NCBI GenBank assembly: GCA_963745075.1
Contig: CAVUWV010000024.1
Span: 256,001 to 320,000, forward strand
Direction: 5' to 3'
From: Candidatus Hydrogenedentota bacterium
Lineage (GTDB): Bacteria > Hydrogenedentota > Hydrogenedentia > Hydrogenedentales > SLHB01
DNA length: 64,000 nt
Part shown: positions 1 through 64,000 of the stretch, piece by piece
Layout: every line of letters begins with the position of its first letter
Numbering within the stretch: the stretch's first letter is position 1
The notes under the pieces: model-generated
The model's input: the letters and a program-made list of their open reading frames with translations, nothing else
Database searches by the model: none
Told to the model about the DNA's origin: nothing
Made by a program: the position numbers and the translations under genes

Positions 1-3
1 GAT

Positions 4-1650
4 GTGTCTACGCCGCGCTTTCTAGTCGTCGAAGACGAGCAGGCGCAGCGGAATCTCCTGCGGGAAGTTCTTCGCCGGGAAGGGTATGAGTGCGATTGTG
101 CCTCCACCTGTGCCGAGGCGCGGGACCTGTTCTCGGAGGGGAGGTTTGTCTGCGCGCTCATCGACCTGGGGCTTCCCGACGGCAACGGGCTCACACTGCT
201 CACGGATTTCTCGAGCGAGGATCCTTGCACGGTTCTGGTTATCCTTACCGGGGAAACGTCGGCCGAGACGATCATCAATACCATGCGTGGCGGCGCATTC
301 GATTATCTCCGCAAACCAGTGGATCTGGTTACGCTGCGGGCGGCGGTTAGCCGCGCGCTGGCGCATCATTCGATTGCCATGGAGCGGGCCGAATTATTCC
401 GCCTGCTTCTGGAAGAGCGCGAACAGTTGCGGGCCCGTGTCGAAGCGGCCACGGCGGACATCCGGCAGTATGCCGGGGCGTGCGAAGTGAGCAATTCGCG
501 GCTGCGCGCACTCTTGCGGCTCGCGCAAATGTCTAACGAGTACTATACGGACGAGCACCTGTTCCGGCAGGTATTCGCCGAACTCGCCGGTCACTTGCCG
601 TTGCGCGGCCTGGCGCTCTGCAACGCCGTGCGCAGAAAGATCCTCTTCGCCATTCAGGCGGAGGGCGCGATCGAAGTCGACTTCTACGGTTCCGAGTCCG
701 TTTCGCTCGGTGGATACGATACGTTGCTGGCGGAGGCGGAACCGGGACTGCTGATTAATGAAGTGATAAAACGCTTCGGCGGACTGGACCTCGACGAACT
801 GGAAACGTTGGTCTATCCGCAAATGTCGCGTTCCCGGACGACGAGCACGGTTGCATTCTTGTTGGCAGGGGGATCTGAACCGGATTCCTCCGATTCGGAG
901 TTTCTCGATACCTGCGCGTACTTCCTCGCCTTCGAGTGGGAACGGGGGCAACTGTTGTATCACGTAGCGCATCACGCGAGTTTGGGCAATATCGCGGTCG
1001 AGTTGGCGCGGAATTTCATTCAACCGCTCACGGCAATTCAGACTGCCGTGGAATTCGTTTCCGAAACCGTCGAAAGCGAGGACGAACACCACGGCCTCGA
1101 TATCATCGCCCAGAATGCCGACCGGCTCCGGCGTCAGACCCAGGAGTTCCGGAAACTCTCGACGTTGCGAGAAAACGCCATCGAGACCGTGACGTTGGCC
1201 GATTACGTCGAACAGGCGGTCGATATGCTGAATGTAGCCATTCAGAACCGCGGGGTAACCATCGAACGGCAGTTTCAATCGGAATGCGAATGCATACTCT
1301 TGAACGGTACGATGCTTGCCCGGACCATCCTTGACGTGGTCTTGTCGAGCTTGCGGTCCGTCAAAATGGGCGGAAGAATTGTGTTGCGGCTGTATGAATC
1401 CGACGATCAGCATGTTGCGTTCGAGATCAATTACGAGGCGGTCAGCCGGGAGATTGCGGTATCCCAGAGAGAGTCCGATCCCTTGGGGAGGACCACGGTA
1501 AACCCGGTATTGCAACTCGCGGAACGCACCGTTCACGCTTGCGGCGGCAGCCTATCCATGGAAGTGCTGGACGACCGCAACACCACGATACGCTTTCAAC
1601 TTCCCCGCAATGCGACCAATCCGGCGCGACGGTGGGAGAACGTATTATGA
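4..1650 (+). CDS. Response regulator receiver fused to GAF-like region and degenerate histidine-kinase-like domain (pseudokinase)
   Basis: Intact REC (LVVEDE, LIDLGLPD, ILTG, LRKP); C-terminal HisKA/HATPase-like layout, but the H-box reads ELARNFIQPL and the N/G boxes are lost. Confidence 0.8.
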   Translation: MSTPRFLVVEDEQAQRNLLREVLRREGYECDCASTCAEARDLFSEGRFVCALIDLGLPDGNGLTLLTDFSSEDPCTVLVILTGETSAETIINTMRGGAFDYLRKPVDLVTLRAAVSRALAHHSIAMERAELFRLLLEEREQLRARVEAATADIRQYAGACEVSNSRLRALLRLAQMSNEYYTDEHLFRQVFAELAGHLPLRGLALCNAVRRKILFAIQAEGAIEVDFYGSESVSLGGYDTLLAEAEPGLLINEVIKRFGGLDLDELETLVYPQMSRSRTTSTVAFLLAGGSEPDSSDSEFLDTCAYFLAFEWERGQLLYHVAHHASLGNIAVELARNFIQPLTAIQTAVEFVSETVESEDEHHGLDIIAQNADRLRRQTQEFRKLSTLRENAIETVTLADYVEQAVDMLNVAIQNRGVTIERQFQSECECILLNGTMLARTILDVVLSSLRSVKMGGRIVLRLYESDDQHVAFEINYEAVSREIAVSQRESDPLGRTTVNPVLQLAERTVHACGGSLSMEVLDDRNTTIRFQLPRNATNPARRWENVL

Positions 1651-3059
1651 CCGTTAAGATGGACAACGCGTCACCGAAAGAGCTGCCGGCCGGCCAGCGT
1701 CTGGTGGTTGTGTTGGACACCGATCCGGGTGTCCGCTGGACCCTCGAGAAGGGACTCGCCCGGTCGGGTTTCGAGGTCCGGGCGGCGGCTACGGTTGGGG
1801 ACGTCCTGAGCGTCATCAGCGATTTCGATGTGGCCGGTGTGATTATGGAACTACTCCCGGAGGCCGGGCTTACCGAAGATGTATTGTCCATGATCGTGGA
1901 CGCACCCAGCGCGCCACGGGTAATCTGCGTCGCGGTAGATTCGCCTCCGAATCTCGTGATCGATTGCATGCGCCGCGGAGCCGCGGATTTCTTGCCGAAG
2001 CCATTCAGTCTGGCTGAGGTGCGAAGTGCCCTTAACCGCGCCCTCGATACCATGTCCAGTAGCAACCCGTTCCATCGTCCGCCATCCGCGCAACGGAGTT
2101 CGGCCGACGACTCGCTGCTGATTGGAATCAGCCCGGCGATGCAAGAATTGCGCACGGTGATTAAGCAAATCGCCCAAACCGATCTGAATTGCCTGCTCCG
2201 CGGCGAGAGCGGCACGGGCAAAGACATGGTCGCTCGAGAGATTCATCGCCTTTCCCGAAGATCCGATCGGCCGTTCGTTAAGGTGAATTGTACCGCGCTG
2301 CCCGAGCAATTGCTGGAAAGTGAGCTGTTCGGATACGAGAAAGGCGCGTTTACCGGCGCCGTGTCCGCAAAGCCCGGCCGATTCGAACTGGCCCACCGCG
2401 GGATTATCTTCCTCGACGAGATCGGCGACATGCACCCGAACCTGCAAGCGAAACTGTTGCAGGTGATCGAGCACAAGGAGTTTACCAAGCTCGGCGGCCG
2501 CCGTCAGATCAAGGTGGACGTCCAGATTATCGCCGCGACCAACGCGGATCTCGAGGCGAAAACCAAAGATGGCTCCTTTCGAGGCGACTTGTATTTCCGT
2601 TTGAACGAAGTCTGTATCTGGGTGCCTCCTCTTTCCGCACGAAAAGAGGACGTGCCACTGCTCGTCCGCCACTTCATTCAGAAGCACGGCCGGTTCTCGG
2701 CAGATTCCGACACCCGAATCAGTGTCGAGGATTTGTCGGCCCTGACAAATCACGCATGGCCGGGCAACGTCCGAGAGTTGGAGAGCACGATCAAACGCTG
2801 GCTTGCCCTCGGCAAACAGTCCTTGACTTCGGCCCTCAATCGCAGCGGCTCCGCAACTCCGGGAAAGGCGCCGGTTACCGAACCCACCGACACCCGTTCG
2901 AACGCTGACGGCAAGGATGACCGTCCCGAGATGGTTCGGATTCTCGAGGCCCTCGAACGGTTTCAATGGAACCGGCGCAAGACGGCAGATCACTTGGGCA
3001 TGAGCTACCAGACGTTGCGCAGGCGTATCGATCAGTACGGATTGAACCAAGGCGCTTGA
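1647..3059 (+). CDS. Sigma-54-dependent enhancer-binding protein (NtrC/PrsR-like) with atypical receiver domain
   Basis: GESGTGKD Walker A, ESELFGYEKGAFTGA, IIFLDE Walker B, WPGNVREL, C-terminal Fis-type HTH; ATG overlaps the upstream TGA (ATGA). Confidence 0.93.
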   Translation: MTVKMDNASPKELPAGQRLVVVLDTDPGVRWTLEKGLARSGFEVRAAATVGDVLSVISDFDVAGVIMELLPEAGLTEDVLSMIVDAPSAPRVICVAVDSPPNLVIDCMRRGAADFLPKPFSLAEVRSALNRALDTMSSSNPFHRPPSAQRSSADDSLLIGISPAMQELRTVIKQIAQTDLNCLLRGESGTGKDMVAREIHRLSRRSDRPFVKVNCTALPEQLLESELFGYEKGAFTGAVSAKPGRFELAHRGIIFLDEIGDMHPNLQAKLLQVIEHKEFTKLGGRRQIKVDVQIIAATNADLEAKTKDGSFRGDLYFRLNEVCIWVPPLSARKEDVPLLVRHFIQKHGRFSADSDTRISVEDLSALTNHAWPGNVRELESTIKRWLALGKQSLTSALNRSGSATPGKAPVTEPTDTRSNADGKDDRPEMVRILEALERFQWNRRKTADHLGMSYQTLRRRIDQYGLNQGA

Positions 3060-3105
3060 TTCTCCGCGCACCCCCCGCCTCGTTACCATATCGGCGTAAT
3101 AAGTT

Positions 3106-3144
3106 TGTCTTATGTGACATCATATTGTTCACATCTGACTAACA
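3106..3144 (+). promoter_or_regulatory. Candidate enhancer (bEBP binding) sites
   Basis: Dyads TGTC-N6-GACA (3106-3119) and TGTT-N11-AACA (3126-3144), about 100-135 bp upstream of a sigma-54 promoter. Confidence 0.45.
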
Positions 3145-3196
3145 TGCGTAACTGTATTCGGGCTCGGACCGGTGTATTCTATTAAGCCTTTTTCTG

Positions 3197-3209
3197 TAAG
3201 GCATTGGTT
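3197..3209 (-). promoter_or_regulatory. Candidate IHF site
   Basis: Minus strand AACCAATGCCTTA, one mismatch to WATCAANNNNTTR, lying between the dyads and the promoter. Confidence 0.45.
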
Positions 3210-3239
3210 TGCAGTGTTTTGAAGAATTTTTGGCGGCGT

Positions 3240-3254
3240 TGGCACGGAACCTGC
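3240..3254 (+). promoter_or_regulatory. Sigma-54 (-24/-12) promoter of the PEP-CTERM gene
   Basis: TGGCACGGAACCTGC with correct GG-N10-GC spacing. Confidence 0.75.
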
Positions 3255-3414
3255 GGTTAAGATGGCGACGTGCGAGTCAGTCAAAGCCTTATCTGGTGGG
3301 GTTTTGACAAGGTGGTGGGTACGCACCACTAGCAGTTTGAACGTGAATGGAAACGAAGTTTACGTGCGTGTGGCTAGGCTGCGGACAATCAGGATAATAA
3401 GGAGAATGCGAGCG

Positions 3415-4185
3415 ATGAAACTGAGGAGAGCGTTGATTGCGTTGGCGCTGGTGGCGTTTATGTCACAGTCCGCCTTTGCGGCGCTGATGGTACCGGGGGA
3501 TTCCATTCCGCCCGGCGAGAAGCATCTGTACGAAATCTTTAATGAACTGTATGGGACTGCCTACACGAGCAACAATGATGCGGCCTTCTTGGCCAACCAA
3601 GTCGTTGATTTCCAGACGCTGACGTTGGATCCCGATTTCTGCTCGATTACGTTTGAAGCGGTCTATCGTCAGTCTTACCTGGAAGACGATATCTACCTGT
3701 ACTCCGATGTCGATGAAATCGGCGATCCGGCTCCGCTGACGCACATTCTTGGACCGGTCGACAACAGCGGCGTGAATGGCGGACAGGGTAATCTGACGGG
3801 CACCATCCCGGCGGTTAATGTTGACGTGACGGGGCTGACCGAACTCGGCTTCCTCGATCACGCCAAGGATCCGAACTCGGCGTTTGCCTTCGACTGGTAT
3901 TCTCAGACGAGCCTGAACGATGGGCAGTTCTCCACCGGTAACGACGAAACCCACGTGCTGCTGTGGAACGTCCCCGGCATGAGTAACACCTACTTATTGA
4001 CGTGGGAAGACCTCCCCTACACGTACTTCTCCGGCAACGAAGATATCGGTGACCAGGACTACAACGACATCGTGATTCAGATGACGCTGAATCCGTGCGT
4101 AGTCCCCGAACCTTCCTCCATGGCGCTGCTTGGCCTCGGCCTTGCCGGACTCGCCGTGCGGAAGTTTCGCAAGCGTAAGGCCTAG
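3415..4185 (+). CDS. PEP-CTERM sorting domain protein with DUF4114-like motif
   Basis: AAGGAG RBS, signal peptide, WEDL...GDQDYNDIV motif, C-terminal VPEPSSMALLGLGLAGLAVRKFRKRKA. Confidence 0.93.
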   Translation: MKLRRALIALALVAFMSQSAFAALMVPGDSIPPGEKHLYEIFNELYGTAYTSNNDAAFLANQVVDFQTLTLDPDFCSITFEAVYRQSYLEDDIYLYSDVDEIGDPAPLTHILGPVDNSGVNGGQGNLTGTIPAVNVDVTGLTELGFLDHAKDPNSAFAFDWYSQTSLNDGQFSTGNDETHVLLWNVPGMSNTYLLTWEDLPYTYFSGNEDIGDQDYNDIVIQMTLNPCVVPEPSSMALLGLGLAGLAVRKFRKRKA

Positions 4186-4226
4186 CCCCTCGCAAGAGGG
4201 TCCTATGTAGACCGACTCGTTCAACG

Positions 4227-4269
4227 GAGCGGCGGCAGGTTTCGAAAGAAGCCTGCCGCCGCTCTTTTT
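4227..4269 (+). terminator. Rho-independent terminator
   Basis: GAGCGGCGGCAGGTTTC-gaaa-GAAGCCTGCCGCCGCTC stem followed by T5. Confidence 0.9.
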
Positions 4270-4316
4270 GTGTGAACGTCTTCGGGTGGACGTCCCGGTG
4301 AACGATTGAGGATTGG

Positions 4317-5438
4317 CTAGTTGGTGTCGCCCAATCGTGCCTCGATGAACGGAGGTATGGGAGATTGATTGAAGAAGTGATTCGCAAGCGCGATCAAGAC
4401 CGTCCAGTCTTCCGGGGTTGTGTCGTGGCCACCCGGGCGAAAGTAGGCAAGATTGTTCTCCGGCGCGTGAAGCAAATCGAACACGGGTTGTGCCGCGGCG
4501 CGCATCGCCCGGGTGCCCTTCGGGTTCGCCCACTCGTCTTCCAACCCGTCGATGCTGGCGACGGCCCGGGGCGCCACTAACGCTCGGAGGAAATGCTGGT
4601 CGAAGGGCAATTCCGTTTCACGGCCCGCGAAGGACGCCAACCGGGGGCAGAACCAGTAGTGGAACCGTTCCGGTTCGGTAATCAACTCTAAGGTCTCGAC
4701 ACCATCTTCAACGATGAGAAATGAACCCGCGCCGCCAGCGCCGGACCCGTGGGGAACGGTGAGGGCAATGCGTGGGTCCAACGCGCCCGCCAGCAGGGCT
4801 ACTTTCCCGGCGCGAGAATGGCCGGTCAAGGCGATTCGATTTATGTCGACGGTATCGACGTGCTCCAGATAGTCGACGACACGCATTACGCCCCACGCCC
4901 AGACCGCCAACGATGCCCAATCGTATTGCGGGTAGAGCGGATGGAGTCCATCGGAGCGATCGGCGTCGTCCCGGTCGAGATCGTGGCGTTGGTATCCCGC
5001 GAAGATATATCCCGCTTCGACAACCGTCTTTGCGACGGGTCGCAAATGCTCCTCCCAGACCGGCTCGACGGCAAGCACCACAGGATAGGGACCCGTGCCG
5101 CCGGCCGGCACGTACAATCCAACGTGAAGCGGCACCTCGTGGTTTGGTCCCAAGTGGAGTGTGATCCGATGCAGGTCTGCCCCGACCTCGTCGATGCGTT
5201 CGATCGATTCCTCTTTGGCAGGGATCTTTTCCGGTGGCGGCGGCAAGTGACCGTATTCGATCGTGAGGATCATATCGGTAATTTCTTTGCGGCGCTGCTG
5301 CCACTGTTCGGCGGTGGTTACCGGCGTTCCGTCGCTCATCACCAGCGGATTGGGAAGGGCCGCAATTGGCGCTGCGTTCACAGCGGCGGCGGACGACATC
5401 GAGCATCCTGCGAGTAGAATTGCGAAAACCGTCGGCAT
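4317..5438 (-). CDS. CE15 glucuronoyl-esterase-like alpha/beta hydrolase, secreted
   Basis: GHSRAGK nucleophile motif, WAWG, LPFDQH, ALVAPR; N-terminal signal. Confidence 0.85.
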   Translation of the reverse strand: MPTVFAILLAGCSMSSAAAVNAAPIAALPNPLVMSDGTPVTTAEQWQQRRKEITDMILTIEYGHLPPPPEKIPAKEESIERIDEVGADLHRITLHLGPNHEVPLHVGLYVPAGGTGPYPVVLAVEPVWEEHLRPVAKTVVEAGYIFAGYQRHDLDRDDADRSDGLHPLYPQYDWASLAVWAWGVMRVVDYLEHVDTVDINRIALTGHSRAGKVALLAGALDPRIALTVPHGSGAGGAGSFLIVEDGVETLELITEPERFHYWFCPRLASFAGRETELPFDQHFLRALVAPRAVASIDGLEDEWANPKGTRAMRAAAQPVFDLLHAPENNLAYFRPGGHDTTPEDWTVLIALANHFFNQSPIPPFIEARLGDTN

Positions 5439-5567
5439 GGCAATCTCCTGAATTGTGTTGAGTCAGTCTCCGGCACACTTTACCATGGGAGCCTGCCGCC
5501 AGGGGGAGCGGGTACTTTCCGTTCGGCAGACCGTGTATTGAGACGAATCCGGGAGATGGGTCCGGTC

Positions 5568-8500
5568 ATGAACATGAGAATCTTGCAGCGGGTTGGCTTG
5601 TTGTTCGCGCTCGCGGTGTGTTCGCGGGGAATCGCGATGGAGATCGCCTGGACGCGGACGACGGGCCAGTATCCCGTGGAATGCACCCCGGTGGTTGCTC
5701 GCATAGGCGATGGGGACGTGGTGCTCGCGTTGAATCGCGGCGGCCAGATCATGGCCTGGAACACGGACGGTTCGGACTGGGGTGACGGGCAAGACGGAAC
5801 GGTTGCGCAATTGCCGGAGGGCTTCTGGTCGGCGACGCCGCTTGTGCGAAACCCCGCTGACACGCCATTCGTCGTGGCGTGCAGCGGTGAAGGGCTTGTC
5901 ATTGCCCTCGATGCGTCCTTCCGGTCGCTTTGGCAAGTTCAATTGCCAGGCAAAACCGTCTATGGCGAGGCGATTCCCGTTGCGTTCCCCTCCGCGAAAG
6001 ACGGAGATCCCGGATTCTGCATCAGCGACAAATCCGGAACGGTGACTTGCCTGAACGTGGACGGCTCGATTCGGTGGCAGAAAGACCTTGGCCATGGATC
6101 GTGCCGTACGCCATTGCGATTAGCCAAGGGGGAAACTCCTGCGCTCTTGGTGGCGGCAGGGAACACACTGTCATTGCTTGTCGAGGACGGGGCCGAGATT
6201 TGGGCACGGGACCTGGGCGTTGAGATCACGGCCGGTCCGGTCAATCACGGGGCGGCGGAAAGCGCGTTCTACATTTGCGGCGGCGGGGGCTTGTTGATTG
6301 CGGTGGACCGGAATGGCGAAGTCTTGTGGCGAACTCCGGCCGGTGAGGAGATGGACACTACCATCGCCACGGCAAGCCCTCCGGCGGGCGGGCCGATCAT
6401 TGTCAGTAAGGGACTATGGGGAAACCTGTACGCATTTACCGACAAGGGGGAGCGGCTCTGGACTCACGAGTTTCGGGCAAAGAGCCGCAGTGCGTCGACC
6501 TTTGTAAACGTGGGTGGTTCCGTTTCCAACGCAATCTTGAGCACGAGTTACGACCAACAAGCACGGCTGTTCAATGACCAGGGCGAGCTGTTGGACACGT
6601 GCCGACTCGCTGGCGCGGTTAATGGTTCACCGGTCGGTTTCATAGACATCGAATCGGGAGAACCGCGGTGTCTTGTCGTTACGGCGTCGTTGCTTGCCCA
6701 TTGTTTGAAGTTGGGGCCCATGACGTCGCCGTACGCGATCGATGGAGACGAAGGAGAGGTCAAGCTTACGTGGCGTGCGACCACTACCGACGACCCCCAG
6801 CATTCCCTAATCGTCGACAACCCGGGGGGCCGCCTTCTGCGCGTCAATTTGTCCGTTCCGGTGAAAGTGGGCGGTCCGAGAGTGTATGGCACGGTTACGA
6901 CCCAGTCCGCTTTCGAGATTCCGTTCGATACAACCGACTATCCGGCTCCCGAACCCATTCGCGCCATCGTCCACGACGCGGAAGGTCACGACGTGTGCAA
7001 ATCGGCCTGGTCGACGCCGGGCGGGGACGGTTCCGTACGGTACGATCCTGGGGGTGACCAATTGATCGCGTGGGCTGTCCCTGCGTACGGCCACTTCAAC
7101 CCGGGTGTCCTTGCGCCGCAACTTTCACCGAATGGCGATTTGCGGCGGGATGCCGTCGAAGTTTCCAATCTTTACGTCAACGAGATCGATGAAGCGGCCT
7201 TGATACTCGTATCGACGTTTGCCAAACCCGTCCGCGTGCGCATCAACGCGCATGATTTGAAGGACGGGCAAGATTCGGCCTTCGGTGGAGCGGTAAATCT
7301 GTTTGAGGTCGTGTTTACCGGCGCGTCGAATGGGGAAGATGTGGCGGACGCATTGAACTCCCTGGGCGACAGCGGGCTTCATACGCTTCTCCCCGGGCGT
7401 GCAACCAAGATTTGGGTGCAGGTCGACGCGCACGGCGCAACGCCGGGCAGCTATGCGGGAACGATTACGGTTCAGCCGATCCTGGAGGAATCGCCCGCGG
7501 TCGAGTTGGGGCTGTCCGTGTCGGTGCCCAACCTGACGCTCGAAGCGCCGTTGCCATTGACGCTGTGCACATGGGACTACGTCCCGAACCAGTGGTTTCC
7601 GAATCGCACCCCCGAAGTGTTGGACGACATGAACCGCCACGGCGTAACCGTGTTTCCGCGCAGTATCGGAATACCGAAGGCTACGGTCGATGCGTCGGGA
7701 ACCTTGCAGTGCGATTGGAGCGCCATGGATGCGCCGTTGGCCGAATTGAAAGGCCGGGGCGAAGTCCTGTTCCAGATGACCGCGCCGCCGATTGCGTTTG
7801 AGAACGCGCCGGACGCGAATGCGGAACTGCAAATTCAGATCACGTACCTTCAGCAGTGGCGCGATCACCTGCGCGAACTGGGATGGGGGTATGAGGATTT
7901 CGCGCTGTATCCCATCGACGAACCGGGACTCGCAAACGGCAAACGCATCCAGACGTTCTTGGACGCCGCGAATTTGTTCCGGGCCGCCGATCCGCGGTTG
8001 CGCATCTACACGGACCCGGTTCCGGGGTTGTCCATGGCCGATTTCGATCGGATTTCGCCCTACGTCGACGTGTGGTGTCCCAACATGCGGCTGGTTTCCG
8101 GTCTGTTGGCGCAGGACCCGCGCATCCAACGGATTAAGGATTCGGGCAAAGTCGTCTGGTCCTATGAATGTGTCGCGCAAGTGCGTTCGCTTTCGCCGTT
8201 GCGCTACAACCGCGCGAATGCGTGGCGGGGACACGCTTTCGGGCTGCAAGGCATCGGGTTCTGGACCCATTGCACCACGCAGACCGACCCGTGGCTGCGC
8301 GCCAAAGATTTTAATGAGTACGAACTCGTCTATCCGGGTGCGCTTCCTGTACCGAGCGTGCGGTGGGAAGCGGTCCGCGATGGGTTGGAGGACGTCGCTG
8401 CAATCGCGATGCTGGAACGCGCGATTGCATCCGCGAAAGACGTCGGCGTAAAGGCGGACGTCGTTGCGGCGGCGGAGAAGGAACTTCGTATAGCACAAAA

Positions 8501-8654
8501 CGACATCATGGAACTCTCCGACGATGCCTTCAAGGAAAGCCGCGACTACCTCAAGCAAGGTGACCGGCGGATCTGGCACACGCCGACGGATGTTGAGACC
8601 TACGCCCGACACCGGAAACGCATCGCGGAACTGACGCTCGCGCTACAGGATTGA
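5568..8654 (+). CDS. Secreted PQQ-like beta-propeller fused to GH123/DUF4091-like catalytic domain
   Basis: N-terminal G-x-x-x-W propeller repeats; YPIDEP; C-terminal LVYPG..PVPSVRWEAVRDGLED. Confidence 0.7.
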   Translation: MNMRILQRVGLLFALAVCSRGIAMEIAWTRTTGQYPVECTPVVARIGDGDVVLALNRGGQIMAWNTDGSDWGDGQDGTVAQLPEGFWSATPLVRNPADTPFVVACSGEGLVIALDASFRSLWQVQLPGKTVYGEAIPVAFPSAKDGDPGFCISDKSGTVTCLNVDGSIRWQKDLGHGSCRTPLRLAKGETPALLVAAGNTLSLLVEDGAEIWARDLGVEITAGPVNHGAAESAFYICGGGGLLIAVDRNGEVLWRTPAGEEMDTTIATASPPAGGPIIVSKGLWGNLYAFTDKGERLWTHEFRAKSRSASTFVNVGGSVSNAILSTSYDQQARLFNDQGELLDTCRLAGAVNGSPVGFIDIESGEPRCLVVTASLLAHCLKLGPMTSPYAIDGDEGEVKLTWRATTTDDPQHSLIVDNPGGRLLRVNLSVPVKVGGPRVYGTVTTQSAFEIPFDTTDYPAPEPIRAIVHDAEGHDVCKSAWSTPGGDGSVRYDPGGDQLIAWAVPAYGHFNPGVLAPQLSPNGDLRRDAVEVSNLYVNEIDEAALILVSTFAKPVRVRINAHDLKDGQDSAFGGAVNLFEVVFTGASNGEDVADALNSLGDSGLHTLLPGRATKIWVQVDAHGATPGSYAGTITVQPILEESPAVELGLSVSVPNLTLEAPLPLTLCTWDYVPNQWFPNRTPEVLDDMNRHGVTVFPRSIGIPKATVDASGTLQCDWSAMDAPLAELKGRGEVLFQMTAPPIAFENAPDANAELQIQITYLQQWRDHLRELGWGYEDFALYPIDEPGLANGKRIQTFLDAANLFRAADPRLRIYTDPVPGLSMADFDRISPYVDVWCPNMRLVSGLLAQDPRIQRIKDSGKVVWSYECVAQVRSLSPLRYNRANAWRGHAFGLQGIGFWTHCTTQTDPWLRAKDFNEYELVYPGALPVPSVRWEAVRDGLEDVAAIAMLERAIASAKDVGVKADVVAAAEKELRIAQNDIMELSDDAFKESRDYLKQGDRRIWHTPTDVETYARHRKRIAELTLALQD

Positions 8655-8657
8655 TAG

Positions 8658-11094
8658 TTAGTCCACAGCGTGAACGGTGTAGGTCTCGTCGGCTTCTGTC
8701 GTGAATTGGAATTCATCGCTCGACTGCGCGATCTCCGAATCGCCATGGCTCACACGCAACGGGGTCCAACTCCGAATCGCGCAGGGTCCGTCCAAGTCCG
8801 AAGTAATAGTCGCTTCCGTCAGCTTGCCGTCTCTCCACGCAATATCGACCGTGAATCCGCCGCGGGCGCGGAGGCCCGTGACCTTGCCGGTCGGCCATGC
8901 CTGGGGGAGTGCCGGCAAGAATTCTATCGCGCCGGCGTGGCTTTGCAGGAGCATCTCGGCGATGCCCGCCGTGCCGCCGAAGTTGCCGTCGATCTGGAAG
9001 GGCGCGTGATTGTCGAACAGATTGGGTAGCGTGGACTTCGCGAGGAGTGCCCTCACGTTTTCGTAGGCTCTATCGCCGTCGGCAAGGCGTGCCCAGAAGT
9101 TGATAATCCAGGCGCGGCTCCAGCCGGTGTGGCCGCCGCCGTTCGCGAGACGCCGCTCGATCGAGACCCGGGCGGCCTTCGCCAATTCGGGCGTGCCCGT
9201 CAGCGTGATCTGGCTGCCGGGATGCAGCGCGAACATGTGGGACATATGCCGGTGCCCCGGCTCGGGTTCATCGAAGTCGACGAGCCACTCCTGTAGTTGG
9301 CCGTGCTTGCCGATTTGCAGCGGTGCGAGTCGGGCGCGGGTATCGCTCAGCTTCGCGCGGAAGTCGTCGTCTATGCCCAAGGTTTCGCTTGCCTGGATGC
9401 AATGGGTGAACAAGTCCCACAAGATTTCCATGTCCATGGTCGGACCCATGCACACGTTGGCCTGCTGGCCGTCTGTGGTGCGGAACTTGTTCTCCGGTGA
9501 ATTCGACGGCGCCGTGACCAACCAGCCGTGGGTGGGCTCTTCGATCAGCGTGTCGACATAGAACTCCGCGGCGCTCTTCATGACAGGGTACACCGAGGCG
9601 AGAAAGTCGCGGTCGCCGTTGAAGGCGTAATGTTCCCAGAGATGCTGGCACAGCCAACCGCTGGCGGCCATGAATTGTCCCCAGGAGGGGCGCTCGCCCG
9701 GAGAAGTGAACCCCCAGATATTCGAAATCGTGTGCACGACCCATCCGTTTGCGTTGTAATGAATGCGCGCGGTTCGGCTGCCGGGGACTTGCAGCGACTC
9801 GATGTATTGGAGGAACGGCTCGTGGCATTCCGCGAGGTTGCACACCTCGGCGGGCCAGTAGTTCATCTGGTCGTTGATGTTGTGATGATAGTCGCAGTTC
9901 CAGGGCGCCTGAAAGTGATCGCACCAGATGCCCTGCAAATTCGCGGGCAGATCGCCGGGCCGCGAACTGGAAATGAGCAGATAGCGTCCGTATTGGAAAT
10001 AAAGCGCGGCGAGGCCGGGATCGTCGGCGCCATTTTGCACCGCGGTCAGGCGCATGTCGGTCGGCTGGCTCGACGCATCCGTCGTACCAAGGTCGATGCT
10101 GACCCGGCGATACAATCGTTGATAGTCTTCCACATGCGCGGCGCGCAACGCATCGTAAGGCTTGTCGGAGGCATTCGAGAGCTGCGTCTCACAGATGGAC
10201 GTGGGTTCCTTACCCTGGTAGTCCGTCGCAGCGACCAGCAGCAGCGTCGACGGCGTTCGCGTTCTGAACTTCGATGGTGTTGCCGTTGGAGACCATGGCG
10301 CCGCCGTCGGGACGCATCATCAGACGCGCTTCGTACCGCATCCCATGCCCCATCCAGGCCCGGCCGGCGAGGACCAGTGTATTCCCGCCGCGCACTTCCG
10401 CAACGACTGCCGGTTCCGGCTCCTCCGATTCCTCGAAGGGCTCGATCCCGGAATCGTTCTTCCATCGGCGCGAACTGCGGCGCGGATCGCGGTCCAACCC
10501 AACACGAAACGATACGCCGCCCGGTTTATCCGCTGCGAGCCGAATGACCAACACCTGGTCGGGCGCGCTGCTGAAAACTTCGCGCGTATAGTTCGTATCA
10601 CCGACCCGGTACTCGACCGACGCGATGCCCGTATCGAGATCGAGTGTACGACGATAGACATCGAAAGCCGTTTGGTCCGCCCCAAAATCGAGGATGATGT
10701 CCCCGAGAGTCTGGTAAGAGCCGAACGGCACGTACGCGCCATTTCCCGTACCCGACCCTGCGCCTTGGCAAACGAGCGTATCGTAAGTCAGCGCTTCCGC
10801 TTCCGTGTACTTGCCTTGCAGCAATAGCGCGCGGACTTCGTCCAGATGTTTCAAGGCGTCCGGGTTGTCCGCGAACTGGGGACCGCCGGACCACAGGCTG
10901 TCTTCGTTCAACTGGATGCGTTCGCGCGGCACGCCGCCGAAAACCATGCCGCCGATCCGGCCATTCCCGACCGGCAAGGCTTCCGTCCACACGCTCGCCG
11001 GTTGGGTATACCAGAGGCTCACTGGAGGCGGCGTATCGGCAAGAATACCGACGCTGCCGGCCATCATCAGGATCGCGACCCACCAATTTCGCAT
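8658..11094 (-). CDS. GH95 alpha-L-fucosidase family (one frameshift near 10250)
   Basis: [57 protein letters not shown] split across two ORFs. Confidence 0.9.
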
Positions 11095-11190
11095 CGAATC
11101 AACCCCTCCATTTCCTCCGCCAGGCCCTTACTGGCATAATGCGTGGAAACAAGATCCCGCTACCGGGGGAACCACGGGGAGAAGGATACC

Positions 11191-13281
11191 ATGATTCGAG
11201 TAGTCCGGTGTGCGTTCATAGCGTTTGTTGCGGTTGTATTGGCCGCGGGGCTCGCTTTCGCGCAAGACGCGGATACCGTGCAGATTTATGTCTCGCCTTC
11301 GGGTAACGATGCTTGGTCGGGCACACTGGCGGAACCGAATGCGGACGGTACCGACGGACCGTTTGCCACGCTGGAGCGGGCGCGGGACGAAGTCCGGCGC
11401 ATGAAGAAGGAATCCGCGGTTCCCGCGGATGGCATTCGCATCGTCGTGCAAGGCGGCCGTTACGAATTGAACGAGCCGCTCGCGTTGACGGACGAGGATT
11501 CCGGTACGGAGCAGGCTCGCGTGACCTATGCCGCCGCGGACGGGCAGGAGGTACGAATCAGCGGCGGACGCGTGGTGGATACGTTTGCACCCGTTACGGA
11601 CGCGGCGGTGTTGGAACGGCTCGACCCGTCAGCGCGCGATCACGTCATGCAGGCGGATCTCCGCGCGTTGGGCATCGAAGACTACGGTTCGCCCAAGGGC
11701 GGCGGTATGGAAGTCTTTTTCCGTGACCAGCCCATGACGCTTTCGCGCTGGCCGAACGAAGGGTTTACCCACATCGCAGACCTCGTGATAGATGACGGGC
11801 ATAAGATCCACGGGATTCCGGGCAGCACGGTCGGCAAGTTCATCTACGAAGGCGACCGGCCGGAACGCTGGATTGGTGAGAAGGATCCCTGGGTTTACGG
11901 GTACTGGTTCTGGGACTGGTCGGCGCAGCCGCAGCAGATCGAGTCCATCGACCCCGCGAAAAAAGAGGTCGATCTTGTGCCGCCGTATCATGGGTATGGC
12001 TACCGTAAGGGCCAGTGGTATTACGGCTACAATCTCCTCGTAGAACTCGATTCGCCGGGGGAATGGTATCTCGACCGCGAGGCGGGCGTGCTGTACTTCT
12101 GGCCGCCTGAATCGGTCACGCCGGGCGATGTCGTGGTGACCGTACTTTCCACGCTGGTTCAGATGGACGGCGCATCCGACGTGACGGTGCGCGGCTTCAC
12201 GTTGGAAGGCGGCCGTGGAACCGCGATACAAATCAAAGGAGGCACGCAGAACCGGGTCGAAGCCTGCACGATCCGCAACGTGGGCGGCTGGGCCGTCACG
12301 GTCGGCGGTGGCACCGATCACGGCGTGGTCGGCTGCGACATCTATCAGACCGGCGGCGGGGGGGTCTCGTTGACCGGCGGCGACCGGACGACGTTGACGC
12401 CGGGCAATCATTACGCGGACAACAATCACATCCACGACTACAGCCGCATCAACCGCATGTACAACCCAGGGATCACGTTGCAGGGCGTGGGCAACAGGGC
12501 GACGCACAACCTCATCCACGACGCCCCGCACATGGGTATGGGTTTCGGCGGCAACGATCACGTCATCGAGTACAACGAAATCTACAACGTCTGTTTCGAG
12601 TCCAACGACGCCGGCGCCATCTATACCGGGCGCAACTGGACCATGCGCGGGAACGTGATTCGCTACAACTATCTCCACGACATCAGTGGATTCCAGAACA
12701 AAGGCTGCGTCGGCGTGTACCTCGACGACATGTTCGCGTCGGCGGATATCCTCAGCAACGTGTTCTACAAGGTCACGCGGGCCGCCTTCATCGGCGGCGG
12801 GCGCGATTGCACCGTGGCCAACAACATCTTCGTGGACTGCAAACCCGCGTTGCACGTCGACGCGCGGGCCCTGGGCTGGGCGCATCAACATGCTGACGAT
12901 TGGATGGCCGAGGCGAAGGAAAAGGGTACCATCTCCGGCATCGCCTACGACAAACCACCGTACAGCGAGCGATATCCCCAATTGCCGCACATTCTGGAGG
13001 GCGAACCAAAAGCGCCGGAAGGCAACCTCATCGCGCGCAACATCTGCTGGGGTGGAACCTGGGACGAGGTCGAGGAAAAGGCCCGGCCGTATCTAGTTTT
13101 CAATGACAACCTCGTTGAGGAAGATCCCCATTTCGTGGACGCAGAGCACCTGGACTTTCGGCTAAAGGACGACTCGCCTGCATTCGCGCTAGGGTTCAAA
13201 CCAATTCCCATTGAGAAGATTGGTCTCTACGCGTCGCCGGACCGTGCCACGTGGCCCGCGGACGCCGCGCGCGGGGAATAG
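11191..13281 (+). CDS. Secreted right-handed parallel beta-helix protein (GH141-like)
   Basis: YVSPSGNDAWSG, DGPFATLERARD, ELDSPGEWY, DAGAIY, GVYLDD and Asn-ladder repeats. Confidence 0.8.
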   Translation: MIRVVRCAFIAFVAVVLAAGLAFAQDADTVQIYVSPSGNDAWSGTLAEPNADGTDGPFATLERARDEVRRMKKESAVPADGIRIVVQGGRYELNEPLALTDEDSGTEQARVTYAAADGQEVRISGGRVVDTFAPVTDAAVLERLDPSARDHVMQADLRALGIEDYGSPKGGGMEVFFRDQPMTLSRWPNEGFTHIADLVIDDGHKIHGIPGSTVGKFIYEGDRPERWIGEKDPWVYGYWFWDWSAQPQQIESIDPAKKEVDLVPPYHGYGYRKGQWYYGYNLLVELDSPGEWYLDREAGVLYFWPPESVTPGDVVVTVLSTLVQMDGASDVTVRGFTLEGGRGTAIQIKGGTQNRVEACTIRNVGGWAVTVGGGTDHGVVGCDIYQTGGGGVSLTGGDRTTLTPGNHYADNNHIHDYSRINRMYNPGITLQGVGNRATHNLIHDAPHMGMGFGGNDHVIEYNEIYNVCFESNDAGAIYTGRNWTMRGNVIRYNYLHDISGFQNKGCVGVYLDDMFASADILSNVFYKVTRAAFIGGGRDCTVANNIFVDCKPALHVDARALGWAHQHADDWMAEAKEKGTISGIAYDKPPYSERYPQLPHILEGEPKAPEGNLIARNICWGGTWDEVEEKARPYLVFNDNLVEEDPHFVDAEHLDFRLKDDSPAFALGFKPIPIEKIGLYASPDRATWPADAARGE

Positions 13282-13351
13282 CCGGATGTGCCGTGCTGTT
13301 CCACCTTGACGGTAGACAAGGCAACGGGTAATCGGTACAATCGGCTTCGTG

Positions 13352-13841
13352 ATGGCATCTATCGGTCGGAAGAATTGCAGGCGTTCCCTGTTTGGCGCGG
13401 CGCTGGCGTTGGTGGTGTTGTTCACCGGCGGACCTGCGTGGGCAAGCGGGCTGGTTCTGTGTCTCTGCCACGACGGGCATATGACGCTCGAAACTGCGTG
13501 CCAGCCGCAGGAATGCTGTGCCTGATGATTGCTCGATCGACGGCGCGCCGGAGTCGGTTTCCATATCGCTGTGCGCCGATGCGAGCGAAGAACATCCTTG
13601 TGTCGATGTTCCGTTGCTCATGCCATCGGGGCAGGTGCAGGCGCCGCGTTCCACGGTAGTTCTGACGACCTCAATCAAACCGTCTGCTGGAATCTGTGAT
13701 TTATTTCCCACCGCGACTCTGGAACCCGCTGCGACCGCCGCGTTCCTCTGCGAGTCGTCGTGTCCTTCCCTCACTCCTGTCGTCACCGGAATCGTTGTCC
13801 TTCAGATTCTGATTCCCCTTCTCCTCACCGTACCTGAGTAG
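13352..13841 (+). CDS. Small exported Cys/His-rich protein preceding the efflux operon (probable frameshift near 13517)
   Basis: Read by hand: MASIGRKNCRRSLFGAALALVVLFTGGPAWASGLVLCLCHDGHMTLETACQPQECC, continuing in another frame as DDCS...LC...HPCVDVP. Confidence 0.55.
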
Positions 13842-13889
13842 TCTCAACAGGCGTCATGCACTGCACGTGCATTCGAGGAGAACGATTTC

Positions 13890-15416
13890 ATGCGATTCAA
13901 AGCCCCAAGAGGGGTGTACTGCATCTTAATCGCCGCAGTGAGCGCGATTGGACAGGATGCGGCATTCACTGAACCTACTGGCACGATTACGCTGGAACAG
14001 GCCGTCTACGCGGCGCTGCAGGGGAGCCCCCGGCTGGCCGCCTTTGACTGGGAACTGCGGGCCACGGATGGGCGGATTCTGCAAGCCGGATCGCGACCCA
14101 ATCCGGAACTGTCGCTCGAGATCGAAAATGTGCGGCTGAAATCCGGGCCGGGCGCGGATGCGCGCACGCGCTCCTTAAACGGCACCCTGGGCCGGAAGAC
14201 CGTGACGCTACCGAGTGGGCAACAGGGGCAACCTGTCGATCTGACGTATCCCCGGATTCAATCCGTGTTCGGCGGAGAACTGGAGCGGGAATCGGGCGCG
14301 CCCGCCGGGTTTGCGGAGTCCGAGATTACGCTCAGCATCTCGCAGATCATCGAATTGGGTGGCAAGCGGGCCAAGCGTGTGGCTCTGGCGCGGGAAGAGA
14401 AGCAACTCGCGCAATGGGATTACGAAGCGGCGCGAGCGGATCTCATCGCGGAGACCGCGCGGGCATTCGTCAACGTGCTCGTGGCCCAGGAGCGGGTGGA
14501 GCGCGAACGGGAATTGGTCGCCCTGGCGGAGGATGTGGCGCGGTCGACGGCTTTACGGGTCGATGCCGGGCAAGTCTCGCCCATGGAGAGCAACCGCGCC
14601 GAGATCGCCCTCTCGACGACGGGTATCGCTCTGGCCAACGCCGAACGCGCGTTGCAGGCGGCACGCATGCGGCTCGCGTCCATGTGGGGCGCCACCGAAA
14701 TCACTTATACGGTGGCCGTGGGCGATTTTGCCGACATTTCGCCGGTTCCCGCCGTGGATTCGCTGGTTCAGCGGCTCAAAGCCAATCCGGACCTCGCCCG
14801 ATGGGCGTCCGAACTTGCGGTACGTGACGCGGAATTCACCCTGGCGCGTGCGCGGCGCATCCCCAATCCCTCGATCGATTTGGGATTGCGGCGTGAAGGA
14901 TTCGCCGGCCGGTCGGTTTCGCGATTCGGAAGCGACACGGGCGCCACGCTCGGGTTTTCGCGGACGGATGTCGAACCCGAGCGGGACGCGGAGTATCGCA
15001 TCGTTCTCGGGTTTTCCATGCCGCTGCCCCTCTTCGACCGCAACCAAGGAAACATCGCGGAAGCGGAGGCGCTCGTCTCCAAGACGGCCGAAGAGCGTCG
15101 CGCAACCGCGGTCGCCTTGCACGCGGCGCTCGTCGAATCCCGGGAGTCCGCTGCCGCCGCGTACGACGAATTGCAGACCCTGGAAACCGACGTGTTGGCA
15201 CGAGCGGCCCAAACCCTCGACAAGACGAGGGAAGGGTACGAGTTGGGCAAGTTCAGTTATCTCGACGTGCTGGATGCCCAACGCACGCTGTTCGACGCGC
15301 AGGCTGCGCGTCTGGATGCATTGACCCGATATCACGTTGACAGCGTCAACATAGAACGATTGACCGGCCAGACGCCGGCTCAAACGCAGGAGCAACAAGA
15401 TGAACGTGAAGACTAG
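13890..15416 (+). CDS. czcC: TolC-family outer-membrane efflux protein (CzcC-like)
   Basis: RPNPELS, SQIIELGGKR, PLPLFDRNQG, YELGKFSYLDVLDAQRTL. Confidence 0.85.
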   Translation: MRFKAPRGVYCILIAAVSAIGQDAAFTEPTGTITLEQAVYAALQGSPRLAAFDWELRATDGRILQAGSRPNPELSLEIENVRLKSGPGADARTRSLNGTLGRKTVTLPSGQQGQPVDLTYPRIQSVFGGELERESGAPAGFAESEITLSISQIIELGGKRAKRVALAREEKQLAQWDYEAARADLIAETARAFVNVLVAQERVERERELVALAEDVARSTALRVDAGQVSPMESNRAEIALSTTGIALANAERALQAARMRLASMWGATEITYTVAVGDFADISPVPAVDSLVQRLKANPDLARWASELAVRDAEFTLARARRIPNPSIDLGLRREGFAGRSVSRFGSDTGATLGFSRTDVEPERDAEYRIVLGFSMPLPLFDRNQGNIAEAEALVSKTAEERRATAVALHAALVESRESAAAAYDELQTLETDVLARAAQTLDKTREGYELGKFSYLDVLDAQRTLFDAQAARLDALTRYHVDSVNIERLTGQTPAQTQEQQDERED

Positions 15417-16971
15417 ACCCCAAACGTTGGTATCGTCTCTTCGCATCCGAGGCGGTTCACCTCGTCCCTGATTGCGATTTTGTCAGTCATGGTGGTCACT
15501 GTGCTCAGTGCGGGATGTGGCGTTTCGAGCAACGACGTGGCCCAAGCCGCGCCGCGCGAACACGCAGCGCACACGCACGCCGAACGTGATCCAGACCGGT
15601 TGTGGTGCAACGAGCATGGCGTGTACGAGGACGAATGCACGATCTGCCATCCGGAACTGGCTGCGGCTGCCGAGGAGCGTGATCCGAATCGTCTGTGGTG
15701 CAACGAGCATGGTGTCTACGAAGACGAGTGCACGATCTGTCATCCCGAGATGGCGTCGGAGTCTGAGCAAGACGACGACGGGCACGGGCACGACAACCAC
15801 TCCGGAGGTGCGGAGGTGCTTTGGTGCAAGGAGCACGACGTGGCGGAGGGCGAGTGCGGCTTGTGTCATCCAGAACTGGTTGCAGACCTCGAACCCGGCC
15901 AAGGGATGAAAGTCCGATTCGAGTCGGATGCGTCCGTCACGAAGGCGGGGGTGGAAGTAGGCCGCCCAAGCGAATCGACCATGTTGAGACCTTCGAGGTC
16001 CTGGGACAGGTGACCTTCGACCGCAACAAGCTCGCCATGATCACGCCCCTTGCCGGCGGTGTGCTGGAAAGCGTCCACGTGGATGTCGGGGATCGGGTCA
16101 AGAAAGGCGACCTCATGGCCCGGGTCAATTCGCCCGCTATCGCGGAGGCGAAGAGTGCTCTGGTGCGTGCGTTGACGCAGGAAGAGTTGCACCGCCGGAC
16201 CTTCGCCCGCGAGAAGGATCTCGTCGAGCGCGAGATCCCGCACGACAGGATTTCGAATCGGCCAGAGCCACGTACGACGCAAGCCGGAGCGAGACGCAAC
16301 AGGCCGGCCAGAAATTGTCGAACTTCGGCTTCGGTGAAGCCGAAGTGGCGGAAGTCGCGCGGACCCGGTCGACCACGTCAGTGATGCCCGTTCGAGCGCC
16401 GTACGACGCGACGGTCGTGGATCGGGATGCCGTCGCGGGCTCAGCGGTGGAAATGGGGATGCCGCTGTTCCAGGTAGCAGACCTGCGCACCATGTGGCTG
16501 GAGTTGTCGATTCCGGAAAGCCATCTCGGAGTCCTGAAACGCGGCATGCCCGTCTTCGCTCGCTTCGAGGCGTACCCTGGCGACGGCTTTACGGGAGAAC
16601 TCACGTGGGTTGCCTATCAGGTTGATGAAGAGACGCGCAAGGTTGAGGCGCGGGCCGTGCTTCCCAATCGAGAGGAACGGCTCCGGCACGGAATGTTCGC
16701 TCGCGTCCAGCTCGCGGCCGGCGAGGAAACTGCAGGACTGACCGTGCCGAAAGACGCGGTTCAGGTGGTGGACGGGAGCTCCGTCGTCTTCCGAAAACTC
16801 GCGGACGACCTGTTCGAAAGCCGGGTCGTTCACGTAGGCCCGGATAAAGATGGGCAAGTGCTGGTTCTCGCGGGACTTCGGCCTGATGAGGAGATCGTGA
16901 TAACTGAGAGTTATTTGGTCAAATCGGAATTGTTGAAAGCCCGGCTTGGCGCGGGTTGCACCGAACACTAG
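15400..16971 (+). CDS. czcB: RND periplasmic adaptor (CzcB-like) lipoprotein with three N-terminal Cys/His repeats; several frameshifts, start uncertain
   Basis: LSAGC lipobox; GQVTFD, VGDRVKKGD, VRAPYD, LFQVADL, LRHGMF across three ORFs. Confidence 0.75.
15582..15749 (+). repeat. 93-bp-period intragenic tandem repeat encoding ERDPxRLWCNEHGVYEDECTICHPE
   Basis: Two near-identical units starting at 15582 and 15675; a third, diverged unit ends at 15875. Confidence 0.9.
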
Positions 16972-16989
16972 CGCGCGGGAGCCGAATAG

Positions 16990-19900
16990 ATGTTGAATAG
17001 ACTAATCGAGGCGGCGCTCCAGAACCGCCTGCTCGTACTCCTTCTGTTCGCCGTCCTCTGCGGCGTTGGCGTGTGGCGTCTTGCCGATCTGCCGATCGAC
17101 GCGTTTCCCGACACGTCACCCACGCAGGTGCAGGTTAATACGACGGCCCCGGCTCTGAACGCGGAAGAGATTGAACAACAAATTACGCTTCCCATTGAAC
17201 TTGCCGTATCGGGTTTGCCCGGTTTGGACAACGTGCGCTCGGTCTCGAAGTTTGGTTTGTCGCAAGTTGTCGCAACGTTTAACGAGACGACGGAAGTTTA
17301 CGACGCACGCCAGTTCATCATGGAGCGGGCAAACGGCGTTCAGCTTCCGGAAGGCATCGAACGTCCGGAGATGGGTCCCATCTCGACGGGGCTTGGCGAA
17401 GTGCTCCACTACATTGTACGTTCGACGAACCCGGACCGTTCGCTCACGGAAATCCGCACGCTTCACGACTGGGTGATCAAACCCGAACTGCTCAAAGTCT
17501 CCGGCGTGGCCGAGGTGAATAGTTGGGGCGGGTTCGAGAAGCAGTTCCACGTCATCGTCAGCCCGGAGTCGCTGATTAAATACGGCCTCACTCTGGCGGA
17601 GGTCAGGGAGGCGCTGGAGCGGAACAACGAAAACGTCGGCGGGGGTCAGACCGAGCGGGCGGGGGAAACCTTGCTCGTCCACGGTTTGGGACGAGTGTCC
17701 ACGGTCGAAGAAATCGAAAATATTGTGGTTGCGGCGTATGAGGGTACGCCGCTGCACATTCACGATCTCTGCGAGGTTCGCGTGGACCATGAGATTCGGC
17801 GCGGCGCGGTGACGTTCCAAGGACAGGGCGAAGCCTTGTTGGGCCTTGGGTTCATGCTATTGGGCGAAAACAGTCAGGATGTGACGGAGGCGTTGCGCGC
17901 AAAGGTGCAAAAGTCGGGCGGCAACGGCGCTGCCGGATGACATCGCAATCGAAGTCGTGTACGACCGTACCGATCTCATCGGAGAAGTGATCGGAACCGT
18001 TCAGCACAACCTCATCCTGGGCGTGCTGTTCGTCATCGTGGTTCTCTTTATACTTCTGGGAAACATACGTGCGGGCTTGTTGGTTGCCATCACGATTCCA
18101 ATCGCCATGCTGTTTGCCGTACTCGGGATGTTCGAACTCTCCATCGCGGCGAGTTTGCTAAGTCTGGGCGCCATCGACTTCGGGATTCTGGTGGACGGTT
18201 CCGTGGTCATGACGGAGGCCAACCTGCGCCGGCTGCGAGACGAACAAGCGCGACATGGACGAGAGCTAAGCGGGAAGGAGCGCTTGGCGTGCATCATTCA
18301 ATCGAGCCGGGAAGTGGTCCGGCCCATCGCCTTCGGAATGGGCATCATTCTTATCGTGTTCTTCCCGATCCTGACGCTGCAAGGTGTGGAAGGTAAGATG
18401 TTCAAGCCGATGGCCTGGACGTTCATACTGGCGATGCTCGGCGCGCTGTTTATCTCCGTGATTCTTTCGCCGGTGCTTTCCTACTAACATCTTGCCCCGC
18501 GATGCCCGGCCTGAACGGAAAGGGATTCCTCCCATCTTCTGACGGTCCTGTATGGGGGGCTATTGGGTGGCGCTCTGAAACTCCGTTGGCTCGTGCTGGC
18601 GGTGACGGTGGTGGTGCTTTCGGCTACGGCCGGTCTTGCGACGCGTCTTGGTGGCGAGTTCGTTCCGCGCCTGAGTGAAGGGGCGGTGGTTTCCAATGTG
18701 ATTCGCCTGGCCGGGGTCTCTATCGACACGTCAGCGCGCTACAACACGCGCATGGAACAACTGCTGCTCGACGAGTTCCCGGACGAGATTCGATACGTAT
18801 GGAGCCGCATTGGATCGGCGGAAGTCGCTACCGACCCATGGGGAACGAGTTGACGGACATCTTCGTAACGCTCTTTCCGCGTGAGGATTGGACGCGTGTC
18901 AAGCGCAGGCAGAATTCGTTGCCGCGATGGAAAATTGTCGGTGACTTGCCCGGGATCAATATCGCCTATTCGCAGCCCATCGAGTTGCGTATGAACGAGC
19001 TGATTTCCGGAATGCGCTCCGACGTGGGGATCAAGATCTACGGTGACGATTTCGACGAACTGGTCCGCATCTCGGACGAAATCCAGCGTGTGCTTGTGAG
19101 TATTGACGGCGCCGCCGATATCTCGGTCGACCAACTGACCGGTCAACCTACGATGCAGGTACGCGTGGATCAACAGCGCATATCGCGATTCGGGATACCC
19201 GCGGGCGACGTGCTCGATTTTGTCGAGGCCGTTGGCGGGACGGATGTGGGGACCATCTACGAGGGTCAACGCACGTTTCCTTTCGTGCTTCGTCTGCCGG
19301 ACGAGTATCGAAGCAATCCGGATCAGCTTGCCGAGGCACTGATTCCGACGGAGCGCGGATCTCAGTTGAAGCTCCGCGAACTGGCCGAGGTTGTCGAAAC
19401 CACCAGTCCGGCGACAATCAACCGGGAGTGGGGACGACGCCTCATCCGGGTGCAGACCAATGTTCGCGATCGCGACGTGGCCTCGTTTGTCGATGAGGCG
19501 CAGCAACGGATTGCGGACGAAGTGGATTTGCCGGACGGCTATCTCGTCGAATGGGGAGGACAGTTTCAGAATCTCGAACGGGCCAGATTGCGCTTGGCAA
19601 TCATCGTTCCTCTCACGTTATTGCTGGTCTTTGTTCTCCTGTATTTGAGTCTGGGAAGCTTTCGCGATGTACTCATCATCTACACCGGCGTTCCGTTCGC
19701 GGCCATCGGCGGGATCGTGTCGCTTTGGCTACGGGACATCCCGTTCAGCGTCAGCGCGGCCGTCGGTTTCATCGCGTTGTCAGGGATTGCCGTCTTGAAT
19801 GGACAGGTGCTCGTGGCCGCGATTCGGTCCTTTGTCGCCGACGGGCTCGCGTTGCGCGATGCCGTGTTGGCCGCGGGCAAGCAGCGGCTTCGGCCGGTCC

Positions 19901-20106
19901 TGGCGACGGCGATCACCGATGCCGTCGGATTCATACCGATGGCCTTGTCCACGGGCGTAGGCGCGGAAGTGCAACGGCCCCTGGCAACGGTGGTTGTAGG
20001 TGGGATTCTGACGGCGACGTTATTGACACTCTTCGTGTTGCCGATCCTGTACCTGGTTACGCCGGGGAGATCTCGGGAGGTCCGTCCCGCCGACAGAAAG
20101 GAATAG
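16990..20106 (+). CDS. czcA: CusA/CzcA heavy-metal RND permease (frameshifts near 17930, 18485, 18840)
   Basis: LPIDAFPD, SLGAIDFGILVDG, GFIALSGIAVLNG, RLRPVL, GAEVQRPLATVV; total span ~1040 codons. Confidence 0.9.
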
Positions 20107-20107
20107 C

Positions 20108-21985
20108 TCACAGCGTATTCGGTTTCGCATCGATATGCAGCGCATCAACCCGGGCGCACGCCTTCTCCCCGTGTTCGACGCCGCTGGTGCTTCGCAATAC
20201 AGCGCGTACATCGAATTCCTGCGTGTCGCCGAGTTCATCACTCGGGCACTTCCAGACGCAACGGACCCTGGTGACGACCTTCCGTGGCGATTTCCCATTT
20301 CGGTGCTTCGCCGCGGGGTCGCCACCTGGAGCAGCACGTAGCCGCCAAGGTTCTTGGCGTCCGCGTAGCAATCGAGGGTCACGACGAGATTTTGCAGGGG
20401 ACGGGGAGAAGATATTCGTTGGGTAATCGTGGTGGATGTAGCCGAGCCGCCGACCATGCCGACCCAGAAGCCGCCGTCCCGATAGCCGCCGTGATCGGGA
20501 TGCGCTACTTCGAGATCACCGAAATGCTTCCAGCGCGGCGTGGAAAAGTCATCTTCGTAGGAGAGGTTGCCGTAAAGGTCTTCGCTTAGCATGGCAGCCG
20601 CGCCGGGCGGCGGTGTTTCGGCGACACACGTGACGCGTAATGCGTGCAAGGATTGAGGCTGTAGATTTGGAGTTAGCCCCTTCACCCTCCATGGTCGACA
20701 CGCACGTAGACAACGTGTGTGTTCCCCAACGTTTCCTGTTTCGCCTCCAAAACGGTCGGTGAGTTCGCCCTCCTGCGTTGCCATCAGGGGCCAGGATTGC
20801 AGAGTTGAATCGGTGGTTATCGCGAGCTGGTTGCGTCCCGCCGCATCACCCGGCGGAGTCAGCGTCGAGGTTTACCGCGACCGACTGCAACGGGAAGTAG
20901 GACACGAATCGATAGGTCAGCGAAGATCGCGCCAGCCCATTCGGCTTGGGTTCGAAGAACAACCCTTCGCCTGAGCCGGACAGCCGCAGATTCAGGAATC
21001 CGTCAATCGTCGCGTCGTGAATCCATTGGAAACCATCGAAGTTCTCCACGTACACACTGGGATCGTCGACGTCACCGCCGGCCGATATCGACCGGTCCGC
21101 GTACGAATCGTTCGCCGACGGCAGTGGGAGTTGGCTTTCCCGGAAACTGTGCATTTGTGCTCGTTTGACGCGCAGTGCGTCGCGCAACACACGCATATCT
21201 TCGGTTGGGCTGTCTACCCACGAACCCACGGACCCGGCCCCGCCACGGCGAACGCCGCGGTAGAGACGTTAAACTCCATGCACGTCGAGAACTGGTGCCA
21301 TTCCTTCGCGATAAGTGCGGCCGTATTGTCGTACTGGGTCCAGCCCGGCCAGTGCGGGTCCGTTGCCCAGACCACGCAGATGGCGGGTTTGCCCAGCGAT
21401 ACGAATTCCATCACATGCTTTCGAAAAACCGGAGCCGCACGGCCGTACGAGTCCCAAATCCATCCATCCGCGGTCAACGACGGGTCGGGCTGGAGCGGGT
21501 CCGAGTACCACTGAAAGACCGGGATCCCGTACGTTGTGCGAATGTGTTTCGCGACCCCATCGAGCAGATCGCGATGGTTCGGCGTGTTTTCCTCGCCTAG
21601 ACACACGGCCGGAATGAGTTCGGGAGCGGTGGAAGCATTCGCCTCGGGCTTCAGCCATGCATCTACGCGTGCGATGGCGTCGTCCAACGGCACGCCCTCG
21701 CGTTCGCCGAAGTAGAGAATGTAGATATTGTGACGTGTTGCTTCCGGCTGTGTCTCGGCCTTCTCTGCGAGGTTCTTCCAATATTCCGCCTTGTTGGGGA
21801 ACGTTTCGCCGAGTTTCAGCTTTCATCATCCGGTAGTCGAAGTACGAATCGAGTCCGCCGCCATACACACCGAGGGAGCGGTAGCCGGGGTCCGGGTAGG
21901 AGCGTACGTGAACTTCGTCCGCCATCGCCCCGCGTCCAAAAAGCAGTCCTAGAAGGGTCAGCGCAAGCAACGATCTCTTGTACAC
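20108..21985 (-). CDS. Secreted hypothetical protein, possibly a TIM-barrel domain plus two repeated beta-sandwich modules; multiple frameshifts
   Basis: Signal peptide (KRSLLALTLLGLLFGRGAMA); five overlapping minus-strand ORF fragments tile the interval. Confidence 0.55.
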
Positions 21986-22110
21986 CGAGCGTGACCGGCA
22001 CGATTCTTGGTTGAAGCGTCTGTGATTTGTCGCTCTAAGCATGCATCACAGGATACCGCAAAACGGCCGGCCTCCGCCTGTTTGAGCGAGAGACCGGCCT
22101 CGCGGCATCG

Positions 22111-22671
22111 TCAGCCGACAACCAGCTGGGATTTAAGCGCGATCGCGTTGGCGATGTTGTACCGGTTAGGGGAAAGGCGTGTGACCGTGTCGTGCACCTT
22201 CTGAAACTGTTCCGGCGTGCCGTTGCCTTTGACGTGAACCGTGTAGCGAATCTCGTCGTAGCCCGGTTTCACGTTCGGGTCGATACCGAAGAACCCGCGC
22301 AGATCGATGTTGCCTTCACTTTCGATGCGCAACGCTTCCAGTTCGATGCCTTCCATGGCGCACCCCGTCGCATAGCCGACCATCATGCAGGCGTTCAACG
22401 CCGCCATGAGGTATTCCTGCGGATTGGGGTACTCGTTGGTGCCGCACAGTTCGCACGGCTCGTCGACCCGGATGGTGAAATCCTTCGTGATGGTCTCGCC
22501 CCCGATCATGTAGTTGGTCACGTGCGCGTCCGATCGCGTGCCGCCCATCCACACCGTGGAGACGTTCCACTTGGTCTTGCCCTTGGCCGGGTCGTCGGCC
22601 ACGGCCTTGATCCCGGTGCGCAGCGCTTCCGTATCGATCCCGTTGACCATCGTCTGTGTCATGGTTTCCAT
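22111..22671 (-). CDS. OsmC family protein
   Basis: VNGID, DEP..LCGTN..PNPQEYLMAALNAC, GNIDLRGFFG, LSP. Confidence 0.9.
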   Translation of the reverse strand: METMTQTMVNGIDTEALRTGIKAVADDPAKGKTKWNVSTVWMGGTRSDAHVTNYMIGGETITKDFTIRVDEPCELCGTNEYPNPQEYLMAALNACMMVGYATGCAMEGIELEALRIESEGNIDLRGFFGIDPNVKPGYDEIRYTVHVKGNGTPEQFQKVHDTVTRLSPNRYNIANAIALKSQLVVG

Positions 22672-22741
22672 TGCTAAGCCCTTTCTTTTCTTCATCCCAC
22701 TTCGTGAACTGCCAATTCAACTCCACATGCCGAATGATAGG

Positions 22742-22756
22742 GCAAGGTGCATGCCA
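22742..22756 (-). promoter_or_regulatory. Sigma-54 promoter of the OsmC-family gene
   Basis: Minus strand TGGCATGCACCTTGC, near-perfect -24/-12 consensus. Confidence 0.8.
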
Positions 22757-22825
22757 AGGCGGCGGCTCTCGGTTAACTTGCTTATAGGGAATGAGATATG
22801 ACGAGAAGTTTTCGTCCGACAGCAT

Positions 22826-22856
22826 CGTGAGATCTCGCGGATTGCGAGATCTCGCG
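22826..22856. promoter_or_regulatory. Tandem palindromes, candidate activator sites
   Basis: CGTGAGATCTCGCG and GCGAGATCTCGC, centres 17 bp apart, 70-100 bp upstream of the -24 box. Confidence 0.5.
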
Positions 22857-22966
22857 AATATTCCGAGTCCGGGTTCACGTTGTCTCCAATAGGGGAGATA
22901 CGAACGACACGCGTTGGGTCCGAGTGTCTCGGTGGACGCGTTGTCAGAAGACTTGTGGAGGATTCA

Positions 22967-24193
22967 ATGCAATTTCAGGAATTCCTGCAGCTCTACGGCG
23001 AAGCGGCGACGACGGCACTGGGGTTCTTCTGGAAGGCGGGGTGGGCCTTTATTCTTGGGTACGCGGTCAGCGCAATGATTCAGACATTTGTCCCCAAGAA
23101 ACGGCTGACCCGGTACATGGGCGGCGCTGGTCTCCAGAGTATTGGGTTGGCCACGGTGTTCGGCTCCATCTCAAGCTCATGCTCGTTCGCTGCACTATCT
23201 GCCGCCCGGGCGCTCGTGCAAAAGGGCGCCCACTTTATCGCGGCGGTAGCGTTTATGTTTGCAAGCACGAACTTGGTGATTGAACTCGGGATCCTGATTC
23301 TGATCTTTCTGGGCTGGCAATTTCTCGCTGCGGAAATCATCGGGGGGATCGTGTTAATCGCAATTTCGAGTGTCATCATCTTGATGACCTACCCCAAGAA
23401 TTGGATGAACGCGGGACGGAAGAAGGTTGAGGAAGAAGCGGGTGACGAGGAGGAAGACTTCGACCCCTGGGACCGCATGACCTCACGCAAGGGGTGGCAC
23501 CTTGTCGGGCGCAAGTTCTTTATGGAATGGAAAATGGTCTGGGAGGAAATCCTGATTGGGTTCACCATTGCCGGGTTCATGGCCGTGTTCGTCCCCGACC
23601 GCTTTTGGAAACTCATCTTTCTTTCGGCGCATGCGGACGCAGGCGGTATTACGGGCGTGCTGGTTGCCGTTGAGAACGCGATGATCGCGCCGTTTGTGGC
23701 GGCGGCGACCTTTATCGGCTCGATGGGCAACATACCGCTGGCCACAGTCCTGAACGCCGGCGGGGTGTTGTTCGCGGGGATCATGGGGTTCATCTACTCG
23801 GATCTCATGGTGCCTCCACTCGTTAACGTCAACGCAAAATACTACGGATGGCGCGTGGCGCTATATATCGCCGGGGTGATGTACGTCAGCATCGTCATGA
23901 CTGCCTTGGTCCTCCACTTCTTATTCTCAGCGTTGGGGCTCGCGCCGGAGAGTTCACGTGCCGTAAAAGATGTGGCACAATTCGCAATCGACTACACCTT
24001 CTGGCTCAACATTGCCTTCGTAGTTGCCGTAGCAGGAATGGCATTTCTGGCGCGTCCGTCGTTCGCAGGCCTATCCGAATCCGAAGGGCACGATCACAGC
24101 GGCCGGAGCAAGCTGACCATAAAGCGAGCCGTTGCTCTATCCGCCATGGGATCTATCATAATTGGAGTCCTCTATCACGTGATTTCCCGGTAA
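22967..24193 (+). CDS. Predicted permease (DUF318/ArsP-like)
   Basis: Multiple TM helices, SSSCSFAA, FMFASTNLVIELG, SMGNIPLA, FIYSDL; GGAGG RBS. Confidence 0.85.
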   Translation: MQFQEFLQLYGEAATTALGFFWKAGWAFILGYAVSAMIQTFVPKKRLTRYMGGAGLQSIGLATVFGSISSSCSFAALSAARALVQKGAHFIAAVAFMFASTNLVIELGILILIFLGWQFLAAEIIGGIVLIAISSVIILMTYPKNWMNAGRKKVEEEAGDEEEDFDPWDRMTSRKGWHLVGRKFFMEWKMVWEEILIGFTIAGFMAVFVPDRFWKLIFLSAHADAGGITGVLVAVENAMIAPFVAAATFIGSMGNIPLATVLNAGGVLFAGIMGFIYSDLMVPPLVNVNAKYYGWRVALYIAGVMYVSIVMTALVLHFLFSALGLAPESSRAVKDVAQFAIDYTFWLNIAFVVAVAGMAFLARPSFAGLSESEGHDHSGRSKLTIKRAVALSAMGSIIIGVLYHVISR

Positions 24194-24316
24194 TGGAACT
24201 TATAGCGCCACACGCACGCACGAAAGTCGGCAATGTGCATACCTTCTCGAACTTTGTGTATGATTCGACCCCTTGTCGGACAACGATTCCCAGCGCGAAG
24301 GAGCACTCAGGAGACC

Positions 24317-25540
24317 ATGGCGACACTCAACCCGAACTACGACAAACTGCAGGCCGGATACCTTTTCCCCGAAATCGCCAAACGCACCCGTGCCTTTCAG
24401 GCGGCGAATCCCGATGCCAAGGTCATGCGGCTGGGAATCGGGGATACGACGGAACCGCTCACGCCCTCCGTTATCGCAGGTTTGCACCGGGGCGTCGACA
24501 TGCTCGCGGACGTGAAAACGTACAGCGGGTACGGGGCCGAACAAGGTAATACGGACCTCCGGACAGCGATCGCGGAACGTTATCGGGGTCTTGGGGTATC
24601 AATAGAACCGGATGAAGTGTTCGTGAGCGACGGCGCCAAGCCGGACTCGGCCAATATTCAGTCCATTTTCGGGACCGAGAACGTGGTTGCCGTGCAGGAT
24701 CCGGCCTACCCCGTGTACGTCGACAGCAACATCATCGCCGGCCGGACCGGGCCGTGGAAGGGCGGCCGCTTCGAGGGCCTGGTGTACATGCCGTGCACGG
24801 CCGGCAACGGGTTTATCCCGGCGGTGCCGGACCATAAGGTGGACCTGATCTATCTGTGCAGTCCGAACAATCCGACCGGAGCCGTAGCCACCAAGGAGCA
24901 GTTGAAGGCCTTCGTAGACTACGCACGCGATCACCAGGCCGTTATCATCTTTGATTCGGCCTACGCCGCGTTTATCAGCGATCCGGCGCTGCCCCGGAGC
25001 ATTTTTGAAATCGAAGGCGCGGCCGAGTGCGCACTGGAGATCAGCAGTTTTTCAAAAGAGGCGGGGTTCACAGGCGTGCGGCTGGGGTGGAGCGTGGTGC
25101 CCAAGGCGCTTGTGTGCGAGGATGGAGAAGCCGGCAAAGCGCATCGTCTTTGGAACCGGCGGCAGACCACCATGTTCAATGGCGCGTCCAATATCGTTCA
25201 GGAGGGCGGGTTGGCGGTCATGTCCGAACAAGGACAGCGGGAGTGCAAGGAGATGGTCGCGTACTACATGAGGAACGCGCGGACCATCAAGCAGGGCCTC
25301 GAATCGCTCGGCGTGACCGTCTACGGCGGCGGGAACGCCCCGTACGTGTGGATGGAGACTCCGGCGAAGATGTCGTCGTGGGACTTCTTTGACAAGCTAT
25401 TGAATGAAGCCCATGTGGTAGGGACGCCCGGCTCGGGATTTGGTCCGAGCGGGGAAGGGTTCTTCCGGTTGAGCGCTTTTGGGCATGCCGCAGACATCGA
25501 GGCTGCGGTGGCGAGCATTCGAGAGAATTTGAAGCTCTGA
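24317..25540 (+). CDS. dapL: LL-diaminopimelate aminotransferase
   Basis: GYLFPEI, LGIGDTT, GYGAEQG, SDGAK, CSPNNPTG, SFSKEAGFTGVRLG, GEGFFRLSAF. Confidence 0.95.
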   Translation: MATLNPNYDKLQAGYLFPEIAKRTRAFQAANPDAKVMRLGIGDTTEPLTPSVIAGLHRGVDMLADVKTYSGYGAEQGNTDLRTAIAERYRGLGVSIEPDEVFVSDGAKPDSANIQSIFGTENVVAVQDPAYPVYVDSNIIAGRTGPWKGGRFEGLVYMPCTAGNGFIPAVPDHKVDLIYLCSPNNPTGAVATKEQLKAFVDYARDHQAVIIFDSAYAAFISDPALPRSIFEIEGAAECALEISSFSKEAGFTGVRLGWSVVPKALVCEDGEAGKAHRLWNRRQTTMFNGASNIVQEGGLAVMSEQGQRECKEMVAYYMRNARTIKQGLESLGVTVYGGGNAPYVWMETPAKMSSWDFFDKLLNEAHVVGTPGSGFGPSGEGFFRLSAFGHAADIEAAVASIRENLKL

Positions 25541-25830
25541 TTCAGTGTTCCAGACAGTAGGAGGGCTGAATTTCGGGCACAAGTGCGAACTGCGCGTGAC
25601 GACCGATGCGCGCCGCAGCGTACTACAAGGTTTTGTGCATACCCGGTTCTTCGTGTACACTATGGATGGAGAGGTGTCCCACTTGCCGTCAATTTTCCTG
25701 AATTTCGTGTTTTGGGCAACTTTTTGCGGCGCTGGGGCATTATAAGTCATTGCAATTGGGTAGTTTGATCGCGTATGTGGGTTTTGGTAGCATAACTAGC
25801 CGTGACCGGCTTATTGGAGGATCTACTGAG

Positions 25831-26367
25831 ATGAAACACCTGCGGAGTGGAATGCTGTGCGGGATGTGCGTCGTGCTGGCGTTGGCCGTTGGGACGGGGT
25901 GCAAAAGTAAGAAACCGGAACCCATCAACCCGGGTTTGACGACCGGTCCGACCACCGGTCCCGGACCTGAGGAGACAACGAGTACCGGACTCCCGGATGT
26001 GGACGTGGAGTCGCTGGTGTTCGAGTCGGCCGAAGGTGTCCGGCCCATCTATTTCGACTACGACAGCTACGCGCTTCGTCCCGACGCCCTGGAAACGTTG
26101 CGGCATAACGCGGACGTCTTGAAGCAGTACCCGAACGTGTACGTGCAGATCGAAGGGCACTGCGACGAACGTGGCACGCAAGATTACAACCTTGCATTGG
26201 GCGAAAAACGGGCCTTGGCGGCGCGCGAGCACCTGATTCGACTCGGGATATCCGGAGACCGGCTGATTACCATCAGTTACGGGGAAGAAGACCCGGTGGA
26301 TCCCGGCCATAACGAAGCGGCGTGGGCGAAGAACCGGCGCTGCGAGTTCAACAAAGCGAACCGATAG
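25831..26367 (+). CDS. pal: Peptidoglycan-associated lipoprotein
   Basis: Lipobox GTGC, IYFDYD, IEGHCDERGT..YNLALGEKRA, SYGEE, KNRR. Confidence 0.95.
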   Translation: MKHLRSGMLCGMCVVLALAVGTGCKSKKPEPINPGLTTGPTTGPGPEETTSTGLPDVDVESLVFESAEGVRPIYFDYDSYALRPDALETLRHNADVLKQYPNVYVQIEGHCDERGTQDYNLALGEKRALAAREHLIRLGISGDRLITISYGEEDPVDPGHNEAAWAKNRRCEFNKANR

Positions 26368-26377
26368 GGGGCTTGTG

Positions 26378-27229
26378 ATGCGTTTCCGGATTGCCCTTGC
26401 AGGTGTGGCGTTGTCGGTTCTATTGGCGGGTTGTGCGACCACGGGTTCCAGTGGTGACCAGGTCGCCAACTCCGTTTACGCGACCCACCGTATTGCGAAG
26501 AACCTCGAATCGGAACTGACGCCGCGGATTACTCAGCTCAACGAGACGACGGCGGAACTCACGGCTAAGGTGGAAGCGAGCGAAACCACCACGAAACAGC
26601 TTCAAAGTAAAGTCGAGGAAAACCAGGCCAAACTGGACGCACTTCAGCAATCGCTGGAAAAGCTTTCTTCGGTGATCTACCGGGAGTTCGGCTTGTCCAC
26701 CGGCACGCAGCGCACTGGGTCGTTGGAGTTCGAAGCGCCCGTGGTGGAAACTCCGGGCGGCGGCACGAGCGAGATACCTCCCGCGACTCCGGGTGAAACC
26801 TCGGCGACTCCGCCCGTTTCCGACACCAGCATGGAAACGACGTCGAACGCGTTGACGGAGTACAACAAGGCGCAGCAGGCGTTTTTGAGTGACGATTACG
26901 AGCAGGCGATCACGTTGTACGACGCGTTTCTGCAACGCTATCCCAACGCCGAGAGCGCGGCGAACGCGCAATTCTGGAAAGCGGAATCCTACCGCAAACT
27001 GGGTCAGTATGAGACCGCGATTGCTGAATTCGAGAAGGTTCGGAGCAACTATCCGGGTCCCGACAATCTGAAAGCAGCCCCTTCAATCGAACGGCAGGCA
27101 GAATGCCACATCGCCCTTGGCCAGACCCAGCGGGCGGTCGACCTTTGGAATCAACTGGTTGAGGACTATCCGTTGTCGGAAGTGACGGACCAGGCACGAG
27201 CCAGACTTCGGCAGGTTCGCGGCAACTAG
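26378..27229 (+). CDS. cpoB: Tol-Pal system protein CpoB/YbgF-like lipoprotein
   Basis: LAGC lipobox, coiled coil, C-terminal TPRs (FLQRYP, NAQFWKAES); directly follows pal. Confidence 0.85.
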   Translation: MRFRIALAGVALSVLLAGCATTGSSGDQVANSVYATHRIAKNLESELTPRITQLNETTAELTAKVEASETTTKQLQSKVEENQAKLDALQQSLEKLSSVIYREFGLSTGTQRTGSLEFEAPVVETPGGGTSEIPPATPGETSATPPVSDTSMETTSNALTEYNKAQQAFLSDDYEQAITLYDAFLQRYPNAESAANAQFWKAESYRKLGQYETAIAEFEKVRSNYPGPDNLKAAPSIERQAECHIALGQTQRAVDLWNQLVEDYPLSEVTDQARARLRQVRGN

Positions 27230-27334
27230 TATTCTTTGATTCAGTTTGACGGTGTAGATTGCGGCGCGCGAGGTCCGAGTCTCGCGCGCCGTTATGTGTT
27301 TCGGAAAGATAGCGGATAGAAGAGAGAGGAGCCC

Positions 27335-28345
27335 ATGAAGCACTATCTGGGGCTTGATGCGGGAGGGACCAAGACCTTCTGTCTGGTGGGGGATGAAACC
27401 GGCCGCGTGGACGGATTTGGCAGGGCCGGGACGGGAAACTATGAGCACTACGGCGTGGGCCCGGCACTTGACGAGAATCGCAAGGCCGTCAATGCCGCGC
27501 TCGAGTCTGCGGGGCTCACCCTGAAGGATGTCGACGCGATAGGCCTGGGAATCGCCGGCGCCGACGTTCCCGAGGATTACGAAATGCTGGAACGCGAAAT
27601 CTTTACGCCTCTCTTTGGCGATATCCCGCGCGATTTCCAAAACGACTCAATGGCCGGCTTGCGGGGAGGTACTCGGAATCCCTTTGGTGTCGTTATCGCC
27701 TGTGGGACGGGCTGCGTTTCGGCGGGAAAGAATTCCGCTGGCGACCACGCGCGCGTTGGTGGGTTGGGTCCCGAGTTTGGCGATATTTGTTCGGGATCGG
27801 ACATCGGACGCCAAGGGCTGCAAAAGGTCTGGCAGGCCCGGGACGAGATCATCGGCGATACGCTGCTCACGCGGAAATTCATGGAACGGGCCGGCTGTTC
27901 CACGGTAGAGGAATTGTTTTACGGCCTATACCGGCGTGAGATTACCTACGCGGATTTGCAGCCCATGTCGAAGCTGGTTTTTGATGCCGCATTTGAAGGC
28001 GACGAGGCTGCGTGTGATATTCTACTTTCAGGCGGCCGGTACCTGGGCGCCATGGTCAACGCGGTTGCGCGAAAACTGGGCATGACCCGCAGCGAATTTG
28101 AAGTGGTGATGGCCGGCAGCGTATTCAAAGGCAGCAGTCCGGTGCTGGTTGACGCCATGCGCACCGTAATCCGAAGCGAGTGCCCGCTCGCCAAAACAGT
28201 GATGCCGGTCTATGAGCCCGTGGTAGGCGCGTTGCTCATGGGAATGGAAGTTAAAAGGGATGTGACCGAAGAAGTATACGGGAATCTGACTCGTGCACTG
28301 GAGGAAGCGGAGGTGCAGTACGGAGTGAGGTTTCGGGCGGAGTAA
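27335..28345 (+). CDS. BadF/BadG/BcrA/BcrD-type sugar kinase (GlcNAc-kinase-like)
   Basis: GLDAGGTKT, GIAGAD, ND, IACGTG, AGSV, PVVGA. Confidence 0.85.
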   Translation: MKHYLGLDAGGTKTFCLVGDETGRVDGFGRAGTGNYEHYGVGPALDENRKAVNAALESAGLTLKDVDAIGLGIAGADVPEDYEMLEREIFTPLFGDIPRDFQNDSMAGLRGGTRNPFGVVIACGTGCVSAGKNSAGDHARVGGLGPEFGDICSGSDIGRQGLQKVWQARDEIIGDTLLTRKFMERAGCSTVEELFYGLYRREITYADLQPMSKLVFDAAFEGDEAACDILLSGGRYLGAMVNAVARKLGMTRSEFEVVMAGSVFKGSSPVLVDAMRTVIRSECPLAKTVMPVYEPVVGALLMGMEVKRDVTEEVYGNLTRALEEAEVQYGVRFRAE

Positions 28346-28348
28346 GCC

Positions 28349-29587
28349 ATGCGAGTACGATCCAGCTATGTCGTCATTACGATGCTCCTCGTAATCGGAG
28401 CGTTTGTCCTGTTTGCCTGGGTACGAATGAACACCGCCACCGGCGTAAGTGATGCAAAAGGCCACGACGAAGCTTTTCTGGAACAGGTCCGTGAACTGCG
28501 GAAATCTGGAAGAGGTTCGGCTGCCCGGGACGGCTTGATACGGGCGGGCGACGTGGAGTCCGGCATTCCGAACGGGCCGAAATTGGAAGTGGAAACCACC
28601 GATTTCGACATGGGGGTCATCGACAATACGAAGCCGACAACCGAGACGATGGCCATTTACAATCGGGGCAAGTCTCCTCTTCAGATCCTCAATATTCGCA
28701 CCAGTTGTGGTTGTACCCAGGGTGAACTGGAAAAGAACGGCACCGCCAGCGACGGTTCGCCAACGACCCTGATTCCCCCCGGCGGCGAACTTCCCATGTC
28801 GATAACGGTCGATCCTTTCCGCATTCCCGGGTTCTCGTCGAAGAAAGTTCTCACCCTGTACTCCGACGATCCCGTAAAGCCTACCGTGGAAGTGAACGTG
28901 TCCGCGGAGGTAAAGCCGGAGTTTACGCTTGAACCCGAATCGCTTGATTTTGGGACCGTAGAAAACGGGAAAGTTGACGACGCGACGGTGATCTTGCGGC
29001 AGGCGAACGCCGAAAACCTGGATGTCACCGGCGTTGAACCCGGCCGGAACGCCGTCAAGAAGGGCGACAAAGGGGTGGAAGCGTCCGATGTGACGCAGTA
29101 TACGCTGGACCTGAAAAAGCGGCCGAAAGACCAATGGAAATCTCCGGATCACCCGGAATGGGCGATCGCGATCCACTTGGGCCCAAGCCTTCCCGTTGGC
29201 GCCTTTCGCGATACGTTTCGCATACTCACGAACAGCAAACGGGTTCGGATTTTCCCGTACCGCGTGGCAGCCGAAGTCCACTCGTTTTACGATGTCGCGC
29301 CCACGATGCTGAGCGTTCGCAACGCCGTCGATCCCGGTAGCGAACACGTGGCCACCGCCGTGGTAAGTTCGGATACGACCTTCTCGGTCGAGGATCTCAA
29401 AGTATCCGGGGACGCCTTTACCGTAGCTGTGCGCGACGGCGACAAACCGAATACGAAATTCATCGACCTCGGTGTGCGTGGAAATGCCACGCCCGGGCTC
29501 AAAAATGAACGTGTTACGTTCAAAGTGCATTCGGGAGACAAGACCGCCACCCATATCATGCGGGCATTCGCATCGGTCAAAGGGTAG
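28349..29587 (+). CDS. DUF1573 domain membrane-anchored protein
   Basis: FDMG, NRGKSPLQI, TSCGCT, IPPG; Ig-like repeats. Confidence 0.8.
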   Translation: MRVRSSYVVITMLLVIGAFVLFAWVRMNTATGVSDAKGHDEAFLEQVRELRKSGRGSAARDGLIRAGDVESGIPNGPKLEVETTDFDMGVIDNTKPTTETMAIYNRGKSPLQILNIRTSCGCTQGELEKNGTASDGSPTTLIPPGGELPMSITVDPFRIPGFSSKKVLTLYSDDPVKPTVEVNVSAEVKPEFTLEPESLDFGTVENGKVDDATVILRQANAENLDVTGVEPGRNAVKKGDKGVEASDVTQYTLDLKKRPKDQWKSPDHPEWAIAIHLGPSLPVGAFRDTFRILTNSKRVRIFPYRVAAEVHSFYDVAPTMLSVRNAVDPGSEHVATAVVSSDTTFSVEDLKVSGDAFTVAVRDGDKPNTKFIDLGVRGNATPGLKNERVTFKVHSGDKTATHIMRAFASVKG

Positions 29588-29695
29588 GAGTTGGAAAACG
29601 TTACCGTGGCGGGTCGATGGATTGTGGCGAGGTTGCCTCGGACGGGGTGGCCGTGGGCAAGACGTTGTGCTCGCCGCCGGTGGCTGAGATTCTAG

Positions 29696-30079
29696 ATGGC
29701 CCTCTTCGGTAAGAAAGACAAGTCTGAACCGGGGGCTGCGCCCGCATCCGCAGCGCATCAGGTAATCGGTCGCGAGGGCTACTGTGCGGTCTGCAAAGAC
29801 TACCGCCGGTTTTCGCAATGCTGGTTGCGAAGTGCGTGGGTGACCAAGTGTCCGTGTTGCGGTTTGGACTTCGAATCGCCTGCTGCACTTTACACGAAAA
29901 ACTTACCGGCCTGTCCCCGTTGCGGCGAATATCTGGAGCATCCAGGCTTCGAGTATGGCCTGTGCGACGGATGTGGCTCTAAGTTCGAACTCGTTCAAGG
30001 GGCAAAGCCGGGACTTCTGCCGAATAAGTCGCAGCGTGACAAGATGAATGTATATGGGAAGACCTGGAGCAAGGATTGA
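29696..30079 (+). CDS. Small zinc-ribbon protein
   Basis: Four CxxC pairs (CAVC, CPCC, CPRC, CDGC). Confidence 0.7.
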   Translation: MALFGKKDKSEPGAAPASAAHQVIGREGYCAVCKDYRRFSQCWLRSAWVTKCPCCGLDFESPAALYTKNLPACPRCGEYLEHPGFEYGLCDGCGSKFELVQGAKPGLLPNKSQRDKMNVYGKTWSKD

Positions 30080-31533
30080 TGACGCAGACTTTCGACGCCA
30101 TTCGACACACATTGAGCGAAGCCGAACAAGAACACGTTCTCCGGTATTGGCCGGAACTTTCGGAAGCAGAGCGGCGGCAGCTTGACGACCAGTTGGCGTC
30201 CATCGATCACGATCTCATGAAACGCCTGATCGAAACCTGGGTGCTCAACGAACCGCCTGCGGAAGTGTTTCGAGAGATCGAGCCCGTGCCCACAATCCCG
30301 ATCGCCGACCCGAGCCGTCCGGATGCGCGAGACGCGTGGGTCGTGGGTGAGGAGGCCCTGCGCGCGGGTCGCGTCGGCTTGTTGCTCGTTGCCGGAGGAC
30401 AGGGGACGCGGCTGGGATACGACGGACCGAAGGGCGCGTACCCCATCGGACCGATTACGGGACGGTCGCTGTTCGCGTACCATGCGGACAAAATCCACAA
30501 TGCGCAACAGCGCTACGGTTGTACGCTTCCCTGGTACATCATGGTGAGCGAAGCCAACCGCGACGAAACCCGGACGTTCTTCGAAGAGAACGACTATTTC
30601 GGACTGAAGAAAAAGGATGTTTACTTCTTTACCCAGCGTATGGTGCCCTGTGTCGACGACGAAGGGAAGTTCATGCTGGATGCGCCGGCGCGGCTCGCGA
30701 TGAATCCGAATGGGCACGGTGGCGTAATCCCTGCCGTAGTCGAGAACGGTATCTCGATAGACGCCAAGAAACGCGGCGTCGATACGCTCAGCTATTTTCA
30801 GGTCGACAATTGGGCATTGAAGATAGCCGATCCGTTCTTCATCGGGTACCACATTCTCGGCGGCGGAGAGATGTCGTCCAAGATCCATCGCAAGACGGAC
30901 GTCCGGGAGTCCGTCGGCGTGCACTGCTTGTGCGACGGCGAGTACCGGACCATCGAGTACTCGGAACTGGATATCTACCCGCAGCTATTGGAGACCGACG
31001 CGCAAGGGCGGCCTCGTTATTACGCGGGAAATCCTGCGATTCATATCATTTCCGTGGACTTTATTGAGACGGTGTTCAGCAAATTCGACGCGTTTCCGTG
31101 GCATCGCGCCCATAAGAAGATACCGTACTTGGACGCGTCCGGCCGGCGCATCGAGCCCGAGCACGCGAACGGCTACAAATTTGAAACGTTTGTCTTCGAT
31201 GCCCTCCGGTTTACGACCCATCGTCCCATCGCGCTGGAAATCGATCGGGCCGGCGAATATACGCCCATCAAACAATTCAGCGGCTCCAACAGCGTAGAAG
31301 CGGCACGCGCGTCGCAACGGGAACTCTGGGGAAGCTGGCTGGAAGCTGCGGGCTACCTGGTTCCCCGGAACGAATCGGGGAAGGTCGCGATTGAGATCGA
31401 AATCAGTCCCCGGTACGCCAATTCCAAAGTGGAGTTTGTTGCGCGTGCGAAGGACTTGGATTTTTCATCGGGCGGAGATATCGCGATTGGACCCGATGGG
31501 ACCGTTCAATCGGCGTGCTGCGACGCGGGATAG
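30079..31533 (+). CDS. UDPGP-family nucleotidyltransferase (UDP-N-acetylglucosamine pyrophosphorylase, UAP-type)
   Basis: VAGGQGTRLGYDGPKG, PNGHGG, QVDN, EYSE, AHKKIP, NGYKFETFVFD. Confidence 0.9.
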   Translation: MTQTFDAIRHTLSEAEQEHVLRYWPELSEAERRQLDDQLASIDHDLMKRLIETWVLNEPPAEVFREIEPVPTIPIADPSRPDARDAWVVGEEALRAGRVGLLLVAGGQGTRLGYDGPKGAYPIGPITGRSLFAYHADKIHNAQQRYGCTLPWYIMVSEANRDETRTFFEENDYFGLKKKDVYFFTQRMVPCVDDEGKFMLDAPARLAMNPNGHGGVIPAVVENGISIDAKKRGVDTLSYFQVDNWALKIADPFFIGYHILGGGEMSSKIHRKTDVRESVGVHCLCDGEYRTIEYSELDIYPQLLETDAQGRPRYYAGNPAIHIISVDFIETVFSKFDAFPWHRAHKKIPYLDASGRRIEPEHANGYKFETFVFDALRFTTHRPIALEIDRAGEYTPIKQFSGSNSVEAARASQRELWGSWLEAAGYLVPRNESGKVAIEIEISPRYANSKVEFVARAKDLDFSSGGDIAIGPDGTVQSACCDAG

Positions 31534-31541
31534 CCGTCTCG

Positions 31542-32501
31542 TCAGGCGGGAGCTTGCGGCGTGGGGTCCGCCGGCGCCACGAGCTGAAGTGCGGAAGGCA
31601 GTAACTCGATCGTCGCGGGCAGAATCCCCGGCTGTTCCCCATCCAGATTGAGCAAAACTCGTTCGGAAGAATCTGCTACCACGCGGGTCGCGGAAAAGCG
31701 GCGCACGAGATCGGCGCGCTTCACATAGCTGCCCGTATAGAACCTTGGCAGGTTCACTACAGCCTTCCAGAAACCAATGTCGCCCAACACGTAGACTTCA
31801 AACGTGCCACTATTCAGGCGAGCGTCTCGGGCCACATGAATGCCGCCTCCGTAATATCGGCCATTGGCAATGATGACGTTGACGGTGCGTTGCTCGAGAA
31901 TCTCGTCATCGATCTGAAGCCGCACCAGGGGATTGTGGAACGTTGCCAACGCGCGCAACGCCGCCCCCAGGAATGTCAGGAACGGGCCGAAGAACTTCGA
32001 CTCCCGGTTCACGCGTTCGACCACGGCGCCGCCGATCCCGAAGTCCGCCACATTGAGAAAGTACTGCACCTGCTGCCGGCCTTCATCCGAGGGTGAGAAC
32101 GTTACACGCCCGATATCCACTTTCGTCGTGTGCGCGCTGTTCAAGTGCGCCAGGGCGTCGGATCGATCGCGAAGGTCTAAGGTCCGGGCAAGGTCCGAGC
32201 CGGTGCCATGCGGATAGATGGCCAAACTGGCGGCAGGGTTCACGGGGAGATAGTCGTCAAAGAATCCGTTCAAAACCTCGTGATGCGTTCCATCTCCGCC
32301 GACACTGACGATTCGAGTACATCCCGATCGCAGGGCGTTTCGGGTCAAGGTTGCGGCATGCCAGGGGCGCTCGGTAATGAAGGCGTCGAACCGGGGAAGT
32401 CGTTCACGAAATCGCTTCTCCAATTCGGGCCATGCTTCACCCGCGCGCCCGTTCGCCGCACGCGGATTAACAATGACCGCTACCCTCGACGTGGGGTCCA
32501 T
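31542..32501 (-). CDS. Diacylglycerol kinase family lipid kinase (YegS/DgkB-like)
   Basis: IVNP, VGGDGT, GTGSDLAR, NGRYYGGG, LDGE. Confidence 0.9.
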   Translation of the reverse strand: MDPTSRVAVIVNPRAANGRAGEAWPELEKRFRERLPRFDAFITERPWHAATLTRNALRSGCTRIVSVGGDGTHHEVLNGFFDDYLPVNPAASLAIYPHGTGSDLARTLDLRDRSDALAHLNSAHTTKVDIGRVTFSPSDEGRQQVQYFLNVADFGIGGAVVERVNRESKFFGPFLTFLGAALRALATFHNPLVRLQIDDEILEQRTVNVIIANGRYYGGGIHVARDARLNSGTFEVYVLGDIGFWKAVVNLPRFYTGSYVKRADLVRRFSATRVVADSSERVLLNLDGEQPGILPATIELLPSALQLVAPADPTPQAPA

Positions 32502-32502
32502 C

Positions 32503-33933
32503 TCACACGCGCACGTCCGAACCGCGGCCCATTCGGCCGGGGTGGCGCGCCAACACCGGCAAGACCTCCTGCGCGATGAACTCGACGACCTGCTCGGGCG
32601 CGCGGCCTACAAACTGCCGCATGTCGAGAACGGATTCAATCTCGGCAGCGGTCATGCCGATGGCTGGATCACCGGCCAGCCGTTCGAGCAGATCGTTATC
32701 GGCGCCCTCCATCTTGACGCGCTGGGCCGCCGCCTGGGAATGGGTCCGAATCACCTCGTGGAGTTCCTGGCGGTCGCCGCCCTTCTTCACGCAGGCCATG
32801 AGGATGTTTTCCGTGGCCATAAACGGCAGCTCGGCACGAAGGTGACGCTCGATAACCTTCGGGTAGACCGCTGGGTTTTCCATGACGTTGAGATAGAGAT
32901 TCAAAACCGCGTCGCAGGCCAGAAACGCTTCTGGCAGGCTGATCCTTCGTATAGCGCTGTCGTCCAGCGTCCGTTCAAACCATTGGACCGCGGTGGTCAG
33001 TTCGCTGTGAAGCGGAGCGACCATGAGGTAGCGAGCCAGGGCGCAAGCGCGCTCGCAGCGCATGGGATTGCGTTTGTACGCCATGGCGGAGCTGCCAATC
33101 TGCTTCTTCTCGAACGGTTCCTCGATTTCCTTTAAGTTCTGTAGAAGCCGCATATCCGTGGCGAATTTGTGAACGCTCTCGCCGATCCCCGCCAATACCT
33201 GGAGCACATGCGTGTCGACCTTGCGCGGATACGTTTGACCGGTCACCGCGTACGCCCGGTCGAACCCGAGTTTTTCCGAGACGCGAGCCTCCAGCGCCTT
33301 CACCTTTTCGTGATCGCCTTCAAACAAGGCAAGAAACGAGGCTTGGGTGCCGGTCGTTCCCTTAACGCCTCGGCAACGCAGACGCGCCAAGATTCGCTCA
33401 ACGTCCTCGATGTCGAAAAGAACATCTTGCGCCCACAGGCAGGCGCGCTTGCCGACTGTCACGACCTGTGCCGGTTGATAATGCGTAAACCCGAGGGTGG
33501 GCAAATCCTTCCACTGTTCTGCGAAGGCCCGCAACCGGTCCAGGACGTTGACGGCCTTCGTCAGAATGATTTCGAGCCCTTCCCGGAGGAGTATCAGGTC
33601 CGTGTTGTCGCCTACGAAGCAGCTCGTCGCGCCGAGGTGGATGATAGGCTTGGCCTTGGGAGCGACAAGTCCGTACGTATGAACGTGCGCCATGACGTCG
33701 TGGCGCAACTCCCGTTCAAATTGTCTGGCGGCCTCGAAGTCGATATCGTCCACGTGGGCGCGCATCTCGTCCAGTTGTTCATCGGAGATGGGTAGTCCGA
33801 GTTCCTGTTCCGCCTCGGCCAGGGCAATCCAGCAGCGGCGCCACGTGGAAAACTTTCGTTGGGCGCTCCAAAGCTGGGCCATTTCTTTCGTCGCGAACCG
33901 CTCAACCAGCGGGCTGATGTATTCCGTGGTCAT
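32503..33933 (-). CDS. purB: Adenylosuccinate lyase
   Basis: [34 protein letters not shown]. Confidence 0.96.
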
Positions 33934-34787
33934 TCTCGGTTGGTCTCCCCATACATGTTTTTGTCGAATTCCCGTCGCCAACGGCGGTGCAAATCATCCC
34001 GGCGAAACAGGCGCATGAGCCCGTACGTCAGTGAACCGCAGCGCCGCTGTCGTTCCAGCGCGAGTTCGTTGGTAGGTTCCAGTTCCATGACACGCTGATA
34101 GTAGAAAATTGCCTGCTCGTAAAACCGCAATTCACGAAAACTATCACCCAAACAAAGCCAACAGAGCGGCACGCGAGGGCTGAGATGAGCCGCCTCGGCG
34201 AGATGGCCGGCCGCCAACGCGTAAAGACCCGCATCCATCAGGATCCAGCCGGCGAGAAAGTACGGTTCCCAGGGATTCTGCGTCAGCAAAGTTGCCTCAT
34301 CAAACTGCTCGAGGGCGTGCGATCGAAATCCGGGCTCCATCCGCAAGAGCACTTCGCCCCGGATGCAGCGCGAGTACCAGGACCGGTCGCCTCCCTCGAC
34401 GCTCACGTCGGAACAGGCGAGCGCCTCATCGTACCGCCGGAGATGCGCCAATACCAGGGCACGCGACGCATAGAAAGGCCGCACGCGGCGGTAATTCTCG
34501 TAGGCTTCGTTCGCGGCGGTCTCCGCCTCGTCGACGCGGCCGGCGCGAATCAGCGTGTCGACCAGTTCAACCCGGGCGGCATAGTGTCGATCGTCGTAGC
34601 CGATTGCCTTTCGGTAGAAATCAGTTGCGGCCCTGAAGTGGCCGGATTCGCGCATCTCCCGCGCGGCGCGGTAGAAGGACGGCGCATCGTGAGGTTGCAC
34701 CCGTGGCGTCGGGGCCGCCTGGGCTTGCGGCGCCTTCTTTTCGATGCCGATCGTGCTGTCGAGTTCGAGCCAGTCAAAGCGATCCAT
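33930..34787 (-). CDS. Tetratricopeptide repeat protein
   Basis: Starts [10 protein letters not shown]; several TPR-like helical repeats; overlaps the purB start. Confidence 0.8.
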
Positions 34788-36327
34788 CGTGCGGGCTTCC
34801 GATGCTCTCGATGCGCTGCAATGATGATACCGCGCGGGCACGGTCGCGTGACCAGTCGCGAAGGTCCTGGATTCGCTCCCGCATGGTTGTGGCCAGGGGA
34901 ACGGTTTCTCCGATTGCCTGGGTGATGTCGCCGGTTTCCACTTCGCGCTTTGCGAAGAAGCTGTCGTGCATGGCGGAAATGATGGCCTGTTCGATCTCCG
35001 CACCGCTGAACCCCTCCGATGCGAGGGCAAGGGCTTCCAAGTCGAACTTGTCGGGATCGCGGCCGACCCGGCGCAAATGAATGGCGAAGATTTCGCCGCG
35101 TTCTTTCGCGCGAGGCAGGTCCACGAAGAAAATTTCATCCAGCCGTCCTTTGCGCAACAGTTCCGGCGGGAGATCCTGCACGTCATTGGCGGTCGCCACA
35201 ACGAACACGGGCGCCGTTTTCTCCTGAATCCAGGTGAGGAAGGTCCCGACGACCCGGGCCGTGGTACCGGAATCGGAGCTTCCGGACCCGCCGACGCCAC
35301 TGAATGCTTTCTCGATTTCATCGATCCACAGCACGACGGGCGCGACACTTTCAGCGACTTGCACCGCTTTCCGCATGTTCTGTTCCGAGCTGCCGATGTA
35401 CCCTTCGAAGATTCGGCTCATATCCATGCGAATGAGGGGGAGTTTCCAGGAGGCGGCAATGGTTTTTGCCACGAGACTCTTTCCACAGCCTTGCACGCCC
35501 ATGAGCAAAATGCCTTTGGGTTGGGGAAGCCCGTAGCGGCGGGCCTCATCGGTGAACGCGCGCACCCGCTTGCTCAACCAGTCTTTGAGGATGTCCATAC
35601 CGCCAACGCCGGACAGACCGCTGGAAACGTCGTAGAACTCCAACACGCCGGACTTCCGGATGACCTGCCGCTTCTCGGCGGCGATGGCGTGAATGTCGCC
35701 GGCGTCCAGCACCTTGTCCAGGACGATGGCGTGGGCGAAGGCGTTCTCGGCTTCGGTCATCGTCAAGCCTTGCGCGGCTTTGATGAGGCGGTCCCGTTCG
35801 TCTGCCGTGAGTCGAACCTCGAAACGGCGCGATGTGCCCGCACTCTGGATCGTATGTTCGAGGAGCGCGCTCAGATCGGCGTAACTCGGCAGGGGGAGAT
35901 CCATGATTGTGACAGACTTCTCCAGTTCGTCGGGCAATTTCAAAACTGGCGAGAGGATGATGATAGTCTTTCGAGTTCGCCGCAATGCGATCGCGAGATC
36001 GCGCATTTGCCGGACGATCTCAGGCGCCTCCAGATAGCAGTGAAAGTCCTTTAAGATATAGAGAGCGGAAGCGTCGGACTGGAGAATCTCGTTTAGCACG
36101 GCCAACGGCTCCCGCGTGCGGCGCCGGTCGGGGCTGCTTTGGCGATTCCCGTCCATCGACCTGAGCCCGTCCGTGATGCTCCATTCAAAGAGGGACTTTT
36201 TGAGGTTCGCCGCCAGATCGATGAAAAGTTTTCGCGCACGGTCTTCCTCCCACGTGACGAGATAGACGAGGGAGTACCGCGCCCGGATCAGATGCTCCAA
36301 ATCTTTCAGGAACGGTATCGACATCAC
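34774..36327 (-). CDS. AAA+ ATPase, Ycf46-like
   Basis: [43 protein letters not shown]. Confidence 0.9.
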
Positions 36328-36974
36328 CCCACGACGGCGTCTTTCGTGGCAAGTTCAAAACCGTCATCCCTTGCCACCGCGGCGACGGCAGTAACCGGGT
36401 TTGAACGCGCCGCAAAGATCCCTGCTCCCAAAACGAAGTCGCAGGCCGCCTCGGCCGAATCCACGGAGAACGAGCCGCCTTGATCGGCGGCGAGGTCATT
36501 CTCCTCGTACGTGGCGACGTAGCGAAACGTGCCCGGTTCGAGCGTCACTCGGGCGACGGTTAGTCCATCTTCCCGCACGGTCCCCAGCCATGCGGCCTTC
36601 GTGCCCTTATCCAGGACCGCGCAAATCCGTGGCGTATTGTATTGATCGTGTTCGAAATCCAGCGCCAGCAGGGAAAGTACGAGCGCGTCCCGTGGGGACA
36701 TGCCGGCCGCAATCTTCTCGGCAATCGGGTCGGTCTGACTCCCGTTGGTCACGACCGCAACGTCTCCTTCACAGACGACGCGTGCGCAGTTATACGCAAT
36801 ATAGGGGTTCTTCTCAACGTCGGACTCGAAACCCGGTTTCGGGATGATGCTAACCGAGTCCTCGCGTGCCACGGCATACCGATTCGGGAATGAACGGCTC
36901 GATACCCGATAGGCGGCATAGAGACGCTCATCCTCCGTCACTCCCACACAAACGATTCGCCCTACATAGATCAT
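36324..36974 (-). CDS. purO: Archaeal-type IMP cyclohydrolase
   Basis: YVGR, YRVSSRSFPNR, NPYIAYN, TNGSQTD, FEHDQYNTPRI, ATYE. Confidence 0.88.
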   Translation of the reverse strand: MIYVGRIVCVGVTEDERLYAAYRVSSRSFPNRYAVAREDSVSIIPKPGFESDVEKNPYIAYNCARVVCEGDVAVVTNGSQTDPIAEKIAAGMSPRDALVLSLLALDFEHDQYNTPRICAVLDKGTKAAWLGTVREDGLTVARVTLEPGTFRYVATYEENDLAADQGGSFSVDSAEAACDFVLGAGIFAARSNPVTAVAAVARDDGFELATKDAVVG

Positions 36975-37066
36975 GCCATTCCCCTTCCCAGCCAATACCT
37001 TCGTGCAAAGCGGTATTATAGCGCGGGGCGCAGGCGAACGGCGAATGGACCAATACCATCAGAGCG

Positions 37067-37645
37067 CTACGGTTGCAACGGCGCGTTTTCCGCTTCCGGC
37101 GCGCGCTTGATGTCATCCCAGTCGCTGTACGCGTCCTCATTATCAATCCACTTCAGAAAGAAACGCTGCATGCGCTTGGGCTCGGCGGTGAAGACAAACC
37201 AGTCGTCAAGCTTTTCGTGGGATACCCAGAGGCGGCCCTTCTCGAGTCGGTCATTCATCCAGTCGTAGTCGAGGGTGCGGAGGCGAAACGTATCGCCGTC
37301 GCGCTCGTACTGCCAGATCGCATGGGCCGGAATAAGCATGAACGACGCAAAATCACCGATGCCCGATACCTCCGTGGCCTGTAAGTCGAGGAACTGGTAT
37401 TTCTTGAGTTGCACCAAATGCGCCGAGAGGGTGACGGGGTCGTCGTCCCCCGAAAGCACGGTGAGCGTATACTCGTTCTCGCCGGCCTTCTCGAATATCC
37501 ATCGGTCATCTTCCTCGCCCCAGGTACCCTCCAGTCCCGGGTCGTAGACAAGGTCTTCGTCCGTGTACAGCGGATGCAGGGAAAGCGGGATACAGCCGGA
37601 AACGGAAACGAACAGCAGAATGGATAAGGCGTTTCGCGGTTTCAT
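37067..37645 (-). CDS. Hypothetical lipoprotein
   Basis: VSGC lipobox followed by IPLSLHPLY..LEGTW. Confidence 0.75.
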   Translation of the reverse strand: MKPRNALSILLFVSVSGCIPLSLHPLYTDEDLVYDPGLEGTWGEEDDRWIFEKAGENEYTLTVLSGDDDPVTLSAHLVQLKKYQFLDLQATEVSGIGDFASFMLIPAHAIWQYERDGDTFRLRTLDYDWMNDRLEKGRLWVSHEKLDDWFVFTAEPKRMQRFFLKWIDNEDAYSDWDDIKRAPEAENAPLQP

Positions 37646-37756
37646 GGCAAGAACCCTCCGTGTGGCATAGGATGCCCCCCGTGCGAGGCGCCCCCCACTA
37701 AATATTCATCCTTATGGAACGGATTAGGTTGCCTTTCGGATTCCGAAATCTGTCGG

Positions 37757-38452
37757 CTACACGCATGGATCGCTCATAAGGTCACAGCCACCGGCGCTGT
37801 TCTCAGTACAGTGGAAATCTTCATTGCCGTTGTATTCACAATTCAACCCGATGCAGCAGTATTTGTTTCCCTTCGTGGAGGCGATTACCGTTCCGTCGGG
37901 TGCGGTGGCCATCCGCGAGGGTCGAATCACGTTTGCCTTCTTCGCCTTGGTAATCGTCTTGATTCGCTGGCCGTGTGATGGTCCGGAATAGCTCTTGAAC
38001 GCCGTCGAGAACAGCGCGTGGACCTTGTAGGTTGCCCATCCATTCGCGGCATCCAGAAAGCCTTCGGACACGAGGTCATTCACCTTGGCTTTGTCGCGGG
38101 CGTGGAAGTAGGGCACGAAAATGCCCGCTTCATCGACTTTTTCCGTCGCGGTCCAGACGGGATCTGCAGGATCAATTACACGCTTGCACAGGTCGATTAT
38201 GGGCTCCTTCTCCCACCCGTTCTGTTTGATCGCATCCACCAACGCCTGTAGACGGGCTTGCGTGTCCGGCAACCCGAGGGGGAACTGGATTTCCGTCGGA
38301 GCCTGCCCAACGCGCTCGGCGTGTTCCGTGAGAACCTCCGTGTACGCTCTTGACGAAAAATACTCGTCAAAAGTCATTTGGTGTATGAGATACAACATCC
38401 TCCGTTCGAGCATTCCAGTTTTGGGGTCTGTAGGTACGAAATAGTCTGCCAT
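37757..38452 (-). CDS. Hypothetical protein with six-Cys C-terminal tail
   Basis: 231-aa ORF with GGAG RBS; ends KYCCIGLNCEYNGNEDFHCTENSAGGCDLMSDPCV. Confidence 0.7.
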   Translation of the reverse strand: MADYFVPTDPKTGMLERRMLYLIHQMTFDEYFSSRAYTEVLTEHAERVGQAPTEIQFPLGLPDTQARLQALVDAIKQNGWEKEPIIDLCKRVIDPADPVWTATEKVDEAGIFVPYFHARDKAKVNDLVSEGFLDAANGWATYKVHALFSTAFKSYSGPSHGQRIKTITKAKKANVIRPSRMATAPDGTVIASTKGNKYCCIGLNCEYNGNEDFHCTENSAGGCDLMSDPCV

Positions 38453-38495
38453 GATCTCCCGCTCCTTCCCTTGATTGTTCGTGTCCCCATATTCG

Positions 38496-41400
38496 TCAGC
38501 GGGCGGCGATAGCGAGGCGCACCCGCTGAAACGGTCCCCGCATCAAAACGATTTCCACAGTCGCTCTTTCGCTTGATTTCAGTCGGTCGATCGTGTGTGC
38601 CAGGCTCGACTGTAAGTCTTCAAACGAGGAGACGACTTTATCGTCGATCTGTATAATCCGGTCTTGGTACTGAAGGTGCAATGCAGCGAGTGCACGGTTC
38701 TCCATCGCATTCGATCCGCCCGACATTTCAACTCCCGGCCCCGCAATCGTTCCCTCGGGGAGTTGAGCTATACGCGCCCTGATCGCGTCGCTCTGCTGTG
38801 CGTCAGTGATCTTTGCTCTAGTCTGGACGGTCAGGCAATGCATCAGTGCTTCGCGCAGTTCCTCGCCGGAAAGATCGACTCTATCCTCGATATCGGCGAC
38901 AGCGAGAACGTCGTACACGATGTGCACGGACCGGTCACCGCGTTCGAGGTCAAGCGCGACGGTGGACCGGGTGCGATCTGAAACGTCTTGCCGGATCCTC
39001 TCGATCGTGCGGGCGCCGTCGGGCGACAGCAGGGATACACCGTCGAGTTCGATGGGACGGTCTCCGGAGCGTATCCCGAGGTATTGAAGGTTCACGGCCA
39101 ATTGCGGATTCACCGCGGGAGGGCGTTGGGCTTTGGCTGCGGGCGTGGCTTTGTACATATCATCGATCGCTTGGATCACATACGCGAGAACCGTCCGCGG
39201 TGTGGCTACCACAAACGCCGTAGCACCAGAGTAAGGGAGCGGGGGCGCCCCATCGGATTCTATGTTTCTGCGATATATTTCATAGCGGTCGCGCCAGGAC
39301 AAAGCAGGCTCGCCGGGCAAGCTGTCGAGCCTCCAGGGCGCGGCCCGATCGGCGCAAACCGTCCCGTCCAGGCTCGCCGTAAGAATCGCCGATTGGTCGG
39401 CGTCATAGTACATTCCTGAGTGTACCTGACGATATCCGCCGATTGCGACAAGCTCGCGTGGATCCGCGAGAGTCCACAGACGACCCACCCGCGAACCCTT
39501 GTCCAAGCCGTACATGCGGCCCAATTCCGGAAGCAACGCGATGTAAGTACTGTGAATTGGGCTCGTGACCGGGGGCCGAGCGGTCCCTGAATCAAGCGTC
39601 CACACCAGTAGGTCGTCATCGAGGGCCGCAATGTATACGGCTTGCCCATTCGGCATCACGGCAATGCTGGAGATCTCCGCATCGTGCCCCACAAGTTCGC
39701 GTGACCTCGCGCCGGTTGCCAAATCCCAGATTGACGCGGATCCATCATGTGCTCCGGAGATTAGACCTGTACCGTCCGGCAGGAACGTCAGGGCGGTCAC
39801 CCTATCGCGGTGGCCGGCAAACTGGAGGAGTTCCGCGCCCGTTGGATGCGTCGAACAACCGCAATGCGCCGTCCCAATACCCGATAGCGAGTCGCGTCGA
39901 GTCCGGCGAGAATGCAAGCTGGCTGATGCGGCGCGACGAATTTGTGATTCGAACGGAGACTTTTCTTTCGTCGATACGCCAGAGCAAAGGCGTGAACCAA
40001 TCGTTTGCCGTACATAACAACGTTCCATCAGGACTCAGCGCGAAAACCGGATAGGGTTGGATGTCGAACGACGAGAACGCGGCTAGCCCCGTATTTGTCT
40101 TATAGTTAAATATATGCACAATATCATCGTGCGTCCGAAGCGCGATGCGATTCAGTTTGCTGGATACACCCATAATTGGCAGGCCTTCACCAATATCCGC
40201 CAAGACGACTTCATCGGGAGCCCGGCGCGCGTTCCAGACATGGACCACGTGGTCCAGGCCAAGGGAAAGAAAGTGGGTGCCATCCGGGCTGAATTCGGCT
40301 CTCTGCACCAGCCCGGTGTGACCGGCGTATCGGGTAACCATCGTTCCCGTCGGCACGTGCCAGATTGTGAAGTCTCCAGTCTTGGTAAAGGTCAACAGGA
40401 GCGTGCCGTCAGGGCTGAATACCGCGTGTGATTCCGTATCGCCATGATTCAACTCAGCAAGCACTTGTCCGTCGGCGGCGTTATAAATCCACGTATTTCC
40501 ATTCAGACCGCAAAGAGCGAGTTTCGTCCCATCGGGACTGTAGCAGGCGAATTGAATGGGCGAAGACTGGCTCAGCCTGAGGCCGGTTTCGCTCCCGGTG
40601 TCGGCATCGTAGCACCTGGCTCGAGAGCCTTGAATAATGAGTAGGTCGTGCGTACCGGGTCGAAAGACGGGTGATTGACCCTGAAGAACGAGATTTGGGT
40701 TCTCCGAATCCTGCTCCCACACCGAAGTCGAATCGCGGTCCTCAATAAAGATCAGCGAGCCGTCCGAACAAAAGGTGACCCGTGGAATCAATTCGCACTC
40801 GTTTGGGATCTTCCTGCCCCGTGCTTTGGTTCGTACATCCCAGAATTCAACGCTGCAATCCAGGGCAACAACGAGCAGCTTCGTCCCGTCCTCGTTAAAT
40901 ACGATGGATTTGATTACGCTGGGGCTTGGACCCAGGGTTGCAACCAATTCGCGGGATTCCACGTCCCACAAACGAATGTCGCCGTCCATTCCACCCAGGG
41001 CGAGGAGGGAACCATCGGGACTGTAAGACATGGCCAGTGTCCGGCCTGCGCTCGCAACTTCTATTGTGCCAAACGGATTGCCGGTCTGTGCGTCCCAGAT
41101 CTTCGCGCCTTCTTCGCGGGACAACGTCGCGATTTGCTTGCCGTCCGGACTGAAGGTTCCGACGGCACACCCGGGTAGCGTGAACGTGGGTTCGTTCGCG
41201 CGATTGAGGAGATAGCCCCATTCCCAGTTCCGAAGGTGCTCCGGCGTGGACCACAACGCTTCATTCGCCTCCTCCCGGTGATGGGAATCGAGGTATTCCG
41301 CAGCAAGCCGAATGGTCGCGACGTACTGCTGGCGTTCGGCCCGGTCCCGGGCTTGCTCTGCGTTGACGCGCTGAATCTGTTCTCGATTGCGTGAGACCGC

Positions 41401-42852
41401 GAGTTGCACGTTCTTGTGCTGAAGCGTCAGCACGTACACGACCGTCAGCGCGACGATGAGCAAGGCGGACGCTCCGGCCGTCAGGGCGACCGTCTTGTGA
41501 CGCTTGACCCAGCGACGGAGATAATCTCCCAGCGAGTAGCGATAGGCCGCGACGAGTGAGCCGGTTTGGAAGCGGGAAATCTCAGAAGCCAGTTCTTTGG
41601 CGTCCGCGTACCGGCGCGTCCGATCGCGCTCCATCGCACGATCGCAAATGGCTGCAAGCTCGGGCGGCGCCAGCGGTTCGACGCTGAGAACGGGAGCGGG
41701 TCGATCGGAAAGGACCTTTTGGAGAACCGCTTTGGGTTTGCCGCGTTCGTAAGGGCCTTTCCCCGTCAAGATCTCATACAGGACCGCGCCCAGCGAATAC
41801 ACGTCGGAGCGTTCATCGATCTGATCCAGGTCGCCTTTTGCCTGTTCAGGCGGCATGTACACCGGGGTTCCGAGCACTTGGCCGTACGTCGTTTGCGTGG
41901 CCTCGACCGACGACGACATTCTAAATGCCCGCAACGTCTCGGCAAAGTTGTCGGGTCGCTCGGTGTCGTCCTGGAGTGATTTAGCCAGCCCCCAATCCAG
42001 TACGACGGTCTCGCCAAACTCGCCGATCATGATATTGCCCGGTTTGATATCCCGATGGATTATCCCGCGGCTGTGGGCGTAGGCCATGGCTTGGCACATA
42101 TCCAGGAAGTGCGGCAACAACGAGAGCCGACCGGTAAGTGAAGGCGTTTCCTTGAGAACATCCAAAAGCGTCCGGCCGCGGACCAGCTTCATCGTGTAGT
42201 ACATCGAGCCATCTTCATGGCGGCCTAATTCGTATACCGGAATGATCGCGGGATGCTCGAGTTGACCGGTCAGTCGCGCCTCCTGAAGGAAACGGGAAAC
42301 GACCGTCAACGCTTGATGGCGGGGCGTGAGCGTTTCGTCTTCCTGCGCGGCGAAGGGGAGCAACTCCTTCATGGCGACTTCACGGCCGATATGCTCGTCG
42401 TACACGAGAAGCACCCGGCCCATTCCGCCGCGGGCGTACTCGCTTACGCTCGTATACCGGCCGGGCGTCTCATCGACCGCGGGGACGGAGTCGTCGAGTT
42501 GGCCAAGTGGGATGCCTCTCCGTTCGATCGTGACATCCTCATCCCCGTCGTACGGCGCCTGCCCCATGAAGGTTCGATCGATGCACTCGGCGCCGCCGAA
42601 ACCGGCGAGCGTTGCCTGCACGTCGCCGCTGTGGGCGGCAATAGCCTCGTCCACCAAGCGGTTCAGGAAATCGCAATCGGACTCTTGCAGAAATCCGGAC
42701 GCAACGAGATAATTGGATAAATTGCGGCTGCGATCGAATGCCCAGGAAGATGCACACTGGGCCAATTGAGCGGGCGACACCCCCCGGAGCTGCATCGCCA
42801 GTACGCCAAAGAGAAGATCTCGGTCGTCTTCGATGCTCATTTCGGAAGCCAC
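38496..42852 (-). CDS. Hanks-type Ser/Thr kinase with TM helix, WD40 repeats and two PDZ-like C-terminal modules (frameshift near 39840)
   Basis: RGGMGRV, VAMK, HRDIKPGN, DWGLAK, GTPVYMPPEQ; many FSPDG/WD repeats; LGIRSGDR..ELDG and LHLQYQDRIIQIDD. Confidence 0.88.
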
Positions 42853-43003
42853 ACCTTACCGAACAAGGAATAGACTTTGTTCGTCGGAAACCGATATCGT
42901 GAGCACGCGTGTATCCTCCCACCAACTCCATCGTGGTAGCACAAAAGGCTATCTACGTTCAATACGCGTGCCGGATTACGAGGTGCGGCGCAGCCGAACC
43001 GCC

Positions 43004-43984
43004 TCAGAGCACTTCAGGATTGACGCAGTTGGGCGGCTTCTCACCGTTCAACCGCGCCACGATGTTGCTGGCGGCGATGTGCGCCATTTTGCCCCGGGTC
43101 TCCAGCGTGGCACTTCCCAGATGGGGGAGCAAGACGGCGTTCTCGCACTCGAACAGGCCGGGATGGACCTTGGGCTCTTCCTCGTACACATCGAGTCCCG
43201 CCCCCGCGATTTCGCCGGACTTGAGCGCTTCGACCAGCGCCGCTTCGTCGATGACCGGCCCTCGGGAGGTGTTGACGAGGTAGGCCGTTCTCTTCATGGC
43301 CTGGAAGTCAGCGGCGCCAAACGCGTGGGTTGTCTCTGGAAGCAGCGGACAGTGGATGCTGACGAAATCCGACTCGGCCAGTAGCGTCTCCTTGTCCACC
43401 TCGGTTGCGTGGTATTCGTGATCGATCTCGGGATCGACCGTCTCGCGGCTCGTATACAGGACCTGCATATCAAAGGCTTTGGCCCGGCGTGCGACCGCTT
43501 TGCCGATTCGACCGAATCCGAAAATGCCGAGCGTCTTGCCGAAAACGTCCGAACCCATCAGTTGCATCGGGCCCCATCCGGTCCATTTGCCGGCTCTCAG
43601 AATGCGTTCGGATTCACCGAGCCTGCGCGCAACGGCGAGAATCAACGACCACGTCAAGTCGGCCGTGGTTTCCGTCAACACGCCGGGCGTATTCGTCACC
43701 GGGACCTTGCGTTCGGTGGCGGCCGGAACGTCGATGTTGTTGTAACCGACCGCAAAGTTGGCGACGATCTTGAGCTGCGGGCCCGCTGCGTCCAAGACTT
43801 CCCCGTCAATGCGATCGGTCAAAATGGGCAGAAGCGCATCGACGCCCTTGACAGCGGCAAGCAGCGCTTCCCGCGGAATGACCTGGTCTTCCGGATACAC
43901 GGTCACGGCGTCTTTGCCGAATGTCTCGTACAAAAGATTCAATCCCTTATCCGGGATGCGACGGGCGACGAATATCTTGGCCAT
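43004..43984 (-). CDS. D-isomer 2-hydroxyacid dehydrogenase (glyoxylate reductase/D-glycerate dehydrogenase)
   Basis: AVGYNNID, TNTPGVL, GFGRIG, NTSRG, LDVYEEEP, PHLGSAT. Confidence 0.92.
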   Translation of the reverse strand: MAKIFVARRIPDKGLNLLYETFGKDAVTVYPEDQVIPREALLAAVKGVDALLPILTDRIDGEVLDAAGPQLKIVANFAVGYNNIDVPAATERKVPVTNTPGVLTETTADLTWSLILAVARRLGESERILRAGKWTGWGPMQLMGSDVFGKTLGIFGFGRIGKAVARRAKAFDMQVLYTSRETVDPEIDHEYHATEVDKETLLAESDFVSIHCPLLPETTHAFGAADFQAMKRTAYLVNTSRGPVIDEAALVEALKSGEIAGAGLDVYEEEPKVHPGLFECENAVLLPHLGSATLETRGKMAHIAASNIVARLNGEKPPNCVNPEVL

Positions 43985-44093
43985 GATTTCCTCCTTCGCG
44001 TGTTATGAGCCGAGTGAGGCTGCGGAATCGTGATGAAAGGACAACGGGCCTGCGGACAACGGATGATGTGGTGCCGCAGGCACGTTGATACCG

Positions 44094-45002
44094 TTAGACG
44101 AGCTTCCAGGCTTCTTCCAGTTTGCGCTTGGACTCTTCGACTATTTCCTCCGAGGTTTCGCCGGCCATCGGCTTGACCTCAAAACTGAGTACCCGCCGAT
44201 TCTCCCGGGAAAGGTATCCGGTGTCCAGAAGCACCTTCAAGTATTCGACGAGTTCCGGGACGTCGTTGCGCGTGCCCGGCGCGCCAAATCGCGGATGATT
44301 GTCCCCGTACGCGGGATGATCTGGATCGTCCATGGCGCAATTGCCCATGTGCGCGTGCACAAGATGAGCGCCGGCGGTGCGAATACCGTGGTCGGGCGTC
44401 TCGCCCTGCAACGGCAGGTGGCTCAGATCGAGCATGAGGCCGAATTCCGGATACTCTTTGCGCACTTCCTCCGAGACCGTGACTGCGTCCACGGTTGGCC
44501 CGATGAGACAATTCTTTCCGTAGGGTACCTGGTCAAAAGTCTCCAGGACGAGCGGCAATCCTTTTTCCAGCGCGTACCCGGCCAGTTGACGCAAAGAATC
44601 CACGAGACGCGCCATGGCGGCGTTCTTATCGGGGCTGACCGTGCCGCTTAAGACGGCCACGCCTTTCGCGCCGAGTTCCTCGGCCTGATCGATGCCAATC
44701 TTCACGGCTTCGATGGCTTTGAGACGTTCGTCGTTTTCGGGATGATTCAGGTTCAGCTTCCCGCCGAGGAGGATGGGTTGCGCGCCGAGGCACAGTTCGA
44801 CGTTCAAGTCTTCTGCCAGCGCCCGTGCCTTCTTGCGCACGTCCGGATCGTTGATGCGCGTAATCTCGATCGCGTCGAAGAGCGGGTCCTTGCCCAACGC
44901 TTCCAGGCTCTCAATAATCGGGCCGTCCCCGCCGCCGCACGCGGGATAGGCCATGAAGTGTACGATGCCGATCTTTGCGTAGTCCTGAATGGAACCATCC
45001 AT
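44094..45002 (-). CDS. Sugar phosphate isomerase/epimerase (TIM barrel)
   Basis: LETFD, DLSH, HAHMGN, SFEVKP metal-ligand pattern. Confidence 0.8.
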   Translation of the reverse strand: MDGSIQDYAKIGIVHFMAYPACGGGDGPIIESLEALGKDPLFDAIEITRINDPDVRKKARALAEDLNVELCLGAQPILLGGKLNLNHPENDERLKAIEAVKIGIDQAEELGAKGVAVLSGTVSPDKNAAMARLVDSLRQLAGYALEKGLPLVLETFDQVPYGKNCLIGPTVDAVTVSEEVRKEYPEFGLMLDLSHLPLQGETPDHGIRTAGAHLVHAHMGNCAMDDPDHPAYGDNHPRFGAPGTRNDVPELVEYLKVLLDTGYLSRENRRVLSFEVKPMAGETSEEIVEESKRKLEEAWKLV

Positions 45003-45041
45003 GGGTTTTACGATCTCCTCATGGTTTTGATTGCGATTCTC

Positions 45042-46495
45042 TTAGACCACGTACGTGGATGCAGAGGTCGCGCCGCCGCGGCCGGTCCAGTTGGTGTGGA
45101 AGAACTCGCCGCGCGGTTTGTCGACTCGCTCATAGGTGTGCGCGCCGAAATAGTCGCGTTGCGCCTGCAACAGGTTGGCCGGCAGCCGTTCGCAACGGTA
45201 GCCGTCGAAATAGGCCAGCGCGGAACTGATGGCCGGTGCGGGAATGCCCATATTCACCGCGGTCGACACGACCCGCCGCCACGCTGCCTGGGCCTTGGAC
45301 ACGGCGTCCTGGAAGAACGGATCGAGCAGCAGGTTGACCAGGTCGTGGTTATCGTCGAAGGCTTCTTTGATCTTGCCCAGGAAAGCCGACCGGATGATGC
45401 AGCCGCCGCGCCACATCAGTGCGATACCGCCGTAGTTCAGGTTCCAGCCGTATTCCGCCGCGGCCGCGCGCATAAGCTGGTAGCCCTGCGCGTAACTCAC
45501 GATCTTCGACGCGTAGAGCGCCTGGCGAAGGTCGTCGACAAACGCTTTCTTGTCGCCGTCAAAGGCGCTCACCTGCCCCTTGAGGTGTTTGGCCGCTTCG
45601 ACGCGCTCATCCTTGATCGCGGAGAGACAACGCGCGAACACGGCCTCGCCGATCAGCGTGAGCGGTTGTCCCGAGTCCAGCGCCGCCACGACGGTCCATT
45701 TGCCCGTACCTTTCTGGCCGGCGCGTGTCCAGAATCAGATCGACCACGGCATTGCCGTCGTCGTCCTTGTGCCCGAGGATGTCGCGGGTGATTTCGATGA
45801 GATACGAATCCAGTTCGCCCTCGTTCCATTCGGCGAAGACCTCGTGCATTTCCTCGTTCGACATGCCGAGGCCCTGCTTCATGAGCTGATAGGTCTCGCA
45901 GATCATCTGCATGTCGCCGTATTCGATGCCGTTGTGGACCATCTTGACGAAGTGGCCCGCACCGCCTTCGCCGACCCAGTCGCAGCACGGCGTCGCCGTC
46001 TTCGGTCTTCGCGGCGATCCCCTGGAAGATCGGCTTCACGTGCTCCCACGCCGCCGGCGAGCCGCCCGGCATGATGGATGGTCCCTTGAGGGCCCCTTCT
46101 TCGCCGCCGGAAACGCCCGTGCCGATGTAAAGCAGGCCCTTGCTTTCGCAGTACTTGGCCCGCCGGATCGTGTCCGGGAAGTGGCTGTTGCCGCCGTCGA
46201 TGATGATGTCGCCCTTCTCCAGGTGCGGCGCCAATTGCTCGATGAAATCGTCCACCGGTTGGCCCGCCTTGACGAGCATCATCACCTTCCGCGGGCGCTT
46301 CAGGCTGGCGCAAAGTTCCTCGATGCTGTGGCAACCCTTAAAATTCTTGCCCTTGCCGCGGCCCTCGATGAACTTGTCCACCTTCGCCACGGTTCGGTTG
46401 TATACCGCAACGGAGAAGCCCTTGCTCTCCATGTTCAACACCAAATTCTCGCCCATGACGGCGAGGCCGATGAGTCCAATATCCATTTCTGCCAT
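45042..46495 (-). CDS. gnd: NADP-dependent 6-phosphogluconate dehydrogenase (frameshifts near 45990 and 45720)
   Basis: [58 protein letters not shown]. Confidence 0.93.
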
Positions 46496-46642
46496 GAGTA
46501 GCAATCTCCTTAACAGGTCTGTGTACCGAATTCCCCCAACGCATGCATTTCCCGCGTGTCGGATTCTCGAATGCCCGCACCGGACGTGGAGGAAACGCAC
46601 AATGAGCCGATTGTACTACAAAACGGGGGGCAGAACGAAGGG

Positions 46643-47557
46643 TCACATCGCCAGAATTTGCTGCCAGCACTCTACGATGCTTTGCTGTTCACGCTCCGGG
46701 GAGTACCGCTTGGCGATGAAGTCCGCCGCGGCCTGGGCCGTTTGACGATGGTCCCCGGCCAGCAGTTCCTCGGCGGTCTGGGCGAATCGAATGATGTCGC
46801 CCTGCTCCACGGGAAAGGCGTAGGGCTCTTTCAGGTACTCCCTGCCGCCCATGGCGTGATAGCCGGCGACGATGCAGCCGCAGCCCATGGCCTCGCAAGG
46901 CGGTAGCCCGAACCCCTCCGGATAGCCGAAGGAGAAGAAGTAGCGGGACTTGCGCAGCACCGCCGCCGCCTCCTCGCGGCTCATGTCGATCATGGGCACT
47001 GCCGGCATCTCGATGCCGCGTTCCCGCAGGATGCTGAACACCTGCTTCGCGTCCTCCATGTTCTTCGACGGCACGAAGGCGATTTGATCGAGCTTTTCCG
47101 CGGGGTCGTAGTAGTAGAGATCCGGGTCGATGCCGTGCGTGGTGCGTAGGATGGGCACATCGGGGAAAACGTATCGGAGGTAATCTTCGTTGTCCTCAGA
47201 CACCACGATGGTCGCCAGCGCGTCCTGGTAATGGTAGGGCCCCGTGAACCCGAGCGGGTAGGGGAAGAACGTCAGGTACGCCCCCTGATTGAAAATCACC
47301 TTGCGCAGCTCAGGGAACAGGTTCGGCCACTGGTGCTCGATGATCGCCGACACCACGACGATGGCATTCGTGTGGGCGACCACTTCCTTCATGTTCTCGA
47401 TGCGGGTCGTGTTCGGGAACCAACTCACCCGGAACCCCGGCTCCACGTGTAACACCGCCGCGTCGATGCCGTGGGCATTCAGCACGTCCACATGGCGATA
47501 ACAGGCCCACATGCCTCCGGATGGTTCGTCGTAGTCTGTGGCGTAATATAAGATCAT
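46643..47557 (-). CDS. GT-B glycosyltransferase (GT4-like)
   Basis: PSGG N-terminus, EGFGLPPCEAMGCGC. Confidence 0.85.
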   Translation of the reverse strand: MILYYATDYDEPSGGMWACYRHVDVLNAHGIDAAVLHVEPGFRVSWFPNTTRIENMKEVVAHTNAIVVVSAIIEHQWPNLFPELRKVIFNQGAYLTFFPYPLGFTGPYHYQDALATIVVSEDNEDYLRYVFPDVPILRTTHGIDPDLYYYDPAEKLDQIAFVPSKNMEDAKQVFSILRERGIEMPAVPMIDMSREEAAAVLRKSRYFFSFGYPEGFGLPPCEAMGCGCIVAGYHAMGGREYLKEPYAFPVEQGDIIRFAQTAEELLAGDHRQTAQAAADFIAKRYSPEREQQSIVECWQQILAM

Positions 47558-47696
47558 CCATGAATGGAGCCACGCAAGACGTGGCCGATGTAGATTAATC
47601 GCGTGAGCGGTTGTCGGACCGTTTTGTCGATGACTCAGTGTAACGGAGCCTCAGGGAGATTCCAAACCAATGCGCGGTACTGCTTGTGTCTTCTTC

Positions 47697-47771
47697 CTTC
47701 GTGCCCTTCGCGGCTTCGTGGTGACTCTTTTGAATTCAGTATCCACCGCGAAGGCGCGAAGACCGCGAAGG
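47697..47771. repeat. Palindromic element of three CTTCGYG units per arm
   Basis: CTTCGTGCC CTTCGCGG CTTCGTGGTG ... CACCGCGAAG GCGCGAAG ACCGCGAAG. Confidence 0.75.
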
Positions 47772-47786
47772 GGTCTGGTGAACGGG

Positions 47787-49025
47787 TCATCTGATCGTTA
47801 TGGTCACCGCCTCTTTCACTTTGAGCCTCTCGATCGTTTCCTCCAGCTTCTGGAGCACATACTCCCGTGCGGGTGATTTGGGTTGGTCACGGTATTTTGT
47901 CTCAATCTCGCGCTGTATTGACTCAAGCACGTCGAAGCGCGCCTGATTCTCCGGTTCGGGCAAGTTCTCGTACACACGAAGCACCTCGTTGAAGCTGTTT
48001 TTCGCGGCTTGCTGGTCCGCCGGCGAATGTGTCTTCATGGCGTTATCCGCCACGTCGTACAGGACATCCCCCACCATAATCCTCTTTCGAACGAAGTCAA
48101 CTACGGCTGACAAAGCGGTCTCTCCGCCAGGGCGGCAAGCATCTTGAATCAGTTTCGCGAACGCGTGCGTAGCGAGCGGAGCATACACCGGAGGTCCCTG
48201 GAGCTTTGATTCCACAATTGCTGCGAGTTCTTCGGGGGAGGCCGTGTCGATGGCAAGGTATTGGCGCTCGCTGTATGTTTCCTCAGGTTTGAAGCCCAGA
48301 AGGTTGTCAACGTCAATACCCACGACCCGCTTCGCGGTTAGCACGGCACGCAACTCGGGAGCCTCTTGAATAAGGTGCTGGAGTATTTCGTCATATCTGG
48401 AGTGCCACACATAGCCCATGAATCGAAGCCTCGAGCAGGCGAAATCGTGAACGATGGGGTCCGTATCGGGCACGTAATCCTTAAACAAGTCAATTACCGC
48501 ATTCCCGCCGTCATGTGGCACTATGGATGCGCCATAAAACGTCGTTCGGTAAGCGGCGTCCAAGAACCCTCGGACCTTATCCGCCTCACTTGTTCTTTCA
48601 AGTCGATCCTTCACAACCGCAAGGATTCTCTCGCGTTGCTGCGAGCGCACTTCCGGTTGATCGAAGAGCATGCGCTTATTGCATTCCGCAACCCAGCAAA
48701 GACTCTGCATTCGCGCATCCCGAGCAATTTCGGTCAAAGTTCCTTTCTTCTCTATGATTCCCCAGATTGCCTCGGACAAGAAACGCCTTTCGCACTTCTC
48801 GGCCAGCACGGCGTTGTCGTAGGCGTCAACCCCGCCGGGAGGCGTCTCCAAGATGGTATCAAGGTTCTCGATCAGCAGTGGCCCCGTCGCAGTCATATCG
48901 ATTAGGGTTTGTGTCGCTTCGCGGCTACCGAGGTCTTGCGCTTGCGTGGCAGGAGAATCGCGCTCTTCGGACAACGATGTTGCAGCGATTGCCATGAGCG
49001 AGAGGATTGTTGCTATGTATCTCAT
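47787..49025 (-). CDS. Secreted hypothetical protein, probably helical
   Basis: ~412-aa ORF with GGGAG RBS and signal peptide; no family recognised. Confidence 0.7.
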   Translation of the reverse strand: MRYIATILSLMAIAATSLSEERDSPATQAQDLGSREATQTLIDMTATGPLLIENLDTILETPPGGVDAYDNAVLAEKCERRFLSEAIWGIIEKKGTLTEIARDARMQSLCWVAECNKRMLFDQPEVRSQQRERILAVVKDRLERTSEADKVRGFLDAAYRTTFYGASIVPHDGGNAVIDLFKDYVPDTDPIVHDFACSRLRFMGYVWHSRYDEILQHLIQEAPELRAVLTAKRVVGIDVDNLLGFKPEETYSERQYLAIDTASPEELAAIVESKLQGPPVYAPLATHAFAKLIQDACRPGGETALSAVVDFVRKRIMVGDVLYDVADNAMKTHSPADQQAAKNSFNEVLRVYENLPEPENQARFDVLESIQREIETKYRDQPKSPAREYVLQKLEETIERLKVKEAVTITIR

Positions 49026-49230
49026 CGCTATTGGCTCCCTGTTCATTGAACGAATTTTGCCGATGCCACAACGAAAAGTATGAACGAGGTCGATATCTGA
49101 CCCGGCTTTATCGTGTCAGCGCGCGCCGTGGGCCATTCCAGTTCCCCCGCGAGTCATATGGACGCCGCCCTAAGGTTCTATGCTTTATAGTATCCTATGT
49201 CGTGAAAATCTGCAATGGGAACCGCCAGAA

Positions 49231-49284
49231 TTGTGGTGCAAGTTTCCAGCCTGAAAAACGGCAGGCTGGAAGCCTGCACCACAA
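49231..49284. repeat. REP-like palindrome
   Basis: TTGTGGTGCAAGTTTCCAGCCTG-N8-CAGGCTGGAAGCCTGCACCACAA. Confidence 0.8.
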
Positions 49285-49399
49285 AGGGACCGCAGCTTGG
49301 TGAGATACGAGCGACGTTGCCCCGGCCCTTGAACCCCGGCAAGTGTTTTGCTTGAATGGGCGGACGCACGGGGGCCGTCAGCACCAAGGGAGCCAATAC

Positions 49400-51515
49400 G
49401 TGGAGAACACCGTAAAGAATCCGTTGTGGAAAGTGTCGAGCATTTTTCTTATCGCGCTGTCGCTGTCGATGGGGTGGGGGATACGCGGCAATTACGGGCA
49501 CGAGTCCGGCGCGTGGATTCCCGGCGCACTCGCGGCGATGGCGATCGCGATCTTGTCGCAGCGCGAGGACTGGCGGCAGCGGGTTCATTACTTTGCGCTG
49601 TTCGGCGGGCTCGGGCTCGGGTTCGGCGGTTCCATCTCGTACATGTATGCCCTGTCCTTTTCGAGTTCCGGCTATCTGCCGTCCGCGTGGTATGGGTACA
49701 TGCTGGTCTTCTTCGAAGGTGCGCTGTGGTGCGGGCTCGGCGGCGCAGGGATGGCCCTGGCCGCCACCGCGAAGCGCGACCGGCTCACGGCGCTCATCGT
49801 GCCCCATGTGTTTTGCTATTGCCGCGCTGATTCTGCACAAATTGATCGAAGAGCCCGTCGCGGCGTTTCTGAATCCGCCCGCGGCGGAAGTGATGGACGC
49901 CACCTGGCACCGGCAGAAGAGTCCGCTCTACTGGTTCGACGCGGACTGGTTCTCGGCGTTGATGGTGTTCTTGGGCGTGTGCCTTTACGACCTGTGGAAC
50001 CGTCGACGGGATGCCCGATATGCCATGTCGGCGCTGCTGCTGGTGGCATTTCTCGCGGGCGGCGCACTGGTCGGCTGGGGCGTGCAACAGGGCGTGCGCG
50101 CCGCGGGGATGGAATCGCAGGTCAGCAGCTTCTTGGATGTTCCTCTCGCCGACCCCAGCGCCATCAACCCCACGACGGGCATCGCCTACGGCGATGAGAT
50201 CAACGAGCGCACGGGTGAGCCCTGGGGTTTGGACAACTTCCTGACGAACTGGCCGCAACCCTTCAGCGACTATTCCCAACACGTCGGCTGGGGCGTCGGA
50301 CTTTTCCTGGGGTGGATGCTGTACTTCCTCAACTTCGGGAAGTGGCGCAACGACAGCGGGCTGTTCCTGTACATGTCCATGGGGTGGATGGTGGGCTTCA
50401 TGCTGTTCCCCGTCTTCGGGACGGTCGTGCTCTACCACGTGGGCGTGGCCCTCAAGAACGCGGGCCACGACGTGTACGTGCCGCTCTTCGGCGGGTTCCG
50501 GTTCATGCCGCCCCGGAGCGACGACTGGGCGGGGATTCTGGGCGTGTTCGTTGGCGCCATTATTTACTGCGCGCGCAAGGGGTGGAAACCCGTCGCGCTT
50601 GGCGCGAGCCTCAGCGGGCTCATCGGCGGCATCATGTTTGCCTCGATGAAATTTTTCCGGTTCCTCCTGCTCATTCCGGGCAACAAGTGGCTTCACGAAG
50701 GTACCGTGCCGTCGGACTGGGCCTTCTACCAGAGCGCAAACTGGCACAGCTTCCTCGAACAATCCCAGGGCTTCGGCCACGGCATCGCCTTCGCCGTCAC
50801 GGCGGCGGTGTTGTGGTCCCGCGTGAAGGTCCATCGCGACGAGCCCCGCGTACGGCTCTGGACTGAACCCTTCGCGGTCGGGTTCGTCGTGCTGTTCATG
50901 ACCTACGCAAACATCTACAAGAACGTAGCGGAGTGGACCGGCGGCCAGACGAAGGTCGTGCCTGAATCCATGAGGCCGCCGCTGATCGCGGAACTCTTCA
51001 CTGGCCCGAACCATCCGATTACCTTGAGCGCGCTGACCTGGTTCAACCTCGCGTGGATCGCGGCGGGACTGGCCTTGATCGGGCTCATGATCGTTCACCT
51101 GCGCGGCCGGCGCGTCGAGATGCTGCCGTCCAGTTGGGTCGGGCGCGGCCAACTCATGTACGTGCTCGTGCTGTGGATCATGGTCCTCGGCAATTTCGAA
51201 CGTGCACTGCCCAACTTCGACGAAAATCGTCTGATTACCGAATGGGTGATCCTGATCAACGCGTGCATCGCCACCTTCCTGCTCGGATACCTCCCGAAAC
51301 CGACCGTGGAACTGAACGTCGAAGAGCCGGCGCCGTTTCGTCCCGGCCTCGCCCGCGTGTGGGCCATCGGTCTGCCCGTCGCTTTCGTCCTCATGACCCT
51401 GTACACCTTCGCCGAGCGCGGTGTCCTCGGCAGCACGCCCGTCTATCAGGACCGCTTCGGCCCCAACGCCGAGTGGGCCATCAAACCCATTCTGAAGGAG
51501 GGGAAGCATCGGTAA
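49400..51515 (+). CDS. Polytopic membrane protein of unknown function (frameshift near 49810)
   Basis: MGWGIRGNYGHESGA N-terminus, NWHSFLEQSQG, many TM helices. Confidence 0.75.
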
Positions 51516-51557
51516 GAGGCTGGAGTCCGGAGGCTGGAGGCGGGAGACTGGAGGGGC
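51516..51557 (+). repeat. Heptamer tandem array (GAGGCTG-like) x6
   Basis: gaggctg gagtccg gaggctg gaggcgg gagactg gaggggc immediately after the stop codon. Confidence 0.7.
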
Positions 51558-51609
51558 GCAGGAGAGTGAAGGGTGAAGACGTGCGTTTCGGTCGGGCTGG
51601 GGCGGCTCA

Positions 51610-51730
51610 GTGGGGCACGGGCGTCTCGCCCGTGGAGGGGGTCGAGTCGTAACGGCGGCTGGCGATGGGCTGTGTAATGGATCAAGACTGGGGAGGGGTA
51701 AAGAGCCAACGGGCGAGACGCCCGTTCCCC
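51610..51730. repeat. Inverted pair of REP-like palindromes
   Basis: GTGGGGCACGGGCGTCTCGCCCGTG (51610-51634) and AACGGGCGAGACGCCCGTTCCCC (51708-51730). Confidence 0.8.
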
Positions 51731-51892
51731 GTTGAGCCCGCCCTCCCTGGAAACCCACAGCGCGGCGGTTGGAATTGCGTGACATCAACTTCGCGAAGTA
51801 GATTCAGCGTGGAGGCGACGCGCGGGGCCATGTAATTTCAGTTTCCTGTGGCGTTTTGCAGTGGTGCGATTCAATGGATGCATGAGGTGGTG

Positions 51893-52996
51893 ATGCGAAG
51901 TTTCTTCCTTGCGCTTGCTTTGGCGATCCCGGTTGGCACATTCGGTCAAGGACCCCCCGTACCGGAGGACCGGATCGTATCGTGGATGCAGGAACTCAAA
52001 CCGTTGCCGAAGATCCATTACTCATGGCCGCTTCCCTACGAAACGATTTCTGACGACGTGTTGTTCGAGTACGTACGTTTGACCCACGCGTCGTCGCTCA
52101 GTGGCGAGTGGAGCAATCAAGAGGCGATCGATCGGGCGGTTGCGGTTTGTGGCCGGGTGAACGCCACCAAGCCGGAGATCCCGGCAACCATCGGCGTGAA
52201 CTATTCGGTCTGGCACAGGCGTTTTGGCAAGGAGTTGCCACCGACCGATACCGGGCCAACCTGCGAGGCGGAACTCGATCACCTGCGAACGCGCATGGAA
52301 GCCATTCGGGACGGGGTGGCGGAAGCGATCGAGAAGCATCAGGTCAACGTGACGGTCAGCGCCATCCTGTTCGACTCGGAACGGTTCCATACGAAGAAAG
52401 ACGATGCGCAGTGGAACGCGGCGATCACACAGAAATACAATGCGGCCTACGAGGTTGTTCGTGATGTTTTCCCCGAGGTGCGCGTCGAATGGTATGCACG
52501 CGGAGCCGTCCAGCCGGGGGCCTCGGCCACCGGCTGGAGCGAGTCAAAGTATTTCACGCTGGACGAAAAGGGGGAGTCCTTTGGCTGCTCGCTGTACGAG
52601 GTGCCGGAGATCGGATACACGCGGGCGATCTTTCGCCGGACCGCTGAGAACGCAGCACGGCATGGCTGTGAGGAGGTGACGCCGTGGATTGCGTTGGCTT
52701 CCGGGTATCGGCGTCAGACGGACCAGTATGATAAATGGTCGATCGATTGGAATTACGACCTCATTTACTCCTGGCAACTTGGGCGGGAACTGAATAATTC
52801 GTGGTTCGGAGTGCCCGAACGGGCCGAGCGCTTCGCGCCGTGGAACAAGGCGACGATTGCGGTCTTCTATCCCGAGCCGTTTGGCCGGTCGCCGCACTGG
52901 GGGCAGCACTTCGTCGCGTACGTCCGTGGCGCGAACGGAATCAAGGAACTGCCGGAAGAAAACGTGTCCGCAGATGACGCAGATTCTCAGAGTTGA
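51893..52996 (+). CDS. Secreted hypothetical protein (possible glycoside-hydrolase-like barrel)
   Basis: GAGG RBS, signal peptide, aromatic-rich sequence, ILFDSE motif. Confidence 0.65.
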   Translation: MRSFFLALALAIPVGTFGQGPPVPEDRIVSWMQELKPLPKIHYSWPLPYETISDDVLFEYVRLTHASSLSGEWSNQEAIDRAVAVCGRVNATKPEIPATIGVNYSVWHRRFGKELPPTDTGPTCEAELDHLRTRMEAIRDGVAEAIEKHQVNVTVSAILFDSERFHTKKDDAQWNAAITQKYNAAYEVVRDVFPEVRVEWYARGAVQPGASATGWSESKYFTLDEKGESFGCSLYEVPEIGYTRAIFRRTAENAARHGCEEVTPWIALASGYRRQTDQYDKWSIDWNYDLIYSWQLGRELNNSWFGVPERAERFAPWNKATIAVFYPEPFGRSPHWGQHFVAYVRGANGIKELPEENVSADDADSQS

Positions 52997-53129
52997 ACAC
53001 AAGAGCTTAGCGGTCCACCGATTGCACTGATCCACAGCGATTTCAAGATAGCCTCGGACAGAAGACCGCGTGACCAGTATAGACGCCATATGTTCCTCTG
53101 CGTCCATTCCAAAGCATGATATGATGCTC

Positions 53130-53224
53130 TGCGAATACGGGTCTTATGCCCGCGTTGCCGGAGGGGTCTCTTGCCGCAATCGTGCGGCTCAAGGGTGTTA
53201 TCAAGAAACCAGATAACCGTTGTT
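53130..53224 (+). other. attI-like leader, copy A
   Basis: 67 of 95 positions identical (one gap, hand alignment) to 54054-54147; both end at TTGTT just before a cassette-like gene. Confidence 0.55.
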
Positions 53225-53241
53225 CGGTGGGGGAAACGACA

Positions 53242-53700
53242 ATGGAACCACGAATCAGCATCATTACTCTGGGCGTCAATAGCATGCCGGTGTCGATCCG
53301 ATTCTACCGTGACGGGCTCGGATTCCCGACCGATGCGACGGACGACCGGAACTGGGCGATTTTCCGTACCAATGGAACGCGTCTCGCGCTTTACCCGAAG
53401 GCTGAACTCGCAAAGGACAGCGGCCCGGACACCACCCCTGCGGGCGGATTCTGCGGGATCACGCTGGCGCACAACGTCTCGAGTCGGGAGGACGTGGACA
53501 GGATCATTGAGCAGGCCGTCGCCGCCGGCGCCAGCCGGCTGAAGACTCCATCCGAAACGGAATGGGGGGGATACAGCGGGTATTTTGCCGATCCCGACGG
53601 ATATCTTTGGGAGGTCGCCTGGGGCGATGTTTGGGAGTATGACGAGAACGGAACCCTCTGGGGTGGATCACTGGGACCCAAACCATCACCGAACAAGTGA
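53242..53700 (+). CDS. VOC/glyoxalase family protein (gene-cassette ORF)
   Basis: ISIITLGV, FYRDGLG, ITLAHNV, WGGYSGYFADPDGYLWEVAW. Confidence 0.92.
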   Translation: MEPRISIITLGVNSMPVSIRFYRDGLGFPTDATDDRNWAIFRTNGTRLALYPKAELAKDSGPDTTPAGGFCGITLAHNVSSREDVDRIIEQAVAAGASRLKTPSETEWGGYSGYFADPDGYLWEVAWGDVWEYDENGTLWGGSLGPKPSPNK

Positions 53701-53752
53701 GTCCACGTTTTTTGTCGCCGACGCGCCAAGACCGTGATTCATGACATTCGCC
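53688..53752 (+). mobile_element. Integron attC site with mutated R' box
   Basis: R'' ACCGAAC, 5 nt, L'' AGTCCACG, centre, L' CGTGATT, 6 nt, R' ATTCGCC; R'' is the exact complement of GTTCGGT at 53222-53228. Confidence 0.75.
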
Positions 53753-53802
53753 GCGCAGAAAGGAGGCATCCCAACCGAGAAGTGCCTTCCGCTCTTCTGA
53801 TT

Positions 53803-53886
53803 GATTTGCAATTCAGATATTCGGGGCTTCGGGTTGCACGCCGCGGTCAAATTCCAAATCCGAATCACGAAATCCGAAACAAATCC
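53803..53886. repeat. Degenerate heptamer arrays (AAATCCG-like and complement)
   Basis: gatttgcaattcagatattcggggcttcgggtt and aaattccaaatccgaatcacgaaatccgaaacaaatcc. Confidence 0.55.
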
Positions 53887-53993
53887 GGATGGCCGAGAGG
53901 AGAAGGACCGAAACGTGGTATCGTGAATTTCCGAGCATGCACGCACGGTCTCGGCGGTGCAATGCAGCCTGGGTACGAGCGACCAGAAGCTGC

Positions 53994-54031
53994 GATTTCG
54001 ATCCCGATAGCGATCCCGATTTGGATGGGAA
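53994..54031 (+). repeat. Solo copy of the CGATNN hexamer arm
   Basis: GATTTCGATCCCGATAGCGATCCCGATTT identical to 54601-54629, with GATGGGAA downstream in both copies. Confidence 0.85.
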
Positions 54032-54053
54032 AGCGGAGGATGATTGAACATTT

Positions 54054-54147
54054 TGCGCATACAGGCTTTCGGTCAACATTGCCGGAGGGGCTGGTGCTGC
54101 GATCACGGGGCCTGAAGGTGTTATGATGAATCCCGAAAACAGTTGTT
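54054..54147 (+). other. attI-like leader, copy B
   Basis: Homologous to 53130-53224; ends GGTGTTATGATGAATCCCGAAAACAGTTGTT. Confidence 0.55.
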
Positions 54148-54156
54148 GGGGCTGAA

Positions 54157-54640
54157 CATCGAAATCGAAATCGGGATCGCTATCGGGATCGAAGAAATAT
54201 GGGACTTGGACACGAAAAGCTTGACGTTTACCGGCTTTCCATTGGCTACGTGGCGTGGGTCTACGAGAAGGCCGACAGCCTGAACGGCGTTCATCGAGCG
54301 GCAAGGGACCAATGGCTGCGTGCCAGTCAGTCGATCCCGTTGAACATCGCCGAAGGCAACGGCAAGACGGCCGCCGCGGATCGGCGGAGGTATTTCGAGA
54401 TTGCGCGAGGCTCGGCATTGGAGTGCGCGGCGATTCAGGATGTTCTGGTTGTCGGCAAGGCCCTGGATAACGTCGAGAGCCAAAGCCGCAAGGGGGAATT
54501 GGATCGTATGGCCGCAATGCTCAGCCGGCTGGGCGGAAGGGGCTACCAAGTCGGCGAGGAGATTGCCACGTACGGAAGCAGCGAAGACGCGTTCGATGCT
54601 GATTTCGATCCCGATAGCGATCCCGATTTCGATTTAGATG
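54157..54640. repeat. 37-bp inverted repeat arms bracketing the four-helix-bundle gene
   Basis: 54157-54193 is the reverse complement of 54604-54640 with one mismatch. Confidence 0.9.
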
Positions 54641-54678
54641 GGAAGGAATCCCAACATAGCGGATGCGCTGGACGCTGA
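54199..54678 (+). CDS. Four helix bundle protein (23S rRNA IVP / bAvd-like family)
   Basis: HEKLDVY, DQWLRASQSIPLNIAEG, FEIARGSALEC. Confidence 0.92.
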   Translation: MGLGHEKLDVYRLSIGYVAWVYEKADSLNGVHRAARDQWLRASQSIPLNIAEGNGKTAAADRRRYFEIARGSALECAAIQDVLVVGKALDNVESQSRKGELDRMAAMLSRLGGRGYQVGEEIATYGSSEDAFDADFDPDSDPDFDLDGKESQHSGCAGR

Positions 54679-54709
54679 TTCTTCGCGTCAGCGATCCTTG
54701 TCGCTGCCA
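54649..54709 (+). mobile_element. Integron attC site with mutated R' box
   Basis: R'' TCCCAAC, 6 nt, L'' GATGCGCT, GACGC/GCGTC stem, L' AGCGATC, 6 nt, R' GCTGCCA; CCCAACA complements TGTTGGG at 54144-54150. Confidence 0.7.
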
Positions 54710-54825
54710 AATTTGCCATTCCCTCCCCCTGCATGCTAGGCTATCGTGTTTGTTTTCAACGCCCAAGCATTCCAACACACCTCCTACCGGGATCGATGGA
54801 AGTAGGGTAGAAAGGGGTTTCAATT

Positions 54826-55581
54826 TTGAGAAGGCCGCTCGTAGCTGGAAACTGGAAGATGAACCACCTCGTGGGGACGGCGGTGGAGACTACCAACGCG
54901 CTGAAAGCGTTGGTGGCGGATGTGGATTCGGTGGACATCGTGATTTGCCCGGTGTTTACGGCGCTGGACGCGGTCGGGAAGGCGGTGGCCGGGTCGAATA
55001 TCCAACTCGGCGCGCAGAATTGCTATTTCAAGGAAAGCGGCGCGTATACGGGCGAGCTTTCGCCGCAGATGTTGCAGGACGTGGGGTGCACGTGGACCAT
55101 TATCGGCCACAGCGAACGCCGGCAATACTTCGGTGAAACCGATGACGTTCTTAATCAAAAATTAAAGTTTGCGCTGGGTGCGGGGCTCAAGGTCATGTTC
55201 TGCATCGGCGAGACGTTGGAAGAGCGCGAAGGCGGCAAGATGAACGACGTGCTCATCCGCCAGGTGACCAACGGATTGCAGGGCTTGGCGGAATCGGATT
55301 TCGCGAACATTTCCATCGCCTACGAGCCGGTGTGGGCCATCGGCACGGGCGTGACCGCTTCGCCGGAGCAGGCCCAGGAGGCCCACGCCTTCGTGCGCGG
55401 GTTGGTCAAGGATCAGTTTGGTGCAACCGTCGCGGACGGTTTGCGGATACAATATGGTGGCAGCGTCAAACCGGACAACGCCGCGGAACTCATGGCGAAG
55501 CCCGACGTGGACGGTTCCCTCGTCGGCGGCGCCGCCCTCAAGGCGGAAAGCTTCGCGGGTATCGTGAAGGCGTCGATCTAG
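54826..55581 (+). CDS. tpiA: Triosephosphate isomerase
   Basis: AGNWKMN, GHSERR, AYEPVWAIGTG, YGGSVK, LVGGA. Confidence 0.97.
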   Translation: MRRPLVAGNWKMNHLVGTAVETTNALKALVADVDSVDIVICPVFTALDAVGKAVAGSNIQLGAQNCYFKESGAYTGELSPQMLQDVGCTWTIIGHSERRQYFGETDDVLNQKLKFALGAGLKVMFCIGETLEEREGGKMNDVLIRQVTNGLQGLAESDFANISIAYEPVWAIGTGVTASPEQAQEAHAFVRGLVKDQFGATVADGLRIQYGGSVKPDNAAELMAKPDVDGSLVGGAALKAESFAGIVKASI

Positions 55582-55597
55582 GAGGCTGATAGCAGCG

Positions 55598-56206
55598 ATG
55601 CTGAATCTCATCTTTTCGTGGAATACCTTGTGGGTCATCATGTGGGCCCTTTATTTGCCGGCGTCGATCGGCCTGATTATCATCGTGCTTCTCCAGAAGG
55701 GGAAAAGCAGCGGGTTCGCGGGCGCCTTCGGTGTCGGCACGGGATCGGAAACCGTGTTCGGACCCCGCGCGCGCAAGAGTCTGCCGGTGAAAATGACCTA
55801 CGTCATGGCGGGCTTGTTCATGTTCTTGGCGATGAGCATGTCGTTGGTGGCCGGTCGCGTACACCGCGGTGTCGCGCCCGGAGAGGTGAAAGTCAGCGAG
55901 ACGGATACGGCGAACGACATCTACAACGATCTGCTGGATGGCACCTCCTCTACGGAAGCGCCGGCGGAGTCGACGAGTACCACGCCGGAAACGGCCGGTG
56001 GCATGGGCGCTGCGGAGACGACGCCCGAGAGTGCCCCGCCGATGGAGTCAACGGGTGAGGCAAGCCCGGAACAAGCCGCGACCCCGGAGGCGTCGTCTGA
56101 GAGCACAGCGCCAGCGGAAGCTCCGGCCAAGGCGGCCCCGGGGGAACCGGCGCCTTCCGAGCCCAGTGCCGCCTCTGGCGATGACGGCGCCAAGAGCGCC
56201 AACTAA
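55598..56206 (+). CDS. secG: Preprotein translocase subunit SecG with long acidic tail
   Basis: VLLQKGK.SG.AGAFG, second TM after K.T; follows tpiA. Confidence 0.88.
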   Translation: MLNLIFSWNTLWVIMWALYLPASIGLIIIVLLQKGKSSGFAGAFGVGTGSETVFGPRARKSLPVKMTYVMAGLFMFLAMSMSLVAGRVHRGVAPGEVKVSETDTANDIYNDLLDGTSSTEAPAESTSTTPETAGGMGAAETTPESAPPMESTGEASPEQAATPEASSESTAPAEAPAKAAPGEPAPSEPSAASGDDGAKSAN

Positions 56207-56231
56207 GTTATCGCATTTTATGTCATTAGTT

Positions 56232-56271
56232 CCGGCCCAAGGCGCACACTGGCTTTGGGCCGGTTGTTTTT
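56232..56271 (+). terminator. Probable Rho-independent terminator
   Basis: CCGGCCCAAGGC...GCTTTGGGCCGG followed by a T-rich tract. Confidence 0.7.
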
Positions 56272-56326
56272 CATCTATATGAGGTTGACGAAAGTGCCGG
56301 TGAGCGTGAGAAATCCCGAGAAATCG

Positions 56327-56483
56327 ACATCCCCCTTGATCCCCCTTCAAAGGGGGAGGGGGCCGGCCGAGTTTATTGGAGTTTTTGGGAGTGCTGAGCC
56401 AGGCCTGGATTCTCTGTGGTGCGCTTCAAACGGAGGTCCGACACTTGTCGGTTCCCCCTTTGGAGGGGGATCAAGGGGGATGT
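56327..56483. repeat. Inverted pair of 31-bp CCCCCTT-type repeats
   Basis: ACATCCCCCTTGATCCCCCTTCAAAGGGGGA and its reverse complement (one mismatch) at 56453-56483. Confidence 0.85.
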
Positions 56484-56549
56484 TTTTAAGTTCCCCTCAC
56501 CAGTCGCAACCTGAGTCCTCACGACCTTCGGGGGAAGGAGCGCGCGTCC

Positions 56550-57803
56550 GTGGATAGGATTCTGATTCGGGGCGGACGACCGTTGCGTGGCTCGGTGCAG
56601 GTGCGCGGGGCCAAGAATTCCGCTTTGCCACTGATGGCTGCATCCATCCTCGCGGAAGAGGCCTGCACGCTTCACAACATTCCGTGCCTCCACGACGTGT
56701 TCACGATGGACAAGCTTCTGTCGTCCTTCGGGGCGAAGATCGAGTTCACCGGCCGCTACATGACCATCGACGCGTCCACCCTCGAATCTTGCGTCGCCCA
56801 TTACGATCTCGTCCGCAAGATGCGCGCGTCTTTTTTTGTACTGGGACCCTTGCTTGGGCGCTTCGGCAAGGCCCGGGTTTCCTTGCCCGGCGGTTGCGCT
56901 ATCGGCACACGTCCCGTTGATATCCATCTCAAAGGATTGGAGGCGCTCGGCGCGTCGATTGCCATCGAAGACGGTTACGTGTCCGCCGAGGGGACGCTGA
57001 AAGGCACGGACTACTCGCTCGACTTTCCCAGCGTGGGCGCGACGGAGAACCTGATGATGGCCGCGAGCCGCGCCCGCGGGGTCACGCGATTGAACAACGT
57101 GGCGCGGGAACCCGAAATAACCGACCTCGCCCATTTCCTCAACGCCATGGGCGCGCAGATTTCCGGCGCGGGCACGGACCTGATTACGATTGTCGGCGTG
57201 GACGCCCTCGGCGGCACGGAACACGTGGTCATTCCGGACCGCATCGAAACCGGCACCTTCCTGATCGCGGGTCTTGCGACCGGCGGAGACGTGACGGTCA
57301 TGAACGCCAATCCCGATCATCTGCCGACCTTTTTGAACAAGCTCCGGGAGGCCGGCGGCGACGTGGAGGTCCACGGTACGCGCATCCGGGTTACCGGCAA
57401 AAGCGGTCTCAAGGGCACTGACGTGACCACGCAGCCATTCCCGGGGTTTCCGACTGATTTGCAGGCCCAGATGATGTCCATGCTTTGCGTGGCCGAAGGG
57501 GTCAGCATCATCCGGGAATCGGTGTTCGAGAATCGCTTTATGCAGGTGGCCGAATTGATTCGGATGGGGGCTGAGATCGATCTCGACGGCAACGCTGCGA
57601 TCGTACGCGGCGTGAATGCGCTTAGCGGCGCCCCGGTGATGGCGTCCGACCTGCGGGCGAGCGCGGCGTTGGTCGTTGCGGGTCTCGCAGCCGCCAAGGG
57701 GGAGACCTCCATCGCGCGGGTTTACCATATCGACCGCGGCTACGAACGGATTGAAGAGCGCCTCGCCAGCATCGGCGCCGATATCGAACGCGTCCGCGAC
57801 TGA
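56550..57803 (+). CDS. murA: UDP-N-acetylglucosamine 1-carboxyvinyltransferase
   Basis: GAKNSALP, MRAS, LPGGCAIGTRP, SVGATEN, PGFPTDLQ, DLRA, IDRGY. Confidence 0.97.
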   Translation: MDRILIRGGRPLRGSVQVRGAKNSALPLMAASILAEEACTLHNIPCLHDVFTMDKLLSSFGAKIEFTGRYMTIDASTLESCVAHYDLVRKMRASFFVLGPLLGRFGKARVSLPGGCAIGTRPVDIHLKGLEALGASIAIEDGYVSAEGTLKGTDYSLDFPSVGATENLMMAASRARGVTRLNNVAREPEITDLAHFLNAMGAQISGAGTDLITIVGVDALGGTEHVVIPDRIETGTFLIAGLATGGDVTVMNANPDHLPTFLNKLREAGGDVEVHGTRIRVTGKSGLKGTDVTTQPFPGFPTDLQAQMMSMLCVAEGVSIIRESVFENRFMQVAELIRMGAEIDLDGNAAIVRGVNALSGAPVMASDLRASAALVVAGLAAAKGETSIARVYHIDRGYERIEERLASIGADIERVRD

Positions 57804-57873
57804 GACGGTGTGCATGGGGCAGGGAATGTGTGGCCATGCGCGGTTTTGATTCAACGATAGCTTTCCATAGAAC

Positions 57874-57954
57874 GTCGTCCTGAACGCGAGCGAAGGATCT
57901 CCAGCCAGTCTCAATCAGCGGCTTTCAGATCCCTCGTTCCGTATCCAGCACGAC
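57874..57954. repeat. Degenerate REP-like element (GTCATCCTGAGC..GCGAAGGATCT type)
   Basis: GTCGTCCTGAACGCGAGCGAAGGATCT ... AGATCCCTCGTT...CAGCACGAC. Confidence 0.6.
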
Positions 57955-57975
57955 GGAAAACGAGCAGGTACGGAC

Positions 57976-59283
57976 ATGATAAAAGTAACGGAAATCCGAG
58001 ACGATGCTACCTTCGAGGCCGTGGTCAAACGCATCACCGGCCGCGGCGAGGACAACGAAGCCGATGCCCAGGAAGCGGAGAGACTCGACGCGACTCAGGC
58101 CATCGTCGACGACGTCAAAGCGCGCGGCGACGCCGCTGTCGTCGATCTGACCGAACGTTTCGACGGCGTAAAACTCGAACCGGATCAATTCGAGATCACT
58201 GTCAAGGACATGGACGCGGCCATGGCGGGCGTCGACAAGGAAACGCTCGCCGCGCTCGAACGTGCCCATGACAACATCTCGAAATTCCACAAGAAGCACC
58301 TTAGGCAATCTTGGGAAGAGACGGCTCCCGACGGGACCATCCTCGGCCAGCGGATCACGCCAATCGAAAGTGTGGGATTGTATGTCCCCGGCGGTACGGC
58401 CTTCTACCCCTCGTCGGTGCTGATGAACATCGTGCCTGCGCGTGTGGCCGGCGTGAAAGAGTTGATCATGGTCTCGCCACCTTCGTATGAAGGGAGCATT
58501 CATCCGCTTGTCCTGGCGGCCGCCCGGATTGCGGGGGCATCGCGCGTCTTCCGCATCGGTGGAGCGCAGTCTATCGCCGCGCTCGCCTACGGCACGGAGT
58601 CCATTCCATCCGTGCTCAAGATCGCGGGACCGGGGAACATTTACGTGACGCTCGCGAAGCGGCTGGTGTCGTCGATCTGCGATATCGACAAGGACGCCGG
58701 ACCGTCCGAAGTCGTGGTCCTGGCAGACGCGACCTCGGATCCCGACCAGGTGGCCCTCGAGCTTCTTGCGCAAGCCGAACACGATGTCGACGCGCGCGCC
58801 ATGCTCGTTACGTCGTCGGCGGAATTGCTCACGTCCGTGCGCGAGTCCATCACGAATCACCTCGATACGTTGTCCCGGGCGACCATTATTCGCAAGGCGC
58901 TCAAGGAATGCGGGGAAGTCTTTATCGTTCGGACCATCGAAGAAGGCGCGCAGTTGACCAACTTAATTGCGCCCGAGCACCTGTCCATCCAGACCGAGGA
59001 TCCCCGCGCCCTGTTCGATGCGATTCCGAACGCGGGCTGTGCGGTCCTCGGCGGCGGCACCTCCGTCGCAGTCGGAGACTACTACGCAGGGCCGAATCAC
59101 ATCCTGCCTACGGGGCGCAAGGCGCGCTTTTCCTCGCCCTTGACGGCGGAGGATTTCCGTAAGGTTACCAGTATTATTTCCTTTTCGCCGGAGCGTATGA
59201 AAGAAGTGGGGGACGACATCATCCGGCTTGCTAAGGCCGAGAAGCTCGATGCCCACGCCCGCGCCGTGGAGATTCGCAAATGA
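57976..59283 (+). CDS. hisD: Histidinol dehydrogenase
   Basis: GLYVPGG, YPSSVLM, GGAQSIAALAYG, AGPSE, QAEHD, APEHL, GPNHILPT. Confidence 0.96.
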   Translation: MIKVTEIRDDATFEAVVKRITGRGEDNEADAQEAERLDATQAIVDDVKARGDAAVVDLTERFDGVKLEPDQFEITVKDMDAAMAGVDKETLAALERAHDNISKFHKKHLRQSWEETAPDGTILGQRITPIESVGLYVPGGTAFYPSSVLMNIVPARVAGVKELIMVSPPSYEGSIHPLVLAAARIAGASRVFRIGGAQSIAALAYGTESIPSVLKIAGPGNIYVTLAKRLVSSICDIDKDAGPSEVVVLADATSDPDQVALELLAQAEHDVDARAMLVTSSAELLTSVRESITNHLDTLSRATIIRKALKECGEVFIVRTIEEGAQLTNLIAPEHLSIQTEDPRALFDAIPNAGCAVLGGGTSVAVGDYYAGPNHILPTGRKARFSSPLTAEDFRKVTSIISFSPERMKEVGDDIIRLAKAEKLDAHARAVEIRK

Positions 59284-60354
59284 AGTACGGCCGCGAAATC
59301 CTTGCCAACGTAGAGGGCTATGTGCCCGGCGAGCAACCGTCGGGTTCCGTCATCAAGCTGAACACCAACGAGAATCCCTATCCGCCGTCCCCGCGCGTGT
59401 TGGACGCGCTGTGGTCTCTGGCCGCGGAGAACGTGCGCAAATACCCGGATCCGGTGTCGCTCCGTCTGCGCCAAGCCTGCGCCGAACGGTATGCGTATGA
59501 GAGCGCTGATTGGGTGATTGCGGGCAACGGGATGGACGAGTTGCTGTCGCTGGTGATTCGTACCCTCGTCGATCCGGGCGACACGATACTGTCGCCCTAT
59601 CCGACGTACACGCTTGTACGAGACGCTCGCGGCCCTCCATGGCGCCAAGTATACGACCGTGGATTTGGGTGATCGCTTCCAATTGCCGGAAGAATTCTTC
59701 TCGACGCCCGCGAAACTCTGTTTTCTGCCGCGCCCGAACGCGCCCTCAGGTGTCTGTGCGCCGCGCGAGGCAGTGGAACGGCTATGTGCGTCTTTCGATG
59801 GGGTGGTCGTGATTGACGAAGCCTACGTGGATTTTGCAAACGACAACTGCATGGATTTCCCTCAACGTTACGAAAATGCCATCGTGATGCGAACGTTCTC
59901 AAAGTCGTTCAGCCTGGCGGGAATGCGTTTGGGAGTCGCCGTTGCGCGACCGGAAATCATTGCGGAGTTCTTGAAGGTCAAGGATTCGTATAACCTGAAT
60001 CTTGCAACGCAGTCCGCCGGCCTCGCCGCGATTCAAGACTACGACTACATGCTTTCCAACGTGTCGCGGGTTAAGACCACGCGCGATCGGCTTTCGGCGT
60101 CGCTGCGGGATTTCGGGTTCGACGTCCCCAAGTCGGAATCGAATTTCGTGCTGGCCCGGTGGAATCGTGAGCCGTCCGCAAAGGAAATCTTTGAAAGGCT
60201 GAAGGAGCGGTTAATCTACGTGCGGTATTTCGACGCGCGCGGATTAGACAATGCCCTTCGGATCACGGTCGGCACCGATTCGGAAGTGGACGCCCTGCTC
60301 GATGCTCTGCGCGGTATCCTTTACGGAAAGCCGGATACCACCACTGGCGAATAG
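59280..60354 (+). CDS. hisC: Histidinol-phosphate aminotransferase (frameshift near 59610)
   Basis: YVPGEQP, KLNTNENPYPPS, DEAYVDF, RTFSKSFSLAGMRLG, LRITVG. Confidence 0.92.
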
Positions 60355-60366
60355 GTCGAGCAGCCG

Positions 60367-61797
60367 TCAGATAACCTCCCACTCCTCGTTGGTCGATCCC
60401 TGGAAGATCCGGCGACGATCGGATTCAAGCACGTTGGGTCGCCGCTGCAAAGCCGTTTCGACAGCGGGAAATTCGTCGAAGCGCGCCTCACCTTGCGTGT
60501 AGCGCAGAATCAGATGCAGGTACAGGATCAGCCGCGCGGTGCGGAACTGGCGCGGGGAACTGCAATAAATCAGCAGGCCCTGTTCCATGGCGTGGCGTAG
60601 TCCGTCCGTGAAGGCGCGCGGCCGCTTCGCATCCAGTTCCGACCAGTCGAACAGATCCAGGTCCGGCGTCGCGCTTTGTTCGGCCTGGGCTGCCGCCTCG
60701 AACTCGGCTCCCAGCCGGCCGTACAACTCGACCAACCGATCGAACCAGTAGAAAATTGCGCGGTATCCTTCGTCGGAGAGGTCCAGCTCGATCCGTGCTT
60801 CATCGATGGTCGCGCAGGTCTGTTGCGCCAGATAGGCCTGCCGTTCCTCGTCCCCCTCGGGGATCATACGGACCCGGGCCTTTTCGGACGCGTCGCCGTA
60901 GTTAAAACTCTCGAGTACCGTCGCCAGCTCGAATTTACCAGTCGAAAGCAGTGCCAATTCCGTGAACAGCGGACCGGCCACGGCATCCTGTTCGAGGATG
61001 GCCTCCACCGGTGGCTGCGGCGCGAACAAGCCGGCGCCCCACTGGTCAAAGAGCTCGCGGAACAGAGCCGTTACCCGTTCGCCGCACCCATCCGCCGCTC
61101 CACTGGGGGGCGGGGCGAGGCGGCGCTTGATGGGGTTGGGCGGCGCGCCGGGCCTCCGAAGGATGTCGTGCTCAGCCAGGAACCGCAGCATGACCAAGCG
61201 GTCCATGGCCAACCACGCCGCTTCTTCCGGCGCGCGCCAGTCACCCATCAGGGTCTCCGTCCAGCGATGAATCCATTCGCGTAACTGCCGGGCCACGTAG
61301 CTTCGCGGTTGCCGACGAACTTCGTCCAGCGTCCCGGATTCGACATTCGAGCGCGCTAAGACATCCCCGAATTCAGCAACAAACGCCGCGGGGGTGTCGG
61401 CGTAGAGCAACAAGTCGTCGGACTTCGCGTCGTATAGATAGGATCGGAAGAGGTCCGTAACAAAGGCATAACGCGCGCCGAAGACCCGGTTCATGTCCGT
61501 CAGAGCCCGGGTGATAGGGCAAAAATCGAGCGCCTTCTTGACGACATTGCTCGGCGGGTCGAGCACGCCGGGTAACACGAAGTAGGCGACCATCGTGCTG
61601 TGGCCGCCGGAACGGATCACGTACGACAGGGTCGTCGGGTGACCCGGCACCGCCGCCGGCTCCAACTCCTCCGAGTCGCCCCATCCGAGCAAGGACAGGA
61701 ACTCTTCTGCGTAGAGATGCTGGTCTTCGCGGGTGGAATCCGCCAGTTTCTCCCACCACGATTCACACAGCCGCTGGATTGCGCTGGTTGTTCGCAT
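60367..61797 (-). CDS. Hypothetical protein resembling a catalytically degenerate type IIG restriction-modification N-terminal/MTase region
   Basis: FLSLLGW, AFVTDLFRSYLYD, DRLVMLRFLAEHDI, GAGLF, ARLILYL in the order seen in type IIG enzymes; no PD-ExK, DPACGSG or NPPY. Confidence 0.55.
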   Translation of the reverse strand: MRTTSAIQRLCESWWEKLADSTREDQHLYAEEFLSLLGWGDSEELEPAAVPGHPTTLSYVIRSGGHSTMVAYFVLPGVLDPPSNVVKKALDFCPITRALTDMNRVFGARYAFVTDLFRSYLYDAKSDDLLLYADTPAAFVAEFGDVLARSNVESGTLDEVRRQPRSYVARQLREWIHRWTETLMGDWRAPEEAAWLAMDRLVMLRFLAEHDILRRPGAPPNPIKRRLAPPPSGAADGCGERVTALFRELFDQWGAGLFAPQPPVEAILEQDAVAGPLFTELALLSTGKFELATVLESFNYGDASEKARVRMIPEGDEERQAYLAQQTCATIDEARIELDLSDEGYRAIFYWFDRLVELYGRLGAEFEAAAQAEQSATPDLDLFDWSELDAKRPRAFTDGLRHAMEQGLLIYCSSPRQFRTARLILYLHLILRYTQGEARFDEFPAVETALQRRPNVLESDRRRIFQGSTNEEWEVI

Positions 61798-61798
61798 G

Positions 61799-62404
61799 CT
61801 AAGCCACACCTTTCCCTTTTTGGACCGAATAGCCCGCGGCTTCGATTCGCCGCCAGATCACGTCGTCTCGTTTCCCGAGCAAGTCCAAACCTCGCGAGAG
61901 GTAATCGTCGATTCGTGCTGTCCTTTCCCGGAGTTCCTCCGCGAAATTTTCCCGGGACAGCGTTTCTACCGTGATGGATGGCGGGAGCGACACTTGCGGT
62001 AGCGTCGGGCCCGCTGCAACCAACAGGACCGTATTCGTATCTTCCCGATGAAGGGCGAGCAGAACATTCGGGTCGATGGCAACCGCTCCCCGTAGACGGT
62101 CCAGCGGAGTGGCCGCTTTTAACACGAGTGCCCGAAGTTCCTGAAACAACGAGAACATCACGTCGACCTGGTAGTACGCCCGGTTGCCTTCCGAATGCCG
62201 GTACAGCAATTCAATTGACTGTAAGCGCTCCAGCTCCCGCTGAACCGCCCGGATAGGTAGTCCCGTTGCGGCTTCGATCTGCCGCTGGTAGTACGCTCGC
62301 GTCGGGTCGACCATGAAGAGTCGAAGAATTGCCGCGCGCGCCTTGGAAGCGAACAATGTCGCTAACGCGGCGCCCGGCGTTTTTTCCCGATTTTGGGCGC
62401 TCAT
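61799..62404 (-). CDS. Winged-HTH protein with degenerate nucleotidyltransferase-like C-terminus
   Basis: LFASKARAAIL..F, AVQRELERL, GNRAYYQ, LFQELRALVLK; no GS..DxD motif. Confidence 0.7.
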   Translation of the reverse strand: MSAQNREKTPGAALATLFASKARAAILRLFMVDPTRAYYQRQIEAATGLPIRAVQRELERLQSIELLYRHSEGNRAYYQVDVMFSLFQELRALVLKAATPLDRLRGAVAIDPNVLLALHREDTNTVLLVAAGPTLPQVSLPPSITVETLSRENFAEELRERTARIDDYLSRGLDLLGKRDDVIWRRIEAAGYSVQKGKGVA

Positions 62405-62443
62405 CTACCCTACGGTACCCCTTACCCGAACGTGCCAACTGCG

Positions 62444-62657
62444 CTAGCCCGCATTTCTCACCGCCCGAGAGCCCTCGTCGTTCGGACCCACTTCCCTGGA
62501 AGCGGTGAGAAATGCTTGCCAGAAAAACTGTAGGCTCACTGTTGAGGAATTCTCACGCGCACTCCGTAACGCCCAAAGGCTCGGACCGGCATCTGAAGCT
62601 CCAGTACGGGTTCGGTTGCCATTCTACCTCCTGGTGCGTATGAGAATTCCGGGCTAG
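62444..62657. mobile_element. MITE-like element / IS-end remnant bounded by CTAG
   Basis: Terminal IR CTAGCCCGCATTTCTCA vs TGAGAATTCCGGGCTAG (15/17) plus two internal partial copies forming two hairpins. Confidence 0.6.
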
Positions 62658-63109
62658 ATGCGGAATCGGCCCTAACCCGACCTGCAGGCAATAGTATACA
62701 GTTCGTAGTCATCATTGTCAACAGCGATCCCAAAACCATTCGAGGTCGGATCGTCAGCAGCGGCAACTTGAGCGCTTGCACTCGATTCCGGCCTGTTTTG
62801 TATCCCTCCGTACTCGCGGAATTCGGGGATTCGGAGAATTTGAGCCAGCAAGTCACAGATTTCGCCCGAACCTTGCTTCAGACGGCCCCATGGAAATGAA
62901 AAAGTACCAGACGGTAGAATTGGGAGTCTTCGATATTACCGAAATGTATGATTTTGGGCGACGGCACACCATGACGTAATCCACGGCATTTTGTCCTTCG
63001 AGGTTGTCGGCCGGCGCACGCGGGACGACCTAATGGAATGACCGGCAATGTCTTAGGGGTGCGCCATCGCTGCTTTAGGCAGCTCCCCGCACCCGCGGCA
63101 TGTCCTACT

Positions 63110-63124
63110 TGGCATATTGCTTGC
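63110..63124 (+). promoter_or_regulatory. Sigma-54 promoter of the P-II/amtB operon
   Basis: TGGCATATTGCTTGC ~100 bp upstream of the P-II gene. Confidence 0.8.
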
Positions 63125-63195
63125 TCTTCTTCCTCGCCAAGTGCACTTATCCGGACGAAGACGTAGGAATGTCACTTACGGACATTTCGACTTAA

Positions 63196-63567
<372 letters not shown>

Positions 63568-63671
63568 TGCGCGCGAGCACTGGTCCGGAGCGGCGTGGCG
63601 AGCGCTCGCGGCCGGCACATGGGGAGCCTGGAGCGCAATCGCGCTCAACCGAAGAAAGAGGAGATCCTGTA

Positions 63672-64000
63672 ATGGGCTTGTTTCGTAAGATGACTTTCAC
63701 GTCGGCGGCTCGGTACGCGCGGGTTTTGCTACTGCTGATGGTGTTGTGCGCCCCGGTCCTTTCCGCAGCGGCCCAGGAGGCGACGGACGTTACCGTCGAC
63801 GTCGTTGAAAACGTCCCGGTTGCCGACACGGGCGACACGGCCTGGATGTTGACGTCCACCGCACTGGTGTTGTTCATGACCATTCCCGGATTGTCGTTGT
63901 TCTACGGCGGGCTGGTGCGAACCAAGAATGTCTTGTCGGTGTTGATGCAGTGTTTCACAATCACCGCCCTCGTGACGATTCTATGGTTCGCCTATGGATA
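63672..64000 (+). CDS. amtB: Ammonium transporter (5' part, runs off the window)
   Basis: Read by hand: DTGDTAWMLTSTALVLFMTIPGLSLFYGGLVRTKNVLSVLMQCF. Confidence 0.93.
   Translation, partial: MGLFRKMTFTSAARYARVLLLLMVLCAPVLSAAAQEATDVTVDVVENVPVADTGDTAWMLTSTALVLFMTIPGLSLFYGGLVRTKNVLSVLMQCFTITALVTILWFAYG

Follow-up and report, generated by a model that had tools for sequence, protein, structure and literature searches.

Orphan attI platforms in a Hydrogenedentota genome as probable remnants of reverse integrons

Two adjacent cassette units in a stretch of 64,000 nucleotides from a Candidatus Hydrogenedentota bacterium (contig CAVUWV010000024.1 of assembly GCA_963745075.1; hereafter, the window) are, with good probability, what remains of reverse integrons from which the integrase gene, intI, was deleted, and represent an attI-bearing kind of CALIN or SALIN. 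Each unit comprises a leader, one cassette and a decayed attC site (Table 1). Judged by its homology, the leader is the spacer plus attI of a reverse (head-to-tail) integron family; what survives is a remnant platform and not a complete integron. Below, the present genome is denoted G000 and others by further G numbers, its contigs by C numbers (the window lies on C24) and individual loci by L numbers.

Table 1. Features of the two units and their surroundings (positions within the window)
Feature	Position	Strand	Evidence
Leader A, post-intI spacer plus left half of attI of a putative reverse integron	53077..53224	+	nhmmer E 5e-27
Cassette 1, attI crossover to attC1 crossover	53222..53746	+	Start GTTCGGT, R'' 53688-53694 complementary 7/7
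VOC/glyoxalase-family gene, 152 aa, stop within attC1	53242..53700	+	PF00903 E 4e-17
attC1, decayed: R' triplet ATT, weak terminal stem	53688..53752	-	Covariance model 14.3 bits
'Trailer' of ~100 bp after attC1	53746..53842	+	Homologues behind attC at other Hydrogenedentota platforms
Two genome-wide intergenic repeats, 46 and 13 loci	53848..54026	.	Repeat search
Leader B, shorter and more drifted putative spacer/attI copy	54034..54147	+	Profile E 1e-9
Cassette 2, mostly a four-helix-bundle gene between 37-nt inverted repeats	54145..54703	+	R'' 54649-54655
37-nt inverted repeats in cassette 2	54157-54193 / 54604-54640		Family at 13 genome loci
Four-helix-bundle (23S rRNA-IVP family) ORF, 159 aa, ends within attC2	54199..54678	+	PF05635 E 2e-18
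attC2, decayed: R' triplet GCT, 6-nt left spacer	54649..54709	-	Covariance model 17.1 bits
Chromosomal tpiA upstream region; first bases form R' of attC2	54703..54825	+	attG-type junction by G003/G004 alignment

The GTT cores were located at 53222 and 54145, where the original prediction had placed them, with the crossover G|TT falling between 53222 and 53223 in leader A and between 54145 and 54146 in leader B. The reported likeness of the leaders was reproduced: 67 of 95 aligned positions were equal, with one gap, against only 17 of 60 past the GTT. The leader is therefore shared and stops at the GTT, as had been claimed, but it is longer than the ~95 bp first given to it, as the profile extents in Table 1 indicate. 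The core of leader B has drifted and that of leader A is near consensus. A scan of 51400–56600 against Rfam produced a single chance match (E 2.4), so the leader corresponds to no known RNA family; no structure was common to the leader folds, whose z ranged from -2.0 to +1.6. A scan of 52950–54850 detected no sigma-70 promoter; an extended -10-like TGnTATGAT at 53117–53125 is shared with the copy on C13 and is not family-wide.

A leader profile (nhmmer) made from 31 platforms, all from other genomes, recovered exactly five copies in G000: the two in the window and one each on C13, C31 and C33. These are 72–75% alike, and the DNA past the GTT differs at all five. On C13 the leader is followed by a 2.1-kb cassette with a matching attC, and on C33 it heads a multi-cassette array; on C31 two small genes lie behind it, no attC was detected, and the final 14 codons of IntI are retained at 79% identity. 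The C13 cassette (192552–194695) reads by eye as a multiply frameshifted DNA methyltransferase gene. Dispersal of the leader, as had been supposed, was thus observed both within the genome and in 13 of 135 phylum genomes, different copies preceding different cassettes. The proposed stand-alone device for single cassettes was not borne out, since the platform is a reverse-integron remnant and the copies at C33 and L008 head multi-cassette arrays.

Some copies of the leader still adjoin an integrase gene, a point that the prediction had proposed to check. At L049 and L110 a complete IntI (TIGR02249, 483 and 487 bits; cut-off 265) precedes the same leader, head-to-tail. Wherever intI survives next to the leader it lies upstream on the cassette strand, and where its 3' end survives by the leader the distance from the intI stop to the GTT is 165–179 bp, mostly 167–168. 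Homology of the window leaders to this post-intI region stops at the GTT, which points to an attI with a G|TT crossover. The upstream-intI layout was therefore seen in complete form at L049 and L110, and as a stub on C31 of G000. Complete IntI genes of G019 and G031 have the same layout with a different spacer. A Xer/dif-type reading of the 6-bp core had been entertained and was dropped after intI turned up upstream.

This homology also bears on whether the units are plain SALINs, that is, single cassettes at chromosomal attG sites behind a leader that would be an unrelated repeat or one present by chance. Unrelated repeats do abound in this region, and the right junction of attC2 is attG-like. 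Against this, complete integrons have a homologous spacer behind intI, and each of the five genome copies of the leader stops exactly at the cassette GTT; both window cassettes start at attI leaders and only the right end of attC2 resembles attG. The SALIN reading is refuted for the left junctions and is scarcely credible overall.

Several further elements were observed around the spacer. The attI core (TTAT..AGAAACCATATA) is directly repeated in it, at about -149 and -26, and TCTTATG boxes related to that core recur in the G019/G031 spacer type; such repeated boxes are candidate accessory IntI sites. At seven distinct loci (8 of 75 rows), namely L021, L025, L033, L072, L099, L107 and L123, intI or its stub is closely preceded by a helix-turn-helix gene or fragment that is putatively excisionase-like; it hints at a carrier element. 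A promoter-like TTGCCT-N17-TATACT lies upstream of remnants at four loci (G000:C13 192340–192380, G019:C3, G014:C19 and L050), and is possibly the old intI promoter.

Within G000 itself, the absence of intI from the 64-kb window, as first stated, extends to the whole assembly; this is 89.7% complete, so that an IntI could be missing from it. The genome has four tyrosine recombinases, by sequence reading XerD, XerC and two phage-type integrases. All five TIGR02249 matches, to XerC, XerD and a phage-type integrase, were below cut-off, so no intI beside an array was recognised, and tblastn with the cognate IntI found only the 14-codon stub on C31. Not a letter of intI is left at either window copy, and their history is accordingly read from homology.

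The frequency of intI loss was assessed across the family. A 31-nt core pattern matched 3 loci in genome contigs, 82 in metagenomes and 1 in viral contigs, and a longer leader pattern matched 13 of the 135 phylum genomes, while its reversed control gave 0 matches. After removal of 12 duplicate loci, the leader was present in 99 of 114; with 3 partial matches dropped and the 5 own copies added, there were 106 leaders in 75 clusters. Full-length intI was reached by 4 of the 75 clusters and was unbroken in 2 (L049/L076 and L091/L110), with an early stop at L107 and a frameshift at L072. Five clusters end at contig edges, and in the other 66 most or all of intI is gone, with scattered breakpoints. 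A contiguous 3' piece of intI was kept in 33 clusters; the spacer was about whole in 10 clusters and less than whole in 23. At the short-break loci L031, L055, L113 and L123, pieces of intI survive beyond a second deletion, so the class without remnant is overcounted. Among the 57 metagenome and viral clusters, for which the core was the only search pattern, full-length intI occurred in 4 of 52 informative cases, a count to be read with the caveat that assembly may disfavour active integrons. Loss of intI is the usual state for this attI family.

The left breakpoints are spread over -26 to -982. Within 2 nt, 3 of 65 coincided with a top-strand GWT where 4.8 were expected, and within 4 nt 9 against 8.5; left ends made by IntI were accordingly rejected for lack of enrichment. 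Bottom-strand GWT within 4 nt gave a nominal p of 0.017 in one of eight breakpoint tests, which is not trusted because of multiple testing and related loci. Scattered breakpoints without top-strand enrichment fit ordinary deletion better than IntI-made ends. Across the 75 platforms, 56 of the 59 positions between -59 and -1 were 72–100% conserved, although the last 31 of these positions were forced by the search pattern in most rows; from +3 on the value fell to 32–81% (consensus GTTAGGC).

The leader family ranges over Hydrogenedentota, a Synergistaceae genome and metagenome contigs. IntI matches at E 1e-40 were obtained in 7 of the 135 phylum genomes (from at most 15 best candidates in most genomes). 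Only G020 has both such a match, to IntI fragments, and the leader pattern, the other 12 of the 13 leader-positive genomes having no IntI match at that threshold. G019 has two shortened leaders, and its complete IntI, of the other spacer type, is on a different contig. When plasmids were searched with the intI end plus leader, the 15 matches listed, of at least 5000 matching records, covered only the intI part (query 3–131) and none of them covered 80% of the query; the phage records searched had no match.

These distributions are relevant to the possibility that the platforms are live satellite landing pads, orphan attI sites being kept while cassettes are gained and lost through IntI supplied in trans by another locus or a passing element, which is close to the original prediction. 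At L057 and L085, 3 kb upstream are shared at 96% with no IntI match, and whole cassettes differ from the G|TT onwards; L035 and L105 provide further cassette arrangements, and L084 and L087 have a common shortened intI and a different first cassette. The attI core is also highly conserved after intI loss, the near-consensus core of leader A included. Against this, that conservation is in part a product of the search pattern, no IntI was found in G000 or, at E 1e-40, in 12 of the 13 leader-positive phylum genomes, and both window attC sites have decayed. The middle of the spacer is swapped at L105, which implies that arrays can be exchanged with no IntI involved, by homologous recombination within the conserved leader; the turnover after intI loss at L057, L085, L035 and L105, all loci of other organisms and not the window units, fits service in trans but fits homologous swapping also. 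Among the sequencing runs listed, none of RNA contained this genome, and three DNA runs share 6–7% of genome words, in scattered short contigs only, which weighs neither way. Live landing pads are thus a possible but minority explanation. A wider version, in which orphan attI platforms would form a dispersed network that exchanges cassettes through transient IntI, outnumbers complete integrons by more than 10:1 and accounts for a share of the CALINs and SALINs credited to attG, is rather doubtful.

The attC sites were evaluated with a home-built covariance model of 25 first-cassette sites from other loci, picked by heuristic from 32 matches; the 2 that belong to this genome, 3 that were doubtful and 2 longer than 80 nt were left out. 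In the window, attC2 ranked first (E 0.065) and attC1 second (E 0.33) of 11 matches, both on the expected strand and with modest scores, which upholds the claim that both are real. At both units the cassette ends in R''-L''-L'-R' with an extrahelical base, and the alignment of attC2 places one extra base in its R''-L'' spacer. Their description as dead is in line with their decay: with ATT and GCT as R' triplets both sites are degenerate, and intact AAC/GTT triplets are present at neither. The fold of attC1 was no better than shuffles (z -0.48) and it fails a stricter attC heuristic; attC2 passed this, with L-box pairing of 7/7 and a fold z of -1.8. The two same-strand sites lie within 4 kb with no intI nearby, as in a CALIN. 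Genes elsewhere in the window also appear to be frameshifted (45042–46600, 49343–51515 and 59280–60354, splitting genes that by eye are gnd-like, membrane-protein and hisC-like); these may be assembly errors, hence caution over single-base calls of decay.

Complementarity of R'' to the start of its own cassette, which had been claimed at 7/7 for both, held for cassette 1 but was 6/7 for cassette 2, the earlier figure having counted one base upstream of the crossover. Across platforms, a first attC with R'' matching the cassette start was found at 32 of 65 (30 of 65 within the 1500-bp reach of the controls), compared with 8 of 150 random GTT controls. The remaining 33 platforms, leader A, C31 and C33 among them, fail the attC heuristic; this, together with a dispersal to five copies for which the reverse-integron reading does not account, counts against that reading. 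Applied to six loci, the covariance model found attC sites on C33, on C13 and two in G014, and none on C31. Genome-wide it was uninformative, with nothing at E 1 among 150 scored candidates of 3674, and a strict regular-expression census gave 10 matches of which only that on C13 was credible.

The tandem arrangement is not peculiar to the window. Homologues of the trailer occur at G000:C13, G014 (three), G020 and G019, and 6 of 7 copies lie directly behind an attC-like site. G019 repeats the tandem of the window, with an intI stub and then a second leader behind the trailer, and the order leader-cassette-trailer-leader recurs there and in a Synergistaceae genome.

At the right end, homology to the same-genus relatives G003 and G004 begins at 54702, right of attC2, and both have GTT where the window has GCT at 54703; being close kin, they amount to about one observation. 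This alignment start and the GTT suggest that a chromosomal GWT ahead of tpiA was the site to which attC2 became joined, and its right end is, on that comparison, an attG-type junction. Other relatives align only from 54733 (G005), 54827 (G001) and 54810 (G002). The interval from the membrane-protein gene to tpiA (51515–54702; also L128 and L142) varies among relatives: in G003 the place is taken by 3.2 kb of different DNA, and in G005 it contains a gene that by eye is methyltransferase-like. Because relatives differ between these genes, a search for the empty site defined no left junction, and insertion and deletion at the attC2 end are indistinguishable.

Dispersal and tandem copies would both be explained if intI stub, leader, cassette and attC formed a circle mobilised by IntI, excised at an upstream GWT and landing at attG. 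The chromosomal GTT at the end of attC2, the recurring tandem, and the common trailer and upstream motif in several genera are in keeping with this. Yet the left breakpoints scatter without enrichment for top-strand GWT, which largely refutes the circle as a general route, and the genome copies are too divergent, at the identities given above, to favour it; it is considered improbable.

The cassette contents were also described. Models for FosA and bleomycin resistance scored the VOC gene far under their cut-offs. The four-helix-bundle ORF scored above the TIGR02436 cut-off, and the second of the two repeats between the units (13 loci) matches the right arm flanking this gene. The repeats of cassette 2 (54157–54640) begin 12 bp past the crossover and stop 8 bp ahead of R''; the cassette may be a repeat-flanked mini-element converted into a cassette. 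At the other four-helix-bundle gene of the genome (C32:109019) the flanking inverted repeats are different ones, and the 220 bp inspected contain no attC. REP-like inverted repeat pairs lie at 51599–51743 and 56327–56483; the family of the former has 30 genome matches and occurs 0.5–2.7 kb from 3 of 4 leader loci. An ORF of 367 aa at 51893–52996 has a signal-peptide-like start and no Pfam or NCBIfam match, and was not found when searched for in 5 same-genus genomes.

Under the favoured reading, of reverse-integron remnants, the ancestral unit would have comprised intI, a spacer of ~165 bp ending in attI, and one or more cassettes. IntI, then local or from elsewhere, would have catalysed the attI x attC recombination that brought in the VOC cassette and the four-helix-bundle cassette. 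A reaction of attC2 with the chromosomal GTT upstream of tpiA, by IntI, may have made the right end, either deleting the remaining array or landing attC2 there. Ordinary deletions would have consumed intI from the upstream side, while the attI-proximal spacer, with its putative role in driving cassette expression, survived. Later decay of attC1 and attC2 would have left the two genes fixed in effect.

Reverse, or inverted-integrase, integrons of the Treponema denticola type (PMC3607928, PMC7691350, PMC4889954) likewise have intI transcribed toward attI and cassettes, attI past the intI stop, and attC cassettes; the present case differs in its deleted intI and in having five platforms per genome, not one. 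The spacer/attI here is a distinct family, compared with the T. denticola type by layout. The inverted-integrase group is reported to be paraphyletic (PMC4889954), and attI lies downstream of intI in archaea (10.1101/2022.02.06.479319). Like CALINs and SALINs (PMC4889954; 10.1101/2022.09.11.507474), the window has attC cassettes without a neighbouring intI, and the CALIN definition would cover its two same-strand sites 0.9 kb apart, but each window cassette has an attI platform of its own. CALIN searches covered attC, intI pseudogenes (found near 15 of 279) and attI of classes 1–3 only, and to these a reverse-integron origin would be invisible; PMC4889954 reports that 95% of integrase-less clusters have no recognisable intI pseudogene, and gives intI loss as one of four proposed origins. 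Insertion at attG has been proposed as a source of integrase-less cassettes, and IntI excisions outside the insertion point delete genome pieces (10.1101/2022.09.11.507474); the joining of attC2 to a chromosomal GWT resembles these processes, whereas the left junctions in the window are attI and not attG. Widespread intI deletion and frozen arrays are reported in Xanthomonas (10.1101/2025.06.18.660453), and attI at the head of a CALIN in the Shewanella prophage M16-3 (PMC9892861). Those platforms mostly occupy a single ancestral locus (ilvD) or a single prophage, unlike the dispersed, tandem, reverse-type copies described here. Among open-access main texts, no paper was found that treats this attI family or integron platforms of Hydrogenedentota. 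Components and chemistry alike were already known; what is new is the dispersed, tandem and mostly intI-less state of one searchable attI family, together with an attG-type right junction.

The origin of integrase-less cassette clusters is an open question, and a conserved, searchable attI shows an alternative to attG insertion. In this family intI is nearly all removed, often with no protein-level trace, while attI persists. The leader is therefore a concrete marker for sorting CALINs and SALINs by origin, and the matched IntI/attI pair could be used to ask whether orphan platforms are still served in trans.

Follow-up and report, generated by a model that had tools for sequence, protein, structure and literature searches.

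In the window, by which we mean the whole 64-kb stretch of DNA analysed here, a small four-helix-bundle gene lies between two long inverted arms, and this arm–gene–arm unit fills an integron gene cassette upstream of the host gene tpiA. The features that precede the cassette on the same strand are two attI-type platforms, a glyoxalase-family gene, an unrelated dispersed repeat element and an orphan third arm (Table 1; all coordinates are positions within the window).

Table 1. Features of the cassette locus, in order of position
Feature	Position	Strand	Remarks
attI-type platform A, without integrase gene	53078..53222	+	Crossover G^TT at 53222/53223; six-copy alignment
Glyoxalase/VOC-family gene	53242..53700	+	PF00903, 63.3 bits; first cassette at platform A
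Unrelated dispersed heptamer-type repeat element	53752..53929	+	About 35 genome matches elsewhere
Arm U, orphan R-type array outside the cassette	53994..54026	+	Element profile aligns here only over its R-arm part (model positions 448-488)
attI-type platform B, 5'-truncated	54033..54145	+	Final G forms the crossover's left side; 73% match to the platform of genome G014
Integron gene cassette, 558 nt, with arm–gene–arm unit	54146..54703	+	attI-type left junction, attC right junction
Arm L	54157-54193	+	Six ATCG-core hexamers in the 5' leader
Four-helix-bundle gene, 159 aa	54199..54678	+	PF05635, TIGR02436; helices at residues 4-111, then acidic low-confidence tail
Arm R	54604-54640	+	CGATNN array (from 54594), in frame as D-x-D tail; complement of L
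attC with two lesions	54650..54709	+	Crossover after 54703
tpiA, host gene downstream of the insertion	54826..55581	+	PF00121, 326.8 bits

The gene had been assigned to the IVP/bAvd-like four-helix-bundle family from its sequence alone, and it passes the thresholds of both family profiles, PF05635 (66.8 bits; cut-off 33.8) and TIGR02436 (60.4 bits; cut-off 24). The predicted model has helices at residues 4–25, 30–55, 59–85 and 91–111, followed by a C-terminal tail with 13 acidic versus 2 basic residues. It matched Xcc0516 (2GSC; sequence E 5.5e-8, fold E 2.5e-5, rmsd 1.7), the BT_0352 pentamer (2RLD, by structure) and, weakly, Avd (4DWL, E 0.053, 11% identity; E 0.03–0.09 across the Avd structures 4DWL and 8UB7). 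Neither the model nor the structure comparison contained a nuclease or transposase fold. By analogy with the five-chain structures 2GSC and 2RLD, the protein is a putative homopentamer. The family occurs in 35 of 61 genomes of this order, with up to 10 genes per genome, and no match was found in plasmid and phage collections at E 1e-5. The gene is under purifying selection (dN/dS about 0.06): of 47 pairs between the window gene and relatives drawn from the best 80 of at least 513, the 26 that were unsaturated gave a median dN/dS of 0.057; synonymous sites are near saturation (median pS 0.74), and only two of those best 80 relatives are broken genes.

The arms lie where the sequence-only reading had placed them, and their relationship as reverse complements held up: L and R match over 37 nt at 97% complementarity, with 410 nt separating them. 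Five nucleotides separate L from the ATG at 54199, with no clear SD, and R, inside the ORF, does code for the D-x-D tail. Both arms are CGATNN arrays, and the core is enriched genome-wide, with 38 arrays of at least four units in this genome, whereas the 256 possible four-base cores have a median of 0. In the predicted RNA fold of 53980–54700, which takes in the gene and both arms, L pairs with R (z −4.86; 0 of 20 shuffles equally good), and the L:R pairing is predicted at −63.6 kcal/mol. There is no rRNA at the locus, as had been said: Rfam gave nothing at E ≤ 5 over 52900–56600 and nothing at the gathering score over the 64-kb window, and the neighbours are protein genes. A promoter scan of 52950–54900 found no sigma-70-type promoter.

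Flanking inverted arms are a conserved property of this family. We compared the best 80 of at least 513 confirmed loci in GTDB genomes; these reach 85%–89% identity, and their record titles, which can mislead for MAGs, span many phyla (loci L009 and L111 are the same DNA). With an inverted repeat scoring at least 30 as the criterion, arms were found at 59 of the 76 relatives with usable flanks, compared with 0 of 1075 control positions. For the wider family, 36 loci were examined, from which 8 without the motif and 3 with short flanks were dropped; arms were found at 21 of the remaining 25, compared with 0 of 345 controls, and were built from unrelated 6-, 7-, 8- and 9-nt units. Within this genome all four family genes have arms, each of another unit, so that across the family the pairing is conserved and the sequence is not. 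In only 36 of 76 relatives (best 80 of at least 513) did a relative's own arms outperform 90% of the foreign ones, suggesting that arms are matched at the level of the unit. A quick tree (118 columns, long branches, 47 of 99 branches open) grouped the 6-nt, 7/8-nt and 9-nt arm types separately. The placement of R is also recurrent. Across 82 rows (the best 80 relatives, the window gene and its paralogue L001), the R array lies inside the ORF in 58, after the stop in 18 and is missing in 6, and 56 of the 58 arrays within an ORF are read in the Asp/Glu frame. The surroundings of the copies differ: three copies in one genome (L014, L015, L017) have different upstream DNA, and among 144 flanks only 11 pairs share flanking genes, none of them with the window. 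Packaging in integrons likely explains the occurrence of close relatives at unrelated sites in many bacterial phyla.

The sequence-only reading had proposed a stem-loop-packaged selfish or regulatory element nested inside a gene cassette. A mobile unit of this kind is supported, and both junctions of an integron cassette are present, attI-type on the left and attC on the right. The attC is the only match to the attC rule within 53651–54800. Its inner boxes pair at 7/7 positions around an extrahelical G, and the cassette start GTTGGG at 54145 matches the inverse core CCCAAC at 54650; the arms are set in from the ends of the cassette by 11 nt and 63 nt. The site has two lesions, a left spacer of 6 nt instead of 5 nt and a core of GCT instead of GTT, which together likely render it inactive. 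In the genomes G003 and G004, which are free of the cassette, similarity to the region upstream of tpiA resumes exactly at the core, which reads G^TT there versus G^CT here. Among relatives (best 80 of at least 513), an attC with an intact GTT core follows R in 10 of 76, compared with 3 of 462 controls; the majority of relatives fail this strict rule. GTT-like cores stand upstream of L in 22 of 36 cases, a count without a control on which we do not rely. Inner-box pairing across relatives reached 55/84, a conservative count because a fixed spacer misregisters three rows; 3 of 2000 shuffles reach that level. One relative (L080) is the first cassette behind a 3' fragment of intI and another (L026) is placed between two attC sites. 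We also noted a tandem arrangement at L005 (positions 1–1500), where a full cassette is joined in tandem by one with two genes and by a copy of the first with an internal deletion, with gene decay inside the arms. Three DNA sequencing runs with small shares yielded fragments from other organisms only and no piece spanning the cassette.

The left junction belongs to a platform element of ∼170 nt, copies of which precede the glyoxalase gene at 53242 and, in truncated form, the arm unit. An alignment of six copies shows conservation up to G^TT and different genes beyond it. In genome G116, the element comes immediately after the stop codon of an intI in head-to-tail orientation, which identifies it as an attI region; integrases oriented towards their own array are described in the accessible part of 10.1101/030866, and this related integrase stands head-to-tail with its array in the same way. 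The platform element was found in 19 of 121 genomes of the order, and intI matches in only 6 of 121. The glyoxalase cassette has a degenerate attC-like end at ∼53689–53752 (by eye), whose inverse core CCGAAC matches the cassette start GTTCGG. Solo platforms without an integrase, each followed by a different first gene, recur in the window (53078–53226 and 54033–54147), at two other places in this genome (G000, contig positions C13:192431 and C31:46479) and at loci L123–L153. A promoter-like motif (TTGCCT, 17 nt, TATACT-like) was seen before an attI platform of this genome (C13, 192.3 kb) and before the four-helix-bundle cassettes L110 and L111. Elsewhere (L207; G025:C115:10400–15102), downstream of a head-to-tail intI come a 509-aa ORF, RT-like by eye, a four-helix-bundle gene with heptamer arms, a small two-gene pair resembling a toxin–antitoxin system and an orphan duplicate of the 5' arm.

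At the locus itself, no intI stands next to an attI, as it does in a complete integron. Neither this genome (89.7% complete) nor any of the four same-genus genomes scored has a TIGR02249 (IntI) match above the cut-off, and with no integrase in a genome that is ∼90% complete, the cassette is likely stranded. The left side is part of a larger replacement, in which about 3.2 kb from a membrane-protein gene to tpiA differ wholesale from G003 and G004. As a result, the right junction may record an insertion or a later attC-by-GTT deletion. The window holds further features. The membrane-protein gene (49343–51515) is split over two frames, compared with one 717-aa ORF in G003, and a gene resembling 6-phosphogluconate dehydrogenase (45042–46600, minus strand) runs over several frames, by assembly error or decay. 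The variable interval before tpiA contains two more repeated intergenic elements (51579–51738 and 52955–53048) and a 382-aa ORF (51848–52996) with no Pfam or NCBIfam match. A REP-like hairpin at 56327–56483, with 31-nt arms that are 97% complementary, has many copies here and in relatives.

Arms of this kind also occur without the gene. A genome-wide count of window-type arrays gave 31, comprising the one pair around the gene, 9 gene-less L–R hairpins and 11 solo arrays, and the genome's four arm types are all dispersed as arrays (29, 39, 32 and 6 matches). These observations raise the possibility that the arms act at the DNA level, with the protein binding or extruding the repeat hairpin and spreading gene-bearing and gene-less copies, much as RAYT does for REP elements. 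The clade of the protein on the quick tree tracks the repeat period, and among 61 genomes, of which 6 have long CGATNN arrays, the two with a close gene (this genome and G003) both hold many. We nevertheless regard this reading as rather unlikely. The enclosed protein lacks a nuclease or transposase fold, the arms sit within the cassette rather than at its ends, and G054 and G060 have abundant arrays and no close gene. Many of the gene-less copies belong to a ∼230-nt family with a loop and flanks of its own and no remnant of gene or attC. In 4 of 61 genomes there are arrays, frequently alongside repeats of other types, but no homologue at E ≤ 1e-20, which weakens a tight link between protein and repeat; a tie between gene and repeat is suggested across the 61 genomes, and the claim of dependence is weakened. 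The ∼230-nt composite, whose inner arms are of CGATNN type and whose palindromic loop and outer flanks are both conserved, is present in about 11 copies (among them C10:238469, C10:433288, C11:144380, C14:342267, C18:37500, C19:4500, C28:13950 and C28:39110 of this genome). That gene-less hairpins are internally deleted cassette copies is unsupported in this genome, given their separate loops and outer flanks.

Not all members of the family are in cassettes. By eye, neither of the paralogues L001 and L003 has an attC, indicating that integrons provide one route, used by a single clade, and did not give rise to the arms. L003 has both filled and empty sites, without sharp ends or target duplication, and its ORF runs past arm R, whereas L001 has no simple empty site, its flanks lying on different contigs in 5 of 5 relatives. 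The filled and empty sites of L003, with neither attC nor sharp ends, suggest that the family also moves by another route. We considered the arms as ends of a MITE or TIR transposon and rejected this, as they are internal and L003 lacks target duplications. A further candidate for such a route is an RNA-mobilised element, in which an Avd-like pentamer would bind the panhandle RNA and recruit an RT in trans, integron packaging coming later. In the available text of PMC6182149, RT activity requires Avd, which forms a pentamer and binds a segment of non-coding RNA, and PF05635 resembles this DGR accessory protein according to the part of PMC10053308 at hand. Several copies start a few bases after −10-like hexamers (by eye, without a control), and copies without attC turn up at new sites. 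We find this explanation distinctly improbable. As the sequence-only reading had stated, there is no RT at the locus, and the only RT match of the genome is a single frameshifted gene on another contig (C19), which we read as group II intron-like. A pair of DGR template and variable repeats was not found within 52000–57000, and L003 shows no target duplication at its empty sites.

Arm U formed the basis of a bolder proposal, that the three arms make an RNA or ssDNA switch controlling the gene. The upstream R-type copy does exist and pairs with L; its extent, given as 53994–54022, is slightly longer (53994–54026). U matches R over that whole extent and pairs with L over 53997–54026 (30 nt, 97%). 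The U:L pairing is stable and would form first during transcription, before R exists, and genome G005 likewise has an orphan arm upstream. On the other hand, L:R wins in the full sequence, with a predicted −63.6 kcal/mol versus −53.8 for U:L and 35.4 versus 0.7 expected pairs, and with either partner arm L is predicted to be paired and the start codon mostly unpaired, so access to the start codon would not change. U precedes platform B and is not part of the cassette; such arrays occur upstream of the gene in 9 of 70 relatives and in 4 of 36 of the close ones (best 80 of at least 513), at scattered distances of 46–422 nt rather than at a set spacing. Orphan arm duplicates are common debris, and gutted duplicates, too, adjoin other copies. 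The switch did not survive this comparison and is very improbable; U is probably the tail (3' end) of a sister copy. It is equally hard to credit that the arms are neutral slippage repeats whose complementarity is a by-product of cassette formation. Simple repeats do expand easily, and unit numbers vary widely among relatives with perfect register often lost, but complementary arms persist around genes near synonymous saturation and, in other clades, have been made anew from unrelated units.

The reading we prefer, and consider probable, is that a gene-in-hairpin unit, similar to a 23S IVS but outside rRNA, fills an integron cassette that was likely delivered by IntI and is now probably stranded. 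Mobility of the cassette by IntI, as argued from its anatomy and junctions, is very likely. A foreign or since-lost IntI would have recombined the attC with sites of attI type or with a plain GTT, and integrases are indeed described to insert cassettes at genomic GWT sites (10.1101/2022.09.11.507474, in the portion available). In the excised circle, R, attC and L would be contiguous, so that the arms would directly extend the attC stem; our circle model of the cassette is predicted to fold as one continuous stem, which could help or hinder recombination. In the transcript, L and R would close the mRNA as a 37-bp stem, likely cut by host RNase III and giving low expression. The corresponding Coxiella IVS, a 28-bp stem around an ORF, is cut by RNase III according to the accessible text of PMC4990558, and an RNase III gene is present in this genome, which together point to a cut and short-lived mRNA; by this analogy, it is reasonably likely that the arms act as an RNA stem. 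The Avd-like pentamer would likely bind nucleic acid, most plausibly the RNA of its own repeats. Given that Avd binds a non-coding RNA as a pentamer, we tentatively suggest binding of its own repeats as the most plausible function of the protein, with the acidic tail encoded by the arm as a possible competitor for binding, which is speculation.

Several parts of this picture are already in print, namely, the family, its location in rRNA IVSs, its likeness to Avd and its occurrence among protein genes, for example, in cas loci (from the available part of PMC3936711). Among the closest known systems is the ORF-bearing 23S rRNA IVS of Coxiella burnetii and Leptospira (S23p/23S_rRNA_IVP), which, as far as the same text of PMC4990558 describes it, likewise encloses a gene of this family within a long terminal stem and has a similar size and a sporadic, horizontal distribution, with a stem of 28 bp in Coxiella versus 37 bp here. 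The window unit differs in lying outside rRNA, in its stem of tandem hexamers, in having one arm over the coding tail and in being an integron cassette. Integron cassettes, including those of SALINs and CALINs and attG insertions, share the GTT left core, the single ORF, the paired inner boxes and extrahelical base of attC, the GTT-core junction and the lack of a nearby integrase, as given in the available portions of 10.1101/2022.09.11.507474 and 10.1101/030866. Unlike those, the window cassette has long internal inverted arms, an orphan, dispersed attI-type platform (19 of 121 genomes) and an attC with two lesions. The four-helix-bundle fold is shared with Avd (4DWL, 8UB7), Xcc0516 (2GSC) and BT_0352 (2RLD), but Avd is a weak match only, and the window gene has an acidic tail formed by arm R and no adjacent RT, template or variable repeat. 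REP/REPIN elements, MITEs and bacterial heptamer repeats resemble the arms as dispersed intergenic palindromes or short tandem arrays with a patchy distribution across taxa; the window arms differ from REP/REPIN elements and MITEs in being internal, with no transposase encoded and an enclosed protein that by structure is not an HUH transposase. Heptamer arrays of TAACTGA were reported as unexplained in PMC4679880, and the accessible text of that report does not link them to the PF05635 family. In the accessible literature searched, we found no description of repeat-built arms around genes of the family, nor of integron cassettes that carry them.

A broader reading, speculative and on balance unlikely, would make these units a cross-phylum selfish class in which an Avd-like pentamer recognises a clade-specific repeat. 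The 23S IVSs would then be copies that landed in rRNA, and the hexamer clade would have captured an attC, its arms lengthening the attC stem of the circle and raising its own recombination. If this is true, the cassette of the hexamer clade would further its own passage through integrons. Genes of the 23S_rRNA_IVP family are common, and structures of their products have been solved, but no function is assigned to them; the present locus offers a concrete, testable route for one of its clades, with the integron route backed by exact junctions and by relatives free of the cassette. At 558 nt, the unit makes a small test system for the effect of arm pairing on RNA decay, attC recombination or protein binding.
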